This document shows, in pieces, positions 1-64,000 of a stretch of DNA of 64,000 bases. The translations under genes and the position numbers were made by a program. The first letter of the stretch is position 1; each line of letters begins with the position of its first letter. Source of the DNA: a virus (lineage: Duplodnaviria > Caudoviricetes); the IMG/VR virus record IMGVR_UViG_3300012984_000010; one strand, written 5' to 3'. The notes under the pieces are model-generated. The model was not told the DNA's origin and searched no databases. It saw nothing but the letters and a program-made list of their open reading frames with translations.

Positions 1-1
1 A

Positions 2-127
2 GTCGCTACCGCGAAAGCGGAAGTGGCCACTTTCATGGCCCTCACCACCAAAGAACGTCCGCCAACGCTGGAGGATATCGAAAATGTTACCCCAGCCTTG
101 CCAGCCAGCACCGAAACTGGTGTATGA
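2..127 (+). CDS. 3' end of a hypothetical protein running in from the window edge
   Basis: Frame 2 is open from base 2 (VATAKAEVATFMALTTKERPPTLEDIENV...ETGV) to TGA at 125-127. Confidence 0.4.
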   Translation, partial: VATAKAEVATFMALTTKERPPTLEDIENVTPALPASTETGV

Positions 128-249
128 CATACCCAGCTAGGGTTGTTGACTGGCCCACCCCTCAACCACAACAACCCTAGCTAACTCTAAGTCCTCTGGC
201 GTGGCGCTTCCTTCCCAAAGCTGATACACGTCAGAGGCAATTATTTACC

Positions 250-714
250 ATGGACGAGATAGCATTCACCAGCGTCAGATTACCGTTCGGTTGGTTGGGC
301 AACATGTCGCCCTTCCCGCTCGAATATGACGGCCTTCTCTGGAGGACCTCAGAAGCGTTGTTCCAAGCCAGAAGGTTCGGCAACGAGCTGAGTATTCGTG
401 AGCTGATCCGTGCTGAGAAATCGCCAATGGCAGCCAAGATGGTGGCAAAGAAGTACCACCACTTGATGCAGCTCAAACCGTGTAGCCCAGAAGATGTGTC
501 GATGATGTCAGAGGTTCTGAACCTCAAGCTGACCCAACACCCGAATCTCCAAGACCAACTTAAGGCAACCTCAGGTCGCCAGATCATAGAAGATTGTACC
601 AAGCGTCAGCATGGTACTGGTTTGTTTTGGGGAGCTGCCCGACAGGCAGATGGCAGCTGGGAAGGCGCCAACACCCTGGGACATCTCTGGATGCGCATTA
701 GAGACACATTATAA
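250..714 (+). CDS. NADAR (YbiA-like) family protein
   Basis: Motifs LGNMSPFP, SEALFQA, AAKM.AK, KLTQHP.L...L.AT, IIED....FWG, GANTLG.LWM.IR. Confidence 0.9.
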   Translation: MDEIAFTSVRLPFGWLGNMSPFPLEYDGLLWRTSEALFQARRFGNELSIRELIRAEKSPMAAKMVAKKYHHLMQLKPCSPEDVSMMSEVLNLKLTQHPNLQDQLKATSGRQIIEDCTKRQHGTGLFWGAARQADGSWEGANTLGHLWMRIRDTL

Positions 715-802
715 GTGGTGGTTCTGAATCAGTCACCAAGGAAACCGGTGACTGTGGTTGGGCTTCGGCTATACCTTGGAGGCTGATTTAGAACTACCAC
801 TT
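713..802 (+). ncRNA. Structured intergenic RNA element (long stem with a two-hairpin head)
   Basis: 713-749 AAGTGGTGGTTCTGAATCAGTCACCAAGG pairs with CCTTGGAGGCTGATTTAGAACTACCACTT ending at 802, with G-U wobbles valid only on +; internal C(UUCG)G hairpin. Confidence 0.55.
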
Positions 803-828
803 AACTTCGCTGGTGTTGGTCCGTTATA
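801..828 (+). promoter_or_regulatory. Class A promoter
   Basis: TTAAC-N15-CCGTTATA-N6-ATG(835). Confidence 0.75.
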
Positions 829-834
829 CCCAGT

Positions 835-1431
835 ATGAACCGAGCCGAATTCTTCGCCAAACTGGACCCTTTTTTCTCTCCTACCAGTCTGCTACAGATT
901 CAGGTGGCCTACACGTTCGCCAAGTTCGGCCATCGGGCTCAGGTGCGGAAAGAGAAGGATGAGTCTGGCAAGCCCCTTCGGTACTTTGAGCACGTTCGAC
1001 GGGTAGCGGTCAACGTTATCGACGATGCCAGGATCCCCCTCCCAGAATTGGTGGTGGCGGGACTGATCCACGATGGTATCGAGGATACACGAGACCTGAC
1101 CCCAGAGATGATCCAACACCTCTTTGGGGAAGATGTGGTGCGGATCGTCAAGACTCTGTCCAAAGTGCCGGAACAAGGTTATTTGGAACGATTCTATCTG
1201 TCGACTGATTGGCGTGCCTACGTCGTCAAAGCGTGTGACCGTCTCGACAATCTCAGGTCTTTGGGCGCCGCCTCTGCGGAATTTCAGGCAAAACAGATCA
1301 AAGAGACTCGGGAGAAGTACTATCCGCTGTTCGACCGGATGGTTGAGCTTACCCCTCCAGAGTACCTAGCTAGGGTTCGAAACCTTCGAGATCTGGTGAT
1401 CAAGCAGACGGAAGGCCACCGTATTCCTTAG
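835..1431 (+). CDS. HD-domain RelA/SpoT-type (Mesh1-like) small alarmone hydrolase
   Basis: A..FA..GH..Q.RK, Y..H...VA, AGLIHD.IEDT, FG..V...V..LSK, VK.CDRLDNLR. Confidence 0.85.
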   Translation: MNRAEFFAKLDPFFSPTSLLQIQVAYTFAKFGHRAQVRKEKDESGKPLRYFEHVRRVAVNVIDDARIPLPELVVAGLIHDGIEDTRDLTPEMIQHLFGEDVVRIVKTLSKVPEQGYLERFYLSTDWRAYVVKACDRLDNLRSLGAASAEFQAKQIKETREKYYPLFDRMVELTPPEYLARVRNLRDLVIKQTEGHRIP

Positions 1432-2039
1432 CTGTTTCTACCTTCGTAGGACTTAGCTACCGAGAACCTGGGGGATGCGTATCCGGTCCCATAGACCCAG
1501 ATCCAGGCCCCGTGCGTGCGGACACCGTAGCTTCCGACCTCGACACCATTCAGCTCCAGATCAAAACCCATGTCCATAGCTATGGGGGTCACTTCTAAGG
1601 TAGATGTCCCAGCTATCGATCCAAAGAACGTTTTGGCGTCATTGATCATCTGCTCCAATGCGGAACAGGCCCAAAGGCCTTTCTTACCACCACGGCTGAG
1701 AGCGATGTCTCGGTGAATCTCTATCAACTCGACCTTCATGAAGGCTCGTTGATGTTCCTGATCTAGGCGATCGTCCCTGAAGCAGGGGGTGACCGCCACA
1801 TACTTGCCGTCCAGCTTCTGCTCGTCCACAACCGTCATCTGGATGAACGATTGCTCGGCCGAACCAACCAGATCTCCAAAGACGCAGGAAATTGGAACGT
1901 GGTCCTCAGGGAGAGTTTTCAGTATCGCCTCGCGACTGACCAGCCAAGGCACCTCCAAGTATCTGTATCCAGCCTTGGTGTAGAATGAGACCGCCTCGGC
2001 AATGTGTTGCCAGTCGATCGGAAACACCTCCCTAGTCAC
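1428..2039 (-). CDS. Class II aminoacyl-tRNA-synthetase-like catalytic-domain-only protein (EpmA/AsnA-like)
   Basis: Motif 2-like TPCFRDD..D..H...FMKVEL, DLELNGVEVGSYG, motif 3-like GTG...PR; start revised to GTG 2039, overlapping the upstream TGA. Confidence 0.7.
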   Translation of the reverse strand: MTREVFPIDWQHIAEAVSFYTKAGYRYLEVPWLVSREAILKTLPEDHVPISCVFGDLVGSAEQSFIQMTVVDEQKLDGKYVAVTPCFRDDRLDQEHQRAFMKVELIEIHRDIALSRGGKKGLWACSALEQMINDAKTFFGSIAGTSTLEVTPIAMDMGFDLELNGVEVGSYGVRTHGAWIWVYGTGYASPRFSVAKSYEGRNS

Positions 2040-2356
2040 TTCCGATCTCCTGATTCGAAGGCCCGCCTGGTGGCGGCCGCCATCTTGGCCAACTCTCCCA
2101 TATCGGTCCCCAACTGTTCGGCCACTCCTTCCAGAGCTCCGTACAGGTCCGCCAGCTCGCACAGGGCTAGGATACTATTCCGCTGTTCGAGCGCCTCCTC
2201 TAGCTCGTCCAATTCCTCGCGAATCTTCGAGGTCTGCCCATACGTGCCTCGGACGGTGATTGGGCGTAGATGGTAGCCTGGTTTGGGTTGGTCGGGGAAC
2301 AACGGAACTGATGAAGCCAACTCATCAGTTCCGACAGGGAGGGTTCTGAACGACAT
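2036..2356 (-). CDS. MazG-like / all-alpha NTP pyrophosphohydrolase family protein
   Basis: SKIREELDELEEA...LCELADLYGA acidic helical motif; class B motif 8 nt before ATG. Confidence 0.6.
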   Translation of the reverse strand: MSFRTLPVGTDELASSVPLFPDQPKPGYHLRPITVRGTYGQTSKIREELDELEEALEQRNSILALCELADLYGALEGVAEQLGTDMGELAKMAAATRRAFESGDRK

Positions 2357-2364
2357 CCCGCCAT

Positions 2365-2381
2365 TACACCGTGCTGGTGTA
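2365..2381. promoter_or_regulatory. Divergent class B motif pair
   Basis: TACACC-N5-GGTGTA, 8 nt from both ATG 2356(-) and ATG 2390(+). Confidence 0.7.
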
Positions 2382-2389
2382 CGATTAAC

Positions 2390-2695
2390 ATGCCCGAACT
2401 GGATCCCAGCGTCTGTTACGTCTGCTGTCGGAAGAAAAAACCTACATACGCCAATTTAGGTCTGTGTCGGTTCTGCTATCAATCATTGGTGCGCACCGAT
2501 GGGGCGTTGTCCAATCGTGTAGCATCGATGATGTGGGCTGCCGATCGAGCTAGGAAGGCGCAACGTAAACCGTCCGTTAAAGCAACGAAATTGCTGAATA
2601 AACTGATCAAGACATCTAAAACACCAGCTCCTGTGGACTTGAGCAAGCTCGACCCCTCTTTCTTGGCTAAAGTATTTGCAGAATCAGGTGAATGA
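2390..2695 (+). CDS. Hypothetical protein with Cys motifs
   Basis: CYVC...CRFC; class B motif; ATGA overlap with the next gene. Confidence 0.7.
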   Translation: MPELDPSVCYVCCRKKKPTYANLGLCRFCYQSLVRTDGALSNRVASMMWAADRARKAQRKPSVKATKLLNKLIKTSKTPAPVDLSKLDPSFLAKVFAESGE

Positions 2696-3393
2696 TGATC
2701 AAATATCCCAAGACACCTCGCCTCAAGTCTGTGCTGGAAGACGACAAGCTGCTCAAGTCGTGGCGCAAACATCATACCGTCATCTCGGAAAAACTAGATG
2801 GGGCGAACGCTGGCATCAGCTTCAGTCCAGAGGGTCTGCTGATGCTCCAAAGCCGGGGCCACGTCCTCACAGGAGGCCATAGGGAGCGTCAATTCGAACT
2901 TTTCAAGCAGTGGGGGCACGGCAATCTGCAGGCCCTCTACGGGGCACTGGGGGACCGTTATGTGCTATTTGGAGAATGGCTCTATGCCAAGCACAAGATC
3001 TTCTACGACGCCCTACCAGGGTACTTCGTCGAGTACGATGTCTACGACAAGGAGAAAGAACACTTCATGTCGACCGAACGGCGGGCCCAGCTGATTGGGC
3101 AACTAGGTATCCCTCCAGCTCCTATCCTTCATCAAGGCACGTTCGGCAAGATCAATAGTTTTGCCAAGTACATAGGAGATTCGGCTTTCAAGACGGTCGA
3201 GTGGAAGCGACATCTTGAATCGTTGGAAGGAACAGATGACTCAACCTTGATGGAGGGTATCTACATCAAGGTTGAAGATGAAGAGAAGGTGGTTGGCCGA
3301 ATCAAGTTCCCTCGCCCTGAATTCGAGAAAATAAGGGACGACAACACCGACTGGCTGCGTCGGCCGATCATCAAGAATCTACTTCAGGGGTGA
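2692..3393 (+). CDS. ATP-dependent RNA ligase family protein
   Basis: KYPKTP, motif I SEKLDGAN, QSRGH, FGEWLYAKH, YF..YDVYD, MEG.YIK. Confidence 0.85.
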   Translation: MMIKYPKTPRLKSVLEDDKLLKSWRKHHTVISEKLDGANAGISFSPEGLLMLQSRGHVLTGGHRERQFELFKQWGHGNLQALYGALGDRYVLFGEWLYAKHKIFYDALPGYFVEYDVYDKEKEHFMSTERRAQLIGQLGIPPAPILHQGTFGKINSFAKYIGDSAFKTVEWKRHLESLEGTDDSTLMEGIYIKVEDEEKVVGRIKFPRPEFEKIRDDNTDWLRRPIIKNLLQG

Positions 3394-3674
3394 CAGAGGT
3401 CACATGCGGGGCTACTGCAGGCACAGTAAACACCAGCGGTAGTCTTGACCATATCGGGAGGTAGTGATACGGCCTTCAAAGCAGGAAAGGGCAACGATAG
3501 TTGCGGACAACTCTCGTGTTGAGCGATGAAGCTTTCCGAATCGGTCATCACCTGCCCCAGCGGAATAGGAAGTTTCAGTGGTTCCTCTGTGCCGCATTGT
3601 CTGCAATGAAATACTGGCGGTTGAACGTCACACTTGAGTACGATATGTGGAGCCCATTCTCGGATATCTTGCAC
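3384..3674 (-). CDS. Hypothetical Zn-finger-like protein
   Basis: HCRQCG...H..C and C-terminal CAC...CDLCH. Confidence 0.6.
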   Translation of the reverse strand: MQDIREWAPHIVLKCDVQPPVFHCRQCGTEEPLKLPIPLGQVMTDSESFIAQHESCPQLSLPFPALKAVSLPPDMVKTTAGVYCACSSPACDLCHP

Positions 3675-3704
3675 AGGAGGCCTCTCTAGTTGGGGAGTTT
3701 GATC

Positions 3705-3720
3705 TACACCATTCGGTGTA
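3705..3720. promoter_or_regulatory. Divergent class B motif pair
   Basis: TACACC-N4-GGTGTA between divergent genes; spacing to starts is longer than usual. Confidence 0.55.
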
Positions 3721-3735
3721 TTGATTGATTGTCAC

Positions 3736-4059
3736 ATGGCTACTATTCCAGACGAACACAAGAATCTTGATCATATCAACCTGTTGGGGTGGTACGATCA
3801 GAAAGGTACTGCCTATCTATCCACGTGGGAGGGAGAGGGACAGATTGTGAACGTTGTGATCCTAGGTTTGAACGGGCGCGACATGCCTCTGTGGAGGACG
3901 GCTGTGCCGGACGGATGTGAACTAGAGGTGATCCCTCCTGAGATCACTAGGAAAGACTTCGTCGCATACGCAACCCAGCGCAACGGAGTCTATGCTTTCG
4001 GATTCTATTGCCCTAAAGGGGTGGTTCGATGGAAGTGGGTTGATGACCCTGCTTGCTAG
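3736..4059 (+). CDS. Hypothetical protein
   Basis: ORF; ATG 3736 preferred over TTG 3721. Confidence 0.6.
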   Translation: MATIPDEHKNLDHINLLGWYDQKGTAYLSTWEGEGQIVNVVILGLNGRDMPLWRTAVPDGCELEVIPPEITRKDFVAYATQRNGVYAFGFYCPKGVVRWKWVDDPAC

Positions 4060-4063
4060 ATCC

Positions 4064-4205
4064 GTCATCAGGCCAGCGTCCTCACCGGGTTTATCGGAGC
4101 TTCTAGATCACCCTTTCCAAGCTACGCCTTTCAACGTGTGGTTTTAATCCGCTTTCGCAGACAAGGGATTTTCTAAAGATCCACCTGCTCAACTGACCTG
4201 ATGAC
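4064..4205 (-). ncRNA. Candidate 142-nt multibranch structured RNA
   Basis: 13-bp closing stem GTCATCAGGTCAG/CTGGCCTGATGAC (G-U on - strand, C-A mismatch on +); internal hairpins TCTGC-GAAA-GCGGA and ACGTT-GAAA-GGCGT. Confidence 0.6.
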
Positions 4206-4250
4206 TAAGCTCGCCCACGTCTAGCTCGCAACGAACCTAGCTGTAGTGTA

Positions 4251-4460
4251 TCACAGTTTGGGTCGCTTGGAAACAAGTTCGAACTCAGCACTAGAAGGAT
4301 CGTACTTGTAGGTGTAGCCGTTGTAGGTATTCTTGAGGAGCAGATATTCGAGCTGTTCCGCTTTCCTACGAATGTAGGTCTCGGCTGACAATTCATCCTG
4401 AAACATAGTGACGAGACGTCCCCTTAGGTCCAACACCCAGAATTGGAAAATCCAACGCAT
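4251..4460 (-). CDS. Hypothetical protein
   Basis: ORF with TAATG coupling to the upstream gene. Confidence 0.55.
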   Translation of the reverse strand: MRWIFQFWVLDLRGRLVTMFQDELSAETYIRRKAEQLEYLLLKNTYNGYTYKYDPSSAEFELVSKRPKL

Positions 4461-4924
4461 TAGGTCTTCGGCTTAGAACTGGGCTTGCGGCACGGTTCTT
4501 GTTTGGGGTCCGACAAGAACCGCCCCCGCTTGTCTAGCTCGACCGCCACCTTGAGGGCCCGCAGAGCCTTGCGGAATTCTGGCCTTTTAGCCCATCTGTT
4601 GGCCAACCGCTCGGTATTCCAACATTGAACCCGTGGCCAGGCGCCGACAGGGAACAGCTGCCCTCCGATAGGGCAAGCTTTTGCTGATGTTAGCTGACAC
4701 CCAAATCGGGGGGTTTCCGACATAGGATCGACAATTCGGGCCGGCATACAGCAGAAAGGGCATCTGGCCGGCAGGTCCTCAGGGCCGTGAACCCATACAA
4801 ATTCGGCCTCATCCCCTTGGGCGTAGCAAGCCGTCAAACTCTTATGGCAGATAGTGCAATACATCGAATAGCCGGTTCTCAGGCTATAATTCGTGTAGGG
4901 AACTTCTCCACAACAAGTTTTCAT
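4460..4924 (-). CDS. Hypothetical Cys-rich (Zn-ribbon-like) protein
   Basis: CC, CTIC, CPFC, C..CP motifs; class B motif (4935-4940) 10 nt before ATG. Confidence 0.7.
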   Translation of the reverse strand: MKTCCGEVPYTNYSLRTGYSMYCTICHKSLTACYAQGDEAEFVWVHGPEDLPARCPFCCMPARIVDPMSETPRFGCQLTSAKACPIGGQLFPVGAWPRVQCWNTERLANRWAKRPEFRKALRALKVAVELDKRGRFLSDPKQEPCRKPSSKPKT

Positions 4925-4960
4925 GGGATGTTTTTACACCGTCTAGGGAGGAGGTCCCCA

Positions 4961-5230
4961 ATGGAATTTAGAGCGGACACGAACCTGCCTGAGGAAGAGT
5001 TGCTGGAGATCGGCACGTACCTGGGCGGAATCCTCGCCAATGAGTTGAAGCGTAACCCTTCAGAAGTAAGGGTCAGGGTTGAGATGCAGGAGTCTCCGGA
5101 AGATCCTGAAACTATCGACATCCTCTACCATATCAGCATCAACAACCAACCTCCGAACGATCTGGAACTGTACCAAGCCCACCAGCTCTTTGAGAAGTTG
5201 ATGGGTTACGAAGAAACGATGCTCAATTGA
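4961..5230 (+). CDS. Hypothetical protein
   Basis: Strong SD GGAGGAGG before ATG 4961 (start revised). Confidence 0.7.
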   Translation: MEFRADTNLPEEELLEIGTYLGGILANELKRNPSEVRVRVEMQESPEDPETIDILYHISINNQPPNDLELYQAHQLFEKLMGYEETMLN

Positions 5231-5459
5231 CCGATTGTGGTCGTAGGGCACCTTTGGCTTCTAGGATAACCCTCTCTTCTACGGTGAAAAGGTTGGCTGG
5301 AAGAAGACTCATTACAAATTCTTCCTTAGCCAGCCTCCCTTCACTGACCTGCTGGGCCGCAGCTTGAAGCCTATCCCAAACAGGCTTCTGCAAACCCTCT
5401 GGTAACTGTTTGATCATGTCACCAATGGCATCAACAATGTCGGTTGCCTTGAGACTCAT
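5223..5459 (-). CDS. Hypothetical protein
   Basis: ATGA overlap at 5456-5459 gives start MSLKAT. Confidence 0.6.
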   Translation of the reverse strand: MSLKATDIVDAIGDMIKQLPEGLQKPVWDRLQAAAQQVSEGRLAKEEFVMSLLPANLFTVEERVILEAKGALRPQSVN

Positions 5460-5767
5460 GTTGCCTTTTTTCGGGCCTGTAGGGTCAGTTGACGGATACC
5501 TAGGCATTCTTGGACCACCGCAGTAGAGGCGGCGTCAATGTCGGCTGCCGATTCTGGAGTGATACCTTTCTCCAGCAAATCGATCAATCGGGTGGATTGC
5601 TCTCGAACGGCTCTAGCCCTCTTTAGGCTTTCCTGAGAAGGGAGAGTTTTCAACACACCATGGGCGCCGTCCAGAATGTGGGAAGCAGCCTCGAAACGCT
5701 TTCGAGCTTCCTCGGCATCAGTACCAGGGATTGTTGGGAGCACGCTGCTGTTACGGCGTCGATACAT
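5456..5767 (-). CDS. Hypothetical helical protein
   Basis: SD AAAGGA upstream; class A promoter at 5802-5830. Confidence 0.65.
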   Translation of the reverse strand: MYRRRNSSVLPTIPGTDAEEARKRFEAASHILDGAHGVLKTLPSQESLKRARAVREQSTRLIDLLEKGITPESAADIDAASTAVVQECLGIRQLTLQARKKAT

Positions 5768-5801
5768 GATAGGGTCCTTTGAGCAATTTTCTCATACGAC
5801 A

Positions 5802-5830
5802 CCATACGGCCGTCCTCTATCGTGACTTAA
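5802..5830 (-). promoter_or_regulatory. Class A promoter (variant)
   Basis: TTAAG-N16-CCGTATGG-N6-ATG(5795; 14-codon uORF). Confidence 0.5.
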
Positions 5831-6076
5831 GGAGCCAGGTATTACAGGTGTATCGAAATAATCAAGTCCCAATCACCACCAAGATCCCTAGTACCACACA
5901 AGCGGCCATGAACCCGTGCCAGAAACCCTCTTTGTAGTTCTCCATGGGCGCCACGATAATCTAGGCGGTCTTGAGGGCCAAGTTTTGGTGTAAGTTGTAA
6001 GCAATCCAGAAACGTCGGGGCTGCTTTGGTTTCTGGGGCTGTTGTTGGTCCAGCCCGACCGGCAACGAGATTCTGC

Positions 6077-6244
6077 ATGTCCAATTTAGACCCGACTGAA
6101 CGCCAGTCAGAGAAAGACTCTTCCCGAGAGGCGGATGAAATAGCGCTTACCAGGGGGACACCTCCTAGCGAGATAGAAGCCAAGAATGCTTTCTTGCTCG
6201 CTAGCCGAACAATCATACACTGGAAGCGTTCCAAACCTCTATGA
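6077..6244 (+). CDS. Hypothetical protein
   Basis: ATG 6077; stop overlaps the next start (ATGA). Confidence 0.45.
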   Translation: MSNLDPTERQSEKDSSREADEIALTRGTPPSEIEAKNAFLLASRTIIHWKRSKPL

Positions 6245-6492
6245 ACTATCTAGGCTGGCTGGGAGCCGCTCTTTTCACTTTCGCATCCGTCCCCCAAGTG
6301 ATCAAAGTTTGGAGGGAAGGGCACGCCCGTGGAATGTCCTGGGGCTACTTGTTGCCCATATGGGTAGGTTTTTGGTGCATGGGGGTCTACACGATCCAGA
6401 CCCGTGCTGGTGTAGCTTTGACATACAGCTATACGTTACAGCTCGTCGCCTTCACAGCGATGATTGTCAGAAAACGATTCCCCAGAGCCTAA
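6241..6492 (+). CDS. PQ-loop / SemiSWEET-family membrane protein
   Basis: 83 aa, three TM segments, GWLG...F....PQVIK..R...ARGMS. Confidence 0.85.
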   Translation: MNYLGWLGAALFTFASVPQVIKVWREGHARGMSWGYLLPIWVGFWCMGVYTIQTRAGVALTYSYTLQLVAFTAMIVRKRFPRA

Positions 6493-6567
6493 TCCTTTGG
6501 TGTATACTCTATTACGGGTCATCATACCCCAAGGAGAAATCGGAACCTCCGGTTGAAGTAAGTCAGA

Positions 6568-7008
6568 ATGGGAAACAGATTGTTTGTTGGTAATCTCTCG
6601 TACAATACGAGCGAAGATGAGTTGAAGACAGTGTTCGCACAAGCAGGGTCAGTCACCAGTGTGCGGATCATCCTGGATCGAGAAACAGGACGAAGCAGGG
6701 GATTTGCCTTCGTCGAACTGAAATCCGATTCGGAAGCAGCCGAGGCGATCGAAACGCTGGACGGCTTGTTGGTAGGAGGCCGAGCCTTGTCGGTCCGCGA
6801 AGCTGAGGACCGCCCACCCCGTCAAAACGGTGGTGGTACTGGAGGCGCCTACGTCAGTAGGCCAGGACCTTCTATCCCCCATCGACCGCAAAGTCGACCC
6901 GCCTATGCCGACTCCCCTCCCCCTGAACTGCCACCCACTGGCAGGAAACAGGGTGGGAAGCAGAAGCGAGATCGAGACCGTCGCAATCGAGACCAAGATT
7001 GGGACTGA
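6568..7008 (+). CDS. RRM (RNP-1) RNA-binding protein with Gly/Pro/Arg-rich tail
   Basis: RNP2 LFVGNL, RNP1 RGFAFVE, DRETGRSRG. Confidence 0.95.
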   Translation: MGNRLFVGNLSYNTSEDELKTVFAQAGSVTSVRIILDRETGRSRGFAFVELKSDSEAAEAIETLDGLLVGGRALSVREAEDRPPRQNGGGTGGAYVSRPGPSIPHRPQSRPAYADSPPPELPPTGRKQGGKQKRDRDRRNRDQDWD

Positions 7009-7010
7009 AC

Positions 7011-7042
7011 AAAAAGGCCGGACAATCCGGCCTTTTTCTTTT
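7011..7042 (+). terminator. Rho-independent terminator (probably bidirectional)
   Basis: AAAAAGGCCGG-ACAAT-CCGGCCTTTTTCTTTT directly after the RRM stop. Confidence 0.85.
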
Positions 7043-7057
7043 GGTGTATTGACCTGC

Positions 7058-7321
7058 ATGGCGATCAAAGATTTACTCAACGAGATTGGCGAAGCGGTAG
7101 AAGGCCTGGTAGACGGTATCTTTGATATTGAGGATGACGAGCCCGATCGTCTTGAGGTCTACAAGGAACTGGGGTTGTTGACCACCGACAAACCCAAAGA
7201 TGCGGAACGCCGAGCTTTAGGGATCTACCTCAGCATTGTGCGCCACATCAAAGCGGGCGGATCAGTCAAGTTCCTCAGCCCCGATGGTAAGATTCGAACC
7301 CTCAAGGTACCGTTAAGGTGA
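7058..7321 (+). CDS. Hypothetical protein
   Basis: Class B motif (7043-7048) 9 nt before ATG 7058 (start revised). Confidence 0.7.
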   Translation: MAIKDLLNEIGEAVEGLVDGIFDIEDDEPDRLEVYKELGLLTTDKPKDAERRALGIYLSIVRHIKAGGSVKFLSPDGKIRTLKVPLR

Positions 7322-7743
7322 TCTACTGGGAAGAGAACTCCGTTGAAGGTAATTGGTTCGACACCCTTTACCGACGGAACGGCAGCTACGTGTTCGACTT
7401 CAGCCGCTGGATTTGGGTTCATCAGCTTGGAACCGTCAAACAAGGGGCCTCAACCTCCTACTACGAACACCCAGAGTTTTGGGCCGGTGTGGTTGATGTT
7501 TTGTCTGACGCCAAGCGAGCGCATGGGCAGAGACTACCAGATCACACGATCGTTCGTTGGAGCTGTTTCTCTGACCCAACTTCGGAGCAGATTGAGAAGT
7601 GTGTTCGTCCAAACAGCACGTTCAACTCTAGATTTGTGCAGATTGCCGTCGCTAGAGTCAATCTTCGACAGGGGGAACCGAAGCTTTTGAGGAAAGAGTG
7701 GGTGGGTCAACCTGATTGGTTCGACAAGCCTGCTCAGTCCTGA
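7318..7743 (+). CDS. Hypothetical protein
   Basis: GTGA overlap with the upstream stop. Confidence 0.6.
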   Translation: MIYWEENSVEGNWFDTLYRRNGSYVFDFSRWIWVHQLGTVKQGASTSYYEHPEFWAGVVDVLSDAKRAHGQRLPDHTIVRWSCFSDPTSEQIEKCVRPNSTFNSRFVQIAVARVNLRQGEPKLLRKEWVGQPDWFDKPAQS

Positions 7744-8047
7744 GACGATCGATTTGTCTCTGTAGGTGAGATACGTACCGGTCAGTGGCTTCATCGATCG
7801 CCTCCTGGGAGGTCATGATGGACCCGTACTCGCTACGGGCTACAATCTGATGTTCCGCGTGGAGCCTGAACCAATTGGGGTCTAGGTACCGTTCCTCGAT
7901 CTTCACTGAAAGAGGACTATCGGCCAGGGCCCCGATCTGTTTGGCGTAGGGGATAAGCTCCGCCAACATCGCCCCCATGCGATTAGCATTCAGAATGTCG
8001 TGTTGATCCGCACAATCGATGCAGTATAGGTGCCAGTATTCACTCAT
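7658..8047 (-). CDS. Hypothetical protein
   Basis: MSEYWHLYCIDC...; ATG 8047 preferred. Confidence 0.55.
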   Translation of the reverse strand: MSEYWHLYCIDCADQHDILNANRMGAMLAELIPYAKQIGALADSPLSVKIEERYLDPNWFRLHAEHQIVARSEYGSIMTSQEAIDEATDRYVSHLQRQIDRLRTEQACRTNQVDPPTLSSKASVPPVED

Positions 8048-8266
8048 TTGGTCAAATGGTACCACATTTGAGCCACCTTGACACACTGAAAATTGCGTGA
8101 TAAAGGAACGGTCGGCCCTTCCTTTGGGCCAGCACCGTCAACCGGTCTTCCCATACAGGACCTTGTTTGATGGCAAAGTGGGTACGCGCCTGCATGGGAT
8201 TTTGACTTGGTGCTTCGGATCGGATTGAGAGTATGGGTCTCAGCATCCGATCTTGTCGAGGTCCCA

Positions 8267-9457
8267 ATGTCCAGAAAATTCAAGAAGCTAGCCCAAGAAC
8301 TGTCCCAAAAGACTGGCACCTCCTATGCGGGGGCGGTCAATCTGTTGAGGAAAGGTAATCGACGTCCGCCTCAAGCTCCGCTTACGATCCTCCAGTACTG
8401 CGATGAATTAGGGATCGCGCTATATCCAGTCCAACGTTTCATCCTCAAGATGCTTTATCATCTGAAGCTGGACTCCAAAATACCTCGTCACCCCCATAAG
8501 CGCATAGTGGTGAGAGACCCTCTAGATCCGTCCAAGAAGCCAAAAATACTTTCCGAGGTTGGGTATCTCAAGTTCTTGTACGATGCGGGGCGCTGTAATA
8601 TTGGAGTGCAGGACCACGCTCGACGCCAAATAGTGGGGGTGTTGGGTCGCCGTTCGGGAAAGACCACCTTGTCCGCTCTGTTCACTTCATATGAAACCTA
8701 CCGACTGCTTCAGTTGGGAAACCCTCAAGCACACTACGGTTTGCCTGAAGGTAATCGCATACAGGTATTGGCAGTATCGCACGACAAAGATCAAGCTGGA
8801 TTCTTGTTCAATGAAGTGACCAGCCACATCACCAGGTTAGATTCTTTCAAGGACAGTGTGGCAAGCAATACTCAGACTAGCCTCAAGTTTCGAACTTCAC
8901 ATGACTTGGAACAGAAAGAGGTGAGGCCCAGCATTCAAGCCAATTTCAAGAGCTGTTTAGCCAGTAGTCTCAGAGGGTATTCCAATGCGGCGATTGTACT
9001 GGATGAGGTAGCGTTTTTCCACACGGGAGAGGATACCTATATGGCTTCAGCGCCTAGCACGGCCTGGTATAGTCAAAAAGGGGCCGGCAGAATGCTCCTC
9101 ATCTCTACTCCTGATGGCAAAGAAGGGACGCTGTTCCGGCTACATAGATTGGCCTTGAACGGCCCAATAGAGCAAACAGACGACCTGTTGATGCTCCAAA
9201 TCCCCACGTGGGAAGCCAATCCCAAGTTACCTGATTCGATTTACATGGCCGCTAAAGAACAGGGAACGTTCGCAGAATGGTCCGCGAAGTTCGTCGCTAA
9301 GAAGCCGCCTCCCCCTATTGTGACTCCAATCGTTCAAGATACTGTACAGTCGGATATCAAGCTGCAATTCATGGCTGAGATGCTTCAACAGTTGTCGGCT
9401 GAGCAGTTGAGTCAGTTGATTCAACTGGCGAATCAACGGCTAAATCAGGTTGTTTGA
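8267..9457 (+). CDS. Terminase large-subunit-like ATPase lacking the C-terminal nuclease domain
   Basis: Walker A GRRSGKT, DKDQAG.LF, Walker B IVLDEVAFF, LISTP, IPTWEANP; ends ~75 aa later in a Pro-rich linker plus helix; SD GAGG before ATG 8267. Confidence 0.8.
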   Translation: MSRKFKKLAQELSQKTGTSYAGAVNLLRKGNRRPPQAPLTILQYCDELGIALYPVQRFILKMLYHLKLDSKIPRHPHKRIVVRDPLDPSKKPKILSEVGYLKFLYDAGRCNIGVQDHARRQIVGVLGRRSGKTTLSALFTSYETYRLLQLGNPQAHYGLPEGNRIQVLAVSHDKDQAGFLFNEVTSHITRLDSFKDSVASNTQTSLKFRTSHDLEQKEVRPSIQANFKSCLASSLRGYSNAAIVLDEVAFFHTGEDTYMASAPSTAWYSQKGAGRMLLISTPDGKEGTLFRLHRLALNGPIEQTDDLLMLQIPTWEANPKLPDSIYMAAKEQGTFAEWSAKFVAKKPPPPIVTPIVQDTVQSDIKLQFMAEMLQQLSAEQLSQLIQLANQRLNQVV

Positions 9458-9888
9458 GCCTCAGGGATATTGTTCAGGTCCACTTCCGACCAATATCCTG
9501 ACGGTCCGGCCCACCGCACTAGCGGATTTCGCATAGGGATGACCTCTTGGCGGAAGGAATTGCCGTATTCGTACATGTCTGAACCATTCAGAATGTGATC
9601 GACCTTAACCTTATAGGTCCGACCTGCCGGCTTCGGCTCTCGTCCAACCGTCTTGACGATCGTGCCTTTGACGATCGTCACCATCATGCCTGGCTTGATA
9701 GGCAGACTGTCATCCGACATGTAGCCGCAGTACTTGGGCAACACCTTGCCGGATTCACGATCTCGACAGCCCAACAGGTACCCTTTTTCGTAATAACTAC
9801 CTGGGTACGCTAGTTTTTCATTGGGATCTTGACCCTGCATACCAGCCAGGTAGCCGTTCGTCAGCGAATCCATTTTGAGCATGTCCAT
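9445..9888 (-). CDS. Hypothetical protein
   Basis: Class A promoter 6 nt before ATG. Confidence 0.75.
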   Translation of the reverse strand: MDMLKMDSLTNGYLAGMQGQDPNEKLAYPGSYYEKGYLLGCRDRESGKVLPKYCGYMSDDSLPIKPGMMVTIVKGTIVKTVGREPKPAGRTYKVKVDHILNGSDMYEYGNSFRQEVIPMRNPLVRWAGPSGYWSEVDLNNIPEAQTT

Positions 9889-9894
9889 GGCTGA

Positions 9895-9922
9895 TAGAAC
9901 GGAAGCGGACTTGGAAAGTTAA
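9895..9922 (-). promoter_or_regulatory. Class A promoter
   Basis: TTAAC-N15-CCGTTCTA-N6-ATG(9888). Confidence 0.8.
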
Positions 9923-9923
9923 C

Positions 9924-10025
9924 CTAGTGGCTGGCACAAAAAGCGAAGAACAAACACACCACCGCGATACAGAGTACACAGCCTAGGTTCTCACCAATTT
10001 CCAACGTCACTTCTTTGCGTGGCAT
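9924..10025 (-). CDS. Small membrane protein, 33 aa (not in ORF track)
   Basis: MPRKEVTLEIGENLGCVLCIAVVCLFFAFCASH; class B motif (10036-10041) 10 nt before ATG. Confidence 0.55.
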   Translation of the reverse strand: MPRKEVTLEIGENLGCVLCIAVVCLFFAFCASH

Positions 10026-10117
10026 CCGCCCCCTATACACCGTAAACCCTTATGGTGCGTGGAGGCCGGCCGTACTGGCCTAGGCCAATCTCTGGTGTAA
10101 GCAAACCTCAAGGAACC

Positions 10118-11020
10118 ATGACCAATACACATACATTCAAACTCAAGCTACTGATACTGACACTCATCCTTACAGCTCTGGGCTGTGACCGTCGTACGTC
10201 GACCAACGTCACCATCACCAATACCGCCCCAGCATCCGTCTCTCCACAGGATTTCGCGTTGGAAACGGTGGTCGGCCTGTTGAAGGCTGGAGTGGCGGAC
10301 GCCGCCACTCTTGAAGCCAAGATCAATGATCCCGCCAGCGGTATCAACAATGTTGACATCGACAAAGACGGGAAGGTCGATTACATCCAGGTTGTAGAAC
10401 AACCGATTCCATCTGGGAAGAAGCTAGAACTGATCGCCCAACCGTCCAGCGGCACCATGCCGGAGATGACGATCGCTGCTATCAAGTTCGATACCACAGG
10501 GCCTGAGTTGGTGGCCGAGGCCGGATTTGCTCCGCTGATCGATCCAGGTGGGGCACACTACTACCGTTCAAGTCTAGCCTCAGACCTGTTGTTCACCCAA
10601 TGGCTACTGATGGCCTCTCGCCCCGTCTACGTCGTTCACCCTCGTCCGCTAGGGTATACGTACTACACTCGACGTTCAGCACCAGCTTTCACCCAGACCC
10701 GAACGACGTTCAGCCAACAGACCCGTATTGCCCCCATCCAGGCTCAACCTCGTCCCGCCACCTTCAATGCAGGGCGACTCACACAACCTCCCCGATCGAC
10801 GCCTCGCCCCGTAGCTACCACTTTGACAGGCGCCTCCCAAGGCGTGTCCAACTTCGCGGTAGACAACCGTCAAAAGGCGGCCGGCACAGCATTCGGAGCC
10901 GCCCCCTCCAAACCTTCCACCACATTCAGCGCTCCTGCCTCCAAACCAGCTGCTGCACCTTCTCGTCCTGCAGCATCCCCATCACGTCCCGCCTCTCCGT
11001 CTCGCGGGAGGTCTCGTTAA
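10118..11020 (+). CDS. Putative lipoprotein with EF-hand-like motif and low-complexity tail
   Basis: Signal plus lipobox TALG-C; INNVDIDKDGKVDYIQVVE; Ser/Pro/Arg-rich C-terminus; SD AAGGA before ATG 10118. Confidence 0.75.
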   Translation: MTNTHTFKLKLLILTLILTALGCDRRTSTNVTITNTAPASVSPQDFALETVVGLLKAGVADAATLEAKINDPASGINNVDIDKDGKVDYIQVVEQPIPSGKKLELIAQPSSGTMPEMTIAAIKFDTTGPELVAEAGFAPLIDPGGAHYYRSSLASDLLFTQWLLMASRPVYVVHPRPLGYTYYTRRSAPAFTQTRTTFSQQTRIAPIQAQPRPATFNAGRLTQPPRSTPRPVATTLTGASQGVSNFAVDNRQKAAGTAFGAAPSKPSTTFSAPASKPAAAPSRPAASPSRPASPSRGRSR

Positions 11021-11021
11021 C

Positions 11022-12038
11022 ATGACCTGGCAAGACGATGTGTTGACACTCTCGGCCATCTACTTGATGGTAGAGCGTGGTCGCAAGTTTCCTCTCTACC
11101 CCACCACAGAGGATGATCGCAACGCAGCGTACGTCTTCAAATTGATGGACCAGAAGGGTATGGTTCGTCCAGTGGGGACCGAATGGCAGGTCACTGAACT
11201 GGGTCGAGAGGCGTTGGTTCGAGCCATCAAAGCTCAAGACATCTTGCGTCAACTGGAGATCTTCAGTGCTGTTGATGTTACCCGAAACCTCACGGCGGAC
11301 GAAGCCAGACCAGAAGATTCTACTCAGGTTCTGGAGTATGTGTGGGATCCACGGTTCAGCGATGCTCTCCCAGAGGCGCACGATATGCGGCTGGCCGTCA
11401 TCACTTGGTTGGGGCAAGTGATCAACAAGAAAGAAGTCTCACCCCACACGATCATCTTCCTACAGAAGCTGGGAAGCGGTCAGTTTTCAGTAGCCGACTT
11501 CTGGAGCAACATCTATGGGGGGTTCGCTGAGGTGGAGGCGATCGTCATCTCCAACTATCGTTGGACCGATATGGCACCAGAAGATCTGGAGCTCGCCAAG
11601 CAGCGGATGCAAGCTCTGTATACGGCCGGCACCATTGAGCAGCAGAAGCGTGAGGGCAGCTCTTGTATAGGATGTCTGATTCCACTCGTTCTCTACGAAC
11701 AAGCCGCCGCCCGAGAAGGACAGCAACTCACCAATTGTCCGTCCTGTCAACGGCAGCTCTCTGCTCCCGCCTCGATCGGCACCCCAGGGACGGCGACCTG
11801 TCCAAAGTGCAGCTCCGTTATCTATGATGGTGAGACCACCTGTGGCGGCTGCGGCGCTCTGATCGACTTCTCATTGCCGGCAGGTTCAATCCAAACCGAC
11901 ACCATCGAGACCACCACCTATGAGACTGTCTGGAGTAGCAGCTACGGCTATACCTCATACGGCTGGCTGAATCCGTGGGATCCCTACGCAGACGCTTTGG
12001 CGTTTGGCTTCCTATTCTACGACCCCTGGTACTACTGA
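11022..12038 (+). CDS. Hypothetical protein with C-terminal double Zn ribbon and aromatic tail
   Basis: CIGC, CPSC, CPKC, CGGC; Tyr/Trp-rich end. Confidence 0.75.
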   Translation: MTWQDDVLTLSAIYLMVERGRKFPLYPTTEDDRNAAYVFKLMDQKGMVRPVGTEWQVTELGREALVRAIKAQDILRQLEIFSAVDVTRNLTADEARPEDSTQVLEYVWDPRFSDALPEAHDMRLAVITWLGQVINKKEVSPHTIIFLQKLGSGQFSVADFWSNIYGGFAEVEAIVISNYRWTDMAPEDLELAKQRMQALYTAGTIEQQKREGSSCIGCLIPLVLYEQAAAREGQQLTNCPSCQRQLSAPASIGTPGTATCPKCSSVIYDGETTCGGCGALIDFSLPAGSIQTDTIETTTYETVWSSSYGYTSYGWLNPWDPYADALAFGFLFYDPWYY

Positions 12039-12074
12039 AGGAGCCTACATGGCGGTGTATAACTGTACGCCGCC

Positions 12075-12920
12075 ATGTCTCGCATCATTTGGTCGACCGA
12101 CACTCATCTCAATTTCCTGAAGTTCCCGAACGGAGCTATGGCTTTCGGTGAGTATTTGCGCAAAGAGCAGCCAGCCGACGCGCTGGTGATCACAGGGGAT
12201 ATCTCGGAAGGGTTAGAGGTAGAACACCATATCAAAGAAGTCCAAAAAGGCTTCGAGAAACCAGTCTACTTCGTACTAGGCAACCACGACTATTACCGTA
12301 GCTCGTTTGCAGAGATTGATCGGAAGATGGCTTCTGTGCCTGGTTGGTTGACCAAGGCTGGAGTGGTCGAAATAGCCGAAGGTGTGGCGTTGGTGGGGAA
12401 TGAGGGTTGGTACGATGGGGAGTTTGGGTACCCCTACGCCAGATTTGGGATGGCAGATTGGTCCCTAATCAGTGAGCTGAAGTCCTACATATCGAGGGAC
12501 GATTTGCTGGCAAAGATTAGGGCTCGTGCGACTGCGGCTGTGTCGGCTGCTTGCGATGTTTTGGAAGAAGCCGTCTCCAAGTATCAGCTGGTACTTTTTG
12601 CCACACATGTCCCTCCTTTCCGAGAGAGTGCTTGGCACGAAGGTCAAATCAGCAACGACACCTACCTACCTTGGTTCAGCAGCAAGAGGATGGGGGACAT
12701 GTTGATGCAGGTGGCGGAGGCTAACCCCACCAAACGTATCCTGGTCCTGTGTGGCCATAGTCACAGCTTCGGAACCTATGATGCAGCCCCTAATCTGAAG
12801 GTTTTGACCGGTAAGGCGATCTATGGGGCTCCCGACTTGGCGGGTATCCTGGAAATACAGGGTGGAAAGATCAACGTCTCGATGCGGGACAATAGCTGGC
12901 TGGATATAGGTGTGTTCTGA
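12075..12920 (+). CDS. Calcineurin-like metallophosphoesterase (CpdA/Icc-like)
   Basis: DTHL, ITGDIS, LGNHDYY, ATHVPP, GHSH. Confidence 0.9.
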   Translation: MSRIIWSTDTHLNFLKFPNGAMAFGEYLRKEQPADALVITGDISEGLEVEHHIKEVQKGFEKPVYFVLGNHDYYRSSFAEIDRKMASVPGWLTKAGVVEIAEGVALVGNEGWYDGEFGYPYARFGMADWSLISELKSYISRDDLLAKIRARATAAVSAACDVLEEAVSKYQLVLFATHVPPFRESAWHEGQISNDTYLPWFSSKRMGDMLMQVAEANPTKRILVLCGHSHSFGTYDAAPNLKVLTGKAIYGAPDLAGILEIQGGKINVSMRDNSWLDIGVF

Positions 12921-13189
12921 AACCGTTAGGCGAACCGGTAGTTATTCCGTATCGCCGTTGGAAGCACAAGACACACGGGTATACGGCAGAAGTGTTGGGA
13001 GTGCACCATCACTTGGGTCAGCATGGGTATTACACGACCGTGACTGTCAAGGGCACACTGCAATCCAAGGTCAAGCAAGCCATATGGTCGGCTAGCAGAT
13101 TCCTCCAGGAATTCAAACCCAGAGGAAAGAAGATCAAACCTGTCTCTCAATGGGGTCATTTGCTGGATGGGTCTTTAGATCTGATCTAA
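12917..13189 (+). CDS. Hypothetical protein (start uncertain)
   Basis: Frame is open from CTG 12917, overlapping the upstream TGA; GTG 12992 is an alternative; ends SQWGHLLDGSLDLI. Confidence 0.55.
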   Translation: MKPLGEPVVIPYRRWKHKTHGYTAEVLGVHHHLGQHGYYTTVTVKGTLQSKVKQAIWSASRFLQEFKPRGKKIKPVSQWGHLLDGSLDLI

Positions 13190-13208
13190 GCTGGCCGTCA
13201 ATCTAGCG

Positions 13209-13331
13209 ATGACCTTTGGAGTATTGGTGATACTGTTCGGAATTTGGCTCCTACGGGCAACCCTAAGAATCAGGGTGCCGAAGAAGCCGACCCTAGGTAG
13301 TGGAAAATCGGCGGAAATTTCACAACACTGA
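13209..13331 (+). CDS. Small membrane protein, 40 aa (not in ORF track)
   Basis: MTFGVLVILFGIWLLRATLRIRVPKK... Confidence 0.5.
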   Translation: MTFGVLVILFGIWLLRATLRIRVPKKPTLGSGKSAEISQH

Positions 13332-13389
13332 TTACGCCTGGCGTCATAATTTGGTTCGATATAGTTTTAGGGTGCCGACCATTTGTAGG

Positions 13390-13707
13390 ATGCACTCACT
13401 CTCGGACTACACTGACGGTAAAGAACCGCTACCTTTCATGGTGGAGCTCTCCAAGAGCATCATCTTGGCGGAGCTCCAGAGTCAGGTTGAGGCCAAGATA
13501 GACCCCGCATCTCTTGCGTACGATACTGACTCATTTGTCTGGGAAGCTGGGCAGATCGTGATGATGCTTACCTTTCGAGATTCCTCGGGTTTTGCACAGG
13601 GTAGGGTCTACATTCAACCTAGCGTGAGTGAGGCTCTCGATGTATGCTTCCTCGTAGATGCCGAGTTCATAGGGTACCTGCCAACACGCAATGAGGGTCT
13701 GAACTGA
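13390..13707 (+). CDS. Hypothetical protein
   Basis: ATG 13390 (MHSLSDY) preferred. Confidence 0.55.
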   Translation: MHSLSDYTDGKEPLPFMVELSKSIILAELQSQVEAKIDPASLAYDTDSFVWEAGQIVMMLTFRDSSGFAQGRVYIQPSVSEALDVCFLVDAEFIGYLPTRNEGLN

Positions 13708-13716
13708 TCGACCAAA

Positions 13717-14163
13717 ATGTCTCCGCTACTACCAATCGAACGCACCTCTGACACCCCGATACGTCCCAAAGACATTGACGGAGATAGTGCCTTCATTGGT
13801 GCCTTCAGGCAAAAAGAGCAAGAGCAGGCCGCCATCTGGATAGTACGCTTCTGTCAGGCCCGCCACAGTTGGAAACCGTTCAAGGTATGCGACCTTGCCA
13901 GTTACTCGATGCTGAATGGTGGGGTTGAGGTCTCTGATATAGAAAAAGTTCTGGCCTTCCTTTCCCTGTTCGAGGGTATCATCGAACAGTTGTCTGATTG
14001 TGGGGTTTTGATTGTGGAGGAAACGGTCACCCTCACTACCGCCTTCGTGGCAAGATGTTATCTGCACGCGCCTGTATTGGGGTTACCGGTCAAGAAAAGA
14101 GTCAGGAAGCCTAAAATAGACACTAGGGTCAGCCGTTATGACCTATTGAAAACATGCTCCTAA
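13717..14163 (+). CDS. Hypothetical protein with C-terminal SRYxLL tag
   Basis: Ends KPKIDTRVSRYDLLKTCS. Confidence 0.7.
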   Translation: MSPLLPIERTSDTPIRPKDIDGDSAFIGAFRQKEQEQAAIWIVRFCQARHSWKPFKVCDLASYSMLNGGVEVSDIEKVLAFLSLFEGIIEQLSDCGVLIVEETVTLTTAFVARCYLHAPVLGLPVKKRVRKPKIDTRVSRYDLLKTCS

Positions 14164-14399
14164 CTTTGCTGACCCTGTTCGCCACCTGGCTCGTCATCCG
14201 CTCTAACCAACTTCATGCCCGAATACCTACCTGTAGGTACCCAGATTTGGGTTCGCTGACTCAGGCGATAGAAGGGCTGGTCGCCGCCTACATGGGTTGT
14301 GCCATCTGCTGTGTGTTCATCCGGCCATGGGGCCTAATATCGGCGGGATGGATTTTGACCTTCGCAGCTATTTGTAAGGTCAGGAGCCTAGCCTCTTAA
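14154..14399 (+). CDS. Hypothetical membrane protein
   Basis: Three hydrophobic segments. Confidence 0.6.
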   Translation: MLLTLLTLFATWLVIRSNQLHARIPTCRYPDLGSLTQAIEGLVAAYMGCAICCVFIRPWGLISAGWILTFAAICKVRSLAS

Positions 14400-14423
14400 C
14401 CTTTTCCAATCCGATCCGTTATA
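14396..14423 (+). promoter_or_regulatory. Class A promoter
   Basis: TTAAC-N15-CCGTTATA-N6-ATG(14430). Confidence 0.8.
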
Positions 14424-14429
14424 GGGGTT

Positions 14430-15257
14430 ATGACCACCCTGAAGACCCGCTTCATCGGATTCTGCCCCATCTGCGAAGGAGACTTCAAACTCCTTAACCA
14501 AAGGCTGGTCCACCACGGCTACCGCCGCCCAGGCTGGGGGTATATCGTCGGGGATTGTCCGTCGGTTCACGAGCTGCCCTATGAGCTTTCGAATGAGGTC
14601 TGCAAGAAGTACCAGGAGGATTGTCGGAACGCTTTGCAGAACACCAGGACTTACCTAGTCCGCCTCCAAGCAGGTGAGGTCAAAACCCTTCAGGTACCGG
14701 ACTACAGCAAGGGCTACAATCGTGATCCCGACATGATGGAGATCACGGTAGTCTACCTGGCCTTCCACCAAGCCTGGGAGGGCGCCATCTACGTGACCAC
14801 TCATCGGATCCAGAAGCTCGAAAGTGAGATCGAACGCATGCAGAGCTGGATCGACACTTGGACGCTCAAGCCGGTCCGCACCTTCGAGGAGGGGGTGGCT
14901 GCCAAGCGGGCTGCTGTTAGTGTCCGCAAAGCCGAGGCTGAGGCCAAGCGAGCTGTCAAGCGGGCCAAGGAAGCGGCTCTCAAAGCCAAATACGCCGCAT
15001 GGGAGGAAGAGAAAAAGACCCTCATGGCCAAGTACAAGGGAGCCTTCCTCGAATTGTCTGAGAAGCCGACTGCCAACATCGTCCTCCTTGAGGCCCGACG
15101 GCTCTACGCTGAAATGCGGAAAGCCCAGGGCAAGAAGGGGTACCTACACTTCTACTACCGTGAGTTGGAAATTACGGATCAGGTTTGGGTCGACTTAGGG
15201 TTGGCCGCTTGGGATTCTCGGCCGGGCCTAGACCCCTTCTTGCGATTCAAGTACTGA
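14430..15257 (+). CDS. Hypothetical protein with N-terminal Zn-binding motif and coiled coil
   Basis: CPIC...HHGYRRPGWG...GDC; Ala/Lys-rich helix. Confidence 0.75.
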   Translation: MTTLKTRFIGFCPICEGDFKLLNQRLVHHGYRRPGWGYIVGDCPSVHELPYELSNEVCKKYQEDCRNALQNTRTYLVRLQAGEVKTLQVPDYSKGYNRDPDMMEITVVYLAFHQAWEGAIYVTTHRIQKLESEIERMQSWIDTWTLKPVRTFEEGVAAKRAAVSVRKAEAEAKRAVKRAKEAALKAKYAAWEEEKKTLMAKYKGAFLELSEKPTANIVLLEARRLYAEMRKAQGKKGYLHFYYRELEITDQVWVDLGLAAWDSRPGLDPFLRFKY

Positions 15258-15262
15258 GGCGA

Positions 15263-15568
15263 ATGGTCAAGCAATACAGTGTAAACGGACTGAAGGGATG
15301 CGTCGAAATTCGGCGCATCCGTGCCACCAAACTAAAGGTTGGACTGTATTACGGCCCTCAGGCTGGTATTGAATCCGAACTGAATTATCCTTGGGTGACG
15401 GTTTGCGAGCAACATGGTAGTCTTCTCTGTCATGCCACGATGGAACGTGCCAAACAGTCTATTCCGTTCCCCGATTGGTGCGAGGCCTGTCAAAAAATCC
15501 TGTACAAGGAACACAAGACTGCTGAGAAGTACGGTTTGGGGTATATGCAAGGGCGAGGTGCCTCATGA
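15263..15568 (+). CDS. Hypothetical protein
   Basis: ATG 15263; WVTVCEQHG...WCEACQ; ATGA overlap with the next gene. Confidence 0.65.
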   Translation: MVKQYSVNGLKGCVEIRRIRATKLKVGLYYGPQAGIESELNYPWVTVCEQHGSLLCHATMERAKQSIPFPDWCEACQKILYKEHKTAEKYGLGYMQGRGAS

Positions 15569-16356
15569 TGAAACGAAGCCAATGGGATTCAGTTCTGCTT
15601 AGCCCCAACGTTCGGGAGCGTCTGGAAGATGTGCGGACTGAGATCGCCTTGGTGTTTCCGGAAGTGGCGGCAATGGTCGGCTTTGGCGGAGGTCAGTCGG
15701 GCCACAAGGACTTGTGGGAGCACACCAAGCAAGTGGTGTCGCAATGCATCCAGAGCAGGACTATCCGATGGGCTGCCTTGTTTCACGATGTGGGGAAGGT
15801 CCGCTGCTACACCAAGGACAAGGACGGAAAGATCGCCTTCATCGGCCATGAGCACGTCAGTGCCAAACTGTTTGCTCAAGCGGTCAAACGAGTGAACTTC
15901 GGGGTCAATGAACCGTTTTTCACGGCCGAGGAGGCCAAGGATATCAAGTTCTTGGTCTACAATCTGGGGTACGTTGAAGAATACGACTCTGGATGGACCG
16001 ATAGCGCGGTCCGCCGAGTGCACCGTCTAGCGGGTGACTACTTCAACGATCTGGTCGCTCTTGCGAGGGCCGATATCAGCTCCAAGAACGAGGCCAGGCG
16101 GAAACAACATTTCGAGAAGATGAAAGAGTTTCACGATCGAGCCCACAAGTTGGCTGAGATCGCCGCTACCCCACAACCCTTGATCTCTGGATTGGGTGAG
16201 GCGTTGTCCCAGAGTTTCGGCATCCCTCCATCCAAACAGTTGGGCGATTTGGTGAAAAAACTCAAAGCAGCCGTCCAGGCTGGAGACCTGCCCGTGCAAG
16301 CTAGTGTAGAGACAGTGATCGAATTCGTGAGAGAAAATAAGGACACTTACCTGTGA
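15565..16356 (+). CDS. HD/HDIG phosphohydrolase resembling the C-terminal part of CCA-adding enzymes, with no nucleotidyltransferase head
   Basis: HKDLWEHTKQVV, RWAALFHDVGK, FIGHEHVSA, L..LARAD, G..L......PSKQLG. Confidence 0.8.
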   Translation: MMKRSQWDSVLLSPNVRERLEDVRTEIALVFPEVAAMVGFGGGQSGHKDLWEHTKQVVSQCIQSRTIRWAALFHDVGKVRCYTKDKDGKIAFIGHEHVSAKLFAQAVKRVNFGVNEPFFTAEEAKDIKFLVYNLGYVEEYDSGWTDSAVRRVHRLAGDYFNDLVALARADISSKNEARRKQHFEKMKEFHDRAHKLAEIAATPQPLISGLGEALSQSFGIPPSKQLGDLVKKLKAAVQAGDLPVQASVETVIEFVRENKDTYL

Positions 16357-16910
16357 GCAATGTTGCTATCTACGGCGGGTCATTCGATCCTGTACATTTG
16401 GGTCACGTGATGGTAGTCACTCATCTGTTGCTCAACGATCCTGATGTGGATGAGGTGTTGATTGTGCCTTGTTTTCAGCAGACAGGGAAGCGGTTGACCA
16501 ATTTCGAGAATCGCCTTGACATGTGTCAGCTGGCTTTCGGATGGCTCCCCAGGGTCACTGTGAGCTCGATCGAGGAATACTTGGGAGGTGAAAGTGTCAC
16601 TTCTAGGTTGATTCAAGCGCTGGTGATCCGGAACCCCAACGCCAGATACCGTTTCGTCATGGGAGCAGATCTGATGGCACATGCTCCCATGTGGGAGGGG
16701 TGGCACATCATCGAGGATCTGGCTCCTCCCCTCGTGATCGGCCGTGCTGGTATTGCTCCTTTGGGCCCAGGAGACCCGACCCCTATCTCTCCAGTGGTCA
16801 GCTCTTCGATCGTCAGGGAAGCCCTTCACCGGCAAGACTACCACGCCGCTGAACGGTACCTGCCCCGAGAAGTCACCCAATACATCAAACGGCACCAACT
16901 CTACCTATGA
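16353..16910 (+). CDS. nadD: Nicotinate/nicotinamide-nucleotide adenylyltransferase
   Basis: IYGGSFDPVHLGH (HxGH), FVMGAD, VSSS.VR. Confidence 0.9.
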   Translation: MSNVAIYGGSFDPVHLGHVMVVTHLLLNDPDVDEVLIVPCFQQTGKRLTNFENRLDMCQLAFGWLPRVTVSSIEEYLGGESVTSRLIQALVIRNPNARYRFVMGADLMAHAPMWEGWHIIEDLAPPLVIGRAGIAPLGPGDPTPISPVVSSSIVREALHRQDYHAAERYLPREVTQYIKRHQLYL

Positions 16911-16970
16911 CCTGCAGACGCCCAACAGAGGAGGGCTTTCTCTAGTGACCCCAATCCGGAGTTCTAGAGA

Positions 16971-17165
16971 ATGCACATCCCCGAAGTATTACTACCGTTT
17001 GAATCGTTCCGTTACCGAGCCAATCATCTGCGGCGTACTCACGTGTTGCGTTTCTGTGACCGTTGTCTACGTAATCGACGGCGTTGCCGTGATTCGAAGA
17101 AGAACCGGACCAACCACACTATTTCGTGGAAAGCCCACCGTAGTACTCAATACCATCCAAAATGA
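16971..17165 (+). CDS. Hypothetical basic protein
   Basis: ORF ending in ATGA overlap with the next gene. Confidence 0.35.
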   Translation: MHIPEVLLPFESFRYRANHLRRTHVLRFCDRCLRNRRRCRDSKKNRTNHTISWKAHRSTQYHPK

Positions 17166-17425
17166 AAACAGCGGCGGAACGAGCCAAAGAAGTAGCCCAG
17201 GATCCTGAGATCAAGGCATGGATCCGCCGTTTTAAAAAGCTTGCGGCTGAGATGCCTAAATCGATTTGGGTGTATGTAGCCTCTGGAACACCCCATGTGA
17301 TGGCTTTTTCGGAAGAATCTCAAGATACTGGTACACAGATTTACGAGAACCCAGATGGGGGTATGACTCAAGAAGCTGTCATCGCATCTGTGAGAGGCGG
17401 TTCTTGGGACGGCGGAGATTGGTGA
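17162..17425 (+). CDS. Hypothetical protein
   Basis: ORF within the + operon; ends SWDGGDW. Confidence 0.65.
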
Positions 17426-17426
17426 G

Positions 17427-17876
17427 ATGAAAATAGAAATCAAACTATTGGGCGACCTAGTTATCGACATTCCGAGATACGCCACCGCTGGTGCGGCAGC
17501 TGTCGACCTTCGGGCGGCCATCAAGGAGCCCTTGACGCTGGCTCCATTGGAGAGGGCTCTGGTGCCCACCGGTATCGCGATGGCGATTCCTGAAGGCTAT
17601 GAGGGGCAAGTACGGCCCCGTTCGGGTCTGGCGCTCAAGAACGGCATCAGCCTCACCAATTCCCCTGGGACGATTGACAGCGACTACCGAGGTGAGGTGG
17701 GGGTGATTGTCCACAACCTGGGCAAAGAACCCTTCATCATCAGCCCTCTGGATCGTATCGCTCAATTGGTGTTCACTAGGGTTGAACAAGCCGAATTCAC
17801 CAAGGTGGATCAGCTCAGCGACACAGTCCGTGGGGCCGACGGTTTCGGTTCTACTGGTGTAGGTAAATTAGGATGA
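17427..17876 (+). CDS. dut: Trimeric dUTPase
   Basis: [38 protein letters not shown]. Confidence 0.97.
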
Positions 17877-18406
17877 AACTCAGCGACCTGTTCTACGTGG
17901 ATACGCTTGAAGGTAGGCCGACCGAATTGTGGCCGCTCACCCACATTGCCAGCCGAAGGCTAGTCTGGCGATATCGTAAACCAGATGGCGCCGCTGTCAT
18001 CAAATACAGCGAGAATCCAATAGACTTGGAGATACTTCAACAGACCACAGGAAACAGGATCGATCTCGACTATTACCCAATGACGGATCAGCAGATCGAT
18101 CAGAACACCCGAGAACTCTTCCGATACGCCTTATCAGAAGAGCCTGATGTGCGGCTGGTTAGAACTGAGGAGCTGGCCCCATTTTTCAAGGAAAGTCTGC
18201 GTGGCTTAGCCTATGTGGGCGTAGACGAGTCTCAAAAAGACTTGGACCTTGGAGTCCCAACAATCGTCTTACCCAAGTTCACCGTATCTCCGGACCGAGT
18301 GGTGGGGATAGGGGTGAAGCACTTGGGAGTAGTTTCCAAGAGTCATGAGGGGGTGGGGATGTTCATGACACTAGGTAAGATTCGCAGTGCTTATCTGCGC
18401 CAGTGA
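17873..18406 (+). CDS. Hypothetical protein
   Basis: ATGA overlap; class B motif (17856-17861) 11 nt before ATG. Confidence 0.7.
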
Positions 18407-18604
18407 ATCGACGTCTCGCCTGATGAAACGATAACGGGCCGGATCCATCAGGGTGTCGATCGACACCCTGATGACCGTTGTAGGCCGTGTGTCGTCCGGC
18501 ATCCTAACGACACATCGAAGTGGTTCACCCTTCCATGGACGATCCAACACAATGACCTGCCGGCCCTCCGTCAGGTCTTGGTAGACATACCCTCGCTCAA
18601 TCAT
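18371..18604 (-). CDS. Hypothetical protein
   Basis: Class B motif (18616-18621) 11 nt before ATG. Confidence 0.65.
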   Translation of the reverse strand: MIERGYVYQDLTEGRQVIVLDRPWKGEPLRCVVRMPDDTRPTTVIRVSIDTLMDPARYRFIRRDVDSLAQISTANLT

Positions 18605-18637
18605 ATGCTGTTCTCTACACCAGTCATCAATGTGGCG

Positions 18638-19141
18638 TTATTGCCCGTCGTTCAGACGTTGGACAACAACTCCTTCCCAAGCATTGGTGATTAGGGCTTC
18701 GAGTTCGGGAGTACCCCCGTATCGACGGACCAATGATTCGAGGTCTTCAATCGACACGTAGGGGACCATTCGTTCAGATTTGAGACGTGGGATAGGCGTT
18801 ACTTCCCGCCGAGCGTTCGCCATCTTGGGGCTAAGCACCGCCTCTACATGAACCTCGTTGAGTTCGATCGGTTGGCCGTTCTTCTCAGCCACGAAGACAC
18901 GCTTTAGGTTGTGAGCGTCCAAAGCATCCGAATACTTTACGACCCTTCGGGTAGCTTCTGTGAAGCCGACTTCTTGGTTGAAAGGAAGTTGGTATCGGTT
19001 GGCGAACCTATCTGGAATCTTGACCTTCCGCTCGATGAGGATTCGCATCCATTCCTCCGGACCTTGAGGGATGGCCTCTTTCAGGAGGCACTCGATGTCG
19101 TCTTTTTCTTGGGGAGTCAGATGGATAAAGCTGGTGAACAT
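18638..19141 (-). CDS. Hypothetical protein
   Basis: ORF in the - strand operon. Confidence 0.65.
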   Translation of the reverse strand: MFTSFIHLTPQEKDDIECLLKEAIPQGPEEWMRILIERKVKIPDRFANRYQLPFNQEVGFTEATRRVVKYSDALDAHNLKRVFVAEKNGQPIELNEVHVEAVLSPKMANARREVTPIPRLKSERMVPYVSIEDLESLVRRYGGTPELEALITNAWEGVVVQRLNDGQ

Positions 19142-19371
19142 GTTTTCTCACATGTGGGGCGGCTGATGCCGACGTAGACGATTGCTTGTGGGTCATATCC
19201 AGCTAGACGGGCGTTCGTTTCAGCCTCAACGTCTGTCGTGGCGTGACACCACCAATTGTTGTCCCCCACTGTCTTGAGCCAAGCGAAGCCGTCTTCTAGG
19301 TTGAAGATCAAGGTCTGCTCATCCCCTACTTGGCTGGGCTTTAGGACATTGTGGATTGCTTTCAGTTCCAT
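19117..19371 (-). CDS. Hypothetical protein
   Basis: TGATG coupling gives start MELKAIH at 19371. Confidence 0.6.
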   Translation of the reverse strand: MELKAIHNVLKPSQVGDEQTLIFNLEDGFAWLKTVGDNNWWCHATTDVEAETNARLAGYDPQAIVYVGISRPTCEKTCSPALSI

Positions 19372-19652
19372 CACTTTGATTTCCGTTGAGGTCTTCGCTT
19401 GTTGACTTTTCGGTAGAGCCCTAGGCCGATGTCGTGAGCACTCTTGATCTCGTATCGCCAACCTTTGTTTCGGGTATAGAACCGGAACACGACGTAATAC
19501 AACCACCCATAGGTGGGGTCTTCTTCAGCATCGACGATAGCTCGTACGTAGTATTTGCCTGGTCTAAATACCAGTTTGGGGGTACCGTGTCCGATAGCTG
19601 GACCTTCAAATACATCCCCGATTTCAGGAGGGGACGGGTTCTTGTCTAACAT
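19371..19652 (-). CDS. Hypothetical protein
   Basis: ORF; ATG 19652. Confidence 0.65.
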   Translation of the reverse strand: MLDKNPSPPEIGDVFEGPAIGHGTPKLVFRPGKYYVRAIVDAEEDPTYGWLYYVVFRFYTRNKGWRYEIKSAHDIGLGLYRKVNKRRPQRKSK

Positions 19653-19660
19653 GATCAATC

Positions 19661-20089
19661 CTACATCTCAGCTGGAGCTTTGACGATCTCGAACCAGTCC
19701 GATCCATCGACTCCGAGGATGCGGCTATCGAATGCGTCCAGGATGCGGGTCAAGCCTTCAGTCCAACCGGAATCGTGGAACGCCATACGTTCCCAAGCGG
19801 TCGCCTCTTTGACGTAATCTTTACCTGCCTTGGGGACGTCTTCCTCACCGTCGAACTCAAGATCGTCTTTCGAGATCAAGTCCCAGCGTTGGCGAAAGTA
19901 GACACCCACGTAGTTCTGAGGAGCGTATATCAGGATGTCGAGATGACGATAACCGTCTTCTTTCTCGGAATCGATCTGCAGCTTCAGGGAAATCTTCAAG
20001 GCCTTTTGGCCTTTACCTTCCTGAAATTTACCGGCTTCCTTCTTGAAGGTCTGAACGATGATGCTGGTCAGGACGCTGTTGGGGATCAT
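19661..20089 (-). CDS. Hypothetical protein
   Basis: Class A promoter 6 nt before ATG. Confidence 0.75.
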   Translation of the reverse strand: MIPNSVLTSIIVQTFKKEAGKFQEGKGQKALKISLKLQIDSEKEDGYRHLDILIYAPQNYVGVYFRQRWDLISKDDLEFDGEEDVPKAGKDYVKEATAWERMAFHDSGWTEGLTRILDAFDSRILGVDGSDWFEIVKAPAEM

Positions 20090-20095
20090 GTCCTA

Positions 20096-20123
20096 TAGAA
20101 CGGAAGACCTGCTGAGGAGTTAA
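20096..20123 (-). promoter_or_regulatory. Class A promoter
   Basis: TTAAC-N15-CCGTTCTA-N6-ATG(20089). Confidence 0.8.
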
Positions 20124-20126
20124 GGG

Positions 20127-20167
20127 AAAAAGAAAAGGCGCTTCGAACCATTCGAAGCGCCTTTTCT
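20127..20167 (-). terminator. Rho-independent terminator
   Basis: AGAAAAGGCGCTTCGAA-TGG-TTCGAAGCGCCTTTTCTTTTT on -. Confidence 0.9.
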
Positions 20168-20200
20168 ACGACTACCTAGGGACGAGGACTTACACCAGCA

Positions 20201-20467
20201 CTATTGAGCGAAAGTGGGCAGGTGGGGAAGGCGGGACACACAATGCCAGCCGATTCCGTGGAAGGTTTCGGAACCGGAGATGGTGGTCTCAGCTCCCACC
20301 AAGTCCCCCTCATCCTCAGGACCGTCCACTACGACAACCCAAGTAGCTGTCCCGTAGGCGGTTCGCTCTTGACGGCGGACCTCGGCCCAACGGGTGGGGT
20401 ACATGGCGCCGCTGTTTAGTTTGACCAATTGACCGATGGGGAGTTGGTGTGCATGTCGTTGTGTCAT
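20201..20467 (-). CDS. Hypothetical protein
   Basis: Class A promoter 6 nt before ATG. Confidence 0.75.
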   Translation of the reverse strand: MTQRHAHQLPIGQLVKLNSGAMYPTRWAEVRRQERTAYGTATWVVVVDGPEDEGDLVGAETTISGSETFHGIGWHCVSRLPHLPTFAQ

Positions 20468-20473
20468 GTGAGA

Positions 20474-20501
20474 TAGAACGGAAGGGGGTTCAGAAAATTA
20501 A
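20474..20501 (-). promoter_or_regulatory. Class A promoter
   Basis: TTAAT-N15-CCGTTCTA-N6-ATG(20467). Confidence 0.8.
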
Positions 20502-20505
20502 GGAT

Positions 20506-20733
20506 CTACAGTGTGAGATGGTGGGGCGCCAGCAAAGCTAGCTTGTGAATTTCTTGATTGGTCCAGCCAAGATTGCGGAAGACCCAATATAGTTCCGGTT
20601 CTGGCACCACTACATCCAATTCTATCAGACAGAAAGCCGCCCCAGCTGGACCATTTTTGGCAGCATCGTCTTGGAACAGGTTGAGGAGAGCGAATCTGTC
20701 CTTCAGGGACAGCTTCATGAAGTGTTGTCTCAC
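20506..20733 (-). CDS. Hypothetical protein
   Basis: GTGA overlap with the upstream stop. Confidence 0.6.
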   Translation of the reverse strand: MRQHFMKLSLKDRFALLNLFQDDAAKNGPAGAAFCLIELDVVVPEPELYWVFRNLGWTNQEIHKLALLAPHHLTL

Positions 20734-21050
20734 GACTCTCCAGTGAGCTCCAAGGCCTTGATGAAAGCCAAGGCTCGCCCGTAAGCTTCCAAGGATTCGA
20801 TTCCCGATACGGTAGACGAGCTACCGATCTTGAAGGATCCGTCTTCGAACACATCAATGATGAAAATTCGGTGGAACTGATCCCTACCATTGAAACTGAC
20901 GGTCGCCACACTAGTGCGAACCTCGCCGTTGCGGAAATCGTCGTACCTTCCGATTTCGATTCTGTCCAAAGGGGTCATAACTTCGGCCGCCACCACTTGG
21001 ACGCGCATCATGTTGATCTTAACGTTTTCCGGCTTCTTCGTTTGGGTCAT
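20730..21050 (-). CDS. Hypothetical protein
   Basis: Class A promoter 6 nt before ATG. Confidence 0.75.
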   Translation of the reverse strand: MTQTKKPENVKINMMRVQVVAAEVMTPLDRIEIGRYDDFRNGEVRTSVATVSFNGRDQFHRIFIIDVFEDGSFKIGSSSTVSGIESLEAYGRALAFIKALELTGES

Positions 21051-21056
21051 ACCCGA

Positions 21057-21084
21057 CAGAACGGATCGGGGTTCAGAAAGTTAA
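21057..21084 (-). promoter_or_regulatory. Class A promoter
   Basis: TTAAC-N15-CCGTTCTG-N6-ATG(21050). Confidence 0.8.
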
Positions 21085-21090
21085 GCCGCG

Positions 21091-21882
21091 TCAGTCCAAA
21101 CCCAAGAATTTCGTGTACCCTGCGTCCGCATATATGAGGTATCCTCGGCCAGAGGTATCACTCACCGCGGGGGTATCGGTACCTGCATCAACGTCTACTG
21201 TGGTGCCGCCACCGCTCTCAACCGGCTCAGAGGCATCGGTTGCAGGAGCACCTGTTATGGTCCAGTTGCCGCCCGTACCACCGTTCACCTCAACATTGGT
21301 CGATGAATCGAGGTCCAACCAATGTAGGTTGGTTCCGGAAGGAGCAATACTTTGACGGGCATTCTGGGAAGCTGTCAAAGCAGCCGCATCACTAATGGTG
21401 GTAGCCTGACACCAAAATCCTTTGACGTTACAATCCGGTTGCTCTTCACCGAATTGGTCATTTCCAATATACAGACCGTACCCCGCACCAGTGAGAGCTG
21501 TAGCACAGTCAATTGAGATTGATGTCCAAGTAGTTACATTCTCTGCCCTGTATCTGAGTGTGTAGACTGTACCTGACCCGCTATACTGCAACACGAAAGC
21601 TCGCCAAGCAGTGTCGGAGCCGCTAACAATCACATGTGTGTCGATACTTCCACCTCCGTTTGCGAAAGTGAATGTTGAAAGATCAGTGCTACCTGATGCA
21701 ACAGCTAGTTGGAAGCCTTGAGAAGCGCCTCCAGTATTACCGAACGCCACAACTGCAGTGTCACCTGCAGGACTATAACCTCCAGTTCTAACTTGTGACC
21801 ACCAACCCATATGATAGGCAGCGTTAAGAGTTGGAAGAGTTGTAGTGCTGAGACCGTCCAGAGTAAATCGTACTGAAGTCAT
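21091..21882 (-). CDS. LamG/concanavalin-A-like beta-sandwich protein (probably virion-associated)
   Basis: Gly/Thr/Ser-rich beta composition, GLYIGNDQFGE, GTNLHWLDLD..TN...GNWT; ATGA start 21882. Confidence 0.6.
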   Translation of the reverse strand: MTSVRFTLDGLSTTTLPTLNAAYHMGWWSQVRTGGYSPAGDTAVVAFGNTGGASQGFQLAVASGSTDLSTFTFANGGGSIDTHVIVSGSDTAWRAFVLQYSGSGTVYTLRYRAENVTTWTSISIDCATALTGAGYGLYIGNDQFGEEQPDCNVKGFWCQATTISDAAALTASQNARQSIAPSGTNLHWLDLDSSTNVEVNGGTGGNWTITGAPATDASEPVESGGGTTVDVDAGTDTPAVSDTSGRGYLIYADAGYTKFLGLD

Positions 21883-22640
21883 GCTAATCCCCAAGCTGAG
21901 AAGGCTGTGGCACTGAAGATCTTCGGATCATCTTGTTGCCCAGGTGAGTTGTTTTCTCGATAGAACCCTATTCCAGGATTCCCTATGCGGTAATATGCAG
22001 ATCGTGCAGGTGTGATTCCTATTTGAGTCACCACACCAGTGGTGGCGCGAACCATCCAAACGGTGACGACTCCTGTTTGAGTCGTGTCGTTAAGAATCAA
22101 TTGAGCACGGAGCTTGTCTCCGTCATGCACTCCGTGACTTTGGAAAGCTGATGAGAACTCGTCTACCGTATCAGTACCGTCGAGAAACCTAGCCACATAT
22201 CCCAGAATCCCGTACTTACCTTGCAACAGATTGATCTCAATTCCGTCAAAGTCAGTGTCGTTATATTTGGCGTCACCAGGATTAGTACCCACGTGACGAA
22301 CGGGTCCGAACTTGGCTCCCAACAGCAATTCAACCTCAAGATCTCCCACTGGAGTGGCAGTTAGCGAGATGGTTAGTTCACAACCGTGGTTATGTGGGAA
22401 CCCACTGAGGAACGCCTGAGAGTCGTTGTAGACTGGAATGAATTTCTCATCTCCCGTTTGGTTTCCCCAGCAAACACCACTCCCTTTCTGACAAGCTGGT
22501 TGATACGGGCTGCCAGTCGTCCAAACTCCGCCTTCAGAAAGCGGGTTTTCAGCCGAACCGCTGAAAGTGGTTGAGTAAGTTGGTAGTGCAACCTGGTCTA
22601 GTGAAGATCGGTGGTTTAGGTCTACATCAATCAGACTCAT
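21879..22640 (-). CDS. Lectin-like beta-sandwich protein, paralog 3 (MSLIDVDLNHRSS)
   Basis: Shared N-terminal peptide and ENPLSEGGVW...PGIGFY; ATGA start 22640. Confidence 0.7.
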   Translation of the reverse strand: MSLIDVDLNHRSSLDQVALPTYSTTFSGSAENPLSEGGVWTTGSPYQPACQKGSGVCWGNQTGDEKFIPVYNDSQAFLSGFPHNHGCELTISLTATPVGDLEVELLLGAKFGPVRHVGTNPGDAKYNDTDFDGIEINLLQGKYGILGYVARFLDGTDTVDEFSSAFQSHGVHDGDKLRAQLILNDTTQTGVVTVWMVRATTGVVTQIGITPARSAYYRIGNPGIGFYRENNSPGQQDDPKIFSATAFSAWGLA

Positions 22641-23386
22641 GGCAACCCCACTGCTGAGAAAGCCGTGATGCAAAACTTCTGACGATCAGAATCAGTCGTG
22701 TTATCCTGGTTGTAAAACCCGATACCTGGTTGACCAATCAGATAAAGAGATGTGTCGGTATGCGAGCCGAAGATGGTCTCGGAGCCACCACGCTTCATCG
22801 AAACGGTGACGGTCCCTGTCAGATCAGTATCGTTAAGCACCAACTGGGCACAGAAGATATCGCCGTCGTTGGGGATACCCCAGGAGGTGCCCGCCGCACT
22901 CAGGTCTAGACCTACGTTGTCGAGGAAACGGTAGATACCTACGAAGATTCCGAATTGTCCAACGGCGAAGTTGCACTCACATACGTTGGTGTGTGTGGGA
23001 CCATAGAACGGCGTCGGGCTTCTGAGGGCCCCCACCGAAGCTCCCAGCAAACACTCAACCTCAAGATCACCACTCCAACTGGCTCCCTTGTGGATGGTGA
23101 TCTCCACTCGTTGGTTACGGCTATAGAAAACATTAGGCGAAAGCCAAGCTTGGGAATCGTTGTACTTCCCTGGAGTGCCGTCAGGTTGTTGGTACTCCAG
23201 CCCTGATTGGGTGTTGAAAGCTAATCCATTTGCAGTCTTAACGACTGTCGATAATGAATCGGCTCCAGTAATCCACGCACCTGACTCAGAGATAGGGTTC
23301 TCTGTAGCACTGAAAGTGGTACTGAAAGTGGTGGGCACCGCATCCAGTGATGACCTGTGATTTAGATCCACGTTAATCAGGCTCAT
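22637..23386 (-). CDS. Lectin-like beta-sandwich protein, paralog 2 (MSLINVDLNHRSS)
   Basis: Shared N-terminal peptide and ENPISESGAW...PGIGFY. Confidence 0.75.
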   Translation of the reverse strand: MSLINVDLNHRSSLDAVPTTFSTTFSATENPISESGAWITGADSLSTVVKTANGLAFNTQSGLEYQQPDGTPGKYNDSQAWLSPNVFYSRNQRVEITIHKGASWSGDLEVECLLGASVGALRSPTPFYGPTHTNVCECNFAVGQFGIFVGIYRFLDNVGLDLSAAGTSWGIPNDGDIFCAQLVLNDTDLTGTVTVSMKRGGSETIFGSHTDTSLYLIGQPGIGFYNQDNTTDSDRQKFCITAFSAVGLP

Positions 23387-24042
23387 AGGGTTGTCGCCTG
23401 GAAGTGGGTGAATCCGTATTTGTTGCCGGCCGGCGATCCCTCAGAATAGAAGCCTATGCCAGGTGCACCACTGGTGAACTGTGTATCAGTTCCGCTAGCG
23501 ATCGGACTACCGTTTAGGTATACGTTGATCGAACTGCCAATGATTGTGGCGCTAAAAATGTCTCCGTCATTGACCCCACCCGATACAGGATTGCCTGAGC
23601 TGACCCATGTGAAGTCGCCCAGAGTGGTGCCTTTGCCAGATGTCGGCCATTTGATGATCTCGGCATACCCACCGTCATGGGCAAGGTTACATTCATATCC
23701 GTAGGAGACATGAGGGCCATCGACCCAACGAAGCAAGATTTCCGTCTCTTGGAAGTTGCTAGTTCCTGATGCCTTGTGGATCGTGACGCTGACCGATTGA
23801 TTGGGCCCGAAGCCCATCCCGGCCAAGATGGCGTATGAGTCATCGAAACCGTTAGTTCCGGCCTGAGTGCCGTACGCAATACCGCCGGACTTGATGACGT
23901 TGGTCCAATCAAGTCCATGGTTCTGCCAGACCCCACTTTCGGACAGCGGGCTTTCCGAGCCAATGAAGTTGGTCGAATAGCTGACAGGCGCTACATAGTC
24001 TGTAGATGACCTGTGGTTAAGGTCTACATTGATCAAGGACAT
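23383..24042 (-). CDS. Lectin-like beta-sandwich protein, paralog 1 (MSLINVDLNHRSS)
   Basis: Shared N-terminal peptide and ESPLSESGVW...GAPGIGFY. Confidence 0.75.
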   Translation of the reverse strand: MSLINVDLNHRSSTDYVAPVSYSTNFIGSESPLSESGVWQNHGLDWTNVIKSGGIAYGTQAGTNGFDDSYAILAGMGFGPNQSVSVTIHKASGTSNFQETEILLRWVDGPHVSYGYECNLAHDGGYAEIIKWPTSGKGTTLGDFTWVSSGNPVSGGVNDGDIFSATIIGSSINVYLNGSPIASGTDTQFTSGAPGIGFYSEGSPAGNKYGFTHFQATTL

Positions 24043-24136
24043 GGGAACACCCCATTCCTTGATCGGCAGTTATGTTGCTCGTGAATCACCATGGCCTTCG
24101 AAATGGCCGTGGCAAAAGAGCACTATTGAGCTTTGA

Positions 24137-24643
24137 TTAAGCCCAGAATGTGTAGATAGATTCCTTCAGACGGGCCGCAACATCTTGGATCCCCAAGAAA
24201 TTGGTCAAGGCCAAGACCGTGAAGGGGACTTCCCCTCTGAGATGTGGGTAAATCCCCACCTCTAGTTCAGCATAGCGAGGTTCCAGCTCGTTTTTAGCTG
24301 TTGATTCTGAATAGTAGTCGATCGAATCATCGTACCGTCGAAGTTCTGGGTGTCCAGGAGGGATAAGTTGCAACACACCTTCAATCCCGAACTCTTCATC
24401 GTGAATCACACAGTCCCCCAAGCGTAACTTCTTGGCCGAATCTTTCAAAAGGCACTCGAATAGCACCAAGTCTGTCCTGAACGAGGGGGTTTCCGGCGGC
24501 AACTGCCGGCGGTTCTTCTTGATCCAGCCTAGGAACTGCTGAAGAGAGCAGTCCCAGGCCCGTTCCTGGATGTCTCGCCAATCTTTGGGCGGTACAAAGT
24601 CCTGCACACCGTATCCGACCGACTTGTGTATTCGAATGCCCAT
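24137..24643 (-). CDS. Hypothetical protein
   Basis: ORF with TGATG coupling. Confidence 0.7.
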   Translation of the reverse strand: MGIRIHKSVGYGVQDFVPPKDWRDIQERAWDCSLQQFLGWIKKNRRQLPPETPSFRTDLVLFECLLKDSAKKLRLGDCVIHDEEFGIEGVLQLIPPGHPELRRYDDSIDYYSESTAKNELEPRYAELEVGIYPHLRGEVPFTVLALTNFLGIQDVAARLKESIYTFWA

Positions 24644-24795
24644 CAGCTGTTCAGAATTATCAGAATCAAATGAACGGTCACTGAAGCTGTGCAGCCTATC
24701 GCCGCCAGAGCAACCTCATATCGCTCAGCCGCCACTGCCAGCAAACCAATCGACATCGAGGTTAGTCCAACACCCGCCCAATGATAAGACTTCAT
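24643..24795 (-). CDS. Small two-TM membrane protein, 50 aa (not in ORF track)
   Basis: MKSYHWAGVGLTSMSIGLLAVAAERYEVALAAIGCTASVTVHLILIILNS; overlaps neighbours at both ends. Confidence 0.6.
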   Translation of the reverse strand: MKSYHWAGVGLTSMSIGLLAVAAERYEVALAAIGCTASVTVHLILIILNS

Positions 24796-25172
24796 GGGAT
24801 AGGTACGTCCAAATGTTGGGCAAAACTAACAGGGGGCTTCGAATCCCAAATGCCTTCGATAGACCTCAAGTTCTGTCGATAGATAGCGTGCAGCCCTTTT
24901 CCCACCGGCATCAGCAGGTGCAAGAATGAAGTGTCGTCCAAAATCTCATGGTTGACTACTTCTACGGCGGTCCCCATCAAGATCACTTCCTGAGGCTCGT
25001 CAAGATTAATCTCTGGGAAGAGTGCGTTCCGCTGCAAATACAGCATCGTACCGATTGGAAAATCTTTCGTCAAAGAGAGGGCTGAGGTCAGTAACCCAAT
25101 ATTTTTCAACCCATGCTCCAACCCATCAAGCAGCTGTTGGAGTTTGGTTACACTTTCCGACAGGTCAGCCAC
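24792..25172 (-). CDS. Hypothetical protein
   Basis: ORF in the coupled operon. Confidence 0.65.
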   Translation of the reverse strand: MADLSESVTKLQQLLDGLEHGLKNIGLLTSALSLTKDFPIGTMLYLQRNALFPEINLDEPQEVILMGTAVEVVNHEILDDTSFLHLLMPVGKGLHAIYRQNLRSIEGIWDSKPPVSFAQHLDVPIP

Positions 25173-25584
25173 CTAACGGCCCCATCAGCGTCAAGGTTCT
25201 CTCTAACACATCGACGGTGTTGCGTGAGGTCATGCAGTCTGACGGGTATTCCCCCATCAGCTTAACGATTCCAGATGGGGAAGTGTAGAAAACCTCCATC
25301 CTCAACAAGGAATCCTGCATCTGAAAAGAGACGGTTGCGGGCTGTCCTTGGGCAAACGATATCGTCACAGTGAAGTTGACGTCTTGGTCGATGATCAGGA
25401 AACGTTCCGGCACCCTGAGTTCCAGGTACTTCTCAGCCGTTGGCCGGATGACCGCTTTGAAGCAAAACAGCTTTCGTGACCTGGCTTCATCCGGTCCCAA
25501 TTGGATCTTTGGTATAGCCGAGTTGTAGACTGCGGCTCGGTTTTGGATGTAGGCTTCTTCTTCGGGCGTTAAGTGCGGTTTCAT
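25165..25584 (-). CDS. Hypothetical protein
   Basis: Class B motif 10 nt before ATG. Confidence 0.7.
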   Translation of the reverse strand: MKPHLTPEEEAYIQNRAAVYNSAIPKIQLGPDEARSRKLFCFKAVIRPTAEKYLELRVPERFLIIDQDVNFTVTISFAQGQPATVSFQMQDSLLRMEVFYTSPSGIVKLMGEYPSDCMTSRNTVDVLERTLTLMGPLGG

Positions 25585-25594
25585 GCACCTGATT

Positions 25595-25608
25595 TACACC
25601 GCGGTGTA
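25595..25608. promoter_or_regulatory. Divergent class B motif pair
   Basis: TACACC-GC-GGTGTA; 10 nt to ATG 25584(-), 9 nt to ATG 25618(+). Confidence 0.75.
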
Positions 25609-25617
25609 CGACGTAAG

Positions 25618-25938
25618 ATGGGACCTTTTCGAATCAAGCCGTCCGAGTATAGGGTCGAGATCTCTGGCGAGATACACTTCATTTGGCAATGGGGTGTAGA
25701 ACTTGTATTCCCCATTGGAGGTGTGGTGGGAGACAAGTTCCCCGCCGACCGATGGCTCCATCAGGTCACAGTAGACGAAAATGGCAACATTTCTACTAGA
25801 ACCGACGAAGACCCCGCCCCTGAGGACATTCTGGTCACTGCCGAGATTGAAGGCATTCGGAATCTGGTAGTGATCGCTCCAGATCGGATGAAAGAGGCCA
25901 GAACCGTGGTGATGCTCAAAGAGGTACGGTTGTTCTAG
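25618..25938 (+). CDS. Hypothetical protein
   Basis: Start revised to ATG 25618 using the class B motif. Confidence 0.7.
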   Translation: MGPFRIKPSEYRVEISGEIHFIWQWGVELVFPIGGVVGDKFPADRWLHQVTVDENGNISTRTDEDPAPEDILVTAEIEGIRNLVVIAPDRMKEARTVVMLKEVRLF

Positions 25939-26468
25939 CAGGCGACTTGTCGGAAAGTCAGGTTCAAGCGAGGCCCTGATTTCTTGCTGGTGCGAGGGAT
26001 GCTGTGCTGCCACTCTTCTTGGACGCCAGGCGGCATGAATAGAATCGACCCGTGGTGGAGGTCAAAAGATTGTTTGACCTGATGATCGTCCTTCCGGCGA
26101 AGCTTGAAGGTCCTGGTCGCCCCTAACGACAGGCTAGCAACCGCCATCGGCGAAACGAAGATCTTCTCATCGTCTGAATGCCAGCCGACCGTGTCATTAC
26201 CGTCTCGGTAGTAGTTGAGCAACACCGCGTTGTACTGCTGTTCGGTCATCTGTTCGACCCGACCCTTTAGGTCCAAGATGATGGAAGGCATCTGGTTCGG
26301 CTCCCAAACGATGCCCGAATAGGCGTACCGTTTGGGGCCGTACCACTGGGTCAGTCGTGGTTGAGGGTAGACCTCTCCGTACACGGTAACGGACCGCTGT
26401 TCGAGTGTCACCGCCTCTAGAACGCCCTCTAGACTCAAGTCGGACAAGGTTCCGACGATACGGGTCAT
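25935..26468 (-). CDS. alkB: AlkB-family 2OG-Fe(II) dioxygenase (ALKBH2/3-like)
   Basis: QPRLTQWYG, NAVLLNYYRDGND.VGWHSDDE, SLSLGA.R.F, WQHSIP, PRLNLTFR. Confidence 0.92.
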   Translation of the reverse strand: MTRIVGTLSDLSLEGVLEAVTLEQRSVTVYGEVYPQPRLTQWYGPKRYAYSGIVWEPNQMPSIILDLKGRVEQMTEQQYNAVLLNYYRDGNDTVGWHSDDEKIFVSPMAVASLSLGATRTFKLRRKDDHQVKQSFDLHHGSILFMPPGVQEEWQHSIPRTSKKSGPRLNLTFRQVAC

Positions 26469-26722
26469 GATTCACCAAAGAATTCACGCTTGGACGAGCT
26501 GGTGTCAATGACCTCCAGACGCGGGTCACCCGTCAGAATGTTCAGGTTGATTTGAAGCCATGTCAGCCCGTAACCTTCCCTGGACTGTATCTCAAGGTAG
26601 GGAGGATATTTACCGGGGCCTGCCGCTTCCAGTTCTGGGAAAGGGGAGGTACCTTCGATTTGAATCGAGATTTTGTCTACATGCCCAGGACGAAGGATTA
26701 GAGTTACCTTTTTGATCTTCAT
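26465..26722 (-). CDS. Hypothetical protein
   Basis: Variant class A promoter TTTAG-N16-CCGTTAGA-N6-ATG (26729-26757). Confidence 0.7.
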   Translation of the reverse strand: MKIKKVTLILRPGHVDKISIQIEGTSPFPELEAAGPGKYPPYLEIQSREGYGLTWLQINLNILTGDPRLEVIDTSSSKREFFGES

Positions 26723-26761
26723 GGAATCTCTAACGGCCGTTAGTCGGAATCCCTAAAGCCC

Positions 26762-27013
26762 TCAACCTCTTTGGCCGAACTCAAACGTAAAAAAGTGGAA
26801 TCCCCACCGCCTAGGTAGCAGCGACCCTGGAACCCGCTTGATCAGTCCAGGCCGGTTACGAAACAGGCCGACAGGGGAAATGTAAGCCCGCCTTCGAAAC
26901 AGGTTCCTGACCTGAGCCTTGAAGATCCACCAAGGACCAATGCGGAAAGGCCAGCAGATAGACCCATCGTCCCGACGTCTGCAGAAGCCGATACGAAGAA
27001 GCAGAGACATCAT
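26762..27013 (-). CDS. Hypothetical Arg/Trp-rich protein
   Basis: ATGA overlap with the upstream stop. Confidence 0.55.
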   Translation of the reverse strand: MMSLLLRIGFCRRRDDGSICWPFRIGPWWIFKAQVRNLFRRRAYISPVGLFRNRPGLIKRVPGSLLPRRWGFHFFTFEFGQRG

Positions 27014-28362
27014 TGATTAGTGTCCTCTTCGTCATCCGCCGAATCGTCTTCGTCTTCCTCCCACCTGCCTTTGATCTTCAACAGCTCGGTGAGGAAGGCG
27101 CGGTGTTCTTTCCAGTTACCTTCTTGGCCGGAGTTGGAGGTGGGGTGCCACTGTCCGTGGATATTGGAGTACGCCCATTGGACGTAGATTGTTTCTGCCA
27201 GATTTCGGACATAATCTCGCAAATCGTCGGGAGAAGTTGAGGTGTCGATCGCGAAACGGAAAGCCTCACGGAAAGAGAATCCAGACACTCCTTCACTGCC
27301 ACGCAAAGAGGCCGCGAAAATGTTCTCACGGGGAGACACGTCGTCGCTTCTTTTAAGGGACAACCTAAACAATCCAGACTCATCGCCCTTGGCCACTAAG
27401 ACCTTCAGTTCTTCTCGGATCGCCAGTTCCTTGTCCAAGGCCGCCACCGCCGACTCCCTGAAACTGTCGATGTTGTAGGAACCCACCCAAGACTTGATGG
27501 GGGTGTTGAGCAAGATTTGCCACACATCCTCACGAATCATCGCTTGGGAGACAGGTCGGGGTTCACGCCAATAGTCCTCGACTTCATGCTGGGTACGGAT
27601 GAATACGTTCGGGTCGGTGCTGGGCAAGGGAGCTACCAGAACCTCAGCCTTGTTGCTGTAGGAGCCTGAACCGGCTGTGAGCATAGCCGCGTACCCTCCC
27701 CCGTGCAGGACCGACAGGATCGATTCCAACCCTTCTTGGACTCCTAGCTCACATCGGCGGATACGGACGAACCCTGTACCCACATCATCGATCAACAGCC
27801 CAGGATCAAAGTTGCCGGCCGACAGCTTTAGGCCAGCATCCGTCAACAGCTTTTCAATACGCTGAAACGTAGGGACCCCCTGTGCCGGCTTGTAGAGGTC
27901 TGGAGTATAGATGGCGGCAAGCCTGGAAGGCTTGCCGGTCAGCTCCTCAAGCTTCTGATCCAGTTCCTTGGCTTCCTTGTACCGGCGGTTCTGAGCTCGA
28001 CTGTCGTCAACTTTTACCCGTCCTTCCCACAAGGCGTTGAGCCAACTATCTTGATCCATGTCGGTTCGGACTGCAGGATCGTGACAAGAATTGTCACCAA
28101 CTCCGATCTCGACCGCAGATAACGCCAAGCCTTCGAAAAACACCCTTGTGGTGAAGGATTGCTCAATCCTCTCTACTGAGCCGTAATCGTTGTACTGACC
28201 CTTGATTGGGACTCCGTGGAGTTGCCAGCGGCCGGTGACGTAGCATTCGTGCCCGTTACCGTCAGGAGAGAAGGCATTCCTGGCAAGGGCTAGGAAGCGG
28301 ACCGGCGTCCCAGCCTCGATCGGAAGATTGGAGACGATGCAGGTGGCGTTGAAAGAACCCAT
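27010..28362 (-). CDS. Hypothetical protein, 450 aa
   Basis: Long ORF; class B motif 9 nt before ATG; MGSFNATC..SNLPI. Confidence 0.8.
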   Translation of the reverse strand: MGSFNATCIVSNLPIEAGTPVRFLALARNAFSPDGNGHECYVTGRWQLHGVPIKGQYNDYGSVERIEQSFTTRVFFEGLALSAVEIGVGDNSCHDPAVRTDMDQDSWLNALWEGRVKVDDSRAQNRRYKEAKELDQKLEELTGKPSRLAAIYTPDLYKPAQGVPTFQRIEKLLTDAGLKLSAGNFDPGLLIDDVGTGFVRIRRCELGVQEGLESILSVLHGGGYAAMLTAGSGSYSNKAEVLVAPLPSTDPNVFIRTQHEVEDYWREPRPVSQAMIREDVWQILLNTPIKSWVGSYNIDSFRESAVAALDKELAIREELKVLVAKGDESGLFRLSLKRSDDVSPRENIFAASLRGSEGVSGFSFREAFRFAIDTSTSPDDLRDYVRNLAETIYVQWAYSNIHGQWHPTSNSGQEGNWKEHRAFLTELLKIKGRWEEDEDDSADDEEDTNQ

Positions 28363-28371
28363 CCGTCTTCA

Positions 28372-28388
28372 TACACCGTGATGGTGTA
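28372..28388. promoter_or_regulatory. Divergent class B motif pair
   Basis: TACACC-N5-GGTGTA; 9 nt to ATG on both sides. Confidence 0.8.
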
Positions 28389-28397
28389 TAGGGGGCG

Positions 28398-29441
28398 ATG
28401 ATCAAATTCATTGTTGATGAGATGGCTAACCAGAAGCGGGCCTCCAAACCCATTTGGAGAGCTGAGAACGGCCTGTCAGTACCCAAGACTATCCAACGAG
28501 TCCTTAGAGGGAATGTGCCTGAGGCGTACGGAGCCAATCTGCCAGATATCATCCCTGCCCGCTCACACGCCTTGATCGAGGCGATGACGCTCGCCTACGA
28601 GGATCACTATCCGCTCGTCTTGAGTCCCGACGATATCTGGATGGTTCTTTCTCAGAGCTTTGCCAAACACGTGGATCAAAACGCCGAGAAGCTTCGCCAC
28701 CAGTTCGTCCAGCATGAAGGAAAGGTGAAGATTGTCTGGCGGAACGATTCCTTGGTCAAAGGATCACCAGACAACAACTGGATGGACGGCTTCCACTTCT
28801 TTGCCGACAAGATCAAAGAACACATCGGTAAGAAACACGACCTGCTGACCGCCAATTTCACCACCTCGGGCCCAATTGAGATTGCTGCTTCTCAGGTGGT
28901 GTTGATGGAAGCGATGAAGCATTACTTCGAGTACGGGGTAATGACCATGTGCGGAATCCCAGAAATCACGCTCCTGGGAGAGACCTCCGATTGGCAGAGC
29001 ATCCGTAATCGTGTACAGACATTTGCCGAATTCAATGGATTGGCTGCGTGGAGCAACCGGTTGGACCCAATCCTGGCTGAGTTCGTCAACGCCTCTCAGG
29101 GAAATATCAACCAAGCCTTTTGGAAGGATATCTACAAGGTAGATCATGCAGGCAGCGGAGGACCAGACATCAGTGGTTGGGCCAACGCATTGTTCCTCTA
29201 CATCGAGAGCTACAGAAGAGGTGTACAACTGAACCCTGTTGCCCTCGATCCTAATTCTGATGATTACCCTAGCTCTGGCATGTACCCCTCCGGCATCTCA
29301 GCTGTGCCGTTCGAATGGGAGTACTACGCTGCGAAGTACGACTACGAATTCCTAGCTGGGTTCGTAGGGATTCACCAAGATCCTGAGACGTTGGCGGTTA
29401 GAGCTGGGCTGGGTTGGGCCGTCCGAGAAGCTGCCAAGTGA
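28398..29441 (+). CDS. DUF4419 family protein
   Basis: AY..HYPLVLSPDDIW....Q.FA.HV..NAEKLR..FV.HEGK, FTT, CGIPEITLLGE..DW. Confidence 0.8.
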   Translation: MIKFIVDEMANQKRASKPIWRAENGLSVPKTIQRVLRGNVPEAYGANLPDIIPARSHALIEAMTLAYEDHYPLVLSPDDIWMVLSQSFAKHVDQNAEKLRHQFVQHEGKVKIVWRNDSLVKGSPDNNWMDGFHFFADKIKEHIGKKHDLLTANFTTSGPIEIAASQVVLMEAMKHYFEYGVMTMCGIPEITLLGETSDWQSIRNRVQTFAEFNGLAAWSNRLDPILAEFVNASQGNINQAFWKDIYKVDHAGSGGPDISGWANALFLYIESYRRGVQLNPVALDPNSDDYPSSGMYPSGISAVPFEWEYYAAKYDYEFLAGFVGIHQDPETLAVRAGLGWAVREAAK

Positions 29442-29815
29442 CAACCGTCAACCTCTGGATGGTTCACGACAATTTGGCGGGACTCATCATTCCCGCCAAA
29501 AGCGGGGTGACCTATACCCAACAGGCGTGCGGCCTAAGTTGCCAACATCCAGAACTGGAGGGCTCCTACGTCCCCTGCGTGTACCATTTCAACGAAATCC
29601 CCCACGTCGGCTGTACGATGTCGTTGGGCAGTGCAGAGGCCGTTGAGCTGAACGATTTCTTTGAGAAGAGTCACGCTTATCGAGGTCTGACGGTAGACCC
29701 TGGCATGCTTAAGGAAAGCATGGAAGCCTGGATCTGGGTCTTGGTGGGACCCGATTATCAGGTGTTGGACGGCTATACAGGTCCAGCCGTTTTGACGTAC
29801 CCTAACTGCGATTGA
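29438..29815 (+). CDS. Hypothetical protein (DUF6210-like)
   Basis: LII...SGV.Y.QQ.CG..C.HP.LEG.YVP; GTGA start 29438. Confidence 0.55.
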   Translation: MTTVNLWMVHDNLAGLIIPAKSGVTYTQQACGLSCQHPELEGSYVPCVYHFNEIPHVGCTMSLGSAEAVELNDFFEKSHAYRGLTVDPGMLKESMEAWIWVLVGPDYQVLDGYTGPAVLTYPNCD

Positions 29816-30155
29816 CTCGCCAGTTATATCTCATGTGGTTGTGGGCCGTCCAGTAATTCTGGCTGTAGTCCTCGGTATTGAGACCCTTGTCTCCCACGTA
29901 GATCACCACTGCCGCCGCTTCGAACGGATCCTCGACTGAGCGGACGATTCGGTTGAACATCCAATTCAGATCCCGACGACGGTCTCCGTCCAGATCGTAG
30001 TACCTAGCAATGATCAGTTGACTCAAGCACCAAAGATCTTTGGTGCGTTGATCGCACTGCCAAGTTGCAGGCTGACCTTCCCGCAATTTGGCCTCGTAGG
30101 TGTCTCGTAAAGGTTCGAGTAACTCTCGAACCAAGTGGGCGTTGTATGATTCCAT
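29802..30155 (-). CDS. Hypothetical protein
   Basis: TGATG coupling gives start MESYNAH at 30155. Confidence 0.6.
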   Translation of the reverse strand: MESYNAHLVRELLEPLRDTYEAKLREGQPATWQCDQRTKDLWCLSQLIIARYYDLDGDRRRDLNWMFNRIVRSVEDPFEAAAVVIYVGDKGLNTEDYSQNYWTAHNHMRYNWRVNRS

Positions 30156-30397
30156 CAATGGTCCGTGGCGGCCAACAACTTTTTGAAGTGCTGGATCTGC
30201 AGGTCCAATCCTTGGGCTGGACACTTGTCGTAATGACGTCCCTGGATCGATAGCTCGGGATCGTAGATCCCGCAACCTTTGCAGCTCCAGTAGGGGTTAC
30301 TACCACGGGCAGGTCTACGGAACGATTCTTGGCGCAATTCGAGGCCAGAGATGCGTTGTCGGAGACGCTCCCGCTGGGGGATGTGATTCTTTTTCAC
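30155..30397 (-). CDS. Hypothetical Zn-binding protein
   Basis: CKGCG...H...C. Confidence 0.65.
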   Translation of the reverse strand: MKKNHIPQRERLRQRISGLELRQESFRRPARGSNPYWSCKGCGIYDPELSIQGRHYDKCPAQGLDLQIQHFKKLLAATDH

Positions 30398-30400
30398 GAG

Positions 30401-30568
30401 TTACTCCCAGCCCTGAAGGGCCAGACGGGCCTCTTCACGCTTGGCCTCGCGATTGCGTTGACGTTTCACCCGTTGATTGGAACGACTGATGCGACCCGTC
30501 CAATCTCTGGACGAACGGGTCGCTTCTTCCTCGTGACAACGGTTAGCTAGTTTGCGGTATTGGTTCAT
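30401..30568 (-). CDS. Small Arg-rich protein, 55 aa (not in ORF track)
   Basis: MNQYRKLANRCHEEEATRSS...; class A promoter 5 nt before ATG. Confidence 0.65.
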   Translation of the reverse strand: MNQYRKLANRCHEEEATRSSRDWTGRISRSNQRVKRQRNREAKREEARLALQGWE

Positions 30569-30573
30569 GCTCA

Positions 30574-30601
30574 TAGAACGGAACCTTTGGTTTGGAATTA
30601 A
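30574..30601 (-). promoter_or_regulatory. Class A promoter
   Basis: TTAAT-N15-CCGTTCTA-N5-ATG(30568). Confidence 0.8.
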
Positions 30602-30810
30602 GCAGTTTCTTCCAATTCAACCGGCCCATAGAAACAAGCGGGCGATCCCTGGAGCCGTCTCAAGGGAAATGTGGAGAGATACCCGATGTAGTATAGGCCG
30701 TTGGGTTCTTGGCGGATCTCCACCAACTCAGGCCTCAAGTCTGAGTGTCGTTGGCAGATGTATCGCCCAGGCCGGTCTGGGAAGGGGCAAGGCTTCAGGT
30801 GTTCCATCAC
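30598..30810 (-). CDS. Hypothetical protein
   Basis: GTGA overlap. Confidence 0.6.
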   Translation of the reverse strand: MMEHLKPCPFPDRPGRYICQRHSDLRPELVEIRQEPNGLYYIGYLSTFPLRRLQGSPACFYGPVELEETA

Positions 30811-30986
30811 TTACCCCCATAGCCGTTTGCCGGTCCCTCGTTCCAGACTTTCTTGTGGCTCATCGTGAAGTCTCGGCGGAGAAGACCTTGCCTCTGAAGC
30901 CTCCTACGGTTCCAATTCGTGACTCGTTGGCGCCGACAAGCCTTGGCACCCCGATATTGTTCGTAAGCCATTTCGAACTTTTTCAT
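30807..30986 (-). CDS. Small Arg-rich protein
   Basis: ATG 30986 (MKKFEMAY) preferred. Confidence 0.5.
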   Translation of the reverse strand: MKKFEMAYEQYRGAKACRRQRVTNWNRRRLQRQGLLRRDFTMSHKKVWNEGPANGYGGK

Positions 30987-31002
30987 GGTATTCCTGGATT
31001 GT

Positions 31003-31281
31003 TCAAGATTGGGTACAGGTAGCGCACAGAATGCTGCCTGGTTCGGCTGGATCGTCGTCGCATCCAGCACAACGTGGAGGTTCCCCCTGTTCGATCGAAC
31101 GAGCGATATGTTCACAGCTGATCTCGAAATCGAACTTGGTGGTACCATTCCAATCAGTCGTGTATTCCGCGGCAGCGTTGCGGAATACACTCGCCATTCT
31201 AATACGCTCAGCTTGGATCGCTTGAGCGACGGCCTGTTGGACCAATTCTTGGATCTGTTGTTCGGTCATGGGTTGCTCCAT
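31003..31281 (-). CDS. Hypothetical protein with C-terminal Zn finger
   Basis: CAGC...CATC; class A promoter upstream. Confidence 0.7.
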   Translation of the reverse strand: MEQPMTEQQIQELVQQAVAQAIQAERIRMASVFRNAAAEYTTDWNGTTKFDFEISCEHIARSIEQGEPPRCAGCDDDPAEPGSILCATCTQS

Positions 31282-31289
31282 TCGACCTA

Positions 31290-31317
31290 TAGAACGGATT
31301 CAACAATCTAGAGTTAA
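31290..31317 (-). promoter_or_regulatory. Class A promoter
   Basis: TTAAC-N15-CCGTTCTA-N8-ATG(31281). Confidence 0.75.
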
Positions 31318-31326
31318 GGAATCCGT

Positions 31327-31803
31327 CTACTCTTCTTCATTTTCGGCCCAACCTACATCTTCTGGGTCGACGTCCCAGCCAGCCTGACAGGCCAACTGGA
31401 TCACTTGCTTGAGCGGGTCCTCACCGGCTGGAGTGTGTTTGGCCAACCAAGCGACGATCCGAAGACCGTCCAATTCCGCATGCCTGATGGCGTTGCGGTC
31501 CGCACCAGCTTGGAGCAGTTCACGAGGATCTTTCCAGTTTTGTTGATCTCTGAGTTGACGCTCATAGTCTTGTTGAGCATCACGATATTCCCAAGTGCGT
31601 CCGAAATCTTCCTCTTTGGGCGGGACAGGAGGAGCTGGCTTCTTGGTAGGTGGCTCGGGCCTGAGTCCGTATAGCTCATTGATAGCCCGCATTTCATCGC
31701 GGGTCAGGGCGAGGGCACCGAAGGTTTGGGCACCCAGCAATTGGGCCAAAGCGGCCGCCCTGGGGGTGGTGGCCATACTGGTTGGGGTCTTGGGACGTTT
31801 CAT
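31327..31803 (-). CDS. Hypothetical protein
   Basis: ORF; ATG 31803. Confidence 0.7.
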   Translation of the reverse strand: MKRPKTPTSMATTPRAAALAQLLGAQTFGALALTRDEMRAINELYGLRPEPPTKKPAPPVPPKEEDFGRTWEYRDAQQDYERQLRDQQNWKDPRELLQAGADRNAIRHAELDGLRIVAWLAKHTPAGEDPLKQVIQLACQAGWDVDPEDVGWAENEEE

Positions 31804-31810
31804 GAGATTC

Positions 31811-32035
31811 CTACGCGGCAACGAGTCGATTGGCCTGTGGGCCGGTCAAAGTCTCATACCCCCAAGGGGCACGAATGGTGATGGTAACGTGTTGAGGGTT
31901 GGAGAAGATGATGGCCTGCACCAGCACCTCTTGAGGAATTTGGCCCACCATGGGGGCATAATAGGCTGATTCTCCGTCTTTGATCAGATCCCCAGATCGG
32001 GTGATATAACCACCACACATTCCTTCGAACATCAT
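31811..32035 (-). CDS. Hypothetical protein
   Basis: ORF in operon. Confidence 0.6.
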   Translation of the reverse strand: MMFEGMCGGYITRSGDLIKDGESAYYAPMVGQIPQEVLVQAIIFSNPQHVTITIRAPWGYETLTGPQANRLVAA

Positions 32036-32044
32036 AGTCTCCGA

Positions 32045-32290
32045 TCAGAGAGGTTGAGCACCGAAGTCGACCAACACCTGTTCACGTTCCCACGAATGTG
32101 CTCCAAAGCCGGGGGCGATCACATTCCTATGTCCGCAGAAGAAGGCCACCAAGCGCCCTTCTGGGGTGAGTACGTTGGCACCGTTACCGTACGACTTAGC
32201 GCTCAGGCACGCCTCGAACAAGGTGTGTCCCTCAGACTTGAGACCCTGATTGTCGAGAGCTACGCGGTACTGCCTGTTGTGGTCGGTCAT
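32045..32290 (-). CDS. Hypothetical protein
   Basis: Class A promoter 7 nt before ATG. Confidence 0.7.
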   Translation of the reverse strand: MTDHNRQYRVALDNQGLKSEGHTLFEACLSAKSYGNGANVLTPEGRLVAFFCGHRNVIAPGFGAHSWEREQVLVDFGAQPL

Positions 32291-32297
32291 ACCCCCC

Positions 32298-32325
32298 TAG
32301 AACGGATACGTCTTGAGACAATTAA
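32298..32325 (-). promoter_or_regulatory. Class A promoter
   Basis: TTAAT-N15-CCGTTCTA-N7-ATG(32290). Confidence 0.8.
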
Positions 32326-32813
32326 GGGAAAGGTAACAACAAAAGATCGTATCGTGACGATCTCTCCACAGGAACGATCGGCGGCTGTGGAGTAGGTTTC
32401 GACACCCCCTGTTCGGAAATGGGGTAGATGATACTTCCAATGGGAATTTCCATTGAAATAGCTTCTGGGTTGTCGATGAACCGGAAATCGATCATGGCTT
32501 GCCACGTGTGCTGATCTCGCCTTGCCATCCACCCATTGGCAACACAATGTTGCCAATGGTCTGCCCTGGAATTCAGACGGTAGATGGGTGCGCTATCGGG
32601 CGCCATAAGGGCAACCAAATCCCCTAACATGAGAGGAACAGCCCTCATCTCGTCATGGCCTACGATGGTTTGAACAAATATGGTACGTCCCTGTAGGTCG
32701 TGGACTACAAGTGGGCTGTGGACTACAAGTGGGCCGTTAGTGTGTTCCGCCCTTAGACGGATCGACGATATCAGATGCTGGAAGTCCTCATTTCGGATCA
32801 CATAGGACGCCAT
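32322..32813 (-). CDS. Hypothetical protein with C-terminal SRYxLL tag
   Basis: Ends PTPQPPIVPVERSSRYDLLLLPFP; GGTGTC variant motif 8 nt before ATG. Confidence 0.7.
   Translation of the reverse strand: MASYVIRNEDFQHLISSIRLRAEHTNGPLVVHSPLVVHDLQGRTIFVQTIVGHDEMRAVPLMLGDLVALMAPDSAPIYRLNSRADHWQHCVANGWMARRDQHTWQAMIDFRFIDNPEAISMEIPIGSIIYPISEQGVSKPTPQPPIVPVERSSRYDLLLLPFP
32700..32734. repeat. In-frame 18-nt tandem duplication
   Basis: GTGGACTACAAGTGGGC-T-GTGGACTACAAGTGGGC, encoding PLVVHS-PLVVHD on -. Confidence 0.9.
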
Positions 32814-32861
32814 AGGAAATAGACACCGGGGCCACTTCGTTCGGAAGGGCCCCGCTACATC

Positions 32862-33446
32862 TCACATCGAGGCTTGCAAGCTCGCCTTACGGATCCGATC
32901 CATGGCACGGCTGTGCAGCTGGCTGATTCGGGGTTCCGATACCCCCATCTGGAGCGAAAGGTCCTTGAATTTCACGCCTTTCATGTAGTGTTGGGTGATG
33001 ATGTAGCGCTCACGTTCGGGTAGCTGTTCGATCACCTCGGAAATCTGTTCCATCAATGCTTTGAGGTGTAGAGTCTCCTCCGAATGGCCTGCTTCCTGCA
33101 GGCACTTGTTCTGCTCATACTCCGAGACGTCATCGAACCGAACCACAGCAGGCACACTGGAGTTACTGTCGATCGACAAGGCCTTGCGGGCCCGACGGGG
33201 CAACCAGTCCTGGTGCCGTAGCTCGTCCAAGATGGCGCCACGGACGCGAACACGGACGTACCACTCGAAGCCTTCCGCTGGCGTCTGGTCTTGCTTGCGA
33301 ACCGCATCCCACAAGCCACTCATGCCGGCGGCGATCAGGTCTTCGCGAAGGACATGGCAAGGAACCTTGCGTTGGAAGGCCCCCGCTATTTGGCGGACCA
33401 AGGGTTCGTATTGGGCGATCAGAGCTTGATGATTGACGTTTTGCAT
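32862..33446 (-). CDS. RNA polymerase sigma factor, FliA/WhiG (sigma-28) family
   Basis: Y.PLVR.IA, EDLI.AGM.GLWDAV, FEWY...RVRGAILDELR..DWLPR, LPERER.II..HY.....FK.L...MGVSEPRISQLHSRA. Confidence 0.9.
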   Translation of the reverse strand: MQNVNHQALIAQYEPLVRQIAGAFQRKVPCHVLREDLIAAGMSGLWDAVRKQDQTPAEGFEWYVRVRVRGAILDELRHQDWLPRRARKALSIDSNSSVPAVVRFDDVSEYEQNKCLQEAGHSEETLHLKALMEQISEVIEQLPERERYIITQHYMKGVKFKDLSLQMGVSEPRISQLHSRAMDRIRKASLQASM

Positions 33447-33503
33447 TTTGATATTTCTTACTTGAGACGCTCAAGGTTCGTTTGAGCGTCGTGTCATGTA
33501 CCG

Positions 33504-33531
33504 TAGAACGGAAGCCCTCAGGTTAACTTAA
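33504..33531 (-). promoter_or_regulatory. Class A promoter upstream of the sigma gene
   Basis: TTAAG-N15-CCGTTCTA-N6-ATG(33497, 8-codon uORF MTRRSNEP), about 50 nt before the sigma ATG. Confidence 0.75.
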
Positions 33532-33541
33532 GGGGTCTGGA

Positions 33542-33811
33542 TCACTTTTCCAACAAATCTTGGATCACTGCGTTGAGGTATTCAGATTGAGGAGTGTTGG
33601 TGCTGTAATTCTGGTACAGTGTCAATGCCCCTTGGAGCCGGATGAAAGCGGTCTCAGCCTTCTTGAAGTCGATGAAGCTGACTCGTACCAGACCTTTGTC
33701 GTTCAACGAACCGTCTTCATTGACCGGCATACAGCTGAGACGTACTTCGTTCTGCTCCAGCAACATCACTAAACTGGCCTTGGAAGTTCGGTGAGAATTG
33801 ATGATGGTCAT
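33542..33811 (-). CDS. Hypothetical protein
   Basis: Class A promoter 6 nt before ATG. Confidence 0.75.
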   Translation of the reverse strand: MTIINSHRTSKASLVMLLEQNEVRLSCMPVNEDGSLNDKGLVRVSFIDFKKAETAFIRLQGALTLYQNYSTNTPQSEYLNAVIQDLLEK

Positions 33812-33817
33812 GGCTGA

Positions 33818-33845
33818 TAGAACGGATGCCAGGTCTAAGGATTAA
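33818..33845 (-). promoter_or_regulatory. Class A promoter
   Basis: TTAAT-N15-CCGTTCTA-N6-ATG(33811). Confidence 0.8.
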
Positions 33846-34056
33846 CCTGTTTCCCATTCCGATCAACAAGTCGGAAGAATTTTCCGTCTCGGAACCGGAC
33901 CAGGAAGCCGACCCGCCAATCAGGATTGTTGGTTTCGATCAAATCCTCGAACCACACCTTGGCCGCTTTCTTGCTAGAGAACACCAACGGTTCACCCAGA
34001 AGATAAAAATCCCGCCAGGTACTTCCGTCCACACTGTCTTGAACTATTGTTCGCAT
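33835..34056 (-). CDS. Hypothetical protein
   Basis: Class A promoter 6 nt before ATG. Confidence 0.75.
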   Translation of the reverse strand: MRTIVQDSVDGSTWRDFYLLGEPLVFSSKKAAKVWFEDLIETNNPDWRVGFLVRFRDGKFFRLVDRNGKQVNP

Positions 34057-34062
34057 GGTCGG

Positions 34063-34090
34063 TAGAACGGAATCAGCTACGGGAAGTTAA
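34063..34090 (-). promoter_or_regulatory. Class A promoter
   Basis: TTAAC-N15-CCGTTCTA-N6-ATG(34056). Confidence 0.8.
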
Positions 34091-34665
34091 CCCTCAGCTT
34101 GGAGCAAATAGTCCAGCCGCTGCCAAGACCACTCACAGAGGCCTGGCCGCCATACCGCCGCTCGAAAGGTGGCTGCTTCCTGACGGTACATTTTGAACAA
34201 GTGGGGGTAATTGACGGAGGATTGTAAGACATTTGCCATACGATCACAGGTCTTAACGACCAACACAATCTGATCGACGACCAACGAGGCTTGGAGCTTC
34301 CCAAGCCGGTCATAAAGAGCCGCCTTACGTTCCTTGCGACTCTTCCCAGGAGGGTCAGCCAAGAGGTTCGCACAAGCCGCCACCGTGGCGCCTAACTTGG
34401 CTTCCACGGCATCTTGCGACACCTCGGTGTCTTCAAGGATGTCGTGAATGTAGGCAGTCGCCACCGCATCCTCCAACGTCCCGAAAATCATCTGAGCATT
34501 CCCGATCTTGGACAGACAGGTGTGATACTCGTACATCACCAGATCGGCCACCTCGTCCAGATGTACGGCATATGGCAGATCTCCGTACTGTTGGGTTCCG
34601 TGGGCCTGGATGGCGAATTCACGGGCGGAGATGATAGTTTGGATTAATGTCATTGGAATTTTCAA
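34087..34665 (-). CDS. Second Mesh1/SpoT-like HD hydrolase
   Basis: AREFA..AHG.Q.YG..PY..HL..VA, AYIHDILEDT, LL.DPPGK.RKERK, VKTCDR.ANV. Confidence 0.85.
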   Translation of the reverse strand: MKIPMTLIQTIISAREFAIQAHGTQQYGDLPYAVHLDEVADLVMYEYHTCLSKIGNAQMIFGTLEDAVATAYIHDILEDTEVSQDAVEAKLGATVAACANLLADPPGKSRKERKAALYDRLGKLQASLVVDQIVLVVKTCDRMANVLQSSVNYPHLFKMYRQEAATFRAAVWRPGLCEWSWQRLDYLLQAEG

Positions 34666-34976
34666 TCGTCACGGTAAGTGCCTCGTAAGAGGCTTTCCAT
34701 TTTAGCGATACGGTAAAAATGGGAATCGATCGACTTATCCGTTGCCGATAGGATGGCTGACTCCCAATCGTTCTCTACCGAATAAGGGCCGTCATCCACT
34801 TTGGCGCCCCACTGCCGGCTGTTCCATTTCCAGAGAACGACTCGGGGGCTGGAGAAACCGTAGGTTTCGTAGCGGACCAACTCTCTTTGATGGGGTTCGA
34901 CCTTGTGTAGGCGCAACCCTCCGAAAAATAGAGTCTCCGGATAGACACCCTCTTTGGTCTCAACTTCCATCAGCAC
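34662..34976 (-). CDS. Hypothetical protein
   Basis: ORF in operon. Confidence 0.65.
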   Translation of the reverse strand: MLMEVETKEGVYPETLFFGGLRLHKVEPHQRELVRYETYGFSSPRVVLWKWNSRQWGAKVDDGPYSVENDWESAILSATDKSIDSHFYRIAKMESLLRGTYRDD

Positions 34977-35442
34977 TCATCTCGACTGACAATTTGTCCA
35001 AGAAGCCTTCTGGATCGGCCTCTACACTTGCAAGAGTCATCCACTGGTTGGGGCCCGTCCGTTCGAACCCCAGATGATCTTTGAAGAGTTTTCGATACAA
35101 GACTTTGATCTTGGCCGGCTGTTCTGGGAACTCGTCCGATAGGAACACAACTTCCAGGTGGTTGGTTGCGCCATCCCCAACGGTAAGCCGTACATCACCG
35201 TATACGGCCACTCCCGCCCGATTGGACTTGACCTTACCCGTAACCCCCAAGACCTTCTGGAGGCGCTTCAGGAAGCTCCTACCGTCCCTGTGGAAGCTAT
35301 CTTTGGTCTGAGCGACGCCACCTTTTAGGGCTACGGGAAGGATCAGGTTCGACATGGGAGATTGAACGGATTGCTCTAAACATTCCTGAAGTTCGGCACT
35401 CTCAAGGTCTGCCGCATCAAGGATGCTTGCCAAATGTTGCAT
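34960..35442 (-). CDS. Hypothetical protein
   Basis: Class A promoter 6 nt before ATG; KSNRAGVAVYGDV. Confidence 0.75.
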   Translation of the reverse strand: MQHLASILDAADLESAELQECLEQSVQSPMSNLILPVALKGGVAQTKDSFHRDGRSFLKRLQKVLGVTGKVKSNRAGVAVYGDVRLTVGDGATNHLEVVFLSDEFPEQPAKIKVLYRKLFKDHLGFERTGPNQWMTLASVEADPEGFLDKLSVEMSADGS

Positions 35443-35448
35443 GCCCTA

Positions 35449-35476
35449 TAGAACGGGCCTCAGCTGGGAAAGTTAA
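35449..35476 (-). promoter_or_regulatory. Class A promoter
   Basis: TTAAC-N15-CCGTTCTA-N6-ATG(35442). Confidence 0.8.
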
Positions 35477-35841
35477 CCCCTGTTGAATAGGCTGAGAATC
35501 GAGGCCGCTTTGAGCTCCATCTGGGCTTTCTCATCGAGCAAAAATTCGCCCAACTTCTTCAGATCTTGGTGGAATTCTTCTAAAGCCCATTGGGGCCCCA
35601 CCATCCCTGATCCGTCTGCTTTTCGTCGAATGATCGCCAGAAACAGCTCTTCAGGCTTCAGCCCAGCTTCTTGAAGCTTCATTGTAAAAAGATGACTGTC
35701 GATCAATAGTCCCAATTGGCTGATCTTTTGTGCCAACGGCAGGGCTTGGCGAGCCTTGGTCAACTCAGCCAGCAACTCTTTCAGTTGCTCATCTTGGGTT
35801 GCATCATGGAGCGTCTGCAGTTCGGCGTCAGAAATAGGCAT
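35473..35841 (-). CDS. Hypothetical protein
   Basis: ATG 35841 (MPISDAEL) preferred. Confidence 0.65.
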   Translation of the reverse strand: MPISDAELQTLHDATQDEQLKELLAELTKARQALPLAQKISQLGLLIDSHLFTMKLQEAGLKPEELFLAIIRRKADGSGMVGPQWALEEFHQDLKKLGEFLLDEKAQMELKAASILSLFNRG

Positions 35842-35848
35842 ATGGCCC

Positions 35849-36067
35849 CTACACCGCCTGAGAGGCGATTCTTGGGCAGTCGATCCCCTTATGAGGGCGT
35901 TCGTGGTGACAGCCGCAATCTTGGCAGCGGGGAGGCTCTTTGGCTTGCTCTGATAGCTTCTGTGAGATGGCCTGAGTACTAGCCCGAGTCTTACGGTTCG
36001 TGATGATGGTGTAGATGAGCGCAACTATCGTCAGAGCGTTAAGTGTCAGGCTGATGAGCTTTAGCAT
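35849..36067 (-). CDS. Small protein with N-terminal TM segment and C-terminal Cys motif
   Basis: Hydrophobic residues 4-23; CQDCGC..H...C. Confidence 0.6.
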   Translation of the reverse strand: MLKLISLTLNALTIVALIYTIITNRKTRASTQAISQKLSEQAKEPPRCQDCGCHHERPHKGIDCPRIASQAV

Positions 36068-36075
36068 TTGGGCAG

Positions 36076-36381
36076 TTACACCGGATTCGACCCGTCATTG
36101 GGGAACATACAGCAAGGGCAAGGCTGCCCTGTCACGTAGGGGAGCGGAGCTTGATGAGTGTCTTGGGCCGTCAGGTCGCATCTAGAATCGCAGCGCGGGT
36201 GTTGACAGTTAGGGCACTCTTCTGTCCGCGGTAGTCGCCTAAGCTCGGCCAGCAGCTCCTCACCATGCCGTACAGCCCAGCGATGCAGGTATTTGGGGTC
36301 CGGTAGATCTTCTTCCTCTGGATCGAAGTATCCTCGGAGCAGTTGTTCAAACTCAGTTAGTCGCTCGGTCGATAGGGGCAT
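36076..36381 (-). CDS. Hypothetical Cys-rich protein
   Basis: Class B motif 9 nt before ATG. Confidence 0.7.
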   Translation of the reverse strand: MPLSTERLTEFEQLLRGYFDPEEEDLPDPKYLHRWAVRHGEELLAELRRLPRTEECPNCQHPRCDSRCDLTAQDTHQAPLPYVTGQPCPCCMFPNDGSNPV

Positions 36382-36390
36382 CTGAGCCGA

Positions 36391-36407
36391 TACACCGAAG
36401 CGGTGTA
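36391..36407. promoter_or_regulatory. Divergent class B motif pair
   Basis: TACACC-N5-GGTGTA; 9 nt to ATG on both sides. Confidence 0.8.
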
Positions 36408-36416
36408 CAACCGGTC

Positions 36417-36938
36417 ATGTCGATCAGTGTTCGATGCTATCTTGTTGTCGGGTTCCTAGTCTACCCTAGAGATCTTTACACTTCTAGCCGAAGTGATGCC
36501 CCTATCTGTGCGAATGGTCATTCACGCCAAGACACAGTCTCGAAGTTCTGCCCTGAGGATGGGAAGAAGTTCGAGTGGGTGGAGACTCAATCACCCACAT
36601 CCACGATCCTTGACATAGGGCGTCGCCTCAAGTGGAAGCGGATGGACCAGGTGACCGATTGGCAAGATAAGGTCAATGACGAACTTGGCGGTTTGGTGGC
36701 AACCCCACAACCTGTATTTCACAATGTTGCCTGCGTGCAAGGTGGTGGAGGCTCCTCTGCTTTGGCCTTCGGAAAACAGATCGATCAGACCAGTCCAAAT
36801 GATCGCCTTGCTGATCCAGGGGGTTTCAGTTATGGGGATTTGAAGCCCATATTTGACGAGGTGCTGGCCTGCCGTGACGACCTAGGGTTCCCTTCAGACC
36901 GACAAGTCAAACTCTACATGTCGCTGTACTACGGGTGA
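36417..36938 (+). CDS. Hypothetical protein
   Basis: Class B motif; C..GH...KFCP.DG. Confidence 0.7.
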   Translation: MSISVRCYLVVGFLVYPRDLYTSSRSDAPICANGHSRQDTVSKFCPEDGKKFEWVETQSPTSTILDIGRRLKWKRMDQVTDWQDKVNDELGGLVATPQPVFHNVACVQGGGGSSALAFGKQIDQTSPNDRLADPGGFSYGDLKPIFDEVLACRDDLGFPSDRQVKLYMSLYYG

Positions 36939-37015
36939 TTTGATGCGCTGTTCTGAAGGATGGGGTGCCTTACAAGACCCCTAAATAGCTAGAACGCTTA
37001 TCAATCAGCCAGAAT

Positions 37016-37486
37016 ATGGCCCGAACCCTTAGCGATTGGTTGTCCGAGTCAGGATACCAACCTCCTGAAGGGACGCTCTTTTCAGTCAAATCAGCTTTGG
37101 AGCAGCCTATCGAGATCGGCCCCGTGTTGGATCCTTTGGAGGGGTTCTTCGCAAGAATGCCAGGGGACAGCCTTGAGGATCATCTGAAGTCGGCCGAGGT
37201 GATTCAGAAGCCCATCCCAGAGATGAGTGTGGTCGACATGTCCCGAGGCCTTCGGGAAGGAGTCTTCTCCAAAGACCTGGATTTAGAGCGAAAGGTCAGG
37301 GCCTATATTGAGCAGTGGCAGCGATTCAATGGAGCTGTCCTGTATGACCCTAGTTGTCATATCAACATTTGTCCTGTCGAACAGCAGTTTGCTGATCGCG
37401 ACACCATCAGCCCACATCAGTCAGGTAGCCTGCGAAGCGCCGATTCGTTCGACCTTGGTAACTTCCAGTGGGGACAACATCGTTAA
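37016..37486 (+). CDS. Hypothetical protein
   Basis: ORF. Confidence 0.65.
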   Translation: MARTLSDWLSESGYQPPEGTLFSVKSALEQPIEIGPVLDPLEGFFARMPGDSLEDHLKSAEVIQKPIPEMSVVDMSRGLREGVFSKDLDLERKVRAYIEQWQRFNGAVLYDPSCHINICPVEQQFADRDTISPHQSGSLRSADSFDLGNFQWGQHR

Positions 37487-37731
37487 AATTTGACTCTAGT
37501 CAGTTCAAGTCGCTCTAACCCCCAAGCTTCTCCAGGATCTATCACAGGGGAGCATCCTTTGGACGTCTTGGTGATGCTGACATGTTCAATCCCAGACATT
37601 GGCCTCCTCAAGATTCTCCTGGACATCAATAGAGCGTAGTCCAGTGAATGCGGTCCGTAGGAGTTCAATGGAAACTCATCATCGGCTCCGTAGCAATCAA
37701 CGAACCAGCTTCGGTCAATGGAGTCAGACAT
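37483..37731 (-). CDS. Hypothetical protein
   Basis: TGATG coupling gives start MSDSIDR at 37731. Confidence 0.6.
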   Translation of the reverse strand: MSDSIDRSWFVDCYGADDEFPLNSYGPHSLDYALLMSRRILRRPMSGIEHVSITKTSKGCSPVIDPGEAWGLERLELTRVKF

Positions 37732-38102
37732 CACGATCCTGCATATGAAGTGGGGCCGCCCACGCCCCGCCAAGGCTCAGAAGACAGTCGCTGTCCTTGA
37801 CGGTCAAATACCACCCAACGGTTCTTCCTACGGAAATGCAGGAACAAGGTCCAGACCGGTCCCCAAGGTAGCGTGATTCGGTGTGGGGTAGTGGCCTTGA
37901 GGTAGTTCAGAAACCGACGCCTAACTGGTTGTTGGCCCATCCGTTCCTCCAGATAGGATCCGAAGATCAAGGAACAGCCGTCCCAGGGGTGGGTGTGAAA
38001 GGTATCGGACTCATCATGGTGGATTCGATGTAGAAACAGTCCGAATCCAAATGCTTGGACCAAATAGTAGCGATCCAAATTATCCCGTCTGGAGACCTTC
38101 AC
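37731..38102 (-). CDS. Cupin-like protein
   Basis: FLHRI...D.FHTHPW...SLI.G.Y.EE, PHRI, VWTLFL. Confidence 0.7.
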   Translation of the reverse strand: MKVSRRDNLDRYYLVQAFGFGLFLHRIHHDESDTFHTHPWDGCSLIFGSYLEERMGQQPVRRRFLNYLKATTPHRITLPWGPVWTLFLHFRRKNRWVVFDRQGQRLSSEPWRGVGGPTSYAGS

Positions 38103-38112
38103 GTCCGATCAA

Positions 38113-38129
38113 TACACCGACCTGGTGTA
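38113..38129. promoter_or_regulatory. Divergent class B motif pair
   Basis: TACACC-N5-GGTGTA; 10 nt to GTG 38102(-), 9 nt to ATG 38139(+). Confidence 0.8.
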
Positions 38130-38138
38130 TTGCTTCCG

Positions 38139-38405
38139 ATGCGCAACCTCACACGAGCTCAGATGAAGCGGTTGGTTAGGTGCTTCCAGGTGGGGGATCT
38201 GGTGACGTGGGGTAGCAAGGTGTGTAGCCACCGGATTGTGGAAGTGAGCCCGAATGGGGTGTGGGTCGATGTGACGGGCGAGGACCGTGCTGAATACTGG
38301 GCCTCTCGCCACGTCGGTAACCGCTATCATCTGTTCGTCCGGTTCGACGGCAACAACCGAGATCGTTCGGGCCGGGGCCCCATCACTCTGGTGAGTCGAC
38401 CGTAG
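38139..38405 (+). CDS. Hypothetical protein
   Basis: Start revised to ATG 38139. Confidence 0.7.
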   Translation: MRNLTRAQMKRLVRCFQVGDLVTWGSKVCSHRIVEVSPNGVWVDVTGEDRAEYWASRHVGNRYHLFVRFDGNNRDRSGRGPITLVSRP

Positions 38406-38937
38406 ATTCGACAGTCAAAGGATAGAAGTGCTCTAAACCCGTTGTCAAATTCTCAACCTCCAATGAGGTGAGATGCACCGAGAACGTCCTAGGAACAGGC
38501 CTTGTGGAATCGAGATATTGGGTTGAGAACCGGAATCCATCCTCTTCACGTTTGATTGTGAAAAAGAAAAGGTACTCTCCTGCCAGATTCTTGGCTAAGA
38601 TTGTGAAAGCCAGTTTGCCGCCAACGAGCCAACGCTGACATAGATTCATTTTTCCAGTAGCATGAATTGTTGGGAAAATAGCCTTTGACAATTGAGCTCT
38701 TAGCCAATGACCCAACAGGCTAGCCTCCCGATCGGTCAGATGGGCGCAGCTGGAACCGCCAAGACCTCCCACGGACCAAAAAGAAACGAGATCTTCTCCA
38801 GGTTCCTTTGAGACTTCGAATCTCCACGTGTCTTTTCCGTGGGGAGAGTCCGACGTACGGACTCGAAAACTCAATGCCTCACATGCGGGTCGTAGGTACA
38901 CGTTGTCACACATGCGGTATGTTTCAGTGTTTGTCAT
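38383..38937 (-). CDS. Hypothetical protein
   Basis: ATGA overlap. Confidence 0.65.
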   Translation of the reverse strand: MTNTETYRMCDNVYLRPACEALSFRVRTSDSPHGKDTWRFEVSKEPGEDLVSFWSVGGLGGSSCAHLTDREASLLGHWLRAQLSKAIFPTIHATGKMNLCQRWLVGGKLAFTILAKNLAGEYLFFFTIKREEDGFRFSTQYLDSTRPVPRTFSVHLTSLEVENLTTGLEHFYPLTVESTVDSPE

Positions 38938-39245
38938 AACGAAAGTTCTTCCCTAGCTTGCTGGTCCCAGTGGGTGGGGGTGTGTTGATCGAACCACTCG
39001 AACTCAGCCAACTGACTGGACTCGAACTCGATCGCCACCTCGTAATAGGTCCCGAAGTCGTGGTGCTGGCTCAGCGTCCGGAATCTGGCCGCTGATTCTT
39101 TACCGAAGGCTTCTTGGTAGGCTCGCTTCAGCTGACCGATGAAGGCACGACACTCCGCCGTGGCTTTGACGCCGTAGCCTTCCTCGCCCAATTGAGTGCA
39201 ATCTTCTTCAGCAGGGACAGAACCTAGGATGAGCCGTTCGGACAT
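38934..39245 (-). CDS. Hypothetical protein
   Basis: Start revised to ATG 39245 (MSERLILG) using the class A promoter. Confidence 0.75.
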   Translation of the reverse strand: MSERLILGSVPAEEDCTQLGEEGYGVKATAECRAFIGQLKRAYQEAFGKESAARFRTLSQHHDFGTYYEVAIEFESSQLAEFEWFDQHTPTHWDQQAREELSL

Positions 39246-39251
39246 GTAGAC

Positions 39252-39279
39252 CCATACGACCAACACACCCTTGTCTTAA
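39252..39279 (-). promoter_or_regulatory. Class A promoter (variant)
   Basis: TTAAG-N15-TCGTATGG-N6-ATG(39245). Confidence 0.65.
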
Positions 39280-39366
39280 GACACATTTTTCCGGCCAACA
39301 GCACCCGCTCACGCGTTGATAGGATATGATTCCTCGTTGTTACCTAATCCCATTCGCCATCTTGCC

Positions 39367-39543
39367 CTACAGCATCCCCTGCTGGGTGAGCCGTGGATCG
39401 ACATCCCGATTGACGCCTGATCGGCTCTTCCGTCGCTGCATCAGCAAATGTACCAGCGGCACGATCACCAGCCCACCTGGCAGGATCAGCGCCAACACCA
39501 CACTAGCAAACGTTCTGAATCGCACCCAATAGTGTGGCGGCAT
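39367..39543 (-). CDS. Small membrane protein, 58 aa (not in ORF track)
   Basis: MPPHYWVRFRTFASVVLALILPGGLVIVPLVHLLMQRRK... Confidence 0.5.
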   Translation of the reverse strand: MPPHYWVRFRTFASVVLALILPGGLVIVPLVHLLMQRRKSRSGVNRDVDPRLTQQGML

Positions 39544-39569
39544 AAACGGAATGTGTCGAGCCGCTACAC

Positions 39570-39887
39570 TTACAAATTGAACGTTGTTTTAGCGGCATTG
39601 AGCCACTGTAGCTGTAGTTGTAGGTTCAGGTCTAACGTCACCAAATGGTCTTTAACCAGCCGCTCAGCCTCTACTAGGGTGGCGGTCCAAACCTTCAGGC
39701 TACCTAGCTCCGCCACCCAATAACAGATCTTCCGTTCTGTAGGATGGATGAAAGGGTCATCGTACTTGATGACTTGCAGCTGAGGTTCCTGAGGTAGCCC
39801 ACTGCTGTAGGCCGAGCAGCCATTCGGGCCAGTCATGTGGAGCGTCAGCTTCAGGGAGCCGCCCAAGAAGGTTAAGGTATCTGACAT
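39570..39887 (-). CDS. Hypothetical protein (weak member of the 'GRTL' paralog family)
   Basis: TLTFLGGSL...TATLVEAERLVKDHL. Confidence 0.65.
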   Translation of the reverse strand: MSDTLTFLGGSLKLTLHMTGPNGCSAYSSGLPQEPQLQVIKYDDPFIHPTERKICYWVAELGSLKVWTATLVEAERLVKDHLVTLDLNLQLQLQWLNAAKTTFNL

Positions 39888-40414
39888 TTTGTCTCACGCC
39901 AAGCGATCACACCAAACACCAACAGTACCGGCACACTGCCACAAATCACCTGTTCCGAATACCCTGCCATGGCTAGGCCCAATCCAATCAGGAAGACGGT
40001 GACCGTGATGACCGACAGAACCCATCTGGTGTCCCAGAGGGTAAGTTTGGGCGGTCTCGGAATGTTGTAGTTTCGTCTCAGATAGGCCGCAATGTCGGCC
40101 TCACGGTAACCAGCTCGACGCCCCACATAGATTGCCTCACGAGCGTCCTCACCGTTCCACCAAGAAGGGGCGTCTGAAGGCTTGAGTTGTGAGATTGAAG
40201 CCCCAACGTACCAAGTTTTGATGAAGGCTTCATCCCTAGTTAGTAGGTAGGGTTTGCGGGCCGGCACCATTCCTCCCAGAGGAGCCTGCTTCAAGAAGGC
40301 AGTTACAGCTCTGAGCTCCGACTCTACCGAATCATCAGTAACGACTTCCTCGATGCAGTCGAGAAACTGTTTGCCTCTTGGAAGTGATTGCCTGCGTTCA
40401 GGAGGGATGATCAT
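39872..40414 (-). CDS. Hypothetical protein with two C-terminal TM segments
   Basis: Hydrophobic C-terminus. Confidence 0.7.
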   Translation of the reverse strand: MIIPPERRQSLPRGKQFLDCIEEVVTDDSVESELRAVTAFLKQAPLGGMVPARKPYLLTRDEAFIKTWYVGASISQLKPSDAPSWWNGEDAREAIYVGRRAGYREADIAAYLRRNYNIPRPPKLTLWDTRWVLSVITVTVFLIGLGLAMAGYSEQVICGSVPVLLVFGVIAWRETKCQIP

Positions 40415-40814
40415 TTTCTGAAACCTTTGAGGCTGCCATCACTCGACTCAGAGATTCATCATTCGGAAATGCTGGGGGCTCTTTCAACCCTAAGGCCTTT
40501 CTCTCCTCAGTGGTGAGGCGGTTCCAAGCCTGCCATTGAAGGGTCAACCGCCTGGCTTCTTCCTCAGGAAGGTAGTCGCTGTTGAGCTGATGCCATTGAT
40601 CGTTGTAGACCAGGAGAGCTCTGTCTTGCCCGTTCGGGCGAAATGCACTCATCACACTGATGGCGCATTTAAGCTGATCTCCCAACGGCAAATCGGCCTG
40701 GAAATACCACACAGCCTGTTCGTGTGTGATGAACACTCCACGAATGTCGCCGTACTTGTTTCCTTGACGGTGGATGACGTGAACCTCAATCAACTCACCC
40801 TGCATCGGTTTCAT
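40398..40814 (-). CDS. Hypothetical protein
   Basis: Class B motif (40824-40829) 9 nt before ATG. Confidence 0.7.
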   Translation of the reverse strand: MKPMQGELIEVHVIHRQGNKYGDIRGVFITHEQAVWYFQADLPLGDQLKCAISVMSAFRPNGQDRALLVYNDQWHQLNSDYLPEEEARRLTLQWQAWNRLTTEERKALGLKEPPAFPNDESLSRVMAASKVSENDHPS

Positions 40815-40833
40815 CGAACTATCTACACCGCAT

Positions 40834-41115
40834 TCAGTCGAACGGATTATCTTGTATCCTGGCCGAGAAGCTAGGGTGGTAGTCGACCCACACCTGCACG
40901 GTCAGCGGCTGATCCCGACCTTCAACCCTAACCTGGTACTCAGCCGACCCGTGTTGGAACATCTCTGAATCGTTCTTGTAGTCTTGTTCGGCCTTCTGTT
41001 GAACCGCCGCAGTGAGTTGGAACCCTTGCCAGTCTGGATCACTGCAAGGTACTTCGAGCCACCCCTCAACCTCATCTTCCGATGCATTGAGCTTGTCCCA
41101 TATCTTGATTCGCAT
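40834..41115 (-). CDS. Hypothetical protein
   Basis: ATG 41115 (MRIKIWDK) avoids overlap with the divergent gene. Confidence 0.65.
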   Translation of the reverse strand: MRIKIWDKLNASEDEVEGWLEVPCSDPDWQGFQLTAAVQQKAEQDYKNDSEMFQHGSAEYQVRVEGRDQPLTVQVWVDYHPSFSARIQDNPFD

Positions 41116-41130
41116 TGGTGTAGGTCCTGA

Positions 41131-41403
41131 ATGATCAGATACTTGATGAGGTTCGAAGATGGTAGGCCGGTTCCAGGGAAGGTGTATAGTGTCCAGATAG
41201 GTAAGATGTACGGCTTCCAATCACGCCATACCGGATACCATGTGGGGGAGCTACAGTACAGCAAGACCCTCCAAGCCTATTTCCTAGACTGTGGTCGAGT
41301 TCATTTCTTCGCTTGGCACAATCCATTGGCTGGAGGGTGGTTGGCAGGAGCCATGTCTCACTGCAGACCTTCACTGACGTTAGGACAACCGAACGAAGGC
41401 TAG
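41131..41403 (+). CDS. Hypothetical protein
   Basis: Class B motif (41117-41122) 8 nt before ATG. Confidence 0.65.
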   Translation: MIRYLMRFEDGRPVPGKVYSVQIGKMYGFQSRHTGYHVGELQYSKTLQAYFLDCGRVHFFAWHNPLAGGWLAGAMSHCRPSLTLGQPNEG

Positions 41404-41765
41404 ATCAGCCTAGTTACTTCTGGGTCTCGATCGTACACCGGAAGCGCCCCCTCAGGCATCTGTTCGATTAGGAAGGTCTTGCGAGCGATACCCACGTAGT
41501 CCCTTCGGTATCTGAGAGGGAAGGCCATCGCCTGTGCCAACTTCCTTCGACCCTCTAGGGTCTTGAGGCGCCTAGCTATCAGTTCTTCTCTGACCCACCG
41601 GTCTACCTTGGGGAGTCTGCCGAACAACAGGAAGACAAGCACCAAGGGTAAGAGACGGAACAGATCCCTTCGTGAGAAGGTGTCGACCTTAACCGAGGGG
41701 GCCGACTGACGGGCTACGAAAGCTTGGACGATGCCCTCGATGGGGAAGTTGGATCTCGACAACAT
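41400..41765 (-). CDS. Twin-Arg/TM leader fused to an N-terminal segment of a major-capsid-like protein
   Basis: SRRDLF plus hydrophobic stretch, then TLEGRRKLAQAMAFPLRYRRDYVGIARKTFLIEQMPEGALPVYDRDPEV. Confidence 0.7.
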   Translation of the reverse strand: MLSRSNFPIEGIVQAFVARQSAPSVKVDTFSRRDLFRLLPLVLVFLLFGRLPKVDRWVREELIARRLKTLEGRRKLAQAMAFPLRYRRDYVGIARKTFLIEQMPEGALPVYDRDPEVTRLI

Positions 41766-41769
41766 AGGA

Positions 41770-42186
41770 TTACCAGTCCGGTTTCATCAATGCTTTGGCC
41801 AGTTCTTGCCGGCCTTTTACCGATCTGAGGGCACCTCGAAGCCATTCTTGCTGTGCGGGCGTGAACCCCAGTAGAGCCTTGCCTGATTTCAGACTATCAA
41901 GCTTGATGGTGCAATAGAGGTTGACTTCGTAAGAAGCCCTATTTGGCGAGTAGTATGTCTTGTAGGCGGACCAACCTATCGAACGGTTCCTAGGGTCATC
42001 TGCCGATAGGACGGTCGCCCCTGGATGTTGTTTGACGAAAGTCCGTATCTCCTTGAACACATGGCTGAGGTTACGGCAAGTTGGCAGGGCCTTCTCAGCC
42101 TTAGCTACCGATTCCCGTGGGGCCAGCAGAACCGAGATGAACGGGACACTGGCGAGTATCTTTAGAACAGAACGTCTTGTGGTCAT
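41770..42186 (-). CDS. Putative Tat-exported protein
   Basis: MTTRRSVLKILASVPFISVLLAPRESVAKA-EK (RR motif, h-region, AxA site). Confidence 0.7.
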   Translation of the reverse strand: MTTRRSVLKILASVPFISVLLAPRESVAKAEKALPTCRNLSHVFKEIRTFVKQHPGATVLSADDPRNRSIGWSAYKTYYSPNRASYEVNLYCTIKLDSLKSGKALLGFTPAQQEWLRGALRSVKGRQELAKALMKPDW

Positions 42187-42488
42187 CCGGTCCCCAACTG
42201 GTCCAATGCTTTGAATATCTTGTCGTCCTCAGCCGCTTGGGTCTCCAACCTGGCGACATGATTGCTTCGATCGAGCAACTGGTAACGCCTAGACTTGATA
42301 TCGGTCAAACGGATGGTCGGCATGCTATGAATCTCAAACAGTGGAAACACGACCTGCCGCGCTACCGGCATCCGGACTTTAGGCCTGGGAAGCCAGAGCT
42401 CTACCCAAGCACGGAATGCGGGTATCCCGCCCAGCAGGAGGGCGACAATCGCCAGGGGGAGTAGTTTGAGAAGCTGACGGCGAGACAT
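42183..42488 (-). CDS. Twin-Arg/TM leader fused to a central segment of a major-capsid-like protein
   Basis: MSRRQLLKLLPLAIVALLLGG, then VFPLFEIHSMPTIRLTDIKSRRYQLLDR...ETQAAEDDKIFKALD. Confidence 0.7.
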   Translation of the reverse strand: MSRRQLLKLLPLAIVALLLGGIPAFRAWVELWLPRPKVRMPVARQVVFPLFEIHSMPTIRLTDIKSRRYQLLDRSNHVARLETQAAEDDKIFKALDQLGTG

Positions 42489-42498
42489 CGATTAACTA

Positions 42499-42525
42499 TA
42501 CACCAAAAACCGTGCCAGTGGTGTA
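42499..42525. promoter_or_regulatory. Divergent class B motif pair
   Basis: TACACC (10 nt to ATG 42488, -) and GGTGTA (9 nt to ATG 42535, +). Confidence 0.75.
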
Positions 42526-42534
42526 TAGATCGGT

Positions 42535-42729
42535 ATGACCAAACAAGAATTGCTTGAAGCCGCCGCCCTGATCCTAGAACAGGAAGGTTGGGTGATCGAA
42601 CGTTTCGCCTACGAAAATTGCTCTAGCCGATTGAACCACCTTGCCAAACGTTACCGAGATTGGCAGAACCAGGTCAATCAAGCCAGAGCAGAAGGCCAAG
42701 AATGGCCCGTTCCTCCGGACAACAGCTAA
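42535..42729 (+). CDS. Hypothetical protein
   Basis: Class B motif 9 nt before ATG. Confidence 0.7.
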   Translation: MTKQELLEAAALILEQEGWVIERFAYENCSSRLNHLAKRYRDWQNQVNQARAEGQEWPVPPDNS

Positions 42730-43280
42730 GGGAATGGGTCCAGCAGATTGAAGTCTAGGTACATCAGATGGTACCGTTCCTCAGATGAGTACCTGACCAG
42801 TGTCTTCATCCCCAACAGGCTGACCCTAAGTCCTTCAGGCGAAGGTTCGATCAAGCCATTCTCCAGCAGAGTCTCTTGGGCCATCTCAAAGAGAATATGG
42901 GCTTTTTCCGCCGCCTCTTTGCTGACCATCCGACCTTGGTTTTCAATCATCAGGTCGAACAGTCTCCAGCTACCCCACTTCATCTGAACTCGGTGCCAGG
43001 TTGCCCCAATTGCTCGTTCACTGATGTTGGTCCGGCGGCTACCGTCCATAGCGTCCATCCAAATGCCGGCTCTGGGGTCGTAGCCGGTACATCGATACTG
43101 GACATCTTCAAACACTGCGTTGAACCGTTGTCCCAGCAAACTCTTGATCCATTCGCTGGGTTGGTACATTTCAGTGCCGGTGTAATCTACCCCATTAGGG
43201 TGATCGGAACACGGCTCTTTGGCCGATTCAGATTGGCAGTAACGACAATCTTTGGAGCGGCGGGGGATCTGGTTTTGCAT
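42726..43280 (-). CDS. Hypothetical protein, possible C-terminal winged helix
   Basis: Class A promoter 7 nt before ATG 43280; LLENGLIEPS..GLRVSLLG. Confidence 0.7.
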   Translation of the reverse strand: MQNQIPRRSKDCRYCQSESAKEPCSDHPNGVDYTGTEMYQPSEWIKSLLGQRFNAVFEDVQYRCTGYDPRAGIWMDAMDGSRRTNISERAIGATWHRVQMKWGSWRLFDLMIENQGRMVSKEAAEKAHILFEMAQETLLENGLIEPSPEGLRVSLLGMKTLVRYSSEERYHLMYLDFNLLDPFP

Positions 43281-43287
43281 CACCCAT

Positions 43288-43315
43288 TAGAACGGTCCGT
43301 CCAATCCTTAGTTAA
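43288..43315 (-). promoter_or_regulatory. Class A promoter
   Basis: TTAAC-N15-CCGTTCTA-N7-ATG(43280). Confidence 0.8.
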
Positions 43316-43563
43316 GACGTTCTTATAGTGCAGGCGTGGGGACCGGTCAGATACTGGTCACAACCAGAACAAGGTGTGTAGGTCCCTTTTCGTTGAGTCA
43401 ATACGGTCAGCTGATGAGTGGTGACGTCGTAGTGGAGGCCCAAATCCTTCATCAGAAGGTTTTGGATCACGTCCCCCAAAGAGGATTCGTCAATCGTCAG
43501 CTGCTCAGAACGCTGGGAAGCGTCTTCCAGATTCACAATATTGATCAGCATGCGTCCTCTCAT
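43312..43563 (-). CDS. Hypothetical protein
   Basis: TAATG coupling; C-terminal CSGC...H.C. Confidence 0.6.
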   Translation of the reverse strand: MRGRMLINIVNLEDASQRSEQLTIDESSLGDVIQNLLMKDLGLHYDVTTHQLTVLTQRKGTYTPCSGCDQYLTGPHACTIRTS

Positions 43564-43781
43564 TATAGGCCTATATCTTGCAATAAGGCTTGGTAGCTGC
43601 TGAGGCGTTCGGAGGTGTCCTCACCCTTCACCGTCTGGGTGAGGAGCTCAACCTTTATTGTGGTGGGCCCGGTGACGTTTTGGAGCGTGATCGTCAGATT
43701 ATCCCCCATCTGCGTCAGCATGACAGGATCATGTACCCTTGTCCCTAAACCATCCGGCGTGGTGACCTGGATCTTGACCAT
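43563..43781 (-). CDS. Hypothetical protein with C-terminal SSYxxLL tag
   Basis: Ends ERLSSYQALLQDIGL; class B motif (43792-43797) 10 nt before ATG. Confidence 0.7.
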   Translation of the reverse strand: MVKIQVTTPDGLGTRVHDPVMLTQMGDNLTITLQNVTGPTTIKVELLTQTVKGEDTSERLSSYQALLQDIGL

Positions 43782-43799
43782 TCAGTAGATCTACACCAC

Positions 43800-44066
43800 C
43801 TACTCGACGAACTTAGGTAAACTCTGAAGCGCCTCCTGAAGGCCTTTTGTTGAGAGGGAACGGGTCAGCATTGCTGCCGCATCCTTCCCATCTTTGATGA
43901 CCGTGGTCCAACCGCCCAAAATAGGGTGGCGCAATTGGACCACGTATTGGTCAGACTCAGCCAAACATCGCAGGCGGAAAACCCCCACCGTCAACTCCCA
44001 AACGGTCTTGCGAGCAACTTCCTGCCGGCCCTTCACTCGGGCCTGGACGTCCTTGTCCTGGCTCAT
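43800..44066 (-). CDS. Hypothetical protein
   Basis: TGATG coupling. Confidence 0.65.
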   Translation of the reverse strand: MSQDKDVQARVKGRQEVARKTVWELTVGVFRLRCLAESDQYVVQLRHPILGGWTTVIKDGKDAAAMLTRSLSTKGLQEALQSLPKFVE

Positions 44067-44431
44067 CAGAGGTCGAAGGTTCGGCAGCCGTACAGCTCAT
44101 AGAGTGCTTGCTCGGCTGGTGAATTGGGTTCCACCACCAGCACATTGTTGAGCTGATGACGGATGCGTCGGAGCTTCTCGGAATACCAATTGCACCAGAC
44201 CTTGATCTCGTACGGCGGCTCAACGAGATCGGCTGCGATCCGTTCGGCCTTGTCCTGATCTGGACCGCTGTAGACGATGAAATCCTGGGATGTGTAGGAG
44301 GCGGTGTCCCGAGTGTTGACGTCGAGATTGAGCACCACCCGATGGTTACCTTTTTGCCGGCCCAGGGCGGTATTTTGGCTTGGGAGAGTCTCGACCTTTG
44401 TTTTGACTTTTGTTCCGATCGTCTTGTCCAT
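44066..44431 (-). CDS. Hypothetical protein
   Basis: Start revised to ATG 44431 (MDKTIG) using the class A promoter. Confidence 0.7.
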   Translation of the reverse strand: MDKTIGTKVKTKVETLPSQNTALGRQKGNHRVVLNLDVNTRDTASYTSQDFIVYSGPDQDKAERIAADLVEPPYEIKVWCNWYSEKLRRIRHQLNNVLVVEPNSPAEQALYELYGCRTFDL

Positions 44432-44436
44432 GCCTA

Positions 44437-44464
44437 CCAAACGGCCGGCGAGGATCGGGGTTAA
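44437..44464 (-). promoter_or_regulatory. Class A promoter (variant)
   Basis: TTAAC-N15-CCGTTTGG-N5-ATG(44431). Confidence 0.65.
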
Positions 44465-44467
44465 GAT

Positions 44468-44662
44468 CTATAGATTAAGATCTTCGAGCAAGGCTTCGTA
44501 ACGAGACTTTCTGACGGGAGCTGGCAACCTCACGACGATTGTGTGTGGGTGCTGCATCAAAGCTCCGTGCCGGTTAGGAGGGTCTCCTCTCCTTCGGCTT
44601 TGAAGCCAGGCCTGCTCCCTCTGATGTTCGAATTCCATCAGATCGATCATATTGAACGGCAT
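44468..44662 (-). CDS. Small protein with C-terminal SRYxxLL tag
   Basis: Ends LPAPVRKSRYEALLEDLNL. Confidence 0.7.
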   Translation of the reverse strand: MPFNMIDLMEFEHQREQAWLQSRRRGDPPNRHGALMQHPHTIVVRLPAPVRKSRYEALLEDLNL

Positions 44663-44964
44663 CAGCGGCCCTGCAACCCAAGCTCAGAAAGGATCGTCTG
44701 ACAATATTGAATCTGCTGATCCAACACATCCTTCAACCCTTTCTCGACTCCTTCCAACGAGTCCGCTTGAGCCATGTAGGTCGTCCGATCCCCTATACGA
44801 GTGTACAGGAGCCAACGATCTTTGTCAGGATCCAAAGTACCGGCTGGGTAATGCCACACTCCGATAAATGGACCGTAGGGGTCTTTAGATTGGTACACAT
44901 CTAGATGTGTGTGCTGCTCAGTCAACGGAAGCGTGCGGCCCAGTACTTGGAGGGTTTTCATCAT
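44662..44964 (-). CDS. Hypothetical protein ('GRTL' paralog family)
   Basis: LQVLGRTL...ADSLEGVEKGLKDVL...ILSELGL. Confidence 0.7.
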   Translation of the reverse strand: MMKTLQVLGRTLPLTEQHTHLDVYQSKDPYGPFIGVWHYPAGTLDPDKDRWLLYTRIGDRTTYMAQADSLEGVEKGLKDVLDQQIQYCQTILSELGLQGR

Positions 44965-45371
44965 TCCTTTGATGAGCCGTCCACAAAAGAAATCTTATTA
45001 GGCGGTGGTAGAGCGGACATATCGGAATGACTACCAAAGGTGACATCAACCCCGTAGTGATCTCGAAGATGTACCCGCAACACCTCAACGTTCACCTGTT
45101 CGACAATAACAGTTGTCTTCCGATCGTTGGCCCATTCGATCGTGTAGGTACCGTCCTCTAGGGCGTAGTGGTCTGACAGATGGTCGTTGTCTGAAGGGGG
45201 CACCACATTTTCTCCAGCAAGCAATCGAGGGAGCGGGAGTTTCAGCAAAGAAGAATGAGGGTTGTGGACCCTGAGCACGAACTTCTTGTCTTGAGACGGC
45301 TCCCCTTCGATGGGCCGAAGGGTCTGGAATGCGTGGTTACCCAGTTGATCAACGAAGAGAGACTTTAGCAT
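44961..45371 (-). CDS. Hypothetical protein
   Basis: Class B motif (45381-45386) 9 nt before ATG. Confidence 0.7.
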   Translation of the reverse strand: MLKSLFVDQLGNHAFQTLRPIEGEPSQDKKFVLRVHNPHSSLLKLPLPRLLAGENVVPPSDNDHLSDHYALEDGTYTIEWANDRKTTVIVEQVNVEVLRVHLRDHYGVDVTFGSHSDMSALPPPNKISFVDGSSKE

Positions 45372-45390
45372 CGCGGTCTCTACACCGAGG

Positions 45391-45801
45391 TTAGCCCTTT
45401 ATTGGGTCGTAGTCGAGGTGTTCCCGAAACGACGTTCGCCTCACAACAGAAGATACGGGTACGGTAGGCACCTGGAACATGAACGGGCTACAGGTCTGAA
45501 AGTCGACTAGTTCGGAAGGAAAAGAGTCTGGCACCACTCCCACACGATCTTGCGGTACTTTAACTGATTTCAGTACGTTAGCTCCCCACAGATGTCCTTC
45601 AAAGTACCCGCCGCTACGACTGTTCTGAAAACTAATCGCCTGCGTCAATTCCCCGACCGCATTATGATCGAAATAAACGGACGCCTTTAGAATTCTGAAC
45701 TGAATCGGATGCAACCAGATACAGCCAATCTTAAGATCAGTTAGGTCGAATTGATGGAACAGCTCGCTAAGACGTTGGATCAGAGGGCTTTCATCCGGCA
45801 C
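45391..45801 (-). CDS. C-terminal-half (A-domain-like) segment of a major-capsid-like protein
   Basis: LSELFHQFDLTDLKIGCIWLHP...GYFEGHLWGANVLKSVKVPQDRVGVV; class B motif (45810-45815) 8 nt before GTG 45801. Confidence 0.6.
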   Translation of the reverse strand: MPDESPLIQRLSELFHQFDLTDLKIGCIWLHPIQFRILKASVYFDHNAVGELTQAISFQNSRSGGYFEGHLWGANVLKSVKVPQDRVGVVPDSFPSELVDFQTCSPFMFQVPTVPVSSVVRRTSFREHLDYDPIKG

Positions 45802-45808
45802 CCCTTCT

Positions 45809-46030
45809 CTACACCTCACGCCGCTTCTTCATATTCCGATCACGGCTGGCATCCGCCATAGGAGAGGAGGTACCTAGCTTGCTCTCCCAACGAAGCAGCT
45901 CCTTCACTGCCGGTCCAATCTGACCTTTCTCGGTCACGAAGTCCTGGGACCTCACCGAGCCGTCCAGATTGAGGACACGTATTCCCCAACCTCGGCCTAA
46001 GAAGGTCACCTTTGTTTTGAGAGTCTCCAT
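45809..46030 (-). CDS. Hypothetical protein
   Basis: Class A variant promoter 6 nt before ATG. Confidence 0.7.
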   Translation of the reverse strand: METLKTKVTFLGRGWGIRVLNLDGSVRSQDFVTEKGQIGPAVKELLRWESKLGTSSPMADASRDRNMKKRREV

Positions 46031-46036
46031 GTTTGC

Positions 46037-46064
46037 TTGAACGACCTTTGGGCGGAAAACTTAA
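46037..46064 (-). promoter_or_regulatory. Class A promoter (variant)
   Basis: TTAAG-N15-TCGTTCAA-N6-ATG(46030). Confidence 0.65.
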
Positions 46065-46221
46065 GTCTTGAGTTAGACCATCCATTCGGATCTTTGGTCC
46101 AGCTCGTGTAGATTCAGAGATGCCCACCATCTAGCCAGGCTGGGGAAAGGCCGCCCAAAAGGCGTTGGCATCTCATACAGACAGGGAACTGATTATGGTC
46201 AACGTAGACAGTCACTGGCCA

Positions 46222-46725
46222 TCACCATGACATATACTCATGGAAGGATGTGAACCACTCCCGCCAAGTGTGGGTAGCTTGGTGCCACTCGTTCTTACCC
46301 ACCCAGGTCTGCAGATAGGCGTGGAGTTCGGCTGTGGCGGATGCGATGAACTGATCGAGCGAGAACTGACGGTTCTCGTCATCGATAGGATCGTATCTAC
46401 TCCCGTTCCTTGAGGCTTCCAGTCCCGCCAGAAAGCCGATCCGAAGATCCCTGATTCTAGCTTGGGCGAAAACTTTTTCAAAACTTGCGCTGGCCGCCAT
46501 ATCGAGCAACTGCTGCCAGTTGGCCTTCAGGTAGGCTGTGAAAGCCTCCTCTTTCCGAGCCCATTCTTGGGCAACATCTGCTGGATCCCTGCCGGTCTGA
46601 TCAGCCGTAAGGGTTATGCCTTCAATCTCCTGATCGGTCCGTCCCGCCATCCATTGCTTGTCTGATGGTGTAACCGTCTCTAGAGAGACCGCTTGTTCGG
46701 CTGCCTCGGAAGGATCTTTGCTCAT
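46222..46725 (-). CDS. Hypothetical protein
   Basis: Start revised to ATG 46725 using the class B motif. Confidence 0.7.
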   Translation of the reverse strand: MSKDPSEAAEQAVSLETVTPSDKQWMAGRTDQEIEGITLTADQTGRDPADVAQEWARKEEAFTAYLKANWQQLLDMAASASFEKVFAQARIRDLRIGFLAGLEASRNGSRYDPIDDENRQFSLDQFIASATAELHAYLQTWVGKNEWHQATHTWREWFTSFHEYMSW

Positions 46726-46733
46726 GCGGTCAA

Positions 46734-46750
46734 TACACCAATTCGGTGTA
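46734..46750. promoter_or_regulatory. Divergent class B motif pair
   Basis: TACACC-N5-GGTGTA; 8 nt to ATG 46725(-), 9 nt to ATG 46760(+). Confidence 0.8.
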
Positions 46751-46759
46751 AACCCACTC

Positions 46760-46951
46760 ATGGAGACTTTGCTACACTTTTGGGGTTATGCAGGAACGCC
46801 CAAACACCCTGAAAAAGATGGTGTTTATCCCTGTGGTGCCCTTACAGGTGAACAAAATTCTGCCACAGGTTATGCCAGAAACGTAACTTGTCCTGGCTGC
46901 CGGATGGCCTTAGACGCCTCTTTTTCAGCAGCCCTCTTACCTGTTCGGTAG
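46760..46951 (+). CDS. Small Zn-binding protein
   Basis: LH...YPCG...VTCPGC; start revised to 46760. Confidence 0.7.
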   Translation: METLLHFWGYAGTPKHPEKDGVYPCGALTGEQNSATGYARNVTCPGCRMALDASFSAALLPVR

Positions 46952-46975
46952 AACACAAGAGGTGTAAGAGCCTAG

Positions 46976-47269
46976 ATGGGACTTGAAGACGACCCTGAAT
47001 ACTTGGAAGTGCTCAGGAAAGCTAAAGAGTGGGAAGCTCGTGGTGTGGTGGCGCCAATGGCCTGTAGTGAGGCGTTGGAGCCCATCTTTGACGCTGATCT
47101 GCCTCTAGGCTCCACAATCCTCATCCCCGCTTTCAATCAAGGGTATGACCATTGTACGCTCCAGAAGGATGCGGAGGGATTTTACGCTCAAAGTGAATAT
47201 GCCGAGATGTACCGACTGGCTTTTGGACCAAACTGGTATATCACGTCTGAGCTGCCGCCTCAGTATTGA
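46976..47269 (+). CDS. Hypothetical protein
   Basis: Class B motif (46961-46966) 9 nt before ATG. Confidence 0.7.
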   Translation: MGLEDDPEYLEVLRKAKEWEARGVVAPMACSEALEPIFDADLPLGSTILIPAFNQGYDHCTLQKDAEGFYAQSEYAEMYRLAFGPNWYITSELPPQY

Positions 47270-47650
47270 TCACTTCCAGGATCGTTCGATCCGCTTCCGA
47301 CGATTCAGCTCTGCCAAAACGTCACGGGCCGTCAGATCTTGAGGTGATGGTGGCGCCTTGGGTTCCACCACTCGCTTGACTTTCAGCTTCTTTCGCAGGT
47401 AGTTCTCGTACTTGGCTCGGGCCAAAAGCCGCTGTTCGTACGGGGTTTGCTTTTGACCCACGATCGTCATCCCAGTCGAGGTCATGCAGCTGACCACCCA
47501 AGGCTTGGTGGGAGACCAAGATTTGATGTGATCTAGCTCGATTGGAAATCCAGGAAGTTCCAATCGCTTGAGAACGTTCCCCTCTGGCAACTGTAGGTAT
47601 AGTTGGTCAAACAGCTGGAGCCCATCTTCGATGTCTTTTTCAGTCGCCAT
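47270..47650 (-). CDS. Hypothetical protein
   Basis: Class A promoter 5 nt before ATG. Confidence 0.75.
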   Translation of the reverse strand: MATEKDIEDGLQLFDQLYLQLPEGNVLKRLELPGFPIELDHIKSWSPTKPWVVSCMTSTGMTIVGQKQTPYEQRLLARAKYENYLRKKLKVKRVVEPKAPPSPQDLTARDVLAELNRRKRIERSWK

Positions 47651-47655
47651 GTTGA

Positions 47656-47683
47656 TAGAACGGATGTCCGGTCTAGAGGTTAA
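47656..47683 (-). promoter_or_regulatory. Class A promoter
   Basis: TTAAC-N15-CCGTTCTA-N5-ATG(47650). Confidence 0.8.
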
Positions 47684-47686
47684 GGG

Positions 47687-48205
47687 CTAGCGGATCGAAA
47701 CAGCTTGACCGGCTTGGACCAACCCCAACTCGTAGGCCTTTCCGATTCTCTCTGCCAACACGGCGAGCAGTTGCAACGCTGTCAGGTCTTTCAACTCGTC
47801 CCCATCGGGGGTGCAGTTGTAGTCACGGTTGAACAACAGCCAGGAGTTCAGGTCTCCCAGTTGGGCCGCAATAGTGTATTCCCAGCCGAAAAAATCGAAT
47901 TCTTTGGAATGGTTGGGCTCGTCTTTGCAGGCAAAGACGTGTGCCATCTCATGCAAGACATGAGGCCAAGGGGTGTTGGGATCTGTGTATAGGATCGTAC
48001 GAGAGACGTGGTGTACCGCCAAATCGTAACTGGAGAAAGGAGCCTCTGACCAGCCATACACTACTTTTCTCTGATCAAATTCTACCTCGGTTGTCGAGAC
48101 CAACTGGCCACCCCATTGTTCGATCATCTGAGCCAGGAGAGCCAATTTCAATCGATTGTCTGGCCGACTCAGATAGTGGTGTTCAGATCCTAGATTGAAG
48201 GTCAT
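47687..48205 (-). CDS. Putative zincin-like metallopeptidase
   Basis: HVLHEMAHVF (HExxH) followed by acidic E. Confidence 0.55.
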   Translation of the reverse strand: MTFNLGSEHHYLSRPDNRLKLALLAQMIEQWGGQLVSTTEVEFDQRKVVYGWSEAPFSSYDLAVHHVSRTILYTDPNTPWPHVLHEMAHVFACKDEPNHSKEFDFFGWEYTIAAQLGDLNSWLLFNRDYNCTPDGDELKDLTALQLLAVLAERIGKAYELGLVQAGQAVSIR

Positions 48206-48214
48206 AGGCTGTAC

Positions 48215-48562
48215 TCAGAGGGGGCAACGAAACACGAAGGCTACAATGTCCTTCGATGGGAGGCGTTGACTGAGACCCAGATCAACCAGTGTCATGTGAA
48301 TTCGGAACAACTTGGTGTTTTGCTCAGAGCGTTGGAAGATCACTTGATCGTGGGTCAACAACCCCATCAATTCTTGCTCTTCGTCGTGGGTGAGCTGGTA
48401 GGCATACCATTCACCTCTGGTAGTCAAAACGTGCCCAAAGGCTCGGGATTGGAGCAAGCCCTTCTGGACGAGCTCCAGAGTGATCTTGGCAGAGGGTTTA
48501 TCACCCCCCAATCGGAGGTAGGATCGGAGGCCGCGTAGTTGGGGTCCAGTCAGCTTGGTCAT
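48215..48562 (-). CDS. Hypothetical protein with two winged-helix-like repeats
   Basis: LT..QLRGL...LVQKGLL...LT.RG, then LT..EEQEL...LVDLGL; class A promoter. Confidence 0.7.
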   Translation of the reverse strand: MTKLTGPQLRGLRSYLRLGGDKPSAKITLELVQKGLLQSRAFGHVLTTRGEWYAYQLTHDEEQELMGLLTHDQVIFQRSEQNTKLFRIHMTLVDLGLSQRLPSKDIVAFVFRCPL

Positions 48563-48568
48563 GTTAGA

Positions 48569-48596
48569 TAGAACGTAACTGGCGAACGATTGTTAA
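48569..48596 (-). promoter_or_regulatory. Class A promoter
   Basis: TTAAC-N15-ACGTTCTA-N6-ATG(48562). Confidence 0.75.
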
Positions 48597-48611
48597 GTCC
48601 AAATTGTCGTT

Positions 48612-48941
48612 TTACGGAAGTTCGTCCATGATGGCATTCATGGCGTTCTGCATCGACAGATCATCGCCCGCCTGAACGGCTGACTCATACTCGGCGTAGC
48701 GACGGCGAAGCTTCTGGAACAGGTGTTGCTTGTGAGGCTCGATTTTTGAATCGTCTCCCGAGACGTTCCTAGTCCTCTCTTGCGCGTACGTCTCCCATGC
48801 CTCAGCGAAGGTCACCCATTCTTTTCCGCCGAAAGTCCACTTGCTGTCGATACGGCGAGAACGCCACCCGTTCTTCTTCAAAAGGTAAAGCTTGCCTTCA
48901 TCAGTGAATTGGATCGTGGGTTGTGTCGTCATTTTTGTCAC
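48612..48941 (-). CDS. Hypothetical protein
   Basis: GTG 48941 or ATG 48932. Confidence 0.65.
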   Translation of the reverse strand: MTKMTTQPTIQFTDEGKLYLLKKNGWRSRRIDSKWTFGGKEWVTFAEAWETYAQERTRNVSGDDSKIEPHKQHLFQKLRRRYAEYESAVQAGDDLSMQNAMNAIMDELP

Positions 48942-48957
48942 ATATGGCCCATCTAGG

Positions 48958-49066
48958 CAACGAAGTTAGGGTTGCGACCCCTAGCCCAATCCAGGTTACT
49001 CCACCGGGCTTCTCACCCGTAGGCTTCTTGATAGTTCCAGGCCTCTGCTGGCGAGCCCTTCGTTGT
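48958..49066 (-). ncRNA. Candidate ~109-nt structured RNA with its own promoter
   Basis: Predicted +1 at 49066; 8-bp closing stem CAACGAAG/CTTCGTTG; internal hairpins CGGGT-GAGAA-GCCCG, GGT-GGAGTA-ACC, GGGT-CGCA-ACCC; no ORF. Confidence 0.6.
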
Positions 49067-49072
49067 AATGGT

Positions 49073-49100
49073 TAGAACGGCTGGGGTGGTGGAAAGTTAA
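49073..49100 (-). promoter_or_regulatory. Class A promoter (no start codon follows)
   Basis: TTAAC-N15-CCGTTCTA. Confidence 0.8.
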
Positions 49101-49103
49101 GCC

Positions 49104-49469
49104 TCAGCTCCAGCCCAATACCGCCCCCACATGTTCAACCTGTTCCTCACGTCCCAATCTCAGGAACTTCAGATGGGCCGCCTGATGTTCGGGAGGGATC
49201 CGCACAGTAGGGCAGATTCGCAACGCACTGCTTACGTGGCACACCAGCTCCTCCCCATGCCAGTCCAGCGCCATACTGTCACGCCAGCGAATCAATCGCT
49301 CGACGTCAGGTTCCACCACAATGGGTTCCATTTCGGGTAGATCCTCCTCCGTAGAAGCGTCACACAAGGCTTGCAACCTATCTGCCAACCATTGGACATC
49401 ATGCTGTTTAAGCTCAGCCGAGCCCTGCAGATGCAGGAGGATCTGCCTCGCTTCTTCACGATAGTTCAT
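49104..49469 (-). CDS. Hypothetical protein
   Basis: Start revised to ATG 49469 (MNYREEA) using the class B motif. Confidence 0.7.
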   Translation of the reverse strand: MNYREEARQILLHLQGSAELKQHDVQWLADRLQALCDASTEEDLPEMEPIVVEPDVERLIRWRDSMALDWHGEELVCHVSSALRICPTVRIPPEHQAAHLKFLRLGREEQVEHVGAVLGWS

Positions 49470-49478
49470 CGGTTGTAC

Positions 49479-49496
49479 TACACCGAATCTGGTGTA
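49479..49496. promoter_or_regulatory. Divergent class B motif pair
   Basis: TACACC-N6-GGTGTA; 9 nt to ATG 49469(-), 10 nt to ATG 49507(+). Confidence 0.8.
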
Positions 49497-49506
49497 TTGA
49501 TACATC

Positions 49507-49845
49507 ATGTACTTCCGCCAATACGTCACCCAGCATCTTGAAGCGTATGCCAAAACTCCTGGAATGTGGGGGTCTAACGAGACGATCGAAGCCCTGTCGA
49601 TCCAGCTTTTGGATCTAGAGATTCAACATTATCGCCCCGAAGTGTTGGAAGCTGAACCTCGCTTGGTGATAGATACCTACACCCGAGAAGTGTCGAGACG
49701 GTATGGGTCCGGCGTGCTACCCCTACATGCGAGAACGCCAGATCAATTCGACCATGCGCCGAAAGTTCTGGATTTCAGCAAAGAATTGCTGGACTGTTGT
49801 CTAGCGGTCCGCAGTCAGCTTTGGCTCAAGCTAGGGTACCCCTAG
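49507..49845 (+). CDS. Hypothetical protein
   Basis: Class B motif; YAKTPGMWGS. Confidence 0.7.
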   Translation: MYFRQYVTQHLEAYAKTPGMWGSNETIEALSIQLLDLEIQHYRPEVLEAEPRLVIDTYTREVSRRYGSGVLPLHARTPDQFDHAPKVLDFSKELLDCCLAVRSQLWLKLGYP

Positions 49846-50195
49846 GCTGGCGACCGCCATCCGTGTTGAAGGGCGGTTCTAACCCATCGGGGGATCTGTT
49901 GTTTGATCCAGCGTTCCCCTACCCGCTCTGCCGCCCTGATGGCTTGGAGAGCCGTCTTAGCCTGACCGGTCTGATATTGATTCGAGTGGTTGAAATCGGT
50001 GGTGCTGATCGTCCAGCAGTACTGGCCGTCGATCAAATCAACCCATAGAGTACAAGCTAGGGGCCACAACCCATGTCTCAGATCTTTCTCTTTCTGAGCC
50101 AGCAAGTTGCAACCCCAAGGGCTGTAGTTCAACGCTTTGGCAAACCAGATCCACTTGGATCCTTTGGGCGGGTGGTAGGCGAGTTCGAAGCTCAT
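49842..50195 (-). CDS. Hypothetical protein
   Basis: ORF. Confidence 0.65.
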   Translation of the reverse strand: MSFELAYHPPKGSKWIWFAKALNYSPWGCNLLAQKEKDLRHGLWPLACTLWVDLIDGQYCWTISTTDFNHSNQYQTGQAKTALQAIRAAERVGERWIKQQIPRWVRTALQHGWRSPA

Positions 50196-50199
50196 TAGG

Positions 50200-50643
50200 T
50201 CAACGTAAGTGTAGGTTGAGCCAAGGCACTGTGGTTTGAAACTTGGCTAGGATCAAGTCTTGAACACCTAACCATCGATCGGCCTCGCCTTTGTGACGGT
50301 ATCGGCGTTCTCGGTAGAGCGCACGGTATTGTTGTCCCAAAACATAGTAAGGATTGGATGGTTCGAAAATGACCCTGTAGTTTTCGAACCCATTGATGAA
50401 TTGCTGTAGGTTGTCGATCGAGATCCCCCATCTGGCCTTGAGGTTCAGCACGGTGGATGCGGTGGTGGCAAACGGTTCCAACACACCAACCAAGTAGCCC
50501 AACGGACAGTTGCAAGCTCGGCCACCATCCATCTGTAGCCCGATCGTCACCGCATCTGCCATCTTCTGGGCGAAGGTTTGGAACAGGGCCTTGTCATCTC
50601 GATGGTGAGCTACGTCTCGCATGACTTGTTTCCAGGGGCGCAC
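50200..50643 (-). CDS. Hypothetical protein
   Basis: Class B motif (50653-50658) 9 nt before GTG 50643. Confidence 0.65.
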   Translation of the reverse strand: MRPWKQVMRDVAHHRDDKALFQTFAQKMADAVTIGLQMDGGRACNCPLGYLVGVLEPFATTASTVLNLKARWGISIDNLQQFINGFENYRVIFEPSNPYYVLGQQYRALYRERRYRHKGEADRWLGVQDLILAKFQTTVPWLNLHLR

Positions 50644-50659
50644 CCCCCTCATTACACCG

Positions 50660-52618
50660 TCAAGGGCCGAAGCAGTCCTTCTCTATCCGCATCCTCACAC
50701 TGAACTTGGCGTTTCCAGGTGACCCCACACCTGTGATCGACCAGCTAGCGAGCGTACCGTTTGGACCACATTCGATGATGATATCGCCCCCATTGCCGCC
50801 TAGAGTGGTGAGAGCGGTTCCGGTTGCGACGGCTTTGGTTTGAGCCACCCCCGAGTCATCGGTCCAAGTGCAATTCAATACTGGGGTGCCGGTCGCCGCC
50901 GCATCGGCAGTCGTGACCGCCACATACCCCATCACACGGTAGAGTCCAGCTTGTCTGATTTGGTAGAAATTCGTGGCACTGACGTTGGCATTTTGCAGCT
51001 TTCGGTAGAACCCGCTGTCCGTCAGATTGTAATTGTTGTCGACATTGTAGTTGCCACCGATCAACCCGCAGTTCCCGTTCCTCAGCTGAATGGGGTTGTC
51101 GCTGAAGCTGAAATAAAGATTGTCGGCTACGATGTTCTGTGTGCTGGGGATCTTCCAGCACGTGGAGAACACGGTAGGGGCAATGTTGCCCTGCACCGCG
51201 TAACTGTTGGCCATGATGACGATCCCATAGTCGAACGGAGTGGTGTTTCCCCACAAGTAACCGTTGAAATCTGCGTTGAGAAACTCAGACCCTTCGCAGA
51301 GCAGGATCGCACTGCCGTTACCGATACCTCCACCAGAAGTCACGTTTCCTCTGATGAACTCAATACAGCCGCTACTTCCACCGGAGAATAGGTTGGTGTA
51401 GCTGCTAAAACAGATCCATTTCGAGTGAACTGATTGGCCAGGATGGTTGAAGTCGTCCCCGATACCTATTCTAAGTTGTCCGCCGTCAATGGTGAGACCG
51501 TAACTATTGACCATCCCATTCAAAGCCAATATGCCTTGAATCATGTGGTCAATGACGCACCAACCATTACCAAATAGAGACGTCCTTCCGCCTCGGGGTG
51601 TTCGGCATTGAAGCAATGTCGCTCCACCAACAGTATTCTCCCATCTACCGCCAGCAGAGGTTTGCTGGGAACATGAAATGTGGACCGGCCCTCCAATCCC
51701 CGCATACGGGGTATTCAGCGAACTACCGCCGATCGAAACGCGGGTGAACTTTCCATACTGAACGAATACTCTGGCGAATCCTGTGCAGGTAATTTCTAGT
51801 CGGGTGATTTGAGTCACCAGTTGGGTCACTACACATGTGTCGCCAGCAAGAGGTTTTATGTCCTGACCGTGTCCGCCGTTCGTAATACTGCCTGCAAATG
51901 TTGGAACGCTGAAGCCGCCAACGTAGGTGTGTTGTGCGTCACCAATTAGACCTGTCGAATAAGCGGCAGCCCCAACAATGCTCAATCCAGGGGCGGATGA
52001 AGAAGTGATCTCGATGAGCTCGCCATCGAGGAACGTACCTGAAGCGGTCGAAAGCTGGCCACGTTGATTGGTGGTCGCGATAGGTATAACCGCGTCAGCG
52101 TTCAACGTGATGGGAGCACTCGACATCTTGCCACAGATGATGTTTAGAAAGTAGAGTGCGATCCCTGCGTAGAGGGGCGCAGACGTCCCGACGTTGATCA
52201 TCAACTGGGGGAAAATGAATGTGGCTGGCCCAGGGTTGGCGGTATTCAGATAGACGGTGACATCATTAGTCAGATGCTGTCGACGACCGTTAGGCCATAA
52301 ACGACGCATCAACTCATCTGTAGTGGCAAGGGCGGTACCTAGCGTCTTGCCATCGGCCGTATCATCTCCCGTCGGATCTACGTACCAAACAGGCTGGCTC
52401 GCAAGTGCGGTGGAGGATGTGACGAAAACCCAAGTGTTGTCCTTCCCCAACTCATAATAACACTGAGTGGTTCGACAATAGACCAGCTGACCCTCAGATG
52501 TGTGGGGGATCAGCTGGAGATCTGCCATCGTATCAACGACCTGAAATAGCGAACTAGGGACCTGGCCCGTCGCCAATTCGTTGAGATACGTACCTAGACC
52601 GTCAGTCGCAAGAGCCAT
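50660..52618 (-). CDS. Large tail-fibre/tailspike-like protein (652 aa)
   Basis: N-terminal VDTMADL..IP...EGQLVY...Q.YY, WYVDPTGDDTADG; Gly/Asn/Thr-rich beta-helix-like body. Confidence 0.6.
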   Translation of the reverse strand: MALATDGLGTYLNELATGQVPSSLFQVVDTMADLQLIPHTSEGQLVYCRTTQCYYELGKDNTWVFVTSSTALASQPVWYVDPTGDDTADGKTLGTALATTDELMRRLWPNGRRQHLTNDVTVYLNTANPGPATFIFPQLMINVGTSAPLYAGIALYFLNIICGKMSSAPITLNADAVIPIATTNQRGQLSTASGTFLDGELIEITSSSAPGLSIVGAAAYSTGLIGDAQHTYVGGFSVPTFAGSITNGGHGQDIKPLAGDTCVVTQLVTQITRLEITCTGFARVFVQYGKFTRVSIGGSSLNTPYAGIGGPVHISCSQQTSAGGRWENTVGGATLLQCRTPRGGRTSLFGNGWCVIDHMIQGILALNGMVNSYGLTIDGGQLRIGIGDDFNHPGQSVHSKWICFSSYTNLFSGGSSGCIEFIRGNVTSGGGIGNGSAILLCEGSEFLNADFNGYLWGNTTPFDYGIVIMANSYAVQGNIAPTVFSTCWKIPSTQNIVADNLYFSFSDNPIQLRNGNCGLIGGNYNVDNNYNLTDSGFYRKLQNANVSATNFYQIRQAGLYRVMGYVAVTTADAAATGTPVLNCTWTDDSGVAQTKAVATGTALTTLGGNGGDIIIECGPNGTLASWSITGVGSPGNAKFSVRMRIEKDCFGP

Positions 52619-52771
52619 CCATCAAGAATGGCCAAAAGAACAATAGGGCTCTAAGACCCACATGTAGGCGAACAGCTCCGAGCTGAGATATGACCCCAGC
52701 ACCTCCAAGACCAGTCGGTCTCCGGATACATCCGTGTGTTCTCCTTAAACTATCGGAGCTGTTCTGCACTA

Positions 52772-52799
52772 TAGAACGGTTGGAGACTGGGAACCTTAA
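52772..52799 (-). promoter_or_regulatory. Class A promoter
   Basis: TTAAG-N15-CCGTTCTA; no ATG at +6; about 150 nt upstream of the fibre-like gene. Confidence 0.7.
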
Positions 52800-53248
52800 G
52801 GCCAATCGTCCAACAAAAGGGCATAGCGTGAAACTCGCCCAGAAGGTATTAGAGGCACTACCTCACCCTTTTTCTGGACAATCAGCACCTTGGCGGGAAC
52901 AAAGACGATGTGGGCGCCCCCAGGCATGTAGTGGAAACCTATCATAGATTGCCACGTCGTCCTAGTTCTTCGGGCAATTGAGCCGCCCTGTAGCAGCCGT
53001 CCCAAGAACTCTACGTCTTCGATCACGATCTGAGGTCCAAAGTCGGGCACCATCTCAGCCACCCAATCCCCTGGGAACAGCCCAATGCTCAGACCGGTGC
53101 AATCCTGAGACAAAATGGAACTAAGACCGCCAGGGGACAGATCGTTCACTACATGAACTCTATGTCCCCCTGATTGTTCGCGGACCTCCAGTCTGCCGGC
53201 ATCCCCCAACCGGTTGAAAGTCTCCTGTGTCAGGATGTGACTCGCCAC
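52796..53248 (-). CDS. Hypothetical protein, paralog of 53771-54526, with SRYxLL tag
   Basis: Start revised to GTG 53248 (ASHILTQETFNRL); ends GRVSRYALLLDDWP. Confidence 0.75.
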   Translation of the reverse strand: MASHILTQETFNRLGDAGRLEVREQSGGHRVHVVNDLSPGGLSSILSQDCTGLSIGLFPGDWVAEMVPDFGPQIVIEDVEFLGRLLQGGSIARRTRTTWQSMIGFHYMPGGAHIVFVPAKVLIVQKKGEVVPLIPSGRVSRYALLLDDWP

Positions 53249-53249
53249 G

Positions 53250-53564
53250 TCAAATCTCGATGCCCAACAGCTTACAAGCTGCCTGGGCCATCCAACCCCC
53301 ACTGTTGGGTTCCATCTTGCCTCGGGCGATAGCGAGCACCATGGCGGATTCGAGACTGTCACAACTGTTGTTGGTCGTCTTCCCATCCACATAAACGTGA
53401 AAAGAAGGCTGGTCGTCGAATTCACTCTCTTTTTCGTAGTTCTTCTTGAGGTACTCGACGAACGTGTACCGGCCGAGGTCATGGATCTGGACGACCTGAC
53501 CCCAAGTGAAGCGGCGCGGGTCTTTACGAATCGTTTCCAGTTCGGTGGTGGTTTGAATGCGCAT
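53250..53564 (-). CDS. Hypothetical protein
   Basis: TGATG coupling gives start MRIQTT at 53564. Confidence 0.7.
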   Translation of the reverse strand: MRIQTTTELETIRKDPRRFTWGQVVQIHDLGRYTFVEYLKKNYEKESEFDDQPSFHVYVDGKTTNNSCDSLESAMVLAIARGKMEPNSGGWMAQAACKLLGIEI

Positions 53565-53740
53565 CAGAATGCCCCCTTGATTCGAATGGCCAAGACGATT
53601 GCTCCAACGATCATCGTCCAACCAGCTCCACAGAGCAACATACCCCAGATCAAGCCTCGGGCGGCCGGACCGGGGTTATCGAGAACCAAATATTTGTGAG
53701 CACCGTCAGGATCTTCGCGCACCAGATTGATATTGGTCAT
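53564..53740 (-). CDS. Small membrane protein
   Basis: C-terminal TM segment; ATG 53740 is 6 nt after the class A promoter. Confidence 0.7.
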   Translation of the reverse strand: MTNINLVREDPDGAHKYLVLDNPGPAARGLIWGMLLCGAGWTMIVGAIVLAIRIKGAF

Positions 53741-53746
53741 GTTCAT

Positions 53747-53774
53747 TGGAACGGATCCAAGAATTGGAAGTTAA
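53747..53774 (-). promoter_or_regulatory. Class A promoter
   Basis: TTAAC-N15-CCGTTCCA-N6-ATG(53740). Confidence 0.75.
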
Positions 53775-54526
53775 GGCCAATCGTCTAGCAGGAGTTCGTA
53801 TCGGGATCGTTTGGGGGGAGGCGTTTCGGGATCGAGGACCTTTTGGCCAACCATCAGCTGCTCAAGATTCTGCTGAGACTGCTCCCATTCCCCAGTCAGT
53901 TGCTCTGAAAAGGCTGCATCTCGTGCTGCTCGCTCGGCATCTACAAAGATGTCAAGCCATTGTGGTGAATCATCAGTAGGTTCGGAACTGTCGACCGGAA
54001 TTTGAATCAGCTGATTGGCCAGTCTATCTTGGTGTGAGGCCAACACATCTTCGAAAGCCTGCCAAGTCGAGTATTGTTCGGGACGTGGTGCCAACTCACC
54101 ATGTCTTCGCCGCAACTGAGCCTCTCGCCGCACAGCGATCTGTGTTACGGTCAGACCTCCGGTCCTAAGAATCGTATTGGGGCGAACCCTGATTTCGGTT
54201 CCATTGGCCAGCTCTGGCGAGAACGAGCATTCGATGAGGGCCTGCCACGTATCGTGGCTTCTGGGAGCTATAGTGCCCGTCTGAAGGGCCGTAGCCCACG
54301 CACGCCACTCTGGGTCTATACGGACGATATCAGCGTCCTCAGGGGCGGCTATGGCGACCCAATCGCCTGGCAGGAGGGCGTGATGCCCCCAGTCTCTAGG
54401 ATCTCGCACCCAGGCAGTGGATTGATGTCCTCCCACTACCCAAACCCCTCTAATACGATCCAGTCTCAACAATCCCTGTCTCAGCAGTTGATTGAACGAC
54501 TCCTGGTCCAGGATGTGTGAGGCCAT
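53771..54526 (-). CDS. Hypothetical protein, paralog of 52796-53248, with SRYxLL tag
   Basis: MASHILDQESFNQL...; ends PPPKRSRYELLLDDWP. Confidence 0.75.
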   Translation of the reverse strand: MASHILDQESFNQLLRQGLLRLDRIRGVWVVGGHQSTAWVRDPRDWGHHALLPGDWVAIAAPEDADIVRIDPEWRAWATALQTGTIAPRSHDTWQALIECSFSPELANGTEIRVRPNTILRTGGLTVTQIAVRREAQLRRRHGELAPRPEQYSTWQAFEDVLASHQDRLANQLIQIPVDSSEPTDDSPQWLDIFVDAERAARDAAFSEQLTGEWEQSQQNLEQLMVGQKVLDPETPPPKRSRYELLLDDWP

Positions 54527-54705
54527 CAGAGGAACTGTTCCAACAGGAGATCGTAACTTGAACGTCTCACAATCTCAACCGGCCGTCCTTCCCCGAATAA
54601 TTTTTCGACAATCCTGATATGCACTTGCCAATCCTCCACCCATTGGCGCTGTTGGTCAGTCATTCCAGGCCCCGCATCTTGGGCTCTGACGATTGTCTCG
54701 GGCAT
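54526..54705 (-). CDS. Small protein, 59 aa, with SSYxLL tag (not in ORF track)
   Basis: SD GGAGG; MPETIVRAQDAG...VEIVRRSSYDLLLEQFL; TGATG coupling to the next gene. Confidence 0.7.
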   Translation of the reverse strand: MPETIVRAQDAGPGMTDQQRQWVEDWQVHIRIVEKLFGEGRPVEIVRRSSYDLLLEQFL

Positions 54706-54726
54706 TTTACATTCCTCCGTCCAACA

Positions 54727-54900
54727 TCATGGAGAAGATTTGACCCACCATGCCACCGCCCCGATGAACGCTGCCGTCAGAAGGTTTACCAACGCTCGAA
54801 GGGGGTGGCCCGTCAGAACGTTGACCAGAGCGGCAAACAGCAAAGCAGCAACAAGGGCCCACCGGTAATGGGCCCATAACCAATTCAGCGGACGAATCAT
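54727..54900 (-). CDS. Small two-TM membrane protein
   Basis: Class B motif (54909-54914) 8 nt before ATG 54900. Confidence 0.7.
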   Translation of the reverse strand: MIRPLNWLWAHYRWALVAALLFAALVNVLTGHPLRALVNLLTAAFIGAVAWWVKSSP

Positions 54901-54907
54901 GCTGGCT

Positions 54908-55132
54908 TTACACCGAAACCGGCTGGGTCTGGTGATCCCATTTCTTGGCACAAACGGGGCAGGTAGGGGCTTCATCAGTGGCCGAACCATCTTGCAACAG
55001 GCTGGTCAGCTTGATGCGACACAAGGCCACCAAAGGATTGCCGTCTTGGTCAACCTCACAAGCGTGGGTCAACGAGGCTTTAAGATCCTGGTTCCGGTAG
55101 GCACCGATCCGAACTTCAAAAGTCTTGAGCAT
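54908..55132 (-). CDS. Small Zn-binding protein
   Basis: LTH...LC...TCPVC. Confidence 0.7.
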   Translation of the reverse strand: MLKTFEVRIGAYRNQDLKASLTHACEVDQDGNPLVALCRIKLTSLLQDGSATDEAPTCPVCAKKWDHQTQPVSV

Positions 55133-55251
55133 CAGAACACCCCTCCTTGTGAAGCAGCCAAGAGCGCGATAGCGAGGAAGAAGGTGGCGAGACCAAGGAT
55201 CCCCTTGTCACGGCTGGTGGGTTGCAAGGTGTTGAGTATTTGCTGTGTCAT
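55132..55251 (-). CDS. Small membrane protein, 39 aa (not in ORF track)
   Basis: MTQQILNTLQPTSRDKGILGLATFFLAIALLAASQGGVF; class A promoter 6 nt before ATG. Confidence 0.65.
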   Translation of the reverse strand: MTQQILNTLQPTSRDKGILGLATFFLAIALLAASQGGVF

Positions 55252-55257
55252 GACCCC

Positions 55258-55285
55258 TAGAACGGATCTGCGATCCGAATCTTAA
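55258..55285 (-). promoter_or_regulatory. Class A promoter
   Basis: TTAAG-N15-CCGTTCTA-N6-ATG(55251). Confidence 0.8.
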
Positions 55286-55298
55286 GGGTCATGACAGA

Positions 55299-55445
55299 TT
55301 AAAGTGACTCAACCGCATCCAGAACTTGGTTTCGGAAGACGTAGGCGTCGGTCACTTCGTACTTGCTCATCCGACGGGCCACCAGAGCTTTGATGGCCTC
55401 CGCCAGAGCCTCATCGTCAAGATCATCAAGAGGGATGTTTTCCAT
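55299..55445 (-). CDS. Small acidic protein, 48 aa (not in ORF track)
   Basis: MENIPLDDLDDEALAEAIKALVARRMSKYEV... Confidence 0.55.
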   Translation of the reverse strand: MENIPLDDLDDEALAEAIKALVARRMSKYEVTDAYVFRNQVLDAVESL

Positions 55446-55449
55446 GTTG

Positions 55450-55731
55450 TCAACTATCATATGTAGAGGTGGGGAAACTGCTGAGTTGGTCCAACACTTG
55501 CTGCATCTCCTCGAAGGAGAGGCGGAAACGCTCTGGAACCAAGTAGACCGGCTTCCCGTCGATCATGTGTCGCTCGGTCTCGACCAGTCGACCGATCACC
55601 CAATCGTGATTGACCGCGTCCCACATGTGGGGCAGCCCGAAGGTGCCTGTGGTGATGAACCAAACATCGTCAGTTTGACGGACCGAACGGGCCCGTTCGT
55701 CTTCTCTCACGTATGCGGATGGCTTGATCAT
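55450..55731 (-). CDS. Hypothetical protein
   Basis: Class A promoter 6 nt before ATG. Confidence 0.75.
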   Translation of the reverse strand: MIKPSAYVREDERARSVRQTDDVWFITTGTFGLPHMWDAVNHDWVIGRLVETERHMIDGKPVYLVPERFRLSFEEMQQVLDQLSSFPTSTYDS

Positions 55732-55737
55732 GGTTGA

Positions 55738-55765
55738 TAGAACGGAGGGGTGGGCGGAGAGTTAA
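55738..55765 (-). promoter_or_regulatory. Class A promoter
   Basis: TTAAC-N15-CCGTTCTA-N6-ATG(55731). Confidence 0.8.
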
Positions 55766-55905
55766 GCAATATCTTCGTAGCCGTTGAGAATCTCGTCCAA
55801 CTCTTCTTGAGTCAACCCATACTCGGCCATCGTCAGATCTTGGGCTTGACGATCGTTCATCTGCCGGCAGAGTTGAAGGTAGCGAGTGTAGATCGAGAAG
55901 TACAT
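55762..55905 (-). CDS. Small protein, 47 aa (not in ORF track)
   Basis: MYFSIYTRYLQLCRQMNDRQAQDLTMAEYGLTQEELDEIL...; ATG directly follows the upstream TAA. Confidence 0.6.
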   Translation of the reverse strand: MYFSIYTRYLQLCRQMNDRQAQDLTMAEYGLTQEELDEILNGYEDIA

Positions 55906-56208
55906 TTAACGATCCACGTAACTATTCACACCATCGACCCGATCGATCAAGCTTTGGAGGATGCCGACCGGACAATCCTTGCCGATCTCGCATTTGCGTG
56001 GATCCGGCAGACGGTCACTACAGATTTGACCACGGTAGGCCTGGAACAGCAAGGTCTCGACCGCCATATAGGCGTCACGGAAGCGAGTAGGACTGTGGAG
56101 CGCCTGGTTGGCGAACTCCCACGCTTCGTTGAGTTCCTCTTTGGTCAGAGCAAGACGGCTGTCGACGGTCTTGTGGTAAAGAACTTGGAGACGGGTTTGG
56201 TTGGTCAT
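55906..56208 (-). CDS. Hypothetical protein
   Basis: Start revised to ATG 56208 (MTNQTRL) using the class A promoter. Confidence 0.75.
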   Translation of the reverse strand: MTNQTRLQVLYHKTVDSRLALTKEELNEAWEFANQALHSPTRFRDAYMAVETLLFQAYRGQICSDRLPDPRKCEIGKDCPVGILQSLIDRVDGVNSYVDR

Positions 56209-56213
56209 GCTGA

Positions 56214-56241
56214 TAGAACGGAATCCAGGACGAAAAGTTAA
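56214..56241 (-). promoter_or_regulatory. Class A promoter
   Basis: TTAAC-N15-CCGTTCTA-N5-ATG(56208). Confidence 0.8.
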
Positions 56242-56552
56242 GCCTTCCGATCTTCGAGACCCAAAGCTTCGATCATCAAGTAGGCACGGTGGTAGGCCCA
56301 AATGATCGGCCGGCTGATCCCTATGGTGATCAGAGGAGCCGTTCTAGCCACGAACGTGTAGTCTGGGTAGATATCGATCACGATTGATCGGCCTTCTTGC
56401 CCATGAACGAAGTGGATCGAGGCCAGACAAGGGAGTGGCTTATCGTCTTTGACTAGATCTCGACTCTGAGGAGTTTGGATCACGAAGTCTCCTCCCTTGA
56501 GGATACCGGACTCGACGTTACATGCGTGGTGGATTCGAGTGTAGGTCAACAT
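56238..56552 (-). CDS. Hypothetical protein
   Basis: ORF in operon. Confidence 0.65.
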   Translation of the reverse strand: MLTYTRIHHACNVESGILKGGDFVIQTPQSRDLVKDDKPLPCLASIHFVHGQEGRSIVIDIYPDYTFVARTAPLITIGISRPIIWAYHRAYLMIEALGLEDRKA

Positions 56553-56555
56553 GGT

Positions 56556-56786
56556 TCAGCTTCCCATCGGCTCCACAGTGGCCAGCAGTTCCAGACCCGC
56601 TTCGAGCTGTAGCAAATAGGGCTCGAATTCCTTGATCGCATGAGCGATGTCCCAGGTCTGACGTGCAGGGTTCCAGAAATAGGCGGGTCCGCAGATGTCT
56701 CGGAGGACCCAGCCAGTACGATGCTGGAGCAATTCTAGTTTGGAACCTAGACGTTGATAGGCAGAGGGGGCGATCTGATGTTTCAT
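56556..56786 (-). CDS. Hypothetical protein
   Basis: Class A promoter 6 nt before ATG. Confidence 0.75.
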   Translation of the reverse strand: MKHQIAPSAYQRLGSKLELLQHRTGWVLRDICGPAYFWNPARQTWDIAHAIKEFEPYLLQLEAGLELLATVEPMGS

Positions 56787-56792
56787 GCGAGA

Positions 56793-56820
56793 TAGAACGG
56801 ATCGGAGGATTGGAAGTTAA
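56793..56820 (-). promoter_or_regulatory. Class A promoter
   Basis: TTAAC-N15-CCGTTCTA-N6-ATG(56786). Confidence 0.8.
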
Positions 56821-56834
56821 GCCTCAGAACGATC

Positions 56835-57023
56835 TCAGCCAGCCTCCGGCTCCGAAAGTTGATAGGCAGCTTCGTAAATGGCGATCTTTACCTTAAGAGC
56901 ATCGATCGTCATCTGTCGCTCCGCTGGGGTGAACGGTCGTACAGACTCAGTCTGTAGGACGATGACGATCCTGTACATCTCTTCCAATGCGTTTTTGGCG
57001 TTCTCTTGATCTACGATTCTCAT
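56835..57023 (-). CDS. Hypothetical protein
   Basis: Variant class A promoter TTAAG-N15-ACGTAACT-N6-ATG (57030-57057). Confidence 0.65.
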   Translation of the reverse strand: MRIVDQENAKNALEEMYRIVIVLQTESVRPFTPAERQMTIDALKVKIAIYEAAYQLSEPEAG

Positions 57024-57061
57024 GCTAACAGTTACGTCTCAAATCAGCTGAACTTAAGCCA

Positions 57062-57408
57062 CAAAATGACTAAACCCCCTACGGGATCCGATTTTACTCA
57101 TCACCTTTCGGGGGTCGTCAGATTTTTGAGCCTTTACTGGCTAGGGCCTCTTTGCCTCCGAGTCCCAACACGAGCCGTGGTTGGTTTAAGTCTGCCACTC
57201 GCTTTCCAGACTAACGGCCATCGCGTCCGGCCGTCCCGACTTGCCTGATTCGCCGGCTTTGTCGCTAGAATTTCAGGCTTTACTGCCATCACCCAGATCT
57301 CTTGGGATGCCTAGTGACCTGTCTCCGGTCAACCGAGCCCAGTATTTTGCGTCTACTGCTTTCAGACGTGTTCGCGATTTTTGTGCCGAAGCACCATCGT
57401 CGCTACAT
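57062..57408 (-). ncRNA. Candidate ~345-nt structured ncRNA
   Basis: Own class A promoter followed by ATG-TAG; no long ORF on -; serial hairpins including GTGC-UUCG-GCAC, GACCG-GAGA-C(A)GGTC, GACGGCC/GGCCGTT, AGTCTG/CAGACT and a 3' domain TGAC..CCCCC/GGGGG..GTCA followed by TTTT. Confidence 0.6.
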
Positions 57409-57414
57409 GCCTAT

Positions 57415-57442
57415 ACTAACGGATCAGCTGGCGGACTGTTAA
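57415..57442 (-). promoter_or_regulatory. Class A promoter (variant)
   Basis: TTAAC-N15-CCGTTAGT-N6-ATG-TAG. Confidence 0.7.
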
Positions 57443-57472
57443 GCGAAATCGTCAGCTGTCAGATCTTTTGTT

Positions 57473-57787
57473 TTGAGGCGTCGTACCTGCATGCGACACC
57501 TTCCTCGACACGATCTCCAAGCCCGCCTCCGCTGGGCCAACCAAAAACTCGGCACGATCAGCAATCTACTGAGAATCGATTGTGTGGGCCCCGACCGTGT
57601 GATCATGCTGTTGGGCGTCCAGCAGTACTACGGCACGCTATCGGACTATGAGTCCTGTCAGATGGCCCAAGAATACCGCCACATGGGTAACGTGCTGCTC
57701 GACTGGGAGTGTGACGATGATCCCGTCATCGCCCTAGGGCAGTTACTGATGCGGACACTCTACCGAGAGAGGAACCGGGTGGATTAG
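57473..57787 (+). CDS. Hypothetical protein
   Basis: ORF; start uncertain (ATG 57491 is an alternative). Confidence 0.5.
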   Translation: MRRRTCMRHLPRHDLQARLRWANQKLGTISNLLRIDCVGPDRVIMLLGVQQYYGTLSDYESCQMAQEYRHMGNVLLDWECDDDPVIALGQLLMRTLYRERNRVD

Positions 57788-57840
57788 AGGAGAGCTGACC
57801 CGGCTAACAGGGTAGTGCTGCACGGCCAGCCCTCAAGGGT

Positions 57841-58113
57841 CTATACACCGAGCTCAGCTGCCAACACTTGATATTTTTTGATCAACTCTTTGAGATCTGC
57901 CTTGACACGAAGTTCTGCTTCTTCAATGGATCTGCCCCCACCCCTACAAGTAAACATATCAATTGGCTTCAAACTTACCCATATGGCCCAGTTATTTTCA
58001 GAGAGGAGTGCGACCGTGATGCAAGGGGAGTAGTCAAGGCTCTCCCAAATAGCCCATGTTGATGAGGGGTTACTTCTTTTGATCGTCCGGCCGAATACTG
58101 TGACGTGATCCAT
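57841..58113 (-). CDS. Hypothetical protein ('GRTL' paralog family)
   Basis: VTVFGRTI...GRSIEEAELRVKADL...LAAELGV; class B motif (58124-58129) 10 nt before ATG. Confidence 0.7.
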   Translation of the reverse strand: MDHVTVFGRTIKRSNPSSTWAIWESLDYSPCITVALLSENNWAIWVSLKPIDMFTCRGGGRSIEEAELRVKADLKELIKKYQVLAAELGV

Positions 58114-58206
58114 GATCGGATCTTACACCGTTGGGGCTAGGGGGCACTGATGCCACAACAGGCGAGGCCTGCGGCAGTAGAGACAGTAGATCTTCGGCCA
58201 GGCCAT

Positions 58207-58407
58207 CTAGCGGCCCATCACAAGCAAGATGTAGTGCTGACCCGCCTGCATCCCCATAGGGATTCCCTGTGTGGCGGTCATCACCCACACTAGGTCGACG
58301 TCCGCCGCCATCAGGTCTCGGCCGACTGTCGTACCGTGCAACACTGGCAAATCTCCGTATTGTTCAGTGATTCGCTGAAGGCTCTCGATAAGCTTTGATG
58401 AGGTCAC
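58207..58407 (-). CDS. Hypothetical protein
   Basis: LIE.LQ.I.EQYGDLPV; class B motif (58417-58422) 9 nt before GTG. Confidence 0.7.
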   Translation of the reverse strand: MTSSKLIESLQRITEQYGDLPVLHGTTVGRDLMAADVDLVWVMTATQGIPMGMQAGQHYILLVMGR

Positions 58408-58435
58408 AACCCTATTTACACCATGGAAAGCATTA

Positions 58436-58469
58436 GGCCCCTCGCAGGCATTATCACCTGGGAGGGGCC
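58436..58469. terminator. GC-rich hairpin (possible terminator)
   Basis: GGCCCCTC-GCAGG-CATTATCA-CCTG-G-GAGGGGCC. Confidence 0.45.
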
Positions 58470-58666
58470 GGGGTATTAATCAGACGTTTTCAGTAACGCA
58501 TGATCAACCTCTTTCTTTTCGGTAAGGGTTTCGGAACGACGCGATTTCTTACAGGAGTAACTAAACTACAGCGCGAGAGATGGGTCTACTTGGCCCTTCC
58601 CCGTCAATGTCCAACCAGGGAGCGGGCCGCTTTGATGATGGATATAACGGGCAGCCCGCCAGCTTC

Positions 58667-59113
58667 TTAAGCACCAATCGTACGCATCAGATCCATCGAC
58701 ACCAGCTCGGACTCGGGCAGGCTGTCGCGAAGCCCATTTATCGTGTATTCCACGTAGTAGTGGTGCAGGCCAGGGCCATTCAGATCGTGGCGGATCTCCG
58801 TCACCAAAGCCCATTGATCCGTTGCTGCGTGGTACACTTCTTGTCCAGACTGGAATTTGGGCTTCTGGATCTCGTACAGGTCTGAGATGAATTGGCTCTT
58901 CCAGGTGGCGTCCCCAACCTGACGGTCAGCCGTCATCACCACACGGCCTTTTTGCATGACCGTCAGTCGAGTGTAGGTTTGGTTCAATCGAACCAGTAGG
59001 GTGAAGATCTGATCGAACGAAGTGACGGTCTGCCGAAGTGGCTGCATGCCAGCATCAGTGAAAGTACATTCCATGTCGAACGGGCCTGAGAATAGTTGGT
59101 TGCGTTTGGTCAT
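58667..59113 (-). CDS. Hypothetical protein, possible C-terminal SH3-like fold
   Basis: PKFQSGQEVYH...YYVEY...ESEL; class A promoter. Confidence 0.7.
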   Translation of the reverse strand: MTKRNQLFSGPFDMECTFTDAGMQPLRQTVTSFDQIFTLLVRLNQTYTRLTVMQKGRVVMTADRQVGDATWKSQFISDLYEIQKPKFQSGQEVYHAATDQWALVTEIRHDLNGPGLHHYYVEYTINGLRDSLPESELVSMDLMRTIGA

Positions 59114-59118
59114 GCTGC

Positions 59119-59147
59119 TAGAACGGAAGAGCCCGCCTAGAAGTTAA
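59119..59147 (-). promoter_or_regulatory. Class A promoter
   Basis: TTAAC-N16-CCGTTCTA-N5-ATG(59113). Confidence 0.75.
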
Positions 59148-59545
59148 GCCTTACTCTGAACCAAAAATACCGCCACCACGTCATTCAGTTGGTTGACATA
59201 GAATTCGTGGCAAATCACCCCGTCAAACTTTTGAGCCTCAGCTTCGAGTAGACTCTCCAGGGTATCCAACTTGCCCAACGATAGTCGGCCCAATTTGACC
59301 GTATGAAGCTCCACCGGAAAACTGGTGCTTCCGACCTGTCCCCCGCCTGGAGTGGTCAATCTGATGCCAGGCAGGTAACCCAGACTGACCAGCAAACAAT
59401 TGAGGCGTTCCACGTACTCAACCCCAATCGAGCAAGCCTGCACCTGGTTGGTCTGGACCCACTCGTTCACCTGCTTGGAGATCTGCTGGTCTACGTCGTA
59501 GGTTTGGTGAAAACTGAAGAACTTGAATTTCTGATGTTGACTCAT
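59144..59545 (-). CDS. Hypothetical protein
   Basis: Class B motif (59555-59560) 9 nt before ATG. Confidence 0.7.
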   Translation of the reverse strand: MSQHQKFKFFSFHQTYDVDQQISKQVNEWVQTNQVQACSIGVEYVERLNCLLVSLGYLPGIRLTTPGGGQVGSTSFPVELHTVKLGRLSLGKLDTLESLLEAEAQKFDGVICHEFYVNQLNDVVAVFLVQSKA

Positions 59546-59558
59546 CAGCCAACATACA

Positions 59559-59605
59559 CCAAACCCCTCCTAGTATGAGCCGCACGGTCTCTAGGAGGGG
59601 TTTGG
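59559..59605. repeat. Perfect 15-bp inverted repeat (hairpin/terminator-like)
   Basis: CCAAACCCCTCCTAG-N17-CTAGGAGGGGTTTGG, overlapping a class B motif. Confidence 0.85.
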
Positions 59606-59655
59606 ATCAGCAGCTCTGGACCATCCAAAACGGCTGACTAGGGTCTATACACCGA

Positions 59656-59988
59656 TCAGACGTCGGATAGATCAAAATCGAATCTTCGGTACCATTGCGG
59701 CCGTAAGGCCGCCTTGGGGTATTGCTGCCGAAAGCCAGCATGCCAACCCCGCATCCATTCACGGTGGACCCGCCGCTCCTGGTCCTCCAACGCCGAGAAT
59801 CCGATGTGTTGCCCTGGTCCGACCGACGGTCCGCCAGGGACGTATTGGTCAGCTGCCGCCCAGTTGAGGCCCGTCTGACGGCCATCCTCATAGGCCTGCT
59901 CAACCGTCATCAATACATGATACGGAGTGCCAGGCCAGACCCGATTGGTTGGATGAGGTATTTTGATGAACTGGTCCATTTTGGTCAT
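59656..59988 (-). CDS. Hypothetical protein
   Basis: ATGA overlap. Confidence 0.65.
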   Translation of the reverse strand: MTKMDQFIKIPHPTNRVWPGTPYHVLMTVEQAYEDGRQTGLNWAAADQYVPGGPSVGPGQHIGFSALEDQERRVHREWMRGWHAGFRQQYPKAALRPQWYRRFDFDLSDV

Positions 59989-60275
59989 GTGGGGTCAGAC
60001 GGAAGCTTAGAAGGCCTAACCTCTCCAGAAAAAGTCCAGGATTCAGCTCGGTTGGGTTCTTGCGGCCCCACGTTGACTTCAACCCAACACACCCCAACTG
60101 ATTGCCCAATCCAACGATGATACGCCACACCATCTCTGTACCACACCACCATGATACCAGGCCCGCTGGTGGCGAGTCGCTCACCTAAAAAGATGGCATC
60201 TACCGTATTATCCCCGTCGACCGTGTAGGTCTTGATCCCATTTCGGGTATGGACACGCAAGGTATGTTGAGTCAT
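59985..60275 (-). CDS. Hypothetical protein
   Basis: TGATG coupling gives start MTQHTL at 60275. Confidence 0.6.
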   Translation of the reverse strand: MTQHTLRVHTRNGIKTYTVDGDNTVDAIFLGERLATSGPGIMVVWYRDGVAYHRWIGQSVGVCWVEVNVGPQEPNRAESWTFSGEVRPSKLPSDPT

Positions 60276-60475
60276 CAGTGGACCAGTAGGTTGACGTTTT
60301 GAGTATGAATACAACGAGGCATCCCCATCGCGTCACGGACCCATAGCCCGTCATGACAGTCATTGACGGCCATGTAGGTCAGGCTATAGATCGCACCAGC
60401 TACGGTCAAACAGATGGCGAGGCCGATTAGGATTTCGACCAAGGTCAGACGAGAACTTCGGAAATGGTTTCGCAT
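60275..60475 (-). CDS. Small type IV pilin-like protein
   Basis: Basic leader, then LTLVEILIGLAI (Glu at +5), about 25 hydrophobic residues and a C-terminal Cys pair; lacks Gly at -1. Confidence 0.5.
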   Translation of the reverse strand: MRNHFRSSRLTLVEILIGLAICLTVAGAIYSLTYMAVNDCHDGLWVRDAMGMPRCIHTQNVNLLVH

Positions 60476-60486
60476 CTGGATCTCCT

Positions 60487-60627
60487 TCAGAAGAAAATGT
60501 TGATCGGGCGAGCGGGCTTCTTACCAGTCAGTTTCCGGTAAGCCTTCATGCCCAACATGAAAGGGACAGCAGCCACCAAACACGAGAGAGCGAGCACATC
60601 ACCCAGTAGCGAGATTGTTTGTTTCAT
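60487..60627 (-). CDS. Small membrane protein, 46 aa (not in ORF track)
   Basis: MKQTISLLGDVLALSCLVAAVPFMLGMKAYRKLTGKK...; class A promoter 6 nt before ATG. Confidence 0.65.
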   Translation of the reverse strand: MKQTISLLGDVLALSCLVAAVPFMLGMKAYRKLTGKKPARPINIFF

Positions 60628-60633
60628 ACCTGA

Positions 60634-60661
60634 TAGAACGGAAGCAGGGTGGAGAAGTTAA
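60634..60661 (-). promoter_or_regulatory. Class A promoter
   Basis: TTAAC-N15-CCGTTCTA-N6-ATG(60627). Confidence 0.8.
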
Positions 60662-60663
60662 GG

Positions 60664-60948
60664 TCAGCCCAACAACTCGGCTTCGATGGTTCGGTAGAGA
60701 GCGAATTCCTCTTTGAGGCATTGCTCCAACTCCGTGATCGATTGGCCACATGACCCCACCCCACGACTATCTTGAGACAGTTGGATCGAAAGAACCAGCT
60801 GGTCCTCCGAACCCTCATAGGTGGCCCACAACACCTCAATCCTAGGATACTGGCCAGCTGGGGTCCGGTAGACGGCTAGACCTTCATACTTGGACTCCAG
60901 GCGGATCAGGTCGAGGGTTCGGCCGAAAATTTGGATGGTGGGATTCAT
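60664..60948 (-). CDS. Hypothetical protein ('GRTL' paralog family)
   Basis: IQIFGRTL...GQSITELEQCLKEEF...IEAELLG; GGTGTC variant 9 nt before ATG 60948. Confidence 0.7.
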   Translation of the reverse strand: MNPTIQIFGRTLDLIRLESKYEGLAVYRTPAGQYPRIEVLWATYEGSEDQLVLSIQLSQDSRGVGSCGQSITELEQCLKEEFALYRTIEAELLG

Positions 60949-61004
60949 CGACATATAGACACCAACAGCCCTTCCGGATAAAAGATACCCGGTGTAAAGC
61001 CCAA

Positions 61005-61508
61005 ATGATGAACCGCCGATCCATGCTCCAAGCCCTCACTTGTCTGCCGGTACTCTCGATCACCTTACCCGCCGCAGCAAAAGATACCGGACCAAAAACT
61101 CCCTCGACAGGCGAACGGTTCCTCTCCGGCATGCAATACCTGCTCGATAATCACCAAAACATGGTCGACTACATGGAGCGCTTCGCCACATTGGAACCCA
61201 CAGCCAGGCAGGTGGTCGATAAGGTCCAACGGACCACCATCGCGTTGGCCCAACAACTCAAGCAGCAAGGTCTGGTCGAACACACCAAGCCTTGGAACAA
61301 TTGTAGCGAAGGAGCTGTGTTGAGGTGGGCCGATCGATTTGGCGACATGGGGCTAAATTCCCACCTGCCCTACTGTAGGCTGAACCAACCTAGGCTGGTC
61401 CCAGCCATGAGGGCGTATGAGGCCGCCAGATGGGAGTTGAAGAAATATTGCTGGGAACGCAGCGCAAAGACCCTCCGTAGTCCTTGTAGGCCGGATTATT
61501 TGGGTTGA
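61005..61508 (+). CDS. Putative Tat-exported protein
   Basis: MMNRRSMLQALTCLPVLSITLPAAA-KD; class B motif (60991-60996) 8 nt before ATG. Confidence 0.7.
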   Translation: MMNRRSMLQALTCLPVLSITLPAAAKDTGPKTPSTGERFLSGMQYLLDNHQNMVDYMERFATLEPTARQVVDKVQRTTIALAQQLKQQGLVEHTKPWNNCSEGAVLRWADRFGDMGLNSHLPYCRLNQPRLVPAMRAYEAARWELKKYCWERSAKTLRSPCRPDYLG

Positions 61509-61804
61509 GACACCGTTGCTTCATCGAAGACCATGTCGAATATTCGACTGTCGCCTGTTTCTTCGGAGCCTTGGGTTTCCTGGGCCGCTCAACCTTCTCC
61601 CTGGTAATGCGTCAGGTAGCTGCTCGTACGCAGGACTATTTTCCCGTCATCCCGCCTACATCTCCAGAGCTGATGCCCATGAGCGTCTACCTCCGCCGCT
61701 TCAACCACCGTCAGCTTCATGGCCTCGAAACGTTGATCAGTCAGATCTTTGAAGTTTACAGGCTTCACCATCCGCCAAGTCTAGCACATTTGCGCCAAAA
61801 ATAG
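61505..61804 (+). CDS. Hypothetical protein
   Basis: TTGA overlap with the upstream stop. Confidence 0.45.
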   Translation: MRHRCFIEDHVEYSTVACFFGALGFLGRSTFSLVMRQVAARTQDYFPVIPPTSPELMPMSVYLRRFNHRQLHGLETLISQIFEVYRLHHPPSLAHLRQK

Positions 61805-62002
61805 GCCGATCCAAAATTTTTGGATCCTATGGGCGATAGCCTCTGATTCAGAATCGAGCCAAAAATAGGCCGGGGTCAAAATCCGGATAGATAGGGGGAT
61901 TTGACCTATTTGCCGTTTTGAGCGGGGCGCATACTGGATACGCCATTTTGGGAGATCTGTACAGCCCGAACGGATTATCGATCGGTTCGGCCAGACGGTC
62001 AT
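61781..62002 (-). CDS. Hypothetical protein
   Basis: ORF. Confidence 0.45.
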   Translation of the reverse strand: MTVWPNRSIIRSGCTDLPKWRIQYAPRSKRQIGQIPLSIRILTPAYFWLDSESEAIAHRIQKFWIGLFLAQMC

Positions 62003-62073
62003 TTAGCGGCGGCTGGTGGGCCGGCCCGTAGCTTCGCTATGGGGAGCCAGGCCAGTCGGCCGTTGATAGTTGT

Positions 62074-62277
62074 TCAGCCTACACGGTAACGGACCGCTAC
62101 TGTCCCGACCCCTCGCTTGAGTTGTTGAAGCCTCAGTTGACTCTGCTCAAGCTGCCTGGTCAGACCAGCATACTGACGTCGAAGCTCCCAACGTTCAAAC
62201 TCCAGCGTCACCACCCACCAACAGACCATGATGAGTAGCAGCCAGGCATCTAGGATGTCGATCAGCTGTTGTTTCAT
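62074..62277 (-). CDS. Small protein with TM segment and coiled coil
   Basis: Hydrophobic residues 5-26, then a heptad-like helix. Confidence 0.6.
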   Translation of the reverse strand: MKQQLIDILDAWLLLIMVCWWVVTLEFERWELRRQYAGLTRQLEQSQLRLQQLKRGVGTVAVRYRVG

Positions 62278-62280
62278 CTA

Positions 62281-62350
62281 GGATACTTGCTGGGATTCGA
62301 ACCCAACTCTCCACCCTTATCGGGTGTGTGCACCAGTACACCAAAGTATC
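62281..62350 (-). tRNA. tRNA-Ile(GAT)-like RNA with a 5-nt anticodon loop (non-canonical or pseudo)
   Basis: Acceptor GATACTT/AAGTATC; D arm GTGT-ACTGGT-GCAC; anticodon arm CACCC-GATAA-GGGTG; T arm TTGGG-TTCGAAT-CCCAG; no encoded CCA. Confidence 0.75.
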
Positions 62351-62418
62351 GATGCCAAGACTTGACTCGGTCCTAGCTGCCTCTTGGGCCAGCTAGGCGC
62401 TCCATGCATTCTGATCTA

Positions 62419-62446
62419 TATAACGGATCAGGTGGGGGAAAGTTAA
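62419..62446 (-). promoter_or_regulatory. Class A promoter driving the tRNA-Ile-like RNA
   Basis: TTAAC-N15-CCGTTATA; leader contains hairpin CCTAGCT..GCC-CAAGA-GGC-AGCTAGG. Confidence 0.75.
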
Positions 62447-62817
62447 TAGAGCTGTGGGCCTTTTTGAGGGGGTCTGGGTGGGGCCTCAATATTCGGCTGA
62501 GGCTTGATCGTATCGATCACCAACCTGATGGCTTGATCGAGCGTCAGGCACCCTATGCCGTCCGTCTGACCGTCTGACGCCCTCTTGAGCCGGTAGCCCG
62601 TCCCCTCGGGGACGATCGTGAAGCTGTTCAGCACCATACGGATACGATGATCCGAGTCATCGTAGTGAGAGCCTCCGATCAGTCGATCGTCACATAGGTG
62701 AACGTGGAGGCCCGCCAGTTTGAGGCGTTGGTAGGCGGATTCGATGGGCGTGAGGACATCCTCAGGGGTCCACTGTAGATCTTGAGCTATGTGGAGGATG
62801 GCGGGGCTACGTTTCAT
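62443..62817 (-). CDS. Hypothetical protein
   Basis: Class B motif (62829-62834) 11 nt before ATG. Confidence 0.7.
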   Translation of the reverse strand: MKRSPAILHIAQDLQWTPEDVLTPIESAYQRLKLAGLHVHLCDDRLIGGSHYDDSDHRIRMVLNSFTIVPEGTGYRLKRASDGQTDGIGCLTLDQAIRLVIDTIKPQPNIEAPPRPPQKGPQLY

Positions 62818-62837
62818 GATCCAAATCTTACACCAAA

Positions 62838-63050
62838 CTAGCTAGATTGAGTATTGAGATACTCAATTCGATTGATCTCACTGTGGATCGGGCATAAGAT
62901 CAGCACGTCTCCATAGCCTGGTTGTCGCTCCCACCTGCAACCGCATTGGGCCACATCGCCAACGAAGTTCCGGTTGAATGGATCGCCGTGTGGGATGGTC
63001 CGATCGTGAGGCTGGCCAGATGGGGCATGGCAGAAGCGGCACTTAGCCAT
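62838..63050 (-). CDS. Small Cys/His-rich protein
   Basis: CRFC...H...CGC...CPIH; ATG 63050 or 63059. Confidence 0.65.
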   Translation of the reverse strand: MAKCRFCHAPSGQPHDRTIPHGDPFNRNFVGDVAQCGCRWERQPGYGDVLILCPIHSEINRIEYLNTQSS

Positions 63051-63246
63051 TTGGTTCAAGCTGTTCTTTGGCGTCTTGGATCAGGGCGAGGATGTGGGTA
63101 TGGTTGGTCCGCTTAGGGTCGAAGTTGGCGGGGAACTTGATCGGTTTGCTGTAGAAGTGCTCTGGATGGGGATGGGCCAGGAACTGTTCGTAGTCGAGGA
63201 TCGCTTTCTCGTAGTAGGCTCGCCGTTCTTCGGTCAGTTGTGCCAT
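63043..63246 (-). CDS. Hypothetical protein
   Basis: ORF. Confidence 0.65.
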   Translation of the reverse strand: MAQLTEERRAYYEKAILDYEQFLAHPHPEHFYSKPIKFPANFDPKRTNHTHILALIQDAKEQLEPNG

Positions 63247-63322
63247 TTGCTCACGGCGTGGGCCTCGAACCCACTTCTCTCCCTTTTAACAAGGGTCGCT
63301 CTTCCTGTTGAACTAGCCGCAA

Positions 63323-63414
63323 ACCGTCGAGGGGGAGTTGAACCCCTGGGGCGACGTCTCGCCCGATTCTGAGTTATTGGATCAGATGCTGGCAACCGGC
63401 CAACTATTCGACTG
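63323..63414 (-). tRNA. tRNA-Sec/allo-tRNA-like 92-nt RNA with a 9-nt anticodon loop (non-canonical or pseudo)
   Basis: Imperfect acceptor CAGTCGAA/CTCGACGG; 6-bp D stem GTTGGC-CGGTT-GCCAGC; TCTGA-TCCAATAAC-TCAGA; variable arm GGGCGA-GACG-TCGCCC; T arm GGGG-TTCAACT-CCCC; no CCA. Confidence 0.65.
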
Positions 63415-63450
63415 GGGGCTGTGGGTCATGACTCCGTTGCCCTTGATTGA

Positions 63451-63478
63451 TAGTACGGCCGGGGTGGGCGGGAGTTAA
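63451..63478 (-). promoter_or_regulatory. Class A promoter driving the Sec-like RNA
   Basis: TTAAC-N15-CCGTACTA, about 35 nt upstream of the cloverleaf. Confidence 0.7.
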
Positions 63479-63690
63479 CGCTTTACTCCAACTTTTAGGG
63501 TCCTACCATTGTCTGGTTTTGGAGGTACATACTCCTTTAGACCCCCAATGTATATTTGTTCATGACGGATCTCCTTACTCCAAGGATTCCACCATACACA
63601 CTTTGCAATACGTTCACCCGTCTGGAAACTTTCGATTACCATGATGGGGCTGTCCGCTGTCTTCAACGTAACGAGGTCTCCTTCTTGCAT
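63475..63690 (-). CDS. YodC/DUF2158-like protein
   Basis: GDLVTLK...P.MVI...AKCVWW; SD AAAGGAGG; class B motif at 63716-63721. Confidence 0.7.
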   Translation of the reverse strand: MQEGDLVTLKTADSPIMVIESFQTGERIAKCVWWNPWSKEIRHEQIYIGGLKEYVPPKPDNGRTLKVGVKR

Positions 63691-63763
63691 GAGAACCTCC
63701 TTTCATCCCCTCACTTACACCAGCCCTACAGCTCGTTCGGGTCAAAACGAGCTGTGAAAGCAG

Positions 63764-63994
63764 CTAGATAGCCGTCAGCCGCACCACCTCAATCGATGTC
63801 CCGCTAGCCCAGGTGGTGCTTGTGCGGCCGTCCTCGAACGTGAACCTCATCGTTTCGTTTGAATTAAGCACCGTCTTTACGACAAGTGTGGGCTTCTGAT
63901 AGCAGGGCCACCGATCGCCTGGTCGCACCATACAGGCGGGGATCCGCATCGTCTGAATCTGGATCGAGTCCGATTCCCCTGTCATCTCGGACAA
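63764..63994 (-). CDS. Hypothetical protein (start may lie beyond the window)
   Basis: RIPACMVRPGDRW...MRFTFEDG. Confidence 0.55.
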   Translation of the reverse strand: MSEMTGESDSIQIQTMRIPACMVRPGDRWPCYQKPTLVVKTVLNSNETMRFTFEDGRTSTTWASGTSIEVVRLTAI

Positions 63995-64000
63995 CAGGCG

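What the first reader, a model, noticed from the sequence alone, without database searches (positions are those of the whole stretch)
63323..63478. Second tRNA mimic: Sec/allo-tRNA-like body with a 9-nt anticodon loop
SEEN: a 92-nt cloverleaf with a 6-bp D stem and CGGTT loop, a 6-bp variable arm, a 4-bp T stem with TTCAACT, and an 8-nt acceptor with two mismatches (8/4-like). The anticodon loop is TCCAATAAC with no U33, there is no CCA, and it has its own class A promoter. ESTABLISHED: a long D stem with a short CGGT loop and a long variable arm are tRNA-Sec hallmarks, and allo-tRNAs with 8/4 or 9/3 folds exist. INFERENCE: together with the 5-nt-loop tRNA 1 kb away, both tRNA-like genes here are broken specifically in the anticodon loop, in opposite directions. 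This suggests selection for non-decoding tRNA shapes rather than random decay.
Basis: partly seen in the sequence, partly recalled or inferred. Interest (0 to 1): 0.68.

Follow-up and report, generated by a model that had tools for sequence, protein, structure and literature searches.

The report
Degenerate allo-tRNA look-alike heading phage operon
A huge soil phage carries a real tRNA-shaped RNA gene of the rare "allo-tRNA" (selenocysteine-tRNA-like) type whose codon-reading loop looks unfit for decoding. It is fused to a second odd tRNA and a small gene behind one phage promoter, so it most likely serves as a cut-out, non-decoding tRNA mimic rather than a working tRNA.

Summary
Bases 63415..63323 fold into a 93-nt class-II cloverleaf with a 6-bp D stem (CGGUU loop), 6-bp variable arm, 4-bp T stem (UUCAACU), an irregular acceptor and no CCA, behind a consensus copy of the phage's own promoter.

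- the element abuts, with no spacer, a second irregular 74-nt tRNA;
- that tRNA's discriminator is followed by exactly 3 nt and the ATG of a 67-aa ORF;
- the tRNA look-alike 1 kb away has the same junction.

The only same-register relatives found in metagenomes are exact 8/4 allo-tRNA(UAU) genes with encoded CCA, each also followed by a tRNA. Against them, nine stem pairs have changed on both sides and still pair. By that comparison the "9-nt loop" is a Sec/allo-type 6-bp stem with a U.C terminal mismatch plus a 7-nt loop CCAAUAA (C33, A34).

Best reading (0.48): an allo-tRNA-derived, non-decoding tRNA mimic released by RNase P/Z, whose processing also creates a near-leaderless mRNA. Its function in trans is unknown. 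A recent pseudogene (0.25) and a weak decoder (0.14) are not excluded, because no diverged orthologue could be fetched.

The scan had already noted the sister element in this same window, not on other DNA.

The parts
63450..63478 (-). Phage 'class A' promoter: TTAAC (63478-63474), 15-nt spacer, CCGTACTAT (63458-63450). The predicted +1 is near A63444.
   Evidence: A motif scan finds about 30 copies, nearly all on the minus strand, against 8.4 expected. In 23 copies an ATG opening an ORF of at least 30 codons starts 4-7 nt (mode 5) after the 9-mer. The window encodes a sigma-70 family protein with regions 2 and 4 only.
63416..63444 (-). Predicted 5' leader of about 29 nt, removed by RNase P (inferred). 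It contains an ATG (63428) that opens a 15-codon frame running into the tRNA-like RNA.
   Evidence: The +1 position is inferred from the ATG spacing at the other promoters. Sequence read.
63323..63415 (-). Allo-tRNA/tRNA-Sec-like cloverleaf, 93 nt. Acceptor 5' strand 63415-63408; D arm 63404-63388; anticodon arm 63386-63368 (unpaired 63381-63373); variable arm 63364-63349; T arm 63346-63332; acceptor 3' strand 63330-63324; U63323 is the discriminator or last acceptor base.
   Evidence: MFE cloverleaf, z -3.07. Rfam tRNA-Sec 26.5 bits. ARAGORN at a relaxed threshold calls tRNA-Ile(AAU) of 92 nt. Nine compensatory pairs against allo-tRNA(UAU) loci.
63250..63322 (-). Second irregular tRNA: class I size, 7-bp acceptor, G73, no CCA. 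It starts at the base after the first element. Its anticodon arm folds as CCCUU/AAGGG closing a 5-nt loop; the decoding-type Leu(UAA) register is about 9 kcal/mol worse.
   Evidence: ARAGORN Leu(taa). Rfam tRNA 29.3 bits against a gathering score of 29. Fold. Hairpin energies -6.5 vs +2.3 kcal/mol. Its best match among 78 tRNAs is the tRNA-Thr(UGU) that follows allo-tRNA(UAU) in L028.
63247..63249 (-). Three-base spacer CAA between discriminator G63250 and the ATG. It occupies the place of CCA.
   Evidence: Direct reading. The same 3-nt spacing (UAG) follows the tRNA look-alike at 62350..62281. The chance of both is about 1.6e-5.
63043..63246 (-). 67-aa ORF, first gene of the unit. Its end overlaps the ATG (63050) of the next ORF.
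   Evidence: ORF lists. One 99%-identical protein in 5.8 billion, on a 308,895-bp JGI contig. No Pfam or PHROG match.
62838..63059 (-). Cys/His-rich small ORF (70-73 aa), overlapping the end of the 67-aa ORF.
   Evidence: No family match.
62443..62817 (-). 124-aa ORF, last gene before the next class A promoter (62446).
   Evidence: No family match.

Best explanation
The element is a genuine tRNA-shaped RNA gene descended from the allo-tRNA group (8/4, tRNA-Sec-like class-II tRNAs known from soil bacteria and phages).

Proposed steps:
1. A phage-specific promoter transcribes one precursor: a ~29-nt leader, this RNA, a second irregular tRNA, CAA, then the AUG of a 67-aa ORF and two further small ORFs.
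2. The intact tRNA elbow (D-loop GG, T-loop UUCAA) and acceptor/T stack make both RNAs substrates of host RNase P and RNase Z.
3. One RNase P cut at the zero-spacer junction forms the 3' end of the first RNA, which ends in discriminator U, and the 5' end of the second.
4. A cut after G73 of the second tRNA frees an mRNA that begins CAAAUG. This matches the phage's habit of putting the ATG at or next to +1.
5. The released 93-nt RNA probably cannot decode. It has no U33 (C33), an A34, a mismatched loop-closing pair that leaves a weak anticodon hairpin, and an irregular acceptor. It therefore acts as a stable tRNA mimic.

What the mimic binds is unknown. Candidates are a tRNA-targeting host factor (decoy), or SerRS and the CCA-adding enzyme.

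Shown: the fold, the promoter motif, the junction geometry, and kinship with allo-tRNA(UAU). Inferred: transcription start, processing, and lack of decoding. Speculative: the role in trans.
For: - Fold: MFE cloverleaf with z -3.07, kept in the 206-nt context.
- Promoter: a consensus class A promoter with no ATG at the usual 4-7 nt. 23 other copies have an ATG-led ORF of at least 30 codons at that spacing; the copies without such an ORF include those before the tRNA look-alike at 62350..62281 and before stretches that first-stage notes call non-coding.
- Junctions: zero spacer to the next tRNA. Both tRNA ends in the window are followed by exactly 3 nt and then the ATG of a 67-aa ORF, with joint chance about 1.6e-5.
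- Kinship: the only same-register hits among 241 million metagenome records, apart from the same phage, are exact 8/4 allo-tRNA(UAU) genes, each followed 2 nt later by a tRNA.
- Covariation: nine of 28 pairs changed on both sides and 100% of cells pair, against 36-51% when partners are slid.
- Second tRNA: its best match among 78 tRNAs is the partner tRNA-Thr of those loci.
- Decoding: the anticodon hairpin is -3.2 kcal/mol against -8.6 in the allo-UAU homologue. In relatives 70 of 72 tRNAs have U33, and A34 occurs only in Arg-ACG.
- Literature: Mukai et al. report allo-tRNA(UAU) species inactive in E. coli translation, and polycistrons of allo-like plus irregular tRNAs in soil metatranscriptomes (PMC5389517).
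Against: - No expression or end-mapping data exist.
- No diverged orthologue was recovered. L031 is 100% identical. So conservation of the odd loop and of the junctions is untested.
- If the only need were a leaderless mRNA, the promoter alone would do. The processing role therefore does not explain why the RNA exists.
- C33 occurs in otherwise good tRNA-Val genes of two related phages, so C33 alone does not prove loss of decoding.
- In related phages the excess of ORFs starting just after tRNAs is only marginal: 7 observed against 3.3 expected, P = 0.049.
- The allo-UAU similarity was partly forced by the search pattern, which fixed 22 bases.
Confidence: 0.48

Rival explanations
1. Recent pseudogene. 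A once-functional phage allo-tRNA (and its partner tRNA) lost function a short time ago. It is carried along in the 5' region of an operon with no role of its own.
For: - Defects are spread over several places, as in early decay: two acceptor irregularities, an extra C85, a 3-nt linker, a U.C closing mismatch, C33 and no CCA.
- Scores are far below those of tRNAs in related phages: 26.5 and 29.3 bits against 40-67.
- Mukai et al. describe allo-tRNA(UAU) pseudogenes with stem-destabilising mutations.
Against: - All 28 modelled pairs are intact despite about 35-40% sequence divergence from the nearest homologue.
- A consensus promoter is kept in front of the element.
- The zero-spacer and 3-nt-then-ATG junctions are exact and occur twice.
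- All three tRNA-shaped genes here have odd anticodon loops but intact D and T loops, which random hits would rarely give.
Confidence: 0.25
2. A working but unorthodox decoder: a class-II tRNA with anticodon AAU (or a modified form) reading AUU. It would be charged through its long variable arm (Ser) or by another synthetase, that is, a missense or supplementary tRNA.
For: - ARAGORN at a relaxed threshold draws a 7/5 tRNA-Ile(AAU) with a 7-nt loop CCAAUAA, A37 and A38.
- C32.A38 and U36-A37-A38 are normal loop features.
- C33 is tolerated in tRNA-Val of two relatives.
- Natural allo-tRNAs with many anticodons work in E. coli (PMC5389517, section 16, and the abstract).
Against: - A34 outside Arg-ACG is absent from 72 tRNAs of the relatives.
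- There is a loop-closing mismatch and a weak hairpin.
- The acceptor has a mismatch or bulge and an extra nucleotide.
- AUU is a minor codon here, 12.6 per thousand against 31.6 for AUC.
- Allo-tRNA(UAU) species tested by Mukai et al. were inactive.
Confidence: 0.14
3. A cis-acting leader structure or small upstream ORF that regulates the downstream genes, its tRNA shape being incidental or used only as a sensor.
For: - A 15-codon ATG frame starts in the leader and ends in the anticodon stem.
- The leader can pair with the T stem of the second tRNA in the 206-nt MFE fold.
Against: - The ATG lies 20 nt after the promoter 9-mer, not at the usual 4-7 nt.
- The full tRNA elbow, the variable arm and the kinship with CCA-bearing allo-tRNAs are not needed for such a role.
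Confidence: 0.06
4. A chance fold or part of a protein-coding region, with no RNA gene.
For: Short ORFs overlap the region on both strands: 53 aa on the minus strand, 98 and 46 aa on the plus strand.
Against: z -3.07. Three independent detectors see a tRNA shape. There is a homologue with compensatory changes. The promoter sits in front and a tRNA directly behind.
Confidence: 0.02

Closest known systems
(8/4) allo-tRNA, especially the allo-tRNA(UAU) group (Mukai et al. 2017, Nucleic Acids Res 45:2776, PMC5389517). Examples found here: L028/L029/L032/L041.
   Same: - Sec-like 6-bp D stem with a CGGUU loop, identical over GGCCGGUUGCC.
- Long variable arm, 4-bp T stem with UUCAACU, and a U/G-type discriminator.
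- Anticodon arm laid out as 6 + 7 + 6, with ..GAU C..AUAA .UC.. shared.
- Followed directly by a class-I tRNA.
- Soil or phage setting.
- The UAU group is reported as probably not used in translation.
   Different: - Ours has no encoded CCA.
- The acceptor is 7 bp plus a bulge (or 8 positions with 2 mismatches), and an extra C lies before the acceptor 3' strand.
- The linker is 3 nt instead of 1-2.
- The sixth anticodon-stem pair is U.C.
- The loop is CCAAUAA (C33, AAU) instead of CUUAUAA.
- It sits behind a phage-specific promoter and ahead of an ORF.
Polycistrons of allo-tRNA-like and other irregular tRNAs in forest and peat soil metatranscriptomes (Mukai et al. 2017, Fig. 4; PMC5389517)
   Same: An allo-like RNA co-transcribed with another irregular tRNA. 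Soil origin. Doubtful decoding ability.
   Different: Their sequences could not be compared because the supplement is not held. They were attributed to Acidobacteria and toxin-antitoxin neighbourhoods, not to a phage operon. No toxin-antitoxin gene was recognised here.
Bacterial tRNA-Sec (Rfam RF01852)
   Same: Best-scoring Rfam model. Long D stem with a short CGGU-type loop, long variable arm, extended acceptor with a short T stem.
   Different: 26.5 bits against a gathering score of 47. No UCA anticodon. Not an 8/5 (13-bp) branch. Not a member.
(8/4) tRNA-Ser of phages, here in TerL relatives G001/G003
   Same: The same phage lineage uses 8/4 Sec-like class-II tRNAs with a 6-bp D stem and tetraloop.
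   Different: Those have normal 7-nt loops with U33, Ser anticodons and clean 8/4 stems, and they score 33-47 bits. No sequence-level orthology to ours: R1 scores 15.5 bits.
tRNA-like processing signals: Haloferax t-elements, mitochondrial tRNA punctuation, MALAT1 mascRNA
   Same: A tRNA shape inside a longer transcript, used by RNase P/Z to define the ends of neighbouring RNAs. Here the cut would leave an mRNA starting 3 nt before its AUG.
   Different: Those are cellular or organellar. Here the setting is a bacterial virus with leaderless promoters. Processing is inferred, not shown, and the RNA descends from an allo-tRNA.

Membership tests
allo-tRNA (Mukai et al. 2017) | 12-bp acceptor branch split 8/4 or 9/3 | tested here: inconclusive
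   The T stem is 4 bp. The acceptor is 7 bp plus a bulged A, or 8 positions with 2 mismatches, and C85 is unpaired between the two stems. This is 8/4-like but not clean. The L028-type homologues are exact 8/4.
allo-tRNA (Mukai et al. 2017) | tRNA-Sec-like D arm: long stem, tetraloop-size loop | tested here: met
   6-bp D stem with a 5-nt CGGUU loop. The same core occurs in allo-tRNA(UAU) loci.
allo-tRNA (Mukai et al. 2017) | Long variable arm and G73/U73 discriminator (SerRS-type identity) | tested here: met
   6-bp variable arm with a 4-nt loop. U93 is the discriminator in the bulge reading. Charging itself is not testable here.
allo-tRNA (Mukai et al. 2017) | Longer (6-bp) anticodon stem with a normal 7-nt loop presenting an anticodon | tested here: not met
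   Five pairs plus a U.C mismatch. The loop is CCAAUAA with C33 and A34, or 9 unpaired nt.
allo-tRNA (Mukai et al. 2017) | Found as a sub-threshold hit of the tRNA-Sec covariance model | tested here: met
   RF01852 at 26.5 bits, E 0.017 in 2 kb, full-length alignment 1-91.
tRNA-Sec (RF01852) | Score at or above the gathering threshold; UCA anticodon; 13-bp (8/5) branch | tested here: not met
   26.5 bits against 47. No UCA. 4-bp T stem.
Canonical decoding tRNA (RF00005, ARAGORN default) | Detected at standard thresholds; U33; 7-nt loop closed by a 5-bp stem; 7/5 branch | tested here: not met
   Not called by ARAGORN at default settings. No RF00005 hit at the gathering score. C33. Mismatches at three stem positions in the 7/5 drawing.
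tRNA-like processing element (t-element type) | Cleavage by RNase P/RNase Z that defines the ends of flanking RNAs | not testable with these tools
   Only the geometry supports it: zero spacer to the next tRNA, and 3 nt from the discriminator to the ATG at two loci.

The most novel reading that the evidence does not exclude
This huge phage deliberately makes non-decoding, allo-tRNA-derived tRNA mimics from its own sigma-dependent promoters. They would serve two purposes at once. First, they would punctuate operons, so that tRNA-processing enzymes create leaderless mRNAs, a mitochondrion-like tRNA punctuation in a bacterial virus. Second, they would flood the cell with tRNA bodies lacking a usable anticodon loop, which could soak up host tRNA-targeting defence nucleases or other tRNA-binding factors.
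Probability: 0.2. Interest if true: 0.72.

Novelty: new variant of a known kind. Interest (0 to 1): 0.46.

Why it matters
Allo-tRNAs were discovered only in sequence data, and their commonest group (UAU) has no known function. Here one sits in a defined transcription unit of a huge phage, with a recognisable promoter, exact processing junctions and a comparison set of intact-looking phage allo-tRNA(UAU)/tRNA pairs. That turns the open question of what inactive allo-tRNAs do into testable ones. Is the RNA cut out? Does it receive CCA and serine? What binds it? Does the cut create the translated 5' end of a leaderless mRNA? It also adds to the evidence that this phage invests heavily in tRNA-shaped RNAs that are not ordinary decoders.

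Tried and rejected
- GenBank phages: no DNA match to 62000-64000 and no protein match to a 652-aa ORF.
- Whole genome: none is held for this window.
- IMG/VR: two DNA patterns and two neighbour proteins found nothing.
- Neighbour ORFs: no Pfam or PHROG family, and no toxin-antitoxin or integrase signal.
- The 67-aa ORF has a single 99% homologue.
- The single-sequence covariance model R1 found no second copy in the window. In four TerL-related phage contigs it gave only a 15.5-bit hit, to a tRNA-Ser.
- GTDB species genomes: six pattern hits, all in a different (protein-coding-like) context and not tRNA-like. The same holds for metagenome hits L027, L030, L034, L035, L037-L040.
- The idea that ORFs directly after tRNAs are a clade-wide rule is only marginal (P = 0.049).
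- Codon usage gives no reason for an AUU, UUA or UAU decoder.
- HIP1-type host signature: absent; only GATC is enriched two-fold.
- MAFFT alignment with the relatives' class-II tRNAs did not align structurally and was not used.
- The supplement of Mukai et al. with the polycistron sequences is not held.

Full report
WHAT IS THERE. The finding lies on the minus strand. Read 5' to 3', bases 63415..63323 give a 93-nt RNA whose minimum-energy fold is a class-II cloverleaf: -37.2 kcal/mol, z = -3.07, with 1 of 200 dinucleotide shuffles folding as well.
- The acceptor is 7 bp with a bulged A3. Drawn another way, it is 8 positions with two mismatches.
- A 3-nt linker leads to a 6-bp D stem closing CGGUU.
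- The anticodon stem is 5 bp and closes nine unpaired bases, UCCAAUAAC.
- The variable arm is 6 bp with a 4-nt loop.
- The T stem is 4 bp with the loop UUCAACU, followed by one unpaired C.
- The RNA ends in U and has no CCA.

The same cloverleaf is kept when the whole 206-nt predicted transcript start is folded. Rfam's best model is tRNA-Sec over its full length, at 26.5 bits against a gathering score of 47. ARAGORN misses the element at default settings. At a relaxed threshold it draws a 92-nt tRNA-Ile(AAU) in 7/5 form, with mismatches at 3.70, 49.65 and the loop-closing pair.

The base after the element (63322) is base 1 of a 74-nt class-I tRNA (63322..63249). ARAGORN calls it Leu(UAA), and Rfam tRNA scores 29.3 bits against a gathering score of 29. 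Its anticodon arm prefers a perfect 5-bp stem closing a 5-nt loop (-6.5 kcal/mol). The decoding-type register is +2.3 kcal/mol. Its discriminator G63250 is followed by CAA and then the ATG of a 67-aa ORF (63246..63043). The end of that ORF overlaps the ATG of a Cys/His-rich ORF, and a 124-aa ORF follows. The tRNA look-alike 1 kb away (62350..62281) has the same geometry: discriminator, 3 nt (UAG), then the ATG of another 67-aa ORF. An ATG opening at least 60 codons occurs at 0.4% of minus-strand positions, so both junctions by chance is about 1.6e-5.

THE PROMOTER IS REAL AS A MOTIF. TTAA(C)-N15/16-CCGT(T)(C)TAT occurs about 30 times, nearly all on the minus strand, against 8.4 expected. In 23 copies an ATG opening an ORF of at least 30 codons begins 4-7 nt (mode 5) after the 9-mer. 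This phage therefore appears to start most messages at or next to the ATG. The copy at 63478-63450 (CCGTACTAT) has no such ATG. The predicted +1 is near A63444, which leaves a ~29-nt leader before the tRNA-like RNA. The window encodes a small sigma factor with regions 2 and 4 only, a plausible reader of this motif. No intrinsic terminator is predicted nearby.

RELATIVES.
- Nothing similar is in GenBank phages or IMG/VR.
- The neighbouring ORFs are orphans.
- A metagenome scan for the D-arm core plus T loop at the right spacing gave 16 stretches.
- One of them (L031) is the same phage, 100% identical over 1888 nt. It gives no information on constraint.
- Four (L028, L029, L032, L041; two sequence variants) are 88-nt tRNAs that ARAGORN calls Ile(UAU). 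They have a clean 8-bp acceptor, 4-bp T stem, 6-bp D stem with CGGUU, a 6-bp anticodon stem GCCGAU/GUCGGC, loop CUUAUAA and an encoded CCA.
- These are textbook (8/4) allo-tRNA(UAU) as defined by Mukai et al. 2017 (PMC5389517).
- Each is followed 2 nt later by a tRNA-Thr(UGU), in phage-like surroundings of small orphan ORFs. L041 also carries GP88, DUF932 and an AAA_5 ATPase.
- The remaining pattern hits, and all six hits in GTDB species genomes, are in another register and look protein-coding.

Aligned to my single-sequence model, ours and the two allo-UAU variants keep all 28 pairs. Nine pairs have changed on both sides, and 36-51% of cells pair when partners are slid. The alignment is fitted to the model, and 22 bases were fixed by the search pattern, so this is good but not independent evidence. 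Independent of the pattern, the anticodon arm is laid out identically: UCUGAU|CCAAUAA|CUCAGA against GCCGAU|CUUAUAA|GUCGGC. Also independent, our second tRNA finds its best match among 78 comparison tRNAs in the Thr tRNA that follows allo-UAU in L028, though the margin is small. A homologous allo-tRNA + tRNA dicistron is therefore plausible.

THE PHAGE LINEAGE. Four IMG/VR contigs of 235-350 kb share a TerL-like protein at 41-44% identity.
- Two of them were examined in detail (G001, G003). They carry arrays of about 30-40 tRNAs scoring mostly 40-67 bits, and G001 a full-length tmRNA.
- Their tRNA-Ser genes are 8/4 with a 6-bp D stem and tetraloop. This is the phage (8/4) tRNA-Ser that Mukai et al. 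place in the allo group.
- They have no orthologue of our element.
- Among 72 of their tRNAs, 70 have U33. The two exceptions are tRNA-Val genes with C33, one in each of two relatives. A34 occurs only in Arg-ACG.

HOW TO READ THE LOOP. By comparison with allo-tRNA(UAU), the nine unpaired bases are a Sec/allo-type sixth stem pair that has become U.C (it is U.G in the homologues), plus a 7-nt loop CCAAUAA: C32, C33, A34-A35-U36, A37, A38. The hairpin is weak, -3.2 against -8.6 kcal/mol. In the 7-nt register, the three tRNA-shaped genes of this stretch read:
- C-C-AAU-A-A for this element;
- U-G-UUA-A-A for the second tRNA, or a 5-nt loop;
- C-G-AUA-A-G for the third, or a 5-nt loop.

All three keep D-loop GG and T-loop UUC. 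Odd anticodon loops in three of three, against 2 of 72 in relatives, is hard to get from random decay. However, this element also has acceptor-branch defects, and C33 alone is evidently tolerated in this lineage. Phage codon usage gives no demand for AUU, UAU or UUA decoders.

MECHANISM (BEST READING, 0.48). A phage-promoter-driven precursor is cut by RNase P at 63415 and at the zero-spacer junction. That second cut also makes the 3' end of the first RNA at its discriminator U, ready for CCA addition. RNase Z or an equivalent cuts after G63250, releasing an mRNA that begins CAAAUG, in line with the phage's leaderless style. The 93-nt product is a stable, probably non-decoding tRNA mimic. What it does in trans is not shown. 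It might be a decoy for tRNA-binding or tRNA-cleaving host factors, or a serine carrier charged through its long variable arm. Because the promoter alone could give a leaderless mRNA, the processing role alone does not explain the RNA, so I expect a role in trans.

RIVALS. A recent pseudogene (0.25) fits the scattered defects and the low scores. A weak decoder of AUU (0.14) fits the 7-nt reading and the tolerated C33. A cis leader or short upstream ORF (0.06) and chance (0.02) are minor.

COMPARISON AND NOVELTY. It works like, and descends from, the allo-tRNA group. It fails the test of a clean family member on the anticodon arm and only loosely meets the 8/4 rule. It is not tRNA-Sec. Inactive allo-tRNA(UAU) species, and polycistrons of allo-like plus irregular tRNAs in soil metatranscriptomes, are already published (PMC5389517). 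New here are the phage setting, the dedicated promoter, the exact tRNA-NNN-ATG junctions and the U33-less loops. I rate it a new variant of a known kind, of moderate interest.

LIMITS. There are no expression data. The supplement of Mukai et al. is not held. Earlier notes of this scan on the same genome treated the sister element at 62281-62446 in the same way. They also report suppressor tRNAs and Y-RNA-like tRNA mimics elsewhere in this roughly 475-kb phage. I used them as leads only.

Noticed in passing
window 63249-63322 (-): The second tRNA of the pair is ambiguous. Read as a 7-nt loop on the stable stem, it shows UGUUAAA (G33, triplet UUA, complementary to the UAA stop codon). ARAGORN's Leu(UAA) register costs about 9 kcal/mol more. 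It is most similar to a tRNA-Thr(UGU), with the UUGU tract apparently displaced by 2 nt relative to the stem.
   Followed up: partly
L048:15191-15265 (G001) and L050:9331-9402 (G003): tRNA-Val(GAC) and tRNA-Val(CAC) of two related huge phages both have C33 instead of the near-universal U33, in otherwise normal tRNAs. This may be a lineage-specific trait, perhaps linked to evasion of a tRNA-targeting factor.
   Followed up: no
window 62416-62351 (-) and 63428-63381 (-): Both leaders in front of the tRNA look-alikes contain an ATG-led short frame (30 and 15 codons) that runs into the tRNA shape. The 30-codon one stops at the UAA inside the anticodon loop of the 62350..62281 element.
   Followed up: no
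window 63416-63440 (-) with 63270-63320 (-): In the 206-nt fold, the leader tract CCCACAGCC pairs with the T-stem and acceptor 5' strands of the second tRNA. This is a possible alternative structure competing with tRNA folding.
   Followed up: no
window 52775-52799, 58646-58670 (-): Two further consensus class A promoters lack an ATG within 40 nt downstream, like the ones in front of the tRNA look-alikes. They may head other non-coding RNAs.
   Followed up: no
L036:1779-1870 (+): A 92-nt tRNA with anticodon UUU (Lys), a long variable arm and encoded CCA sits on a short metagenome contig. A class-II-shaped tRNA-Lys is unusual.
   Followed up: no
L026:433-520 (-) and L033:1904-1991 (-): Two soil contigs share an ~90-nt stretch with the same D-arm core and T arm as the element, but with a 15-18-nt insert in the anticodon region. 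They differ from each other at a few positions. This may be a five-way-junction allo-like RNA or a coding region.
   Followed up: no
L051:748-820 (-) and L048:16421-16773 (+): Related phage G001 carries a class-I tRNA with anticodon UCA (opal-reading, 64.7 bits on the general tRNA model) and a full tmRNA with the tag ANDNALVPMQMAA.
   Followed up: no
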